Made by a program: the position numbers and the translations under genes. Under the pieces are notes generated by a model that saw only the letters and a program-made list of their open reading frames with translations, was not told where the DNA came from and did no database searches. From Octopus vulgaris (taxonomy: Eukaryota), in contig OX597836.1 in assembly GCA_951406725.2 (NCBI GenBank), positions 29,388,001 through 29,452,000 of the forward strand: a stretch of 64,000 bases of DNA, written 5' to 3'. Each line of letters begins with the position of its first letter. Positions within the stretch are counted from its first letter, which is position 1. Of this stretch, positions 1 through 64,000 are shown one piece after another.

Positions 1-108
1 TTGACTAACTCACCTCCCCTAAAATTGCTGGCGTTGTGCCAAAATTTGAAACCAGTATTCATGTTTATTAAAAAGTGTTTAATTTATATTCATTAGTCTG
101 ACAAAATA

Positions 109-327
109 TGAGGGGGTGCTGAAAAGTTCATGGCTTTCGGTAAAAGAAAATACAGGGGGTTCTGTTAATTATGGTGCTATTTAATATATCCCCTCTCAGA
201 TTCACACACTTATTGCAGCAGTCCTTCACTTTTTCTAAGCTCTGTAAAAAAAAAACTTGAGAGGTTGGGCCTTCAACCAGGACTTGCATTATGCCCTGAA
301 AGCTGTGAACTTTTCAGCACCCCTTTG
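109..327. mobile_element. TA-flanked Tc1/mariner-type MITE
   Basis: TIR gggggtgctgaaaagttc / gaacttttcagcacccc; second copy at 45359-45577. Confidence 0.75.
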
Positions 328-550
328 TATATATACATTTTTGCCTGTGGCTCATCAAGAACTAAGGATCACAATTTTAGGAAGAACTAATGTAAATTAG
401 CAGTGCTCCAGCATGACAACAATCTAATGATTGATACGAGTAAAAAAAAAATATTTGAAAAACAAAAGATGCATATTGTATCCATGCATGTATTTGTACT
501 TTGGAAATATTCTTATGTTATTCTCTATTTTTTTCTTCAATTTCTTCAAG

Positions 551-696
551 GCTTGTTGTGTTTTGCAATTGGTTAAATATGTTATGAAACTTCAAGAAAA
601 AGGAAATCATTTAGCAGAGGAAATAGCGTGTTTGTTTTCTGGAGAATTGAATCCTGTTGCATTAAAGGCTCAAAGAAAAGTGCCTGTTCCTGATAA
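551..696 (+). CDS. AP3D1: AP3D1 exon (ACCVLQLVK...RKVPVPD)
   Basis: ttcaag acceptor, gtatgt donor, conserved ELNPVA motif. Confidence 0.93.
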
Positions 697-2196
697 GTAT
701 GTGGAGAATATTTTTCGTTTTTGTCTTTTTTTTTAACAACTTAATTAAAATTAATCAATCAAATACTTAGAATCTAAGTGAAATTCCATCATCATTTTTT
801 TTATTCATTTTACTCCAGTTGTTAAAATGGATGTCTCTGTGGCATATCACCTCCATTCATCTTGAAATTATCCATCTACAATGACAGTCATTTATAGATT
901 TTCCTTGGAAGGTTGCCACTGAAGTTTGTTTCGTCTCTCAGTCATTTCTGATGACAAAACAACACATTATTTCACACACATTTTCTCTTCCATTTTTATT
1001 CTGATCTCTATCAACTCAAATGTTTTGCATTCTGAAATGGTTCATCATCTTAGTAAGGCATATTATTTGCATACTTTCTGTTTTAAAACTAAAACATTCA
1101 GTGATTTATTTCCTTGGAATAATAAAATAAAATATTAGATTTTTGTATTAATCAGTCAAATTGATAAAAGTATAATATTTGAAGAAAAAAAAAACATTTT
1201 TACTGCTATCCATCTTTTTTGTAACTATTTTTTTTTTTACAATACTGTATATGCTGGTGTGTAAGACGTGCTTTTGTAATTCTTAAATTTAACAAATAAC
1301 TGACACATGTAACTTGCACACGCACACACACATACTTAATACCTTTTTATGTTCATATTGTCAAGGTTGGATCTGGATCGTTGGATCAATGAGATTCCAT
1401 CTGACAGTTCTGACGAAGAAATCAGAGGCACATCCTTATTTACAACAACAGGAGACGACCACAAGTATGTTAATTTATCTCATATTCATTGCCAAAGTCT
1501 TCTACAGTCTTTAACACACAAGATTTTTCTTTTTATTGATCTGCCATTGCTAATAGTATTTTAGAAGTAGTTGTTTTACGTCTCTTTACTAATTTTAACT
1601 TCTTTATTCTAGTGTATATTTGTATTTATACATTGATATCAAGTGCAGCCACGTAACTTCATGGTTAAGGTGTTGCACTCACAATCACAAGATTGTGATT
1701 TGAATTCCCAGACCAGGTGATGCTTTAAGCAAAACATTTCATCTCGCATCGTTCTGTGATCACTTTAATATCTGACATGTACACTATGCACCTATAGAAG
1801 CGATATCAATCTGATATGTTAACATATATGTGTGTGTGTGAGTTTGGAGGGATATATGATCCAGGTGGATACTATGGTGGCTCTCAGTTGTGTTCCAGGT
1901 TATGGCTAACCACATCAATCAGTAGTTAACATCTATGACTACTATTAGTGTCAGTCATTCCGTAAATCTCTCTGGGTAATTCCTGTTTGCTTCACTGGAC
2001 AGTAATATTGTCTATATTGTTATAATTATTGCTTTTATGTATATATATATATATATATATAAGCAGTCAGCAGAAGTTACACTGATTCAAGGGCTGAGAA
2101 TTTTGTGTATTGGCACCAATGCATGAATCTCTCAGCCCTTGAGTAACTCTGTAACTTCGACTGATTATTAATGATATGTGTGTGTGTGTGTGTGTT

Positions 2197-2238
<42 letters not shown>

Positions 2239-2287
2239 TATACTTGTGTTTTTAGTCCTCTTTTCCTGTTTGCATCATCAAAATATA

Positions 2288-2337
<50 letters not shown>

Positions 2338-2677
2338 GCAGGTGGCACGTAAAAGCACCCACTACACTCACGGAGTGGTTGGCGTTAGGAAGGGCATCCA
2401 GCTGTAGAAACATTGCCAAATTTAGACTGGAGCCTGGTGCAGCCTTCTGGCTTCCCAGAACCCCGGTCGAACCGTCCAACCCATGCTAGCATGGAGAACG
2501 GACTTTAAACGACGATGATGATGATGATATAGTTATTGAAGTAGATAAATGAATTATCTTATTACGGATAATTCAAATGATAACCGATACCTGGGTAGCA
2601 AAAATCACAACAGAAAAAGCACGGTTGAGGTTACGACCATGGGGCCTAAAATCCGTGGGGCCTAAAAATATATATAA

Positions 2678-2728
<51 letters not shown>

Positions 2729-5452
2729 CTGATCATGAAAACACGCAACATTTAGTGATAGGATTTTAATTAACAAATATTTGTTAAAGACTCTATTCAT
2801 TATCTTTATTGATATATAATAATGAAATTGATTTATATTAGTATTTCCTTTCTAAACCAAATTATATTTTCTGTTACCAAAGCATTTGTTTTTCAAAATT
2901 CAACTCTTAAGGTTCACTTAAGAACCATTAACATATGAAAGACTGTTAATTTTGTGACATTTCTTTAAAGATCAACTTATAAAAATGATGTTAAAAAGAT
3001 AGCTGAACCAACTGAAGAAGAACTAGAAAGGGTAAGTACCTTCTCACTTGTCAAATGGTGTAAATTGTCTTCCACGGGTATAATGTTTGAATGAGACAGT
3101 CTGACAGCAAATTATGAAACCAATATATGAGAGACAGGCAGAGCTTATACTTAAAAGTTCTTGTGCCAGATGTGAGGGGCAAGTAGAGCCTGTACTTAAA
3201 GGGTTTCGTGTCAGCTATGATGGAGGTTTTATTGGTGTTAAATTTTATTTACATTAAACTCATCAACGTTGTGTGACATAAGAAAGCAGATGTCTGGCAG
3301 ATCTGTTTCTGTGCTGATCACTGATGATGGAGATGAACTCACAGTGATAAAGGAGATGATCCTTTGTTACTATTGCCATCAAATTCAAGGTATCTGATGT
3401 GAGAAGGATAAGTCAGCAGTTTGAAAAGTCTCTCTCTCTGGAAATAGAATTAAATGCTGTGGGTTTGCATAAGCTAGATAGGAAAATGGCAAGTTGTAAG
3501 CATTTGATGTGGATAGTGGCTATGTGAGGTGACCTGTGTTTGAGCCAGAACACTCAAATAACAGTTGCCTCATTGGATGGACTGAAGGGTCAGAGAAGTT
3601 CATAATACTTAATAGAAAGTATCATCATCACTAGCAGCAACAGCAATGAGTAGAATTTGCCCTTCATCATTTTGGGGTCAGTGAAATAAGTATCAGTTGA
3701 GCACTGGTGTTGATATAATCAGCTTACTCCTCCCTCCTTTCAGGCCTTGCTCCTGTAAAAGAAAGGATTATTTTTATTATTATTTATCATCAAGGAGGCA
3801 AGCTGGCAGAATCATTAGCAGGCTAGACAAAATCCATTTCTCTGTCCCAAGTTCAAATTCTGCTGAAGTCAACTTTGCCCTTTCATCCTTTTGGGGGTCA
3901 ATAAAATAAGTACCAGTTAAGTACTGGTGTCGATGTAATCAACTTATCCACCTTCTCCAAATCTTAGGCCTTGTGCCTATGGTTGAAAAGATCATCATCT
4001 TCATCATTATCATTGGAATTATTATAATCATGAAGTGCTGAGATTGGTTTAAATGAGTATGTCTATCCTCCACCCTCACCAACAGGTATTAAAGCAAACC
4101 AGTATAATTCACCTTTGATATTCTCTTAGTTATATATAATCCTGTTAAAACTTTTCTATTATTTAGCGACGTGAACAAAGGCGAATTGAACAAATGCATA
4201 ATCCTCATTATTTGAAAGATGATGGTAAAAGCAAAGTAAGTATTGCATTTATTTATACATGATATTATGCAATTATGCATATTTGATATATAATTTGGCT
4301 TCCTAAAATGTAATGTAGCATAGCTGCTATTATACTGAACTGCATAATACAGTTGTAGATTCACTCTCGGTGGTGAATTGACTGAGTCATTTGAGCATAT
4401 TTGTTCTGTGTGTCTCTGCCCTGATTCCAAATTTTGTCATGGTCAACGTTGCCTTCCATATCATCATCATCATCGTTTAACTTCCGTTCTCCATGCTAGC
4501 ATGGGTTGGACGGTTCGACCGGGGATCTAGGAAGCCAGAAGGCTGCACAAGGCTCCAGTCTTATCTGGCAATGTTTCTACAGCTGGATGCCCTTCCTAAC
4601 GCCAACCACTCCATGAGTGTAGTGGGTGCTTTTTACGTGCCACCTGCACAAGTGCCAGGCGAGGCTGGCAATGGCCACGGTCGGATTGGTGCATTTTACG
4701 TGCCACTGGCACAGAAGCCAGTCGAGGCGGCGCTGGCATCGGCCACGAGTCGGATAGTGCTTTTTACGTACCACCAGTCCAGGAGTCCTGGCTGGTTCAA
4801 TTCAATTTCGATTTCGCTTGCCCCAACATGTCTTCGCAAGCAAAGGGGGTTGGCATGGGTGCCTGTCGTCGGATGAGGTTCTATATCGACTTCGCTTGCC
4901 TCAACAGGTCTTTGTGTCCAAGGGAGGAAAGGCATGCATATGTTTGATGTTTATTAAAAAAAATGTAGCAGTCCAGAATGATGGCTTGGCAGAATAGTTA
5001 CCATATCAGAGGGAATGCCTTACAATATCTTTTAGGGTTCTCTGCATTCTGAATGCAACTTCTGCAATGACACTGGTTTCAAATTCTGTTAGTCTTGCTT
5101 TTCCTTTGGATAAGATCAGTGGCATGGAAAGATAGGACTTGTAGGACTAAGCAACTAATGGACTGGTCTTTCACAAGTAAACCATGGCTTGCACCTTAAC
5201 CCTTTGGCATCCAGATTACTGCCTGTCAAATGTAATACTTTTTCATTCACATTATTTTGAATTAATTGTGTATTATTTCATAGCTTAGGCGTAGGAGTGG
5301 CTGTGTGGTAAGTAGCTTGCTTACGAACCACATGGTTCCGGGTGCTGTCCCACCGCGTGGCATCTTGGGCAAGTGTCTTCTACTATAGCATTGGGCCGAC
5401 CAATGCCTTGTGAGTGGGTTTGGTAGACGGAAACTAAAAGAAGCCCGTCATA

Positions 5453-5494
<42 letters not shown>

Positions 5495-8400
5495 TGACAA
5501 CCGATGCTGGTGTGTTTACATTCCTGTAACTTAGCGGTTCGGTAAAAGAGACCAATAGAATTAGTACTAGGCTCACAAAGAATAAGTCCTGGGGTCGATT
5601 TGCTCGACAAAAGGCAGTGCTCCAGCGTGGCCACAGTCAAATGACTGAAACAAGTAAAAGAGTAAAGAGCTTCAAGATTTCAGTTGTGCTTGTTTATTTT
5701 TAGTATAACATTGTAGGGTAGGTGTGAGAGGACAGATCCAGCTGGTTTGAACATAAAGCAAGTAGCATATTTGGACTGGATATGGCTGGTTTAAATGTTA
5801 ACAGGTTAGAGGAGAACTTCCCAGCTGTAGCTACTCAGATCATCTATAAAGATTCACTATGTCTAAAAGCATGATGATTACAGCTGGAATACCTTTGATA
5901 AAACTGTGTAACATGATTTTCGTTCTTGGATAGCAACTGTTATTTCCTATTTGCTTAGCCCTATAAAGTATGAAAAATGATTAATATTTCCTTCAAACTT
6001 TGTTGCAATATTTATTTAAACCTCTCAAAGAATCCCTCTCAACACATGGCTATGATGTTCCCCCACTACTCCTGTTTATGATCAGAGATGCATATATTGT
6101 CAGCTTCTAAGGGACATGCTCAAGTGGTTATGGTCAAGCAAATCTCTGGTATTGAGCAGAATATTTGCTCTAATGATATTTCTACTTCAGTGACTCAGCA
6201 CTGAGTCTGTCTTAAATGTAATGGAAAATAGGTCAGTTTCAAAACATTGATGTCCAGGTCAGAAAAGCAAAATTTGAAGGGAAGAGAAGGGAAGGGTAGT
6301 CATTTCCTTTGATTTCTAGATAAAAGTAAATAGGAAATAACACTGACCAAAGAAAAATAAATAAATAGATAAAAATTTTGTTACACAGTACAATTGGTCT
6401 ACTTGATCAACGCTGACCTGGAGATAATCACTAACGATGATTAAAAATAGAGTTTATGAAAACATTTGAAAACAATTCATTGGAAAAGTTTATAGTCTGA
6501 GAAATGAAAATTCTTTTTGTTTTTTTTAGAGTAAAAGATATGAATCCATCAATATTGAAGACATTCCTGTCGCAGATATTGATCTGTCTGTGCCTTTACA
6601 TGTCCCAGGTAAGACTGCATGGCACACCTGCTTTGTGGATGTCCTCCTCCTCCTTTCCTCCTGGTCATTGTTGCTTGTTGAGGTCTCTATAAATGCTGCT
6701 ATAATGGATTGTTGTTGTTTTTGTTGAATGTTACTAATAAAATTATTTCATTTACAGAAATTGTTTATATTATTAAAAAGAAATATTCAAACAAAAAAGA
6801 AATTTGGAATTGAAACAAAAAACAATAAGCAAGATTTTGATATCGTAAAGTATGCAAACTAACTTAGTGTCTTTATTTATCTAACTTTTTTTACCCTTTG
6901 GATACCATCCAGGGGTTGAGACTGCCTCTGCTTAACAATATAAAACTCTAATTTTAAAATGTTTCATATTTAAATTAAAACTTTCCATCATAACTTTATG
7001 TAATAACCATTTCTTGTCATGAACATCAGAATAAAAACAGAAAAGATATTTCATTAGAATCCTCTCAAATACTTAATCATTTTCAAAATTAACTAAAATC
7101 TATAAATAGTGTGTGTATTTCTGTCAGAAATATAGTCTCAAAATTGTTAAAAGAAATCTTAATGCATTTTTTCATAAATCCAATACAAATTTTAATCAAA
7201 ATATTTTTTAAAATCTATTTTCAATCTTACATTGACTCTGTAAATTATTTACTATTTCCTCATATGTTTATTATTAGCCATCAGAGTCCCTCTGCCTTTG
7301 TTGGTTATTTGAGGAACACCTCTGATGAAGTCCTCTTTGTAGAGTGATTCTTGGGAATGTTACACTTCAGTGGTTTCCCCATTTACCTGCATGAGCTATA
7401 CCTAGAGGTGGAATTGAACTCAGCTGCTGCTCTTTGGAACAGCATTTTTTTTTTTCCTTATCCTGTAATATCTATTAACAGGTGGGTGGCCTGGCCCATT
7501 TGAGATTTTAAGTTTCTTGACCACAGACACTGCATTACCTCTGTCAGGAGATGAGCCACTGATCTCTCATCTGCTTGTCTCATACCTTATCCTCTTGCCA
7601 TTCTTATTACACATCTGCATTATTTAAATCTTGCTTGAGTAGTTTTATCACATGTTTAAAATGTCCGTTTTAACTGTCATAACTCATAATTCAAGCTTTC
7701 AGCCTCTCCGCTTTTTTTTTTTTTTTTTACTTCTGCTTTAAGTCTCCTTATCGGCTCACTATGCCTCCTCCTCCTCCTCCTCTAATTTCTTTATGTACTC
7801 TTGGTACACTCCTCTGTGCATCTAGGCTACATTTTGCTTGGAATACTCTAATCTTTTGCTATTTGGATGTCGTTAATTAAGAATTCATTATAGCTCTTCT
7901 ATATCTTTTGCCTCTTAAATCTCATTCTACCTTTGCTATTACAAATCTACTTTCTTCTAGAAACCATTTCTAGGGTTTTCTTTTTATCTCTTGAGAAAGA
8001 TTTATATTTCCATTGTTATTGTTTTAGACTTAGCCAAGTCTGACTAAACAGACTTATGATTAAGATTTTTCCAGCTCTGACTAGCCTATCTTCTTTTAGA
8101 TATATTGTATGCAAGAGGATTACATTATTCAATACATCCATGTATTTTAAAAAAGATATTATGATGTGGTTCGAGAAAGATTTGGTTGCTATTTCTAGCA
8201 AGTCAATTCACCATGTAAAACAGCACATGGGACTTTCTGAATGGCATGCCTAACAACCATTACCTTGAATTTTTCTTTTTGTAGTGCAGTTTACCTGATC
8301 ATGAGCCAAGTCTCATACAGTCCACCTTTTGTAAAAGGTTGCCCATGTCTGATGTAGAAGCTCTTTGGAGCCAATATAACTTTTTGTTTCAGTTAATAAG

Positions 8401-11400
8401 CCTAACCATAGATTCTGTTCCTACTTCACTGTTGAGAAGTTAGTTGTAGATGGAGCATGTAACTTTAGAAGTGACTGTTTCAGTAAATAGCATCTTGGCT
8501 ATGCCCATATGAAAATATGGATTTTTATCTGCCTCTGTTCCCCCAGTATTATCAATAGGATTAGTTGTTACTTTGAATGAATTGAGACACTGCAAAATAG
8601 CAAGGCATGAGGCAATCTGCTAGTGTTGGTGTCATAATATAATGCATCTTGTACATTTTGTGTAGCGGGTAGTGAATGAGTGGAGACAGTGCAAGACCAA
8701 GAGGACCCTTTAGTCTTGTTAATGCCATGGCCAATTCTTTAGTGTTGGTCTCACAACAAAATGTTCCAGTCATGGGGACCATACCTAAAGTGGAACACAT
8801 GTGAGATGTGGTCTGCCTACCTTGTCCTGATGGGTAGTAACCCTGAATAAGAAGTCACAGTGTGACAATCCACCTGACGCATGCTAGGTTGGAAAACAAA
8901 CCTAAAATGATGATGGTAATTACTAGAATCAATAGGTGTTGTTGCTTATCCCTGATCAAGCTGACCTATGATAATCTTTTTTGTTTAGACATGATGCTTT
9001 TGACCTATTATTAATGGTTTTTCTTTCACCTACCAAGTTAGGTCGAATACAGTCACTTACACATAAGTGTTTTCACATGTGTTAACAAGTTATTGATTTC
9101 TTTGTGAATAAGTAATTATAAATATATTGTCAATAAATAATATTAACAAATTCTAACTCATCACTCCAGTGACTAATAGCATTCAGCTCAAAATTTGAAA
9201 GTAAAAAGTATCCCAATAAATTTAACTGATAAAACGCCAAAGATAAACTTTGCCTCTCACACAGAAAGAATGTTCAATTCTAGTTTTTAACCCTAAAACA
9301 ACAATTCTATTTGAACTGTAGTTTCATACGGTTCAGGATTTGATGTTAGATGGTGTGGATATGTATGGTATAGGTTTTAAAAGTTAAGAAGATTACCAAT
9401 ATATGCAAGATTATCGATACACACTGTCTTTAGCACTTTTCATTTAAACCTCTCTCTCTTTTCTTTTTTCTCTTGCTTTTGCTTTTCAATTCATTATATA
9501 TCTTTTCACAATACATAGCAGCACATTTTCCTACTATCCTACATCTATTATTTCTTCTCACATTTTCACTGTCTTTTGGCACCTCACCTCTTCCCTTGTT
9601 TCCCTCTCCTTCTTGCTCCCCTACTTTGGTCAAAAAACTTTTGAGGTCGAAAAAAAAATCTCTTCCTATACTGAATGCAACATCTTCACACACATACACT
9701 CACACACATGTGCAAGCACAGCCAGATATGCAGGTATGGTTGTGTGGGTTAAGAAGCTTGCTCCCCAACCGTGTGGTCAGGTACTCAGTCTCTGTGTGTG
9801 GTACCTTGGGCAAATATCTTCTGTTGTAGCCCCAGGCTGACTAAAGCCTTATAAGTGGACGTGGTTGGTGGAAACTGAAAGAAGATCATCTAACCATGCA
9901 AACATGGAAAGATTTTATATGATGGACGTTACTTATAATGTTGAATAGCAGAAAAATTGAATCACTGAAATAGTGTCCCTAAAAGTTGCTAAAAGTTATT
10001 TTCTAAACATTAAAGACTATATCTCCCATAAATGTACTTTTTTTAATAAAATATTTGACTAAACCCAGTTAACCCTTCAATAATAATAATCTGCATGAAA
10101 ATGCCCCCTGACTCTGTGATCACTTTATTTTTTGAAGTGTCTATATCTAAACTAAAACCTTCTCTCATAATTTCAAATAAACATCAGCTTAGTTAATTCA
10201 TAACAAAATTGTTTTTACTAAATCTTTTCAAATTCTTGATTATCTTTTCAATATGATCACAAAAGGGTTGACTAAAAATTGAAATATTTTATTTTTAGAT
10301 TTAAGACGGTCTTCAGGTTAGGAAAAAATTTTTTTTTTTAAATTGTTCCTTGTTTGTATTTCATTTGTTTTGTTTATGATAACAAAACAAGTTTTGACAA
10401 ACTATTTTTATTCTCCTGAAAATAGTTTTGTCATTTTTTAAAAATTTGTTGATCTTCTTTATATGCATGCTTTTGTTGTGAGTATTTTGCATTGCACCAG
10501 AAAAAGCACCACCCCCATTAGAACTCGGTACATATTGGTTAGCCTTGTGTAATTAATTTTTAAAAAAAAGAGAAAGAAAAATAAACAAAAAAAAATCCAC
10601 AGTCAAAGCTTATCTCCTTCCTTCCTTCCTTTGGCTTGCTGAAAGTAACATGGCTGCCTGCCATGGGTGCCAGTATGGCTGCTGTATTGTACTCACACTT
10701 GCTTGACTTCTGTGGAAATGATTTTCTCCTCAGGTCTTTCCTCTTCAGACAAGTACTTGAAGCTGGGAAACAGTATGCTCGATGGTACAACCCACCAACC
10801 AGTTGGAAGCTCTACAACCAGTGGTAAGAAATCTAAGAAAACAAAGCGGAAGAGAGAAAGGAAAGGACAACATTATTCTGATACTGATGAGGAAGAAGTA
10901 GATGGCTCTGTGAATGCAGTTAGCACTGTGATGGACATGCCAGAGGTATGAGCTAGTCTAGAAATTTATTCATCATTTCACTTTTGCCTTGGTGGTATGG
11001 ATGAAGGTGGCAAGCTGGCAGAAACGTTAGCACGCCGGGCGAAATGCCTAGCGGTATTTCGTCTGCCGCTACGTTCTGAGTTCAAATTCCACCGAGGTCA
11101 ACTTTGCCTTTCATCCTTTCGGGGTTGATTAAATAAGTACCAGTTACCCACTGGGGTCAATATAATCGACTTAATCTATTTGTCTGTCCTTGTTTGTCCC
11201 CTCTGTGTGTAGCCCCTTGTGGGCAGTAAAGAAATAGGTATGGATGAATGTATCAGTCTTACCATTTTATTTTAGTATCATCTTCAACAACAAGGGGACT
11301 GGAGCCTCATAGAAAAATATACAGTTGTGTCTTCTATTGTATATTTTAGTTATTGTAAAGTCCTCTTCTGCTTAGTGGTTAGGGTAGCTGTCTCACAATC

Positions 11401-14400
11401 ATAAGGTCGGGAGTTTGATACCTGGCAGTGTGTTCTGTCCTTGAGCAAGACACTTTATTTCATGTTGCTCCAGTTCATTCAGCTGGTAAAAATGAATAGT
11501 GGCTGTAATTCAAGGGGCCAGCCTTATCACATTCTGTGTCACGCTGAATTTCCCCAAGAACTACATACATGTGTCTGTGGAGTACTCAGCCACTTGCACT
11601 TAAATTTCCCGAGCAAGCTGTTCCACTGACCGTATCAACTGGAACACTCCTCGTTATAACCGGGTGGCCAGTTGAAGTCAGCATGTGGTTTGCTATTGAT
11701 AAAATCTGATCAGTTGAATGCAAACTTTTATGCTTTTGTTTAATATTTCTATGTCATTGAATACAATTATGAAGCACTCTAATAATTAACCCTCTCATTG
11801 TGAAATTAAATTATATCCCCATTGAAGTTGGTGACTATTGAGTGTCAGTTCAAAACACACACACAAACAAGAACAAGCATGCACACACATACACAAAGAA
11901 CATGCACACACACACACACACAGAGGAACAGCACACTCGCACGTACAACCCATTAGCTTCCTCTTTCTGCTTCGATTCGTTAACTGATAGTTGACAAGAT
12001 AACACGTGTTGGCGGAAATAACCGAGTAATTTGTTGACAAAATTTGAGGCAAAACGAAATTACGCCTCTTCATTTGTCCATTTTAGGTGGTGGATAAAAT
12101 AAATAAACTGCTCAGTAATGATTTGTATAAATAATAGCATTGTTGTGACTAGTTAAAAAGAAGTATTAGTTAAAAATCACAATGAAGATGACTGGAAATA
12201 ATTATTAATTATTCTAGTGAAGCTAATTTGCTAAGCTTTTAACTACATTAGTAAATTTCATGGTTATTCCAGTAGCAATGTTAAATATCTTCAAAACAGA
12301 AAAACAAAATTGCTATTTTCTGCAATTTGCATTACCTCAACGAACTTGACATATTTCAATGAAAAATAGCTTCAAACATGACTGGTGTATAAAACTAATT
12401 TCCACATTTAAGAATATTTAAATTTTGAGTTGATCTATCTTGTTTCCATACTAAAAGTGTTAAGGAAAAAATGCAATTAATTCTATGTTATTATATTAAT
12501 TACTTAAATGCTTTATCTAAAAGTACTTTCTAAATGATTTTTTATTAGGGTGCTCATTTATCAGATAAAGATGATGATGACAAGAATGCTGATGATCCTC
12601 ACAGAAAACTGAACATTGATCTTGACGAGTAAGTATATTAATTAATTCATCTGTACCGCCATGCCGGTGGCATATAAAAAGCACCAACCAATCGTGGCCG
12701 TTGCCAGCCTCCTCTGGCCTCTGTGCCGGTGGCACGTAAAAAGCACCTACTACATTCATGGAGTGGTTGGCATTAGGAAGGGCATCCAGCTGTAGAAACA
12801 TTGTCAGATCAGACTGGAGCCTGGTGCAGTCTCCTGGCTTCCCAGATCCTGGTCAAACCATCCAACCCATGCTAACATGGAAAACGGATGTTAAACGATG
12901 ATGAAGGGTTTGTTGCTTCTATCAGCCTCATTAATATTTATGTTTTGTCTTGTTTTATTTTACCATTATAAAGGGGCATTTCCTAAAGTTTTAATCATAA
13001 TTGACTCCAAATTTTAAGTTAACTGGAACATTTAATTTTTTCTTATTGTATATAAATTTATGAAGAATTTTGTGGTCATGTAGTTTTGACTTCAGTCTTA
13101 CAGCAGGGCACCATGAGCAAATGTCTTCTATTATAACTCTAAGCTGACCTTCTAAGCCTTCTAAGTGGATTTTATAGAGACATCAGTGTGCATGACCGAC
13201 AAAGCATAACTGTGTTGAGAAAATAGTAAGGCACAAGAGGGATTAAATGTGGTATGCAGGAGAGGAGACTGCATTGGTTTGGACATTTGATGCATATGAT
13301 GGAAGACAGCTGTATACAGAAGTGCCTGTCGCTGAAAGTGGATGGTACCTGTGGAAGAGGGAGACCCAGGAAGACATGGGTGAAGTGGTGAGGACTGATC
13401 TTAGAATGTTGGAGCTCACAGGAGGAAATGACAGTGGACCAAAATGTTTGGAGATATGAGGTTTTAGACAAGATCTGTCCACGAAACTGAGTGCTGGAGT
13501 TGTTGTGTACCACCCACATGTAACAACACACTTTTCACCCACTCTACCCTAAGAAATCAAACTATAACTCCTCTTCTAATTGCATCTTTCTCTTCCTCGC
13601 ATTTCCTCCCCATACATGATAATTGTCTTCCAGTCCCCTTTCTTGCCCTCAGTGCGATGCTCACTGTATCGCTGCTCCTCTCATAATTCCTTGTCTTGTA
13701 ATTTACTTGGTTACCCTGCCAGAGCTGGTGCCATGTTAAAAGCATCCAGTCCACACTGTAACATGGTTGGTGTCTGGAAGGGCATCCAGCTGTAAAAATC
13801 TTGCCAAAACTAACCTTGCCTGTGCTAGTGCCACATTAAAAGCACTGACTCTACTCTGTGGAGTGGTTGGTGTTAAGGAAGGGCATCCAACCATAAAGTC
13901 CCTGCTAAAACAGGCACAGTAGCCTTGGGTAGATTATACTTATACACATACACAGAGGAAAAGATGGAGTACAAAATAGCTTGTTCTTGACTGTAAATCT
14001 GTATATTTAAACATTTTTCTCTTTTTTTTAATATATAAAGAAAGAAACAAATGAATAATGTAATTTGTATTTTGACAGTATTTTAGTTGATATAAATAAA
14101 AGCAAATTCAAAATTGCATTATACCAAGCTATTTTCATAAACTATAAAATATTTTTGCAATTGTTATTGTCATCATTCATCATTTTGCATTTGGTTTCCT
14201 TGCTGGCGTGGGTTGTACAGATCATCATAGACTGAGTCACAGACTGTGTTCCATTTTTGGCAAAATGCCTATAACTGGATCTCATTCCTAATGCCAATCT
14301 CTTTCCAGAGAGTACTGATGCATTTTATTGTGGCACCAGCTTTAGAGAGGTTGTCATATCCTCAGTAATATTAAAGGTTCATATCTACCTACATTATCAA

Positions 14401-17400
14401 CATTGATTTTATAACTGCAGAGAGTAATGAGAACATCTTGGCACCAGCACTAGAGAGGTTGCTTTGTCTGTAGCCTCACTAAAGAATCCCCTGTAATCTA
14501 CGTTGCCTTTATTTGTTTCCCAACCACTGAATGCATTTTATTGTGGTTGTTTTGTCTTCTGAGAGACTAATGGACCCTCTTGTTCCACTTGTAGTAAATT
14601 TATTTTCCCATCATGTTAGATATTTAACTTTTGCCATTTTTACAGGCCATTACGTGAAGATGAAAAGTTACCTGTACGAACACACCATGTAGTTTTAGAC
14701 TATAATAACCTGGAAGAAGTTGGAGTTGATACATTAGAGTTGGAGAAACAAAAGAAGAAAAGCAAAAAGGAAAAGGACAAGAGTAAGAAGAAGAAGAAGG
14801 TAAGAACTTTTTGTTTTTAATATATATATATTTTATGACTTGGTATGTTCTGAGTTCAAATCCTTCAACAATAACTTTGCTGTTCATCTTTCCAGAGTCA
14901 CTAAAATAAAGCAGCAGTCAAGTACTGAGATTGATTAAATCAACTGTACTCTCACTCCCTAAAAATGTTAGCAATCAATAATTTCTAAAAATTTATAATT
15001 CAATATATTGTTCCTCTGTATTCTAATAATGACTCTTTTGCTCCAGCTAGTTGTCTGTGCATCATACTCTCTGGAATAATGTTACTCGACAAGGTACGGT
15101 AGCTTGGATTTAAGGGAGTTTTGCCAGGTTGAGCCACTGTCTCTCCAAACTGAGAGGTCACAGCTATGGTACTAAGGACTTGAGATTAGAATGTTGCAGG
15201 AAAGAATCACAAGATGAATTCTTCAAGTCAAGCCAACCAGAAAGAAACCTAGGAGTAGACCAAGAATAAAATGGTTCGATAATGTCCATAGTTTCAGTTT
15301 GTCACACTTTGAAATTCAACCGGAGAGTCTAATGATGGTTACTTCTTATACGACCCTATGGACAAGGTGCCTGAGAACTCTGCCCTCCACAACCCTCTCA
15401 GGAAAGTAGGTAGAGAAGATGGATGGATGGATAATATTTAAATTAAATAAATAAATGCACCCTTTTTAAAGCCTAGCCAGGCTCATGGGCCTGGTTTCTA
15501 TAGTGTATGTGTTCCCCAGATGGATGGGACGCCAGTCCATCACAGCGTTACTCATTTTTGCCAGCTGAGTGGACTGGAGCAACGTGAAATGAAGTGTTTT
15601 GCTCAAGAACACAATGCATTGCCCAGTCCAGGAATCGAAATCACAATCTTACGATCCTGATGCTGACACCCTAACCACTAAGCCACACACCTCCATGGAT
15701 AATATTTACTTGATATAATTTTGTTGTTACCAAAAATTTTTGAAAGTGGTTGATGGCTGTGAGGTTATGGTGCTGGTCTGCTGAACACATGATCAAACGT
15801 TCAAATCTTCCTTTAGCCATTGTACTCTGAGCAAGTCACAAAACTATGTGGTTGATTGTGTCACAAGACATTTTCTCTTTAAACAATTCTATCTTGCTGT
15901 ACCAGACATTTTACATCTAGATGGATTGAATCTTTCTTCAGTACTTCAGCCATTTCAGTGATGAGTTCAGAACAAGGCTGAAACATTAAGAATTATCTCC
16001 CATACTTGCCAGAAAATTAAAATATTATAAGCCATTTACAAATATGGATTTTTTTTCTTTTATTACATAACTATTTCTACATGGGTTTTTTTTTTCTCAC
16101 TACACAAGGTTAATTATTGCTCCAGTTTACATGTATCATTAAAAATAAAAACAGGTTTCATTTAATTACATAGCTGAGCAGTTAACAGAAGAAAATCATT
16201 CTGCAGTAAAGCCAAACAATTGTTTTTACAGCTGGGTGTAATCAGAATAAGCTATTTCATCCAAAGAAGCCTAGAGAATGGATGAAAAACTGATGGTGGT
16301 AATGAAGGATTTGATTAAAACAAAATTAAAAATCTAACTTATTTTTCTTCTTTTTTGTTGTTAATTTTCCTTTGAAAAATTTCTTTTGCAGGAGAGAAAG
16401 ATTCAGAAAAAAGAATTAAGTTCTGCATCTTTTGATGATAATAGAGTAAATGGAGAAACTAATATAATCTCTGCTCATGGCAAAGATTCGTTACCCTTGC
16501 AGCTGCCCGCAGAAGATCCCCAAGCACAAGTAAGGACCGAGTATTTATATACACACACACACACACAGATACACATACACACATGCAAACACACACACAC
16601 ATTGTTTTTTTCTTTCTCTGAACTCTTTCAAGCCTAAAATAAATTCATTCCTTTTGTCTTAATTTCTCCTTCTTCATAATTTCTTGCACTATGTGGCTTC
16701 TTGCCTTGTTTGTGACTTACTTATAAAAAAAAAAAATTGTTGTCATATTTTTTTAAAAATTATTTTATTTTATTTATTTTATTTTTCTAGCATGAAGATT
16801 TAGAGTTCTGGTTATCTGCCGGAGATATTTCTGCTGCTCACTCAAGGAATCAAGCAAAGATAGAAACGGTCAATTCTGTAACATTACCAGTTTCTGGCCG
16901 AGTTCAAACAACTGATTCTAAAGATAATAATCATTTGAGTACCGAAGTATGTGGAATGGTTTTTTTTATCATTAACCCTTTCGTTACCAACCCGGCTGAA
17001 ACCGGCTCTGGCTCTGTTGTACAAATGTCTTGTTTTCATAAGTTTTGAATTAAAATCTTCCACCAAGCCTTAGTCACAATTTACGTTCCTAACACTAGCT
17101 GAATGATAACTAAGTTATTTTATTAAATTCTTTGTTATATTTAAAGTAATTGAAAGAAACACAGAGCATCTCAAAATAAATACAGTAACGAAAGGGTTAA
17201 CACGTTTGCTTCTTTAAAATGGTTTTGGTATTTCATTAACTCCTTCATGGAAAGACCAAAATCTTTGTATTTTTCATTACTAAATTTCAGAGCTGCCATG
17301 TCTTGGTTTGTGAATGTTAAATGTAAAATCAGGATCATTTCAGTATAGCCTTATGCTTAATTTTTAAACTTTGATGGGTATAACGATATACTCTTAGCTC

Positions 17401-19365
17401 AGCTGTTTCTCTTTGGTAAGAAGTTTGCTTCCCAACCACATAGTTCTGGGTTCAGTCCCACTGTGTGGCACCTTGAGCAAGTGTCTTCTACTATAGCCTT
17501 AAGCTGACCAAATCCTTGTGAGTGGATTTGGTTGCAGAAACTGAAAGAATCCCATCATGTGTTTGTGAGTGTATGTTTTATTGTCGTAACATCATGCCAT
17601 ATACACCGTCCAGTCCGGGAATTGAAACTACGATTTTGCAATTGTGAGTGCAACATCATAACCACTGGGCCATGCACCTTCGCTGGCCTAGTGGGAGGTA
17701 ATAAAATGTATATTGTTTTATATCGTGCATTTTGTGAAGTGTCATTGGTTAAAGGTTCCCAAAGAGTCAACCACTGGTCCTTACATTTCCAGTAATGAGA
17801 GATTGGGCATTTGTATGTGCAACTTAGGCAGAATAAATACCAAAAGGTATTTTCATTCAACTTTAGTTTATCAGTAATATACACACCAACATGTTTATTT
17901 TGGACAGTAACACATGCTTGTACACACACACACACACACACACACATTCACAAACACACACACACATGACAGGCTTTATACAGTTTCCATCTAGGTGGAG
18001 GGGGTTATTACCTTGCTTGGGAACAGTTGTCAGTTGACATTAGGAAGGTCATCCAACCATAGCTAACTCTGTTTCATCTGACCCATGCTTGCATGAAAAA
18101 GCAGACATTAAAATAATGATAATGGTGATGAAGTAACTAGCCTTGGAGCACACAGTTTGGGGGCAGAGTTCTGTTGACTGAGGAGTGCATGTTGAAAGCG
18201 GATCAGGCTGAAAATGTGGATGCTTTTCAGCAGTAGCACTGTTAATAGTGACATTTTGGTTGAAGGCATCCTTTTCTTTCCTGACCATAGCCTTTGAGGT
18301 GTTGTTGTGGCAGGTATGGGTTGGCTGCCAGAAACGTTAGCACGCCGGGCAAAATGCTTAGCGGTATATCGTCTGCCGCTACGTTCTGAGTTCAAATTCC
18401 GCCAAGGTCGACTTTGCCTTTCATTCTTTCGGGGTCGATTAAATAAGTGCCAGTTACGCACTGGGGTCAATGTAATCGACTTAATCCGTTTGTCTGTCCT
18501 TGTTTGTCCCCTCTGTGTGTAGCCCCTTGTGGGCAGTAAAGAAATAGGTATGGGTTGTAGATAGTATTCAGGTGAACCAGTTCAGAACTTTGGGATTTGG
18601 TTGTGTGAGGGATACAAAGGAATAAAGCTCATAAGATGTTTTCAATTACATACTTGATAATTCTTCATCATTATCAGTCATCTATCGTCATTCCATTTCA
18701 TTATTATTGCTGTTTGAAAGGCAGTGAGCTAGCAGAATCATTGGCATGCCAGGCAAAATCTTAGCAGCATTTCGTCCGTGTTTACCTTCTGAGTTCACAT
18801 TCCACCAAGGTCTACTTTGCCTTCCATCCTTTTGGGGTTGATAAAGTGAACCACTGGAGTCGATGTAATCAATTAGTCCCCACCTGCAAAATTTCAGGCC
18901 TTGTGCCTTTAGTAGAAAGGATTATTATTATCGTTTCATCCATCTTTGTTTATATTCGTTGATATATGCTGATGTTTGTTTTGTTTTTACCTTCAAAGAA
19001 ACAAAAGAAGAAGAAAGAGAAAAGGACAAAAGAGAGGAAGAAGGAAAAGAAAAAGAAAGTCGAAGAAGAAAAAAACCGTAGTGAATACGAAGAAGCTGAA
19101 GGTGTCGCTACTCCGTCTAAAGAATACCTGCCTCCATCTGAGCAGCAAGATTCAGTTAAATTTGATTCCCCTGTGAGTTGCATTTCTGTTTACTTTTAGT
19201 TGTTCTAAACTAAAATGTATGACTAAATATCTGAGAGCCGAAATATTTTACAAATTTCATACATAAACTGCATTTTGATTGGTTAATCTCCAATCATGAT
19301 ATATTTTTCAGTGTCTACATCAGTGGCTTGCAACCTTTTTAATACCCAGACTGAATCCAAAACCT

Positions 19366-19403
<38 letters not shown>

Positions 19404-22400
19404 GTTGCACCAATAAAAGTAAAACACAAATCAAAGAAAAGTTTTTGCCAGAAGGATGCTTGCGAAACTGCTAGTCTGCATAGTACCAAACTGGATTTAA
19501 AAGCAGGAGCCTTTATTTCTAAAACTAAGAATTTCAATATACCACATGTGAAATAAAAGTTCCTAGTTTTCATTGAATTTGATACAATATACACATTCAG
19601 GAGTTTCTGAAATGAACAAACAAAAGATTAATTGCACTTGACATTATTTTCTATGATTAACCCTTTAGCGTTTAACCCTTTAACATTCAGATTATTCTGT
19701 CAAATATAATATTTATTCATCCATATTGTTTTAAGCTAATCATGCATTATTTCGTAACTTTAAGATTTCGATGATGTTATCACCTGTTTTTAGATTGACA
19801 TTATAGGTTGGTGTGAGATACCAAATCTGGGCAGTTTTAACAGAAACCAGGTAGATTATTTGGGCCGGATATGGCCGGTTTAAACACTAAAGGGTTAAAC
19901 TAGTCATATCCAACCCAAAATATTCTGTCTGTTTTATATTTAAACTGGCAAGATCCAGCCTCTCATACCTATCCAGCAATGTCATTCCAAAAATAAACAA
20001 TGACCTCATCGTAATCTTGAAGCTACAAGATAATTGTAGTGAATTCAAAGCAACGTGAATGAATAAGCATTGAATCTGACAAAGTAATCTGAATGCTAAT
20101 GGTTAAATTGTTATAAATTCCTTCAGTGTTCCTTATCTGTTGTTTGTAGAACTTTCATCTCTGTTAGTTTTCTGTGATTTCTTTCCTTCGTTGCATCTTA
20201 TTTCTGTTTTTCTTTAATAAATGAATATTTAAAACATTTTTTTTACATGATGCAAACGTTTCTCTTTTTGTAGCCTATGTCAAATTACCGAAGATTAGCT
20301 GGAAATGAGTCTCTGAAAATGGTATGTCCACTTTGTAAATATATGTCTAATTTATTTTATATTTGATTAACATCATCTCAAAATTTAGCCTCTAACGTCA
20401 TAGACATAGATATGTGCATGAGAAGTTCACCTCCCATCCACATGGTTCCAGGTTCAATCCCACTGTGTGGCACTCTGGGCAAGTATCTTGTATCATAGCC
20501 CCAGGCCAACCAAAGCCTTGTGAGTGGATTTGGGAGATGGAAACTGAAAAAAGTTTATCATGTGTGTGTGTGTCTTTGCCTTGACATTGATTGTCACTGT
20601 CATACAAGCAGCATCACTCATTTTCAATATTCTGCATGTATACATCTGGCCATGAGGAAATATTGCCTTGCCTGGAAACAGGTGAAGGTTGGTAACAGGA
20701 AGGACATCCAGCTGTAGAAAATTTGCCTCATAATAGTCTCCATCCGCCTAATGCAAGCTTGGATAAGCAGTTGTTAAAACAATATTATCATTGAAGTTGA
20801 TGCATTCTGTTGTGTATATGTAAGTACATGGGTTAGAGTGACTCAAACAAATAATAATGGTTTGTTTTTTAATTATTTTAATTAACCAGGTCTATGAAAC
20901 GCGAGTGAGCCAACAGCGAAGTGATCAAATAGTGATATCTGTGATATTTACCAATCAGTCTTCTAATCACATAAAAGATATTGAGTTCAATGTCCTTAAC
21001 ACACTCAATGCACGATTAATACGAACAGTAAGTACTCGGTTAACATTTTCTCCTATCCTCTACACGAGTTTCCAAGAAATTAGGTAAGGTCTACCGCAGT
21101 GGTTCTCAACCAGGGTCCATATAGCCCTTGAGGGTCCATTATAAGATTTTTGGGGGTCCACATAACAAAACAGTATTTTAAGGGCCCCTGAAAAAATTTT
21201 GCTTTATATGTATATATTGTTATGTATTGCAAGAAACAGCTTTGATTATTTCTCTAAAGTTTTGCATAGTTCAGTCTATGCAAGTTGATGTGTGTGAAAC
21301 AAAATTGGAAGTTTGAAAGAAGTATCTTTAAACATCAAATGGCTGTAAGTGTCCATCAGAATAAAATAGAAATCAAAGAGGCCTATATATAAAAAATGGT
21401 TGAGAACCCCTAGTCTACTGTAATACCATAACTAAACAATAAGCTACAACTGAAACTATTCTTGTGTGTTCAAGATATTTATGGACGGATGGATGGACAG
21501 ACATTGAAAGAAGCCCATTATGTGTGTGTCTCTCCTTGTTTTGACATTGAACGGTAGTTGTAGGTGAGTGTCACAATCATACAAAGAGTATCATTCATTT
21601 CCAATATGATGCAAAAACATGTCTGGTCAAGGAGAAATATTACCTTGCTTGGAAACAGGTGAGGGTTGGTGACAGGAAGGGCATCTGACCACAGAAAATC
21701 TGCCTCTATAAAATTCTGTCCAACCTACCTACCTACCTACCTCCAGCCCGCCCGCACTTATTGTTTGATTATTTGTGTTTTCTATTCCAGTTTGGCTCAG
21801 ATCACGACCCAGTAAAGGTGCCCTTTTTATTACTTCCAAATAGTCAAAATGAAGGTCAGTTTGCATTTAGTATACAGAATATTACAATGCCACAGAAAAT
21901 GAAGGGAACACTTACTTATATAATAAAGGTAAGCCTTATACAGATTAATGCTGATATATATTTATTTTAGTAAATACCTCATCACTACCATATTACCTTT
22001 TTTCTCCAGATACTCCCACTCACCCTTATGAAAATGTAAGGTAGCCATATCTTCTCTATAGTAAGACACCTCTGCTTGTCCCTGGCATGAAGCCACTTCA
22101 CCTTCTCAAATACTTCTTCTAATTAGTTGAGAGAGTTCCCCACTCCACTTCTTTTGGTCTTTCTTGTCTTGCAAGTTACTTGGCAACTCCACAAGTGCTT
22201 GTAGCACAAAAAAAAAAGGGGGCACCTAGTACACATTGTAAAGTGGTTGGCATTAGGAAGGGTATCAAGCCATAGAAACCATACCAATGCAGCCCTGTGA
22301 CTTGCTGGAACCTGTCAAATCCATGCCAGCATTGAAAACAGACATTAAATGATGATGTTGATTTGAATGGTAGGAAATATACTTGACATATATCATTTAT

Positions 22401-25400
22401 CACAGAGGTTCTTAACTGATGTCTATATGGCCCTTGAGGGTCTATATAAGATTTTGATGTTTAAATTTATGTGCAATAATTTGTTTATTACTTTTGCAAT
22501 ACACCAAATATCTTAACTCTTTTTTTATACAATTCCTAAAAATATTTAATTATAAAAATATATGACTTTTTAAACATCAAATGACTAGGTAGGTCCATCC
22601 AGGTAAAATAAGAATCAAAGGGGTCCATAGGCAAAAATTAGTTGAGAAACACTGATTTATCAGGAAAAATTACTTAGAAAAATAAAAACTCAGGTTTTAT
22701 TGAATATTTTTTATGAATCCCAATTAGCTAATTTTTACAATATTTGTTTTATGTCATATTAGTTACTAACACAAAAGTATATTAAAAAAAAAATTAATAA
22801 AAATATTTTTTATAATTATTTTGAAATGTCAGCAAAGGTATTTGTGTTTGTTTTATTTTGTTTCTCCTATGAGAGAATAAAAATGTTTATATTTTTGAAA
22901 GAAAACTAATACCATATTTTCCGGCACACAAGTCAAAATTTTGCAGGCCAAACTTTACAGCCAAGAAAGGTAGGTTGGTTTATACACCAAGAAGACTTTG
23001 GAAGACCAAAAATTTCATGTGAAACGCAGCAGGATTTGGAAAGATAGTGAAAATGTTTGAATGTTTACATTACTTACCTACGCTCTATACTGTATCTACT
23101 TGTAAGCCAGAAAACACAAGTATGTATGAGCCAACAAAGGAAAACTGCACAGTCATTAGTTCTATTAGAAATAGAAGCTGAATCTCTTTTAAATTGCACC
23201 CTTCTGTCTTATGAATGTACAGAATATATTTTCCAGAATATATTTTCTAAGGGCGGTGAGCTGGCAGAAATGTTAGCACACCGGGCGAAATGCTTAGTGG
23301 TTTTTCATCTGCCGTTACATTCTGAGTTCAAATTCTGCCGAGGTCGACTTTGCTTTTCATCCTTTCGGGGGTCAATAAATTAAGTACCAGTTACAAACTG
23401 GGGTCAATGTAATCGACTTAATCCCTTTGTCCTTGTTTGTCCCCTCTATGTTTAGCCCCTTGTGGGCAATAAAGAAATAAGAATATATTTTCCAATACAC
23501 AAGTTGAATTTCTCTGACCAAAATTGACCCCCACCGTTCAACTGGTGCTTATTTTATTGAGCTCGAATGGACGAAGGGTAAAGGTGACCTTCGATAATTT
23601 GAACTCAGAGCACAAGGAGTTGGAAGGAATGCCACTAAGCATTTTGTCTGATGTGCTAATTATTCTGCCAGCTTGCTACTTTTGATTAATTTATAATAAC
23701 ATATGAAGTTGATGAGCATCTTTATAAAAGATAGTATTTTACACTCCACTGCATCCAAAACAAGGAATACTGCACATCTTAAACTTGCTATAATAACATG
23801 TATTGATGAATTTCTTTTCCAGACTGCTGAAGGGTCAACACATGAAAAACTTGACTTTAAAATCTGCTTTCCATGTTCTTCTTACCTTATTGGTACTCAA
23901 TGTAAGGGGTAAGTAGTGGAATCTTAATGTTTATCTTCGTAGCTCATCACTACACTTAGGCTGCTTCCTAAAAAACAATTTTACTTGCTTTAAGCTTAAT
24001 CATCTGTTCAGACCAACATTCTTATTCTTTCTGTGATGTTTTTAGTTTTACTCACTCCTTGGTTAACTGCAGGTGTGGAATCTTTATTTCTAAAATAATA
24101 TATATTGATCTTTATACTATTTTCATCAACATGAAGAAAGCATTTACCATTGTAAACCATACCATACTGTTGGCTGTGATACTGAAGAACACTACCCCTG
24201 TAAAACTTTAGGTTAACTGCACTGCTAAGCATTGGTGGAACAAGTTTCATTCTGCTGAACTAGTTCAACACAGTTCTTACCACACAGCCACTCTTGCGCT
24301 TATAACCACTCCTGCTAAAGAATAATAAATATATACTCTACAAAAAGAATTGTGTAATCCTTCAGTTTAATGTAAAATTGTTTTTATTATAACTTGACAT
24401 AAAAACAAACACATACATATATATATGTGTATATATGTATATGTTTGTATAATTTCATATTTTACAGATCAAGTTTTGCATCACTTTTGAGCAATGGACA
24501 ATTGTCTGCAAAAACTAGCACAAAGATTGAATTACCTGATGAGGACTTTTCTCATATTTTGGCCAAGTTATGTTTTCACCTTCACTTTACAAGTAAGAAA
24601 TTTTCTTTACCTATTCTAACATTTGTGCATCAATTCTTATGTTGCTGTGAGATGAATATGTTTCACAAGGTACATGACACTTAAAGCGATCCCAGAGCAA
24701 ACCCGGACATATCGTAAACATCAAAACTTATGTATTGATTTAGATAACTTTCTGTTAATAAATAACATCATCATTTTGTCGATTATTAACTTATTTTTAG
24801 ATATATAAAAGAGCAGTGGTTCTCCATGTTTTTCACTCAGTGATGCACTGCACATCAAATAAAAAAACTTTGTGCATTTCATGTTGCTACTTCTAGCTTG
24901 CAAGGCAACTGCATATAGTTCCCCTCAGTGGTAAAATCTAGTTCTGATACTCTGGATTGTAGCTTCTTTCAACTTGTGTTAAATTGATTAGAAGAACATC
25001 AATTTTTTCCATGTGTCTACCACCCGAATCATTATGATGGGAGTGAGAAAACTAGGCAATATTGAAATCATGGAGAATAATGGGTTGAGAGAGAGAAAAG
25101 AGAGTTGATGTAGATGTCCCTATGGCAAAGTGAAATTTGTTTGTCCTTAGATTTAGTATAACATACGGTCCCAGCCAGCTGTCTGGAATTTGGAAAGAAA
25201 CGTAGTAGAGATTCAATTTAATTTTCCACTTGAGAAGATATTTCATTGTTTGTGGATTATTTTTTGTAAAAATATTCAGGTATCACTGTTCTAATTCTCA
25301 TTAAAGTTAATTTTGTCATAAGGTTATTCTCACAAAAGTTCCATATTCTGATAAATTTTCTATTTCAGTTGTTGAACAGGTTGATCACAGTGCATCCCTA

Positions 25401-25659
25401 TATAGTAGGTCTATTCAAGATCACCATGTTTGCTTGCTTGTTAAATATTTGGTAAGTTGATGTATTTTTACCCCTTTGTTAATTAACTCAGTTTTTGTCA
25501 TCTGATGCAGGTACTTATGAGGGTTGTAAACAAAAAAAAGAAGATAAATTGCCATACTTAATAAAATGAGATGGTTTCCAACTTTTTAAACTTGTCTCCC
25601 CAACACCTGGCAAAGAAAAAAGAAATATATAGAAGCAACCTGTATTGTCTAGGGAATTT

Positions 25660-25694
<35 letters not shown>

Positions 25695-26105
25695 CAAAGG
25701 TTAAAAATTGTCAATTTGAAAAACTGACAGTTATCAGTTTGATAATTTATCAGATTGAGAAACTCTAGGTTTGGCTATTTTTATGTCCAATTAATTGCTT
25801 TTTCAATGTTTTTTGTCAATTCTGGATTTAAATATATTCCCCCTTTAATTATAAATACAGTATGGAATTAAAGAAATTAAAGAAAATTGAATAAAGAAAA
25901 ATAGTTCAATGCATTCAAACAGTCCTTTTATAGAATATTTAATGGAGAATTGTGTGTGTGTGTTTATGTATGTATGCTAATCGTTTATGTATCTCTTTTT
26001 CAGCCAAATAACCAACTGAACATTGATGCTAAAAGTTCCGAGTCTATGTTGCTTTCTAATATAATTGATGACATCAAAGCAATTTTGAGTATGACAACCC
26101 AATGA
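551..26105 (+). CDS. AP3D1: AP-3 complex subunit delta (delta-adaptin), 3' part of a multi-exon gene; 5' exons lie upstream of the window
   Basis: join(551-696,1366-1464,2971-3031,4167-4235,6530-6608,10734-10945,12549-12628,14646-14799,16392-16529,16791-16946,18999-19172,20274-20321,20890-21027,21791-21928,23823-23908,24468-24592,25369-25451,26004-26105) is one open frame of 696 codons with GT-AG introns. Recognisable delta-adaptin motifs: LFSGELNPVALKAQRKVPVP-LDLDRWINE, IDLSVPL, DLEFWLS, THEKLDF, SLYSRSIQDHHVCLLVK. Confidence 0.95.
1366..1464 (+). CDS. AP3D1: AP3D1 exon (LDLDRWINEIPSDSSDEE...)
   Basis: phase 2/2, caag acceptor, gtatgt donor. Confidence 0.9.
2971..3031 (+). CDS. AP3D1: AP3D1 exon (STYKNDVKKIAEPTEEELER)
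   Basis: tttaaag acceptor, gtaagt donor, phase-compatible. Confidence 0.85.
4167..4235 (+). CDS. AP3D1: AP3D1 exon (RREQRRIEQMHNPHYLKDDGKSK)
   Basis: atttag acceptor, gtaagt donor, resembles vertebrate RREARKQEQANNPFYIK. Confidence 0.9.
4460..4939 (-). mobile_element. RTE-LINE 3' UTR-type repeat (family C) ending in (GAT)n
   Basis: ggagtggttggcgttaggaagggcatccagc...aaacgatgatg; copies at about 2335-2529, 12654-12905, 28800-28955, 38997-39284, 42385-42760, 44408-44670, 48635-48920 and 54103-54372. Confidence 0.75.
5200..5805. mobile_element. TTAA-flanked (piggyBac-like) MITE interrupted by a SINE
   Basis: ttaaCCCTTT...AGGttag ends; body matches copies at 19676-19894, 27960-28176 and 29594-29790. 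Confidence 0.65.
5288..5668 (+). mobile_element. tRNA-headed SINE, family A
   Basis: A/B-box-like head ggagtggctgtgtggtaag...ggttcc, internal (TA)n, tail gaaacaagtaaaagagtaaa; many copies in the window. Confidence 0.85.
6530..6608 (+). CDS. AP3D1: AP3D1 exon (SKRYESINIEDIPVADIDLSVPLHVP), hinge region
   Basis: poly-T ag acceptor, gtaaga donor, IDLSVPL motif. Confidence 0.92.
10299..10316 (+). CDS. AP3D1: candidate 18-nt frame-preserving AP3D1 microexon (DLRRSS)
   Basis: ttttatttttag|ATTTAAGACGGTCTTCAG|gttagg; phase 1/1 matches flanking exons; no stop. Confidence 0.5.
10734..10945 (+). CDS. AP3D1: AP3D1 exon (GLSSSDKYLKL...VMDMPE)
   Basis: ctcctcag acceptor, gtatga donor. Confidence 0.9.
11006..11236 (+). 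mobile_element. SINE family B with 12-bp TSD GGTATGGATGAA
   Basis: TSD at 10994-11005 and 11237-11248; B-box-like gagttcaaattcc. Confidence 0.85.
12549..12628 (+). CDS. AP3D1: AP3D1 exon (GAHLSDKDDDDKNADDPHRKLNIDLD)
   Basis: tttattag acceptor, gtaagt donor, DPHRKLNIDLD motif. Confidence 0.92.
13176..13920 (+). mobile_element. RTE-clade LINE 3' fragment (ORF C-terminus plus 3' UTR)
   Basis: translates RGIKCGMQERRLHWFGHLMHM...GTCGRGRPRKTW (W.GH/GRP..W RTE signature); family C tail blocks follow. Confidence 0.78.
14646..14799 (+). CDS. AP3D1: AP3D1 exon (PLREDEKLPVRTH...KKKKK)
   Basis: ttttacag acceptor, gtaaga donor. Confidence 0.9.
15080..15432 (+). mobile_element. decayed RTE/Expander-like LINE 3' end
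   Basis: RKKPRSRPRIKWFD-like remnant followed by a (GATG)n tail. Confidence 0.55.
15441..15694 (-). mobile_element. tRNA-headed SINE family D with 14-bp TSD ATGGATAATATTTA
   Basis: TSD at 15427-15440 and 15695-15708; relatives at about 11371-11672, 33491-33795, 34721-35027, 42981-43316, 50494-50782 and 58722-59030. Confidence 0.82.
16392..16529 (+). CDS. AP3D1: AP3D1 hinge exon (ERKIQKKE...DPQAQ)
   Basis: ttttgcag acceptor, gtaagg donor, phase 0/0, open frame. Confidence 0.75.
16791..16946 (+). CDS. AP3D1: AP3D1 hinge exon (HEDLEFWLS...HLSTE)
   Basis: ttttctag acceptor, gtatgt donor, DLEFWLS motif. Confidence 0.82.
16976..17196. mobile_element. TTAA-flanked piggyBac-like MITE, second family
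   Basis: TTAA-CCCTTTCGTTAC ... GTAACGAAAGGG-TTAA, perfect 12-bp TIR; older copies at about 6893, 10070 and 29906. Confidence 0.85.
18324..18545 (+). mobile_element. SINE family B with 12-bp TSD AGGTATGGGTTG
   Basis: TSD at 18312-18323 and 18546-18557. Confidence 0.85.
18999..19172 (+). CDS. AP3D1: AP3D1 Lys-rich exon (KQKKKKEK...KFDSP)
   Basis: cttcaaag acceptor, gtgagt donor, phase 0/0. Confidence 0.82.
19661..20102. mobile_element. TTAA MITE with a same-family copy (19676-19894) nested in inverted orientation
   Basis: outer TTAA at 19657 and 20103; inner TTAA TSD at 19672-19675 and 19895-19898. Confidence 0.8.
20274..20321 (+). CDS. AP3D1: AP3D1 exon (PMSNYRRLAGNESLKM)
   Basis: ttttgtag acceptor, gtatgt donor; start of ear domain. 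Confidence 0.88.
20890..21027 (+). CDS. AP3D1: AP3D1 ear-domain exon (VYETRVSQ...NARLIRT)
   Basis: ccag acceptor, gtaagt donor. Confidence 0.92.
21097..21412. mobile_element. hAT (Charlie-like) MITE
   Basis: CAGTGGTTCTCAACC...GGTTGAGAACCCCT TIR; 8-bp TSD gtctac(c/t)g. Confidence 0.8.
21791..21928 (+). CDS. AP3D1: AP3D1 ear-domain exon (FGSDHDPVKVPF...KGTLTYIIK)
   Basis: ttccag acceptor, gtaagc donor. Confidence 0.93.
22403..22654. mobile_element. hAT MITE, same family as 21097-21412
   Basis: perfect 8-bp TSD ATTTATCA at 22395-22402 and 22655-22662. Confidence 0.82.
23251..23479 (+). mobile_element. SINE family B with a 16-bp TSD (one mismatch)
   Basis: agaatatattttc(t/c)aa at 23235-23250 and 23480-23495. 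Confidence 0.85.
23823..23908 (+). CDS. AP3D1: AP3D1 exon (TAEGSTHEKLDFKICFPCSSYL...)
   Basis: ttttccag acceptor, gtaagt donor. Confidence 0.93.
24468..24592 (+). CDS. AP3D1: AP3D1 exon (SSFASLLSNGQL...LCFHLHFT)
   Basis: tttacag acceptor, gtaaga donor. Confidence 0.93.
25369..25451 (+). CDS. AP3D1: AP3D1 exon (VEQVDHSASLYSRSIQDHHVCLLVKYL)
   Basis: tttcag acceptor, gtaagt donor. Confidence 0.94.
26004..26105 (+). CDS. AP3D1: AP3D1 last coding exon (PNNQLNIDAKSSESMLLSNIIDDIKAILSMTTQ*)
   Basis: ttttcag acceptor, TGA at 26103-26105. Confidence 0.93.
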   Translation, partial: PNNQLNIDAKSSESMLLSNIIDDIKAILSMTTQ

Positions 26106-26476
26106 CACAGCAATACCAGTTCTTCACAGTGATGGCTACACTAATACAAGTGGCAGTTGTTCTGGTTATCTTCAATGGTATTGCTTTGAAATATCATCTC
26201 TAAAAGATAGTTGTTTCAGACTCTGGTACACCTTGTTTGAAGTCTAATCTGTTTCACATTACGGGAAGAATGGTGGAGGAAAAAGCAGTATTTGTCTACA
26301 AGTTCATAGTTTATCAAATGACGATGGTTTTTGTTTTTTTTTTCATCATTGAAAGATAATATTGTTTGTTTTACTATTTCTTGATAAGTTTCCTTCAAAA
26401 TATTATTTTGTTTCATAATTATTAGAAAGCATTTCAAATGAATTTCAACCATGGCAAAAGAACCCCAAAGTCTAGG

Positions 26477-26482
26477 AATAAA
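26477..26482 (+). terminator. candidate AP3D1 polyadenylation signal AATAAA (another at 26969-26974; the UTR may be longer)
   Basis: first AATAAA noticed after the stop codon; AT-rich context makes it ambiguous. Confidence 0.3.
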
Positions 26483-29400
26483 AGTGTCATATCTCTGTTG
26501 CATACTTCTTTATATTCCTTGTTAGTTTGTTTGACTACTTTTGACTGGATTTTTATATTTTCTTTAACATTTTTTTTCTATGCAAGTTTAAATAATTTAA
26601 TTATGTAAAAATGATTTTATAATTTCTCAAAAGTTTATGTATTTTCTTTTATTTTAATAGACTAGAGTTTTTTTTTTTGTTTTGATTGCAGGAGAATTTT
26701 ATTTAATTTTTTTTGCCTAAAATGTCTAAAATTCAATTGAAAGAAATTGGTCCTCTTTGTCCTTTTGTGAAGGAGAATCTTAATGACATATCTTAAACAT
26801 CAAGTCTTTCCTGGTGTATGGCAAAAACAAGAATCATTTGTCTCTGAAGAATTGAATTGAATTAAAAAAATCGTCTTTGAAGACCTATTCAGTATTAAAC
26901 AGAGACATAGCACTGCAGCATTTGTATTTCTCACTGTAGGTTCTGATTTCAAATTCTTTTCCAATTCTAATAAAATGATGAGCCAGTAGCACACCAGGTT
27001 GACTGTTGAGGCAATTCATTCTTCTGCTATCCTAAAAAAATTGACCGACAGTCTAAGTAAGAAATCAGCCAAATAGAGCCAAAGAATTTCCTCTTCTCCA
27101 AGACTGTGATCTAAATAACAGTTTAGGCTTTATTTAGACTGGATCTAGTTTCCCTATTTATATCTCTGACTTCGTGTTATTTTCAAGAAATAGAAAACTT
27201 AAAAAAATATTGAGTTGATTTATTTGTTTTATATATTTATGTTCTTAGAAGTAAGACAGCAGTATGAATTAACAAATATATTTTCAAATAGTTAAATATA
27301 TAAAAAAAGAAAAAAAACTATAAAGCTACAAATAACAGCATGTAAATACTGGGTCGGGGAATCCTTTAGGTTGTAAAAGTCAAAGGCTGCCTGGTTTTTT
27401 AAATCCAATATTTACACACTATTATTTGTAGCTTTATGTGTTTCAAAACTCATTGTTCCCCAAAAAACTTATTTCATGTTCTCTCGAAGTTTATAAAATT
27501 CTTATGACATCAAAAAAAGCTATGACTTGACTGCCAAAATTTAGAAAATCTTAACAATAAATCAAAATTCTAAAATCTTAGCAACTAATTCCTAATTTGG
27601 TTCATAAGGTTTTTTTGGTTTTTTTTATTGCAAACAAATCACCATGGTATGGTTGATACCTATGTATTTAGATATTTCTCTACAAATATCAGTCATGAGT
27701 AGAAATATCAATCCTGCTTGCACAAAGTGACTGATGAATAATCTTAAAGAGTCTCGTTAATATAGCCAAAACAAATTAACAGACCTGATTAGTGGGACAT
27801 AGTGTCAGATAACTATGTACTGTGGTCAGAAACACAGTTTACTTGGCAAGTGATAGAAACAGGCTCCAAGACTCATCAGTGGAAAGGTTGTCTGAAGTTG
27901 ATTTGATGGTTATTATGTGTGTCATGAGATATATACAAAAATCTTTGTAATTACCATAAACCGTTAGCATTCAGATTACTGTCAAATGTAATGCTTATTT
28001 ATTCACATTGTTTGGAATTAACCATGCATTATGTCATAGCTTCGGGATTTCAATGATGTGATTATTTATTTTTACAATAACATTATAGGGTAGGTGTGAG
28101 AGGCTGGATCTGATCAGTTTGAACATAAAGCAGAATATTTGTGCTGGATATGGCTCTTTTAAATATTAAAAGGTTGACCTCATCCATAGTAAATAAAACA
28201 ATTTTTAAAAAAATTTTACCCTAAAAAAAAAAAGGTTTTTACTTGCCTTTACAATATTTGTTAAATAAATAAATATTTACACACATTGAGTATTGTGGAT
28301 AGGATCTCTAATATATTTCTCTTTGACATATTACTAGAAAAGTACCATGTGACTTCAAATATTTTTGGTAACAGATAATCTCTGTTACCAATTTAGCTCA
28401 CAAGGAAGCTCAGACCTGGTCACTCAACCTGCTAGCAATTTCAGGCAAATCTCCCTCATATCACATCCTACCATCTTAAAAGTAGAAAGGAAACATTGGG
28501 TAAAGTACTCCATGTTACATGAATCATTACATTCTGCATAGTCACATGACATGTTAGAAATGCAAACAAATGTCGCTCTTATTACACTATACTGCCTTAA
28601 AAAAGGGAAGGACACATTGAATAATGTAGCCCTAGGCTTGGGGAAAAAGATGAGATGGTCATAAATTCCTTTGATTATAGATCTGCTGGATCAGGATTGA
28701 CCTTGGGCTAAAGAGCAACAGCTAATTTGGATTTCCCAAGCCGACATATCTTTATCTCCTTTTACTTGTTTCAGGCATAATTATTTATATATTTATTACA
28801 CTCTCGGAGTGGTTGGCGTTAGGAAGGGCATCCAGCCATAGAAACCATGCCAAATCAGATTGGAGTCTGGTGCAGCCTTCCAGCGTGCCAGCCCTAGTCA
28901 AACCGTCCAACCCATGCCAGCATGGACAATGGACATGAGATGATGATGACGATGTTTCTAAATGCCATGTAGGAAACTGATTGGTAAAATCAACTGTTTT
29001 TAAAATTTATAAAGTTTATCCAATTAATCTATACTAATTGATGGTTCGTCAAAGGAAGGGGATTATGATATTGTTATGATATTTAATTAATTTCCATGTA
29101 AAACATTAGCAATTTTATTTCCTGAATAACTGATTGCGCATTTCTTTCTGATAACTTTTTTATTTCTTACAATATGTCGGTTTAAAACACATTTCAACTT
29201 ATTTAAAACAAGAATAAAAGAAACTAATTCTGCCTGAAATACCTTTGATTATAGGTCCACTTGATCAAGACTTAAGTAGGAATGCCTCTACATGTCTTAA
29301 ATGTATGAAAAATAGAAACCAAATCTCCTACATATTGTTCCCTATCGTCTTAAAAATAAAAATGGGTACTGGATGAAATAATCCTCTATATACTGTATGT

Positions 29401-30271
29401 AGAAATATGGGTTGGTCATAGTTGGCGTGGGTTTGGTAAAAGATCTGCTGCATGAAGGCTGAGGTGGGGCTAAATGACAACTTCTAAAAACTAGTTGAGC
29501 CAGCAAGAGAACCTCTATGCATTCACTTACCCTTCTAACAATAGAAGCTACATCTCCCTCGAACCACACCCACTTTGAAAACAAAGGACACTTTAGCCCT
29601 TTAGTGTTCAGATTATTCTATCAAATATAATGCCTATTGATTCCCATTGATTTGAATTAATCATGCATTATCTCATATCTTCAAGAGCTTGATGGTGTAA
29701 TTGTAGGGTAGGTGTGAGAGCCTGAATCTGGTCAGTTTGAACATAAAACAGATTAACTATTTTGGCCGGTTTAAATACTAAAGGGTTAAATAATGTAGTC
29801 CACGGACATAGGATGGTCATGGTTGGAATGCTTTTGATCATAGATCTGCTGGATGAGGGCTAACCTCAAGTTAAGCATTAAATTCCAATCTTTGTTTCAT
29901 CAGATTTAACCCTTTTGACACCAATCCACCTGAGACCACCCTCACTGATTCTATGATACAAACTTCCTGTCTTAAAGTGATCTAAATCAAAACCTTCCAT
30001 CAAAATTTCATGTTTATTTATATCCCAAACACCTGCTCTAATAATGACAGTTATTTTACCAAATTCTTCATTATTTTTAGAAGTAATCAAAGCAAAGGCA
30101 GCGTATTTCAACAAAAGAGTTAATTCTTATTCTTCATGTTGTGTCTGAGGAATTAACACTAATTGTAAATTATTTTTCTGTTAAGATTGCATTAAAAAAA
30201 AAAACTAGTGTTTGTTATAGGATTTTTTTTTAAATTTTAGAAACTTCGAGAGATAGGAAAAAATTACGTTA

Positions 30272-30455
30272 ACAGTGACACTTGAAGTAGATAAAGCTAT
30301 AAATAATAGCACGCAAATATTGGGTTAAAAATTTGCTTGAATAGAAAATAAAACATTGGTGGCTGCCCATGTGTTCATATCTTGTCCAAGGGATTATTTA
30401 ACTCAATATTCTACATGCTATTATTTATAGCTCTATCTGCTTCAAGCTCCACTGT
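30272..30455. mobile_element. palindromic MITE-like repeat with about 55-bp imperfect inverted arms
   Basis: acagtg...gctataaataatagca / tgctattatttatagc...cactgt; relatives at about 27320-27500 and 36760-37080. Confidence 0.6.
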
Positions 30456-31570
30456 GACCATGATTTATTTCTTATTCATTTCTATTGATAGTGTTTTTAT
30501 CAGTTTCCTCCCCACCCCTCCAACATTTCTTTTTAGTTTTTGCTTCATAAATTTCCAGTGAAAAAAGACACTTTGACACTTTTGTAAGATTTGTATATTA
30601 AAATAAAAAGAAAAATTCAAATTGAAACTTAGTTCCTATTTTTTGTTATTAATCTTTTTTTTTAATGAATCTTACATGTTTGGAAATTTTTTTTTTTTTA
30701 GGAATTTTAATAATATTGATTTATAGTTAAACCTGTTCTTTTTGTTAAACAAAACTAGTTAATGAGAAACAACACTTTCACAAACATTAAAATTGTAGAC
30801 CAAAGACCAAAAAAAAAACTTACTGCTTTTATCTTCCCAGTTCCAAGGTTAACCTTTTGTATGTAATTGTCAATCATGACTCTTTACTTACTATATATAC
30901 TTTCTCCTATTCGAGAAGGATATTAATAAGAATAAAAAAAAAAAAAGAAAGAAAAATTTAATAATGATAATAAATGAATAAATTGTAAAATAAGGTTGTA
31001 AATTTATCAGAATCATTGTACAGAGTAATTGGTATGATAACTGAGAAGTATTCCATCTTGAAATGTATTTTATGACAATAAAATTTATAGAAAGGAGTTT
31101 CTTTTTTTTTTTTTTTTTTTTGCTTCTGTATTTCATTTTTCTCACTGCCATTACATACATTAAAGGTCGTTGTTCTGCCAAATTGTAGAAGGCAAATAAT
31201 ATGGCTTTATGGGCTTGTGTGGCATGAAAAAAATCCAAGGAAATAATTTTTTGTTTTAACCCTTTAGCATTTCAGATTGCTTTGTCAAATGCGGTGCTGG
31301 CTCATGTGGAATTTCAACCATGTTTCGTGGTCTATTTGTATTCTAGAATGTGATAAAGTGTAGAATTAGATTATTATCCTGCTTCCAGCTACAGTGTTGC
31401 TGCCAGGATTTGAAAAATAGGGCAGATTTCCCTCCTTTATTTTGCGATTTAGAGGGGATTTTTGAAAAACAAGGGGGAATTCGCAGTGGTGTTCAGTAAA
31501 CAAATTAAACACACTACCCAGCAGTGGCTAAAACGTGAACCAATCAAGTTTATTTATATTCTTTTTATAT

Positions 31571-31961
31571 ACTCTTTCACTTGTTTCAGTCATTTGACTG
31601 CGGCCATGCTGGAGCACCGCCTTTAATCGAGCAACTCGACCCCGGGACTTATTCTTTTGTAAGCCCAGTACTTATTCTATCGATCTCTTTTGCCGAACCG
31701 CTAAGTAACGGGGACATAAACACACCAGCATCAGTTGTCAAGCAATGCTAGGGGGACAAACACAAACACACACACGCATATATATATATACATATATACG
31801 ACGAGCTTCTATCAGTTTCCGTCTACCAAATCCACTCACAAGGCTTTGGTCGGCCTGAGGCTATAGTAGAAGATACTTGCCCAAGGTGCCACGCAGTGGG
31901 ACTGAACCCGGAACCATGTGGTTGGTAAACAAGCTACTTACCACACAGCCACTCCTGCGCC
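31571..31961 (-). mobile_element. SINE family A, full length
   Basis: reverse complement of the 5288-5668 family. Confidence 0.85.
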
Positions 31962-32565
31962 TATGTTTGTTTCCTTTTACACAATATTAAAACAACAGCT
32001 AAAAATTTTCTGAAGCAGCACCCCCAACTAATTTTATCTACGAGCTACCTCTGGTCAAATGTAATGGTCATTTATGTCAAGGAGAGTCCCCATTCCATGT
32101 GATACCCCTCATCTGCTGTGACTATGCAACAAATGGTTGGCCAATACAAGCTATCGACCCAGCCACATCCTCAATGAAGGGAACATAGTAAGCAGGGTCT
32201 AATTCAGAAAATCCAGCAACATGGTCAAACAGTCATACTAGTAACAGGACATATCCCGGTTTCTGAGGAGTTATTGTTTTGGATACAAAATCCAGCCAAT
32301 GGTAGTCCATAATCACTCAAAGTATTCTGGTACCAAAGGAGTGATATAAGAGAATTGGTCTTAAGTGGCTCTAGCTCTATGGAAACTATACTGGTGGGCC
32401 CTGAGGAGAGAAAGATTCAAAGTACTGAAGAATGTATCTGTTAGCAGCTCTATTGATATAGAAACATTGGAAGTGAGTTGAATAGGGTGTTACATGACTA
32501 GGTCAGAGGGATTGCCTTTCTTTGGGAGACATTAAAATGTCCTTCCAAATGTCAGTATATCTTTT

Positions 32566-32826
32566 AGAGCCGAGTCCTCAATCACTGAACCACAGACCAG
32601 TAGGGGGCTGTGGATCATTTGGTACTGGGCCACACAGAAAGAATAAATTTTAAAATTCTATTGCTATTTTATCGACCACCAGAGTCTGCAGTGTGTTTTT
32701 GTATTAAATATATATGTAGTAATTAAGATTATATCTAATGAAGTTTATTGTGGGGTTTTTTTGTGCACATGATCTCACAGTCTGTGGAAAAATTGTCTTG
32801 GATGAAACCAGTTCCTTATGCTAAAA
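32566..32826 (+). mobile_element. decayed hAT-Charlie (MER1-like) element
   Basis: gggccacacag...gtggaaaaattgtctt...gaaaccagttcc resembles the MER1-type consensus as recalled; not searched. Confidence 0.4.
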
Positions 32827-33490
32827 TATATGTGTGTATAAATATAAATGTAAGATCCAAGGGTTGAGGTGTAGGAAGAAGGTGAGCTTCAAGTAAACTA
32901 GAAAATGTAAAAAAACAACTTTGAGGAACAAGAGTGGTTTATTGAGGTGGAAGGTTGTAGATTTTTTTCTGTAATGACGTATGGTAAGCTGAAAAAATAT
33001 ATTTTATATTTCACGGTAGGCAGCCAGGTATGCGAATAAAATATAAGAGTTAAGGAAAGGGGTTGATAAGATCCAGGCTACATATGATTCATAGCGAGCG
33101 GAACCTTGGAAGTAGTAAATATCCAAGCAAGGTGTATACTGCAGGCTATTCTTCAGGCCAAGGATATCTTGATTAAATGAAAATTTACATTGTCACAAGG
33201 AGGTACATGTTGACAGAAGATTTGATCAGAATATGCATATGATCTCACTTCTGCTCTCATCTAGCCTGGACTATATTTCACATCTTGCTTGGCTACATTT
33301 CACATGTAGCATAGCCCTATTATTAGTTGAAATGTGGCCTACATTTTACATATACACATGCCTGCCTACCATATTTTCTGACATACAAGTCAAAACAGTA
33401 TACAGTGGAAACATATGTCAACATTATCACTGTCTTTCTAAATCCTGCTGCATTTTACATGGAATTTTTAGTCAGCAAGGTCATTTAACT

Positions 33491-34090
33491 GTGGAGGCCC
33501 AGTGGTTAGGGCAGCGGACTCACAGTCGGAGAATCGCAGTTTCAATTCCCAGACCGGGCGTTGTGTGTGTTTATTGAGTGAAAACACCTAAAGCTCCATG
33601 AGCTTCCGGCAGGGGATGGTGGCGACCGCTGTCGTACTCTTTCGCCCCAACTTTCTCTTACTCTTTCTTCCTGTTTCTTGAGTAATGCTGCGATGAACTG
33701 GCGTCACATCCAGCTGGGGGGAACATATACGCCACAAAAACTGGGAAACCGGGCCCATGAGCCTGGCTAGGCTTGGAAAGGGCACATAAAAAAAGAAGTC
33801 ATTTAACTGTTTAAGACAACTTAATGAGGCTCTGGCAGGGGGTGGTGGCGAACCCTGCTGTGCTCTTTCACCACAACTTTCTCTCACACTTTCTTCCTGT
33901 TTCTGTTGTACCTGTATTTCAAAGGGCCAGCCTTGTCACACTCTGTGTCACACTGAATCTCCTCGAGAACTACATTAAGGGTACACATGTCTGTGGAGTG
34001 CTCAGCCACTTGCACATTAATTTCACGAGCAGGCTGTTCCGTTGATCAGATCAACTAGAACCCTCATCGTCGTAACTGACAGACTGCCAT
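33491..34090 (+). mobile_element. two adjacent SINE family D-type copies
   Basis: tggaggcccagtggttagggcag head; shared tail blocks with other copies. Confidence 0.7.
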
Positions 34091-34503
34091 AGTATTTCCT
34101 GACATACAAGTTGACATAGAATATTGTGTAAACGTGTAATGTAAGCATTCAAACATTGTCATTATCTTTCCAAATCCTGCTGCATTTCAAATGGAATTTT
34201 TGGTCCTCCAAAGTCAAATTGGTGTCTAAGTCAATCTACCTTTTTTGGCTGTAAATTTTGATATGAAAAATTTGACTTGTATGCCAGAAAATACTGTATA
34301 TCTATTGTGTAATTTTTAACTATTTCTTCCTTCAGTGTGAGTGCTCTTTTAGTTTTGCAGACAAAGTCATAAATAACAATAATCTGATGCATATTATCAC
34401 TATATATTTTATTGATTGTTTGGGGGTGAAAAACGGGGCCTCCAATCACTTTTTTAAATTCAGAATAGAAAGGAGAAAAGTAAAAGTATGTTAGGTTGAA
34501 TAT

Positions 34504-34509
34504 TTTATT
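34504..34509 (-). terminator. candidate AADAT polyadenylation signal AATAAA (second at 34408-34413)
   Basis: tttatt on the + strand, 77 nt past the stop. Confidence 0.4.
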
Positions 34510-34585
34510 GTTTCCATCCAGCCAACGACCTGTAATTAGTTACCAAAAACCTGTTATAACAATGAACCACAAATAGAATTGTCAT

Positions 34586-56064
<21,479 letters not shown>

Positions 56065-56186
56065 AATTGAAGTTGGATTTATCTGAAAAAAAAAGAAGAG
56101 AAGAAAAAGAAAAGAAACAAAGAAAATAAAAGCAAAATAGCAAACTTTTTTAAAATGTAGTTCAGTTCATGCATACATTTTGTATG

Positions 56187-56890
56187 AGCTGGCAGAAACA
56201 TTAGCACGCTAGGCGAAATGCGTAGCCGTATTTCGTCTGCTGTTACGTTGTGAGTTCAAATTCCGCCAAGGTCGACTTTGCCTTTCATCCTTTTGGGGTT
56301 GATAAATTAAGTACCAGTTACGCACTGGGGTCGATGTAATCGACTTAATCCCTTTGTCTGTCCTTGTTTGTCCCCTCTATGTTTAGCCCTTTGGGGGTAA
56401 TAAAGAAATAAGAATCATTAGCTTAGCGGCATTTCGTCCATCTTTACGTTCTGAGTTCAGATTCCACCGAGGTCAACTTTGCCTTTCATCCTTTTGGGGG
56501 TCGATAAATTAAGTACCAGTTACACACTGGGGTCGATGTAATCGACGTAATCCCTTTGTCTGTTCTTGTTTGTCCCCTTTATGTTTAACCCCTTGTGGGC
56601 AATAAAGAAATATATTATAATTCTACTTGTCACTCTGTTAGTGTGTTGCTACATGTATTATGCACTGTTGGGCAGTCATCACTAAAAATTGGTATTGTTA
56701 TTAAGGTGGCAAGCCAGTAGGGTTGTTAGGACACCAGACATAATGTTTCATGACATTTTTTCCAGCTTGTACCTTCTGAGTTCAAATTACATTGAGGTCA
56801 ACTTTGCCTTTCATTTTTTGGGGGATTGAAAAAAGAAGTACCAGTTGATCACTGGGGTTGATGTAATCGACTTATCTCCTCCCCAGGAAT
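56187..56890 (+). mobile_element. tandem/nested SINE family B cluster (three units)
   Basis: repeated gagttcaaattcc...gtaccagtt...gatgtaatcgactta units. Confidence 0.8.
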
Positions 56891-56965
56891 TGCTGATTGA
56901 AGGGGTGGTAAAGTGAGTGGGGTATCATACTTGAACTTTTAAAGTATGAATTGTGCTTATACATA

Positions 56966-57512
56966 CATCACATGTCCTTCATTGCTGACAACTCCTAAAA
57001 CCATGACAGTTGGAGGAAATTTTGTATGCATAACACTTGGAACTTCAGAAGGGTCTGCACATAACCATCTGTCATTTCTTCTGTTAACTTTTGATCTTGG
57101 TCGAAGTTTTTCTCGTTTGAGGAAAACCAAATCAAATCATTTTCTACTGGATTTTTCAGTTTGTTTAAGAGCCTTTTAGATCTGATATGGTGATTTTCTC
57201 TTGCTTTTTCAGACAAATTGACCTTTCCTCCTTATATAAGACTTATAACTGATGTCTTCATGAACAACATTTCTGACTGTTCCTTCTGACACATGGAGAT
57301 CTTTTGCAATTGACCTCATGGACTTTCTAGGATAGTAATCAATGGTCTGTTGAACTTGCTGGATAAATTCAGGTGTTCTGATGATTTCAGAGTGTTTAGA
57401 TATCTTTTTATGCTTTGATACTGGTGAGACATTTCCATCTTCAGTCTCTAACTCCTTACGAATTTTGTAGACGAAAGCTCTGACAACTTTTAAAAATCAA
57501 AATATTTCTAAA
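56966..57512 (-). pseudogene. Tc1/mariner (maT/DD37D-like) transposase fragment with two frameshifts
   Basis: PRKSMRSIAKDLHVSEGTVR (HTH)...WFSSNEKNFDQDQK/NRRNDRWLC...HTKFPPTVMVLGVVSNEGHVM. Confidence 0.8.
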
Positions 57513-58063
57513 TCCCTATGTTCAGCCTTTATAACCACAGTAACAGCATGCCTCTCCATTTCTTGAGTAAGTTATGGCTTCTCAACCACGTGGTTTTGTG
57601 GTCAGTACTACCATATAGCACCTTGAGCAAAGGTATTCCATTATTACTTCAGACTGACCAAAGCCTTGTGAGTGAATTTGAATGCCAGAAACTGAAAGAA
57701 GTCCACCATGTGTGTAGCTTTGGACATCCACATACAGGACTTCAAGTTTCTGTGTCAACAATACAATGATTGACACACCTTTATTGTGTGTTTGTCACTG
57801 GACATATGAGAACTGGAGAAGTGCAGTGATCATTGTATCATTGATCCAGAAACTTGAAGTCCTGTACGTGAGTCTTCATAACTGTATTATTCAATGAATA
57901 TATCCCTCTATTAACAACAATATTGAGGTCTACAATTTTTGTTCTCATGCATAGTTTGTCAATATATATATATATGTCTGTATGTCATTATTTGGTTTTA
58001 TTTTAAGATTTCTTGCTAAAAGAGGAAGAGCTGGTTTCTAACCTCAATCCAGGGCTCCTCCAT

Positions 58064-58523
58064 TGCAGCAAAAGTAGTACCTTCTTCTTGGTTATGAATA
58101 AATTCTCCAATTGAATTTGCTATGCTGTCTGACAAGAACGAACCTGAAGTATTTTCAAACTTCTTCAACATTATTTCCAGTAACTGTTGGTATTGTTGTT
58201 GTTGCTGTTGTAGCTGTAACAACTGTTGTTGCTGATGTTGTTACTGTTGCAACTGTACCATGTGAGCCAACAAGTCTTCCATATTAATGATTTTTTTCTT
58301 TGGTTTCATATATCTCATCGCCACTTTTATTATCCTTGACACATGCTGGATATATAATTTACACAGCGGGGGTTTAATCAGTGTGTTCACACAAAGTACA
58401 TCGTAAAACTACCAAACGCTCACCCTCGACTACTACTGACCTCTACTCTTTATAAGAATTCAGCTAGTCCATTCTTCCAATTCCTCAGGGGTGTCAATGA
58501 CTCTCACCACCACATATTTAACA
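58064..58523 (-). mobile_element. Gypsy (Mag-like) LTR retrotransposon stub: 5' LTR 58523-58325, PBS, gag start
   Basis: TGT-start LTR containing TATAAA; PBS-like TGGCGATGAG at 58323-58314; ATG at 58282 then MEDLL...polyQ...IGEFIHNQEEGTTF. Confidence 0.62.
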
Positions 58524-60343
58524 ATGAAATCAATTGATGTTTTATATTTGCATATATTTCCATTGAATGTAATTTTGCAATCTCAAGTAGTGTTACCATA
58601 ATTTCTTTATTAATCGGTAACTGTAAAATTAAGCAAATAAAATGTCTATACATTTACAGAGTTATAGAGAAAAACAGCTGTGTATTGCAGTGGTTATATT
58701 CTATAAAAGGAGTAAAGGAGTAAAGATCCCCTTCAGTCACAAATGACCATAGAATTGCACTTAGAAAGTTCCCCTTTGAGGCACAAGTCTGGGCAAGGTT
58801 GTTTATGGAAGACCAGCAGTTGCCCCATGTATACCAGCCTTCTCTCTCCCCATTATCGATGTTATCCAAGGGAAAGGCAAAGGCCGATACAGCTTGGTGC
58901 CAGTGACGTCGCAACTCATTTCTACAGTTGAGTGAACTGGAGCAATATGAAATAAAGTGTCTTGCCCAAGAACACAACGCACAGCCAAGTCCAGGATTTG
59001 AATTCACTACCGCATGATTGCAAGCCTGATATAACTGTCCACCGTGATAACTTATACAGTGAAATAGCTATATATATAGATATTTATATTTTGAAAAAAC
59101 TGAGTGTTGATATAACTTTGCAGTAAAATACCTCATATTGAACGAACTATACATTAAAATACTTACACATTAAGATATACTGTTAATATTATGACTTAAG
59201 AAGAAAGCAAGTTGGCAGAATTGTTAGCATGCTGAGAAAAAAGTTTAATGTTATTTTGCCCGTCTTAATAGTCTGAGTTTAAATTCCACCAAGATCAGCT
59301 TTGCCTTTCATCATCAAAAAAGTACCAGATAGAATAAGTACTGGGATCAATGTAAATTGATTTGCCCCTTCCAAGAAATTGCCAGCCATCTTTCAAAATG
59401 TGGCAGCGAGCTGGCAGAACCATTACCACACTGGGCAAAATATGCTTCGCAGCATTTTGTCCACCTTTACGTTCTGAGTTCAAATTCTGCCAAGGTCAAC
59501 TTTAATTTTCGTCTTTTCAAGATCAAGAAGACAATGCTCTACCTCTCTGGGAATCAAAACCCTGATATTGCAATCGTGAATTCAATACTCTAAGGTGAAC
59601 CTTCATGAAATTATTATACAGGGATTATATACTGGAATTGTTTTTTAGTAATGTAGTTAGATATTGAAGTAGTTATGCAGCAAATGCTGAAGTAGCTATA
59701 CAAGGATGTAATTATAGAGATGTAGTTATATACTAAAATGGTTATACAGAGAAGTAGTTATATAATTATTCTGGGCCAGATTTAAACCCTGTGGGGTCCC
59801 TTGGCTAATATGTTTTGGGGCCCCTATTATTTTGTTAATTCAAAACATAGTAAGATATTAAAGAGGACCCCGTTAAATCTAGGGATCTCAAGCACCTTGA
59901 ATAAGCCCCAAAACTTAAAGAGCTTTAGTAGATTCAGAGGTATTTAATTAAATTTAATGACTTTTTGAATCTAAAAAGGCCCAATGAATCAAAAGAGGAT
60001 TCAATAATTGGGCTAAAAATTTAGTAGTTATACCATTTTGCTGGGCCATATTTAGACCTTGTAGGGCCCCTGGGTTTACAGATTTTGCAGGGCTCCTACA
60101 ATTTTGCTAATTCAAAATATAAGATAATAAAGAAAGCCTCTTTAAATCTGGGGACCTCATACAGTTTGAAAAGTATTTTAGTTATACTAAAATCTAGTTA
60201 CAACCTGAAATATTAATACAGTAAAAATTCTAAAGTAAGTATTTAGTAGCCTTCATGGTTTTAAGTCAGAAATACATTGCATTAATGATTTTCAAAATAC
60301 ATTTCCAAAAAGGAACACATAAATATAATACAGTTCAACTTAC

Positions 60344-60483
60344 TGTATAGGAAGGAATAATTCAGTTCTGACAATGTGCTGTAAATGTTGACTGCCTTTT
60401 CAGAAATGGTTTTATCTGTGTGCTTTAATTATTGTTATCATGTCTTATTAACTAGGCTGTTCTTTATATTTGTAATACACCCT
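60344..60483 (-). other. possible AADAT 5' UTR exon
   Basis: ttatttcacatgtgcag acceptor and gtaagt donor on the - strand; the ATG exon itself begins with a splice acceptor, so an upstream exon is required. Confidence 0.3.
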
Positions 60484-60540
60484 CTGCACATGTGAAATAA
60501 GTAAATATATAAATAACATCAACGATAATAATTGTAATGA

Positions 60541-61874
60541 TTTTTTTTTATTTGCTACCTGGGCGAAGGATGAGGGGGGGGGGGGCAATACAAAGACAGA
60601 CATAAAGTGTCTGGGGGTTTATGTACAATGAAATGATTTTAAAAAAATAAGAAAGAGAGAAAAGTATAAATGGTATACAATAAAAGAAGGGAAGTATACA
60701 TAGTATATGACAGTGAGAGAGAGGGGAATGAAAAAGATGATAGTGATGTGCTCCTCCTTATACAGGAGGACCCCTAGGGATAATTGAGGAACCCGACCAT
60801 CCAAAATCTCCCTGAATGCCAAGGACAAGTGTCCTCGCCAATTCCTTTCCTCTGACTCACAGGTCTACACTTAGAGTGGTACCATCCACTCTTGCCATTT
60901 TTGTAACTTACACTCACCTTTCAATAAATTCACCCGAGGACAGCACCTCTGTCTCTGCCCTCACTTTCCTTTACAAGTGGAACTTGAAAAATTCGATGAG
61001 GACTCTACCAAAGAGGACTGTCTCTGTCCTCATTCCTTTCAACCTCTTTCGCCACTGCTGTCAGCCAAATGAAGACTGCCTTGCCTGCCCGATTGAAGAA
61101 GGGCAGCAGGGCAATCATCAGAATGGACTTTAGTCCCAGCTCTCTCTACGATATATCGCAGAAGGTGGAGGTTGTAGTAGATAGACCTGCTTAGAACTGA
61201 GCATGTTTGCGCTTCCCCGACCAGACTACAGACAACAAGCATCGACCTTTTTGTTAACACCTTGGCCAAAATCTTAAACTGTATTTAGCAGATTTATGGG
61301 CTGAATATTCCGTAGCATGTCCTCAAATTCAGCATCCTTTCTCAGCAGCGTTACCACACCAAAGCTAACAGCACTGGGAATTCTCCAATTCTGCTGCCAG
61401 TTACGGTAGACCTTTGTCAAGAGGTTGCCAAACAAATCTGGCATGATTGCACAGAATTCATTGGGCAAACCATCCGAATAAGGTGATTTGCGACTTGTGT
61501 AGTAGCTCATTGCCTCCCGCATTTCTGTAGCCATTATCAGTTTTTCACAGTATCTTATGTCTGTTGCAGAGAGCCATGGTAGGCCGTCCAGGTACGAAGT
61601 AAAGTCCACTACCATCTTCAACCTATCACCCTGCCCAAGCAGGCACGTGAAGTGCTGTTGGAAAGTCGCACACATTTGCTCAGAACTGACTAGCATGTAC
61701 CCGTCCTGATCTGCCAAAGACCTGATCATAGTTTTGTTGTCACATTGCGTCTCTACTGTTTGGGTCCATTGACTTTAGTTCCTTCGTGCAGCGCATGAGC
61801 CTTAACTCACACAACGTATCCTTTGTGTTTCACCCCAAAGAAATGGCCAAGGGACATTCTCGCTGCTAGCAACT
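60541..61874 (-). mobile_element. L1/Tx1-clade LINE, decayed RT N-terminus joined to ORF2 C-terminus and A-tail
   Basis: KSPYSDGLPNEF...QPINLLNTV*KILAKVLTKR matches the KSPG.DG..EFY / RPISLLN.DYKILAK motifs. Confidence 0.82.
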
Positions 61875-62179
61875 AGACCTTTGATTCTAGACCTTGCTTC
61901 CACGTCTAAAAACCTGGGTATATATTGTGTCAGGTGTAGAGGCTACTGGTTAGCAAGGATACAGAGGAACAGTGTATGAAGGAAGAAATGTGAGGAAGTG
62001 AAGAGATGTAGAGATGTAGATTGATTTGTTGAGGTAGGGTGTGTAAAAAGGTTTCTTGATACATGTGGGTAGAACACACAGGTCGGGGACGAGCAGATAT
62101 CAATGGTGCAGTGAGACAGGGAGTATGGGTGAAACACAGGTTTCTCAAAAATCATGGTGACTCCTTTTTCTTTCTCTGA

Positions 62180-62990
62180 CTAGCATGATTGTACTGAGAG
62201 TAGGATGTGTGAATGTGTATGACCTGAGATCAGCTTGAAAGCAAGGTCACTTGCTCAATGATCTCAGATTGCTTGATTTAGATGTGTCTGCCATTAGTGA
62301 AACAAGAATTTCTACAAAGCATGCTCTAGCAACTATATTCTCACCTTGCGACCTATTAGGAGCAGGTGGCAGTGCAGCAATGCTATTCCCGAAAATCCTT
62401 AGATCTCCAAGTACAGGCAATCTTCTTGGACCCGGACGGTAAGGTGGCGATCCTAGACGTGAATGGCAGTGGAAATGGCGCCTTTAGACTAGTAGCTGTT
62501 TATGTCCCCGACAGGGACTAGAAGGCCAGATTTCTTCAAGCATCTAGAAACATTCTTGGGAACGTCTTGCACTCTAGTACTAGTGGAGGACTGGAATTGT
62601 ATTTTGGTTGCACAGAAGGACTGTGTGTTTCTAATACATAGCAGAAGGGGGTGTAAACCTGCTCAGAAATTTCCAACTGTCTAACAGGTACCGACTAGAT
62701 TTCCTTGATGTGCCAATGTGGTCATGGTGCAACCACAACGGATCATACAGATCGTATCTAGATAGAGTATTTGCTTGGTCAGAGGATAGGAGTAGCATAG
62801 GTTTTCCACAATTTAAATTAGTCGGCTACACATAGCACAAATTTGTGATATGCACAGTCATTTTAGATAGGACTCATAGACAGGAACGCGACGTTACTGG
62901 CATGCAAAGACTACAGAGGCTGGATTAGTGAATTAGTTAAGCGGCAGTTAACAGGGAAATATCAACAACTGGTGGTGGATCATCCTCAGG
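62180..62990 (+). mobile_element. L1/Tx1-clade apurinic-like endonuclease relic, inverted relative to the RT part
   Basis: VGCVNV..., AISETR, RLVAVYVP, LVEDWN, SYLDRVF motifs with stops and frameshifts. Confidence 0.78.
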
Positions 62991-64000
62991 AGAGAATTAT
63001 GCATTCTTTCTGTTTCTTTCATCTTTCTCAGCATAGAGACCTTTGATTCTAGACGTAGTTGATATATTTAACTATCTACTTATTTCTGCCTGTGTTCACA
63101 AACTGCTGATTCCCACCCTGTTCATTTCCCTCTTAGCTATTAGTCTATCTAATCTTCCACCCTTTATTATGCATTCTTTCTGTTTCTTTCATCTTTCTCA
63201 GCATAGCCATAGCTTTCCCCTTCTAACACGACAGAAAAAGGGTACCAACAAACAAAAGTCTTAGCGTATGTGTGACATGGGCATGATTGTGTGGTAAGAA
63301 GTTGCTTTCCAACCACATGGTTCCCGGTTCTATTCTCATTGCATGACACATTGCACACATGTCCTCTAATGCAACCCAGGGCTGATCAAAGCCCCATGAG
63401 TTAATTTGGTAGATAGAAACTGAAAGAACACTCTTGTATATTTGTATATATATCCGTGTGTGTGTGTGTTCATGTCCTTGTGTTTGTGTTTGTCCCCCAT
63501 CACCTCTTGACAACCTCTTGTTTATGTTGCTATAACTTAGCAGTTCAGCAAAGGAGTCTGACGGAATAAGTACCATTATGTGGCTGTATGGTAAGAAGCT
63601 TGCTTCCCAACAATATGGTTCCAGTTTCAGTCCCACTGCATGGCACCTTGGGCAAGTGTCTTCTACTATAGCCCCGGGCTGACCAAAGCCTTGTGAGTGG
63701 ATTTGGTAGATAGAAAGAAGCCTATTATATGTGTAACTCTTGTTTATCCAACTTAGCACAATCTAATCCTCATTTTATAGTGTTCATAATAATAATAATT
63801 ATCTTTATTATTGTACATTTATTTATCCATTTAGCTACAAAGTTCATCTATTCCATGCCGTATGTTATAGTAAAGTTAAGAAATCCAGTGCTCAGTTGTC
63901 TCTCATTTTACCACTGTAATTATAATTATTGTTCAGTTACTTAATTATCTAACCACAGGCAGATAGATATGTATATATATCTATGTATGTTTGTCTGGAG

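Follow-up and report, generated by a model that had tools for sequence, protein, structure and literature searches.

Microexon at the end of the AP-3 delta hinge

Does the AP-3 delta gene (AP3D1) of Octopus vulgaris use an alternative microexon beside the segment that binds the SNARE VAMP7, and would such an exon switch this binding? The question was raised by a sequence-only reading of the window, the whole stretch of 64,000 nucleotides that was analyzed, which had proposed an 18-nt exon regulated by Rbfox, carrying a PKA-type motif and acting as a tissue-specific switch for SNARE cargo sorting. The explanation that we favor, to which we give about an even chance, is that an alternative cassette together with an optional 15-nt acceptor segment gives rise to four forms of the hinge, which would tune a conserved motif immediately beyond the site predicted for VAMP7 and leave VAMP7 binding largely intact.

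The microexon, ATTTAAGACGGTCTTCAG, occupies positions 10299-10316 of the forward strand, preceded by a TAG acceptor and followed by a CAG|GTTAGG donor. It is open in frame, bounded by AG and GT, and its length is a multiple of 3 within the 3-27 nt of its class. In phase 1/1, its peptide DLRRSS (DLRWSS in O. bimaculoides) is inserted between ...IDLSVPLHVP, the end of the constitutive upstream exon (SKRYES...IDLSVPLHVP, 6530-6608, +), and GLSSSDKY, the start of the downstream exon (10734-10945). Translation of the exons bore out this phase and insertion, as the sequence-only reading had given them, and the acceptor, the exon, the donor, and the nearby TGACTAA and TGCATG elements all lie where it had placed them. 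The whole downstream exon scores above the Pfam AP3D1 cut-off (positions 62-130), and the upstream one, as a lone exon, matches positions 38-59 below the curated cut-off. About 31 nt 5′ of the microexon a branch-point-like TTGAC/TGACTAA (10268-10275, +; TGACTAA starting at 10269), which matches YTNAY and not CUAAY, presumably serves as the branch point. Five of the 11 copies of TGACTAA in the 90-kb gene span fall within the 4.1-kb intron 6609-10733 (at 8041, 9170, 9838, 10056, and 10269), one of them apparently inside a repeat.

To score the splice sites we built matrices from 33 constitutive acceptors and donors of the same gene, including 100 kb of upstream DNA. The acceptor of the microexon is a median one (8.6 bits, with 17 of the 33 constitutive acceptors scoring lower) and its donor is weak (5.2 bits, with 4 of 33 lower), having a T at +3 that none of the 33 constitutive donors shows. 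The donor of the upstream exon, at 12.0 bits, is the strongest of the gene. The microexon ranks first among the 103 open-frame candidates of its own intron (13.8 bits against 9.5 for the next), and the 86,219 intron bases hold 2,382 other AG..GT candidates (multiples of 3, no longer than 27 nt), none of which attains both of its scores. It exceeds chance and is the best-scoring small cassette among the introns of the gene. The combination of a weak donor with a very strong donor upstream would make skipping the default, in which case the exon is probably included at a low level or in certain cells only.

With regard to the origin of the exon, duplication of the downstream acceptor was considered and rejected, as the local alignment scored 16 and every one of 17 control acceptors did at least as well. 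In a search for a repeat origin, which skips common words, a 131-nt stretch gave a single match in the genome.

Skipping, inclusion, and a second acceptor

We examined eight of the 23 listed public runs as assembled contigs, which carry no tissue labels; none of the runs is recorded as RNA. Contigs in all eight join across the microexon. GT..AG joints 6608>10734 and 6608>10749 were found in contigs, with four further runs confirmed through loose ends. The first of these acceptors was used in five runs (X1, X6, X7, X15, and X18) and the second in four (X3, X13, X18, and X20), run X18 holding both at depths of 7.76 and 7.7. No contig carrying the microexon appeared among the matches listed for the eight runs. 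As contigs drop rare forms, these data establish frequent skipping but do not amount to evidence against inclusion. One contig of run X7 ends at 10317, beside the microexon donor. Unspliced contigs of low depth cover much of 6579-10317, the sole intron examined for this, in runs X3, X7, and X13.

The microexon of the earlier splice picture therefore stands, but the picture was incomplete, since a second in-frame acceptor at 10749, 15 nt 3′ of 10734, is also used. Contig joints and RefSeq isoforms delimit an optional exon start between these competing acceptors (GLSSS, 10734-10748, +), and contig joints mark the rest of the exon (DKYLKLG...VMDMPE, 10749-10945, +). Combined with the microexon, the choice of acceptor yields four versions of the hinge, P-DKY, P-GLSSS-DKY, P-DLRRSS-DKY, and P-DLRRSS-GLSSS-DKY.

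Inclusion is indicated indirectly, by RefSeq isoforms, which are automatic models, of two species. The microexon is thus already known: the public models of AP-3 complex subunit delta-1 in O. sinensis and O. bimaculoides hold the same exon and peptide and, in both species, all four combinations, with W replacing the second R in O. bimaculoides. The insert is present in four of the seven O. sinensis isoforms (X1, X2, X3, and X5; XP_036368245.1, XP_036368247.1, XP_036368248.1, and XP_036368250.1) and, as DLRWSS, in four of the six O. bimaculoides isoforms listed (for example, XP_052831955.1 and XP_014785043.1). The other 18 exons of the window agree with O. sinensis isoform X6 at 695 of 695 residues. 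Neither of the two listed O. vulgaris models has the insert; these Octopus counts cover 15 of the 18 members of their cluster. The insert was also missing from the cuttlefish cluster, in all 11 of the members that span the hinge, three of which are from Sepia pharaonis, and from the single Argonauta model. Conservation among cephalopods, by which the sequence-only reading was to be judged, extends to O. sinensis and O. bimaculoides and not to the cuttlefish cluster or the Argonauta model, and to judge from these proteins the microexon is probably restricted to Octopus. Our literature search found no paper on an AP3D1 microexon and, in titles and the beginnings of abstracts, no account of splicing at this hinge of AP-3 delta.

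The predicted essential VAMP7 contacts lie in a constitutive exon

In mammals, residues 696-718 of the delta-adaptin hinge bind the longin domain of VAMP7 (Kent et al., 2012; PDB 4AFI; PMC3549491). The sections of that report available describe I702/V704 and L709/L713 as essential for binding, on the evidence of mutations, and the residues past 718, including V725 and L727, as playing no part in it (PMC3549491); in a recent structure of the AP3 coat, as its accessible text describes it, the model of the delta hinge stops at residue 638 (PMC13178560). Alignment to 4AFI and 9RTX placed the octopus junction at human P716|G717, so that only the last two residues before the end at 718 lie beyond it. 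The constitutive upstream exon, 6530-6608, encodes the equivalents of all four essential residues, I702, V704, L709, and L713.

The partner is conserved as well. A canonical VAMP7 was located in the genome on C16 (query P0239); it keeps eight of the nine named interface residues, F25, V28, I32, K42, L43, Y45, Y50, and F52, the ninth, L4, being F in octopus. With the four hinge equivalents on one side and a VAMP7 with L43 and Y45 on the other, comparison of the proteins suggests that the octopus hinge has a VAMP7-binding segment, and that it binds VAMP7 is a reasonable prediction. As had been proposed, then, a frame-preserving microexon of AP-3 delta does adjoin this segment, with the interface conserved on both sides. 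The canonical VAMP7 was not among the top matches in Pfam Longin and Synaptobrevin searches, which returned instead a second, divergent longin R-SNARE on C1 (L033-L037; P0186, RefSeq name VAMP711). P0186 has relatives in Argonauta and abalone, and M and Y at the positions of L43 and Y45.

The proposed switch of VAMP7 binding fared less well. Since all four essential residues sit in a constitutive exon, an on/off switch is unlikely, and the microexon also keeps a Leu at 718: the two positions read D717-L718 when it is included and D717-K718 when both optional pieces are left out. Compared with the mammalian complex, for which the accessible part of the report (PMC3549491) mentions no splice variation at G717, the octopus junction alters residues from 717 onward only. 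In the mechanism we favor, the hydrophobic anchors for the longin groove of VAMP7 would be retained in all forms. The microexon would change G717 to D and keep L718, so that DLRRSS would either replace GLSSS nearly like for like or space it six residues off, and the form without both pieces, which would lose G717 and L718, is predicted to undergo the larger change.

Recurrent variation at the P716|G717 junction across animals

We compared isoforms in 27 hand-made groups, restricted to the longer members, from 20 of 59 homologue clusters plus three cephalopod clusters. The clusters were chosen for having several members, of which only some were covered in the large clusters (15 of 28 for Mytilus and 15 of 127 for Magallana), and the groups consist of gene models that carry no tissue data. 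The P716|G717 junction varies in 13 of the 27 groups, that is, in 8 of 22 genera and by six kinds of event. Five residues are lost in Octopus, cuttlefish, the mussel Mytilus, and the chiton Liolophura, and 15 in the abalone Haliotis; six are gained in Octopus, seven each in Aplysia and the amphioxus Branchiostoma, and one in Lingula. Each of the other junctions of the hinge and ear varies in at most one group. The amphioxus and Aplysia inserts are both 21 nt long. That of amphioxus is likely a cassette exon, because its codon phase rules out extension of a donor or an acceptor if the phase-1 intron is shared; the events in Aplysia and Haliotis are ambiguous as to splice type. Adjacent in-frame AGs can also give unregulated wobble of the acceptor at this junction.

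The stretch edited by these events, G-hydrophobic-x-x-[ST]-D-K-Y, is highly conserved just past the predicted VAMP7 site. A five-residue link is present in 40 of 59 representatives, nine of the remainder having no match to the motif and ten having other links. Within those 40, G717 and the S/T at 721 are invariant (40/40 each) and a hydrophobic residue stands at 718 in 39, in matches to a search pattern that itself restricted 722 to D or E and 724 to Y or F. The conservation of the motif may be due in part to the letters of the splice site.

The inserts of Octopus, Aplysia, and Branchiostoma share a junction but are unrelated, and in this they resemble the Type I convergent exons, distinct exons that occupy one intron position, of a recent preprint on tissue-specific splicing (bioRxiv 10.64898/2026.09.05.749416). 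That class also demands tissue-specific inclusion, and the likeness of the octopus exon to it is one of position. The preprint covers O. bimaculoides; AP3D1 is not named in the portions of its main text that were available (bioRxiv 10.64898/2026.09.05.749416).

These comparisons bear on the rival that survives best, which we hold possible though rather improbable. It takes the microexon for a young, near-neutral exon, a low-level product tolerated in a disordered hinge and retained since it leaves the frame intact and has little effect. The proteins of O. sinensis and O. bimaculoides differ at 5 amino acids in 1,272 residues, and one of these differences is the radical R>W within the six-residue insert, for which the chance at the protein's own rate is about 0.02-0.03; this points to weak constraint. 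The confinement of the insert to Octopus among the proteins examined fits such an exon too, as do the joining of contigs across it in every run and the absence of an eMIC signature and of motif enrichment (see below). It is harder to reconcile with independent models in two species that include the exon with both acceptors, with splice signals unsurpassed among 2,383 candidates, and with the 21-nt inserts that amphioxus (a cassette by codon phase) and Aplysia have at the same junction.

Regulatory and kinase motifs

A TGCATG lies at 10464-10469 (+), 148 nt 3′ of the microexon, and had been taken as a downstream Rbfox inclusion element. Alternative micro-exons of human genes show an enrichment of the hexamer on their downstream side, according to the available part of the report (PMC4317164). 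The octopus exon shares a downstream copy with these RBFOX-enhanced micro-exons but differs in that its TGCATG is at background density, is 148 nt off, and is accompanied by a second copy upstream. There are 54 copies in the 90-kb gene span (0.60 per kb), four of them in the microexon's intron, and at this density the chance of finding one within 250 nt is about 14%. Three of 32 constitutive exons have a copy within +250. The further copy at 10092-10097 (+), 207 nt 5′ of the microexon, was absent from the earlier account; upstream Rbfox sites are repressive. Because of the background density, the single downstream TGCATG is weak evidence for Rbfox. Another TGCATG is found at 6616-6621, 8 nt past the donor of the upstream exon.

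We also compared the exon with neural microexons of the eMIC/Srrm234 (SRRM3/4) program, whose code, as given in the accessible part of its description, combines a long AG-free zone and CUAAY with a UGC close to the acceptor (PMC8797185). The octopus exon is likewise very short and frame-preserving, with a weak donor and a strong upstream donor. Unlike eMIC microexons (PMC8797185), it has an acceptor that is not weak, no UGC within 50 nt of it (one is present in 10 of 32 constitutive exons), a short AG-free zone of 31 nt (shorter in 6 of the 32), and TTGAC in place of CTAAY.

RRxS and RxxS are kinase consensus motifs. The PKA-type RRxS to which the sequence-only reading had drawn attention is lost in O. 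bimaculoides, which has RWSS, and RxxS alone is kept in both Octopus species. When the microexon is joined to 10749, its arginines fall at −3 and −2 of the equivalent of the invariant S721. The literature search found no report of S721 phosphorylation, and one paper that appeared to deal with it was rejected as it concerned tau.

We consider it doubtful that the exon is a neural microexon which, driven by Rbfox, adds a kinase site and switches VAMP7/SNARE sorting by AP-3. The location where the VAMP7-binding residues end, the TGCATG at +148, the arginines before S721, and the RxxS of both species would suit this role. Octopus splicing, moreover, is highest in neural tissues, according to the part of that study available (PMC9699675), and contigs that drop minor forms leave room for neural inclusion. 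Nevertheless, TGCATG occurs at background density, RRxS does not persist in O. bimaculoides, the key contact residues are constitutive, and neither the eMIC elements nor a record of S721 phosphorylation was found in the searches described.

A broader and bolder reading, which strikes us as quite unlikely, makes P716|G717 a recurrent control point of splicing in bilaterians at which a conserved element is edited. The two-by-two code of octopus would then remove, keep, or space the element, or make it a basic kinase target, in a cell-type-specific manner, and so control a second partner or the release of SNARE cargo. The microexon itself is ordinary, and the recurrence of variation at this junction offers a modest lead. 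Such variation, if regulated, would indicate a functional motif, so far unstudied, beside the AP-3/VAMP7 site and would offer four natural variants for probing how the binding of SNARE cargo is tuned.

Finally, that gene predictors added a pseudo-exon without real use is very improbable: the inclusion junction was not seen among the contigs listed for the eight runs and two listed O. vulgaris models are without the insert, but the models of two species contain the exon, each in its own sequence version and joined to either downstream acceptor, and its splice scores are the top ones.

Other optional segments and the neighboring gene

Two further optional pieces of the gene lie upstream of the window. 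A 50-nt exon (L004:5094-5143) opens with the 21 nt that encode the trunk segment VLISIST, and since this 21-nt piece ends in CAG, the optional segment likely reflects an alternative acceptor. The trunk junction varies in 26 of the 27 isoform groups, always by the same seven residues, from molluscs to ticks and amphioxus, which makes it look like an ancient splice event. A 9-nt microexon encoding GAD follows ...NHKENE (L006:2473-2481); it is the sole match to its own pattern in a 25-kb intron, and RefSeq isoforms from both of the Octopus species contain it. At the same junction the insect Lycorma has an unrelated insert of three residues, FYT. Within the window, the open frame 36402-36869 (−) holds an exon-like stretch of a neighboring gene; it gave no Pfam match, and it resembles a PLP aminotransferase.
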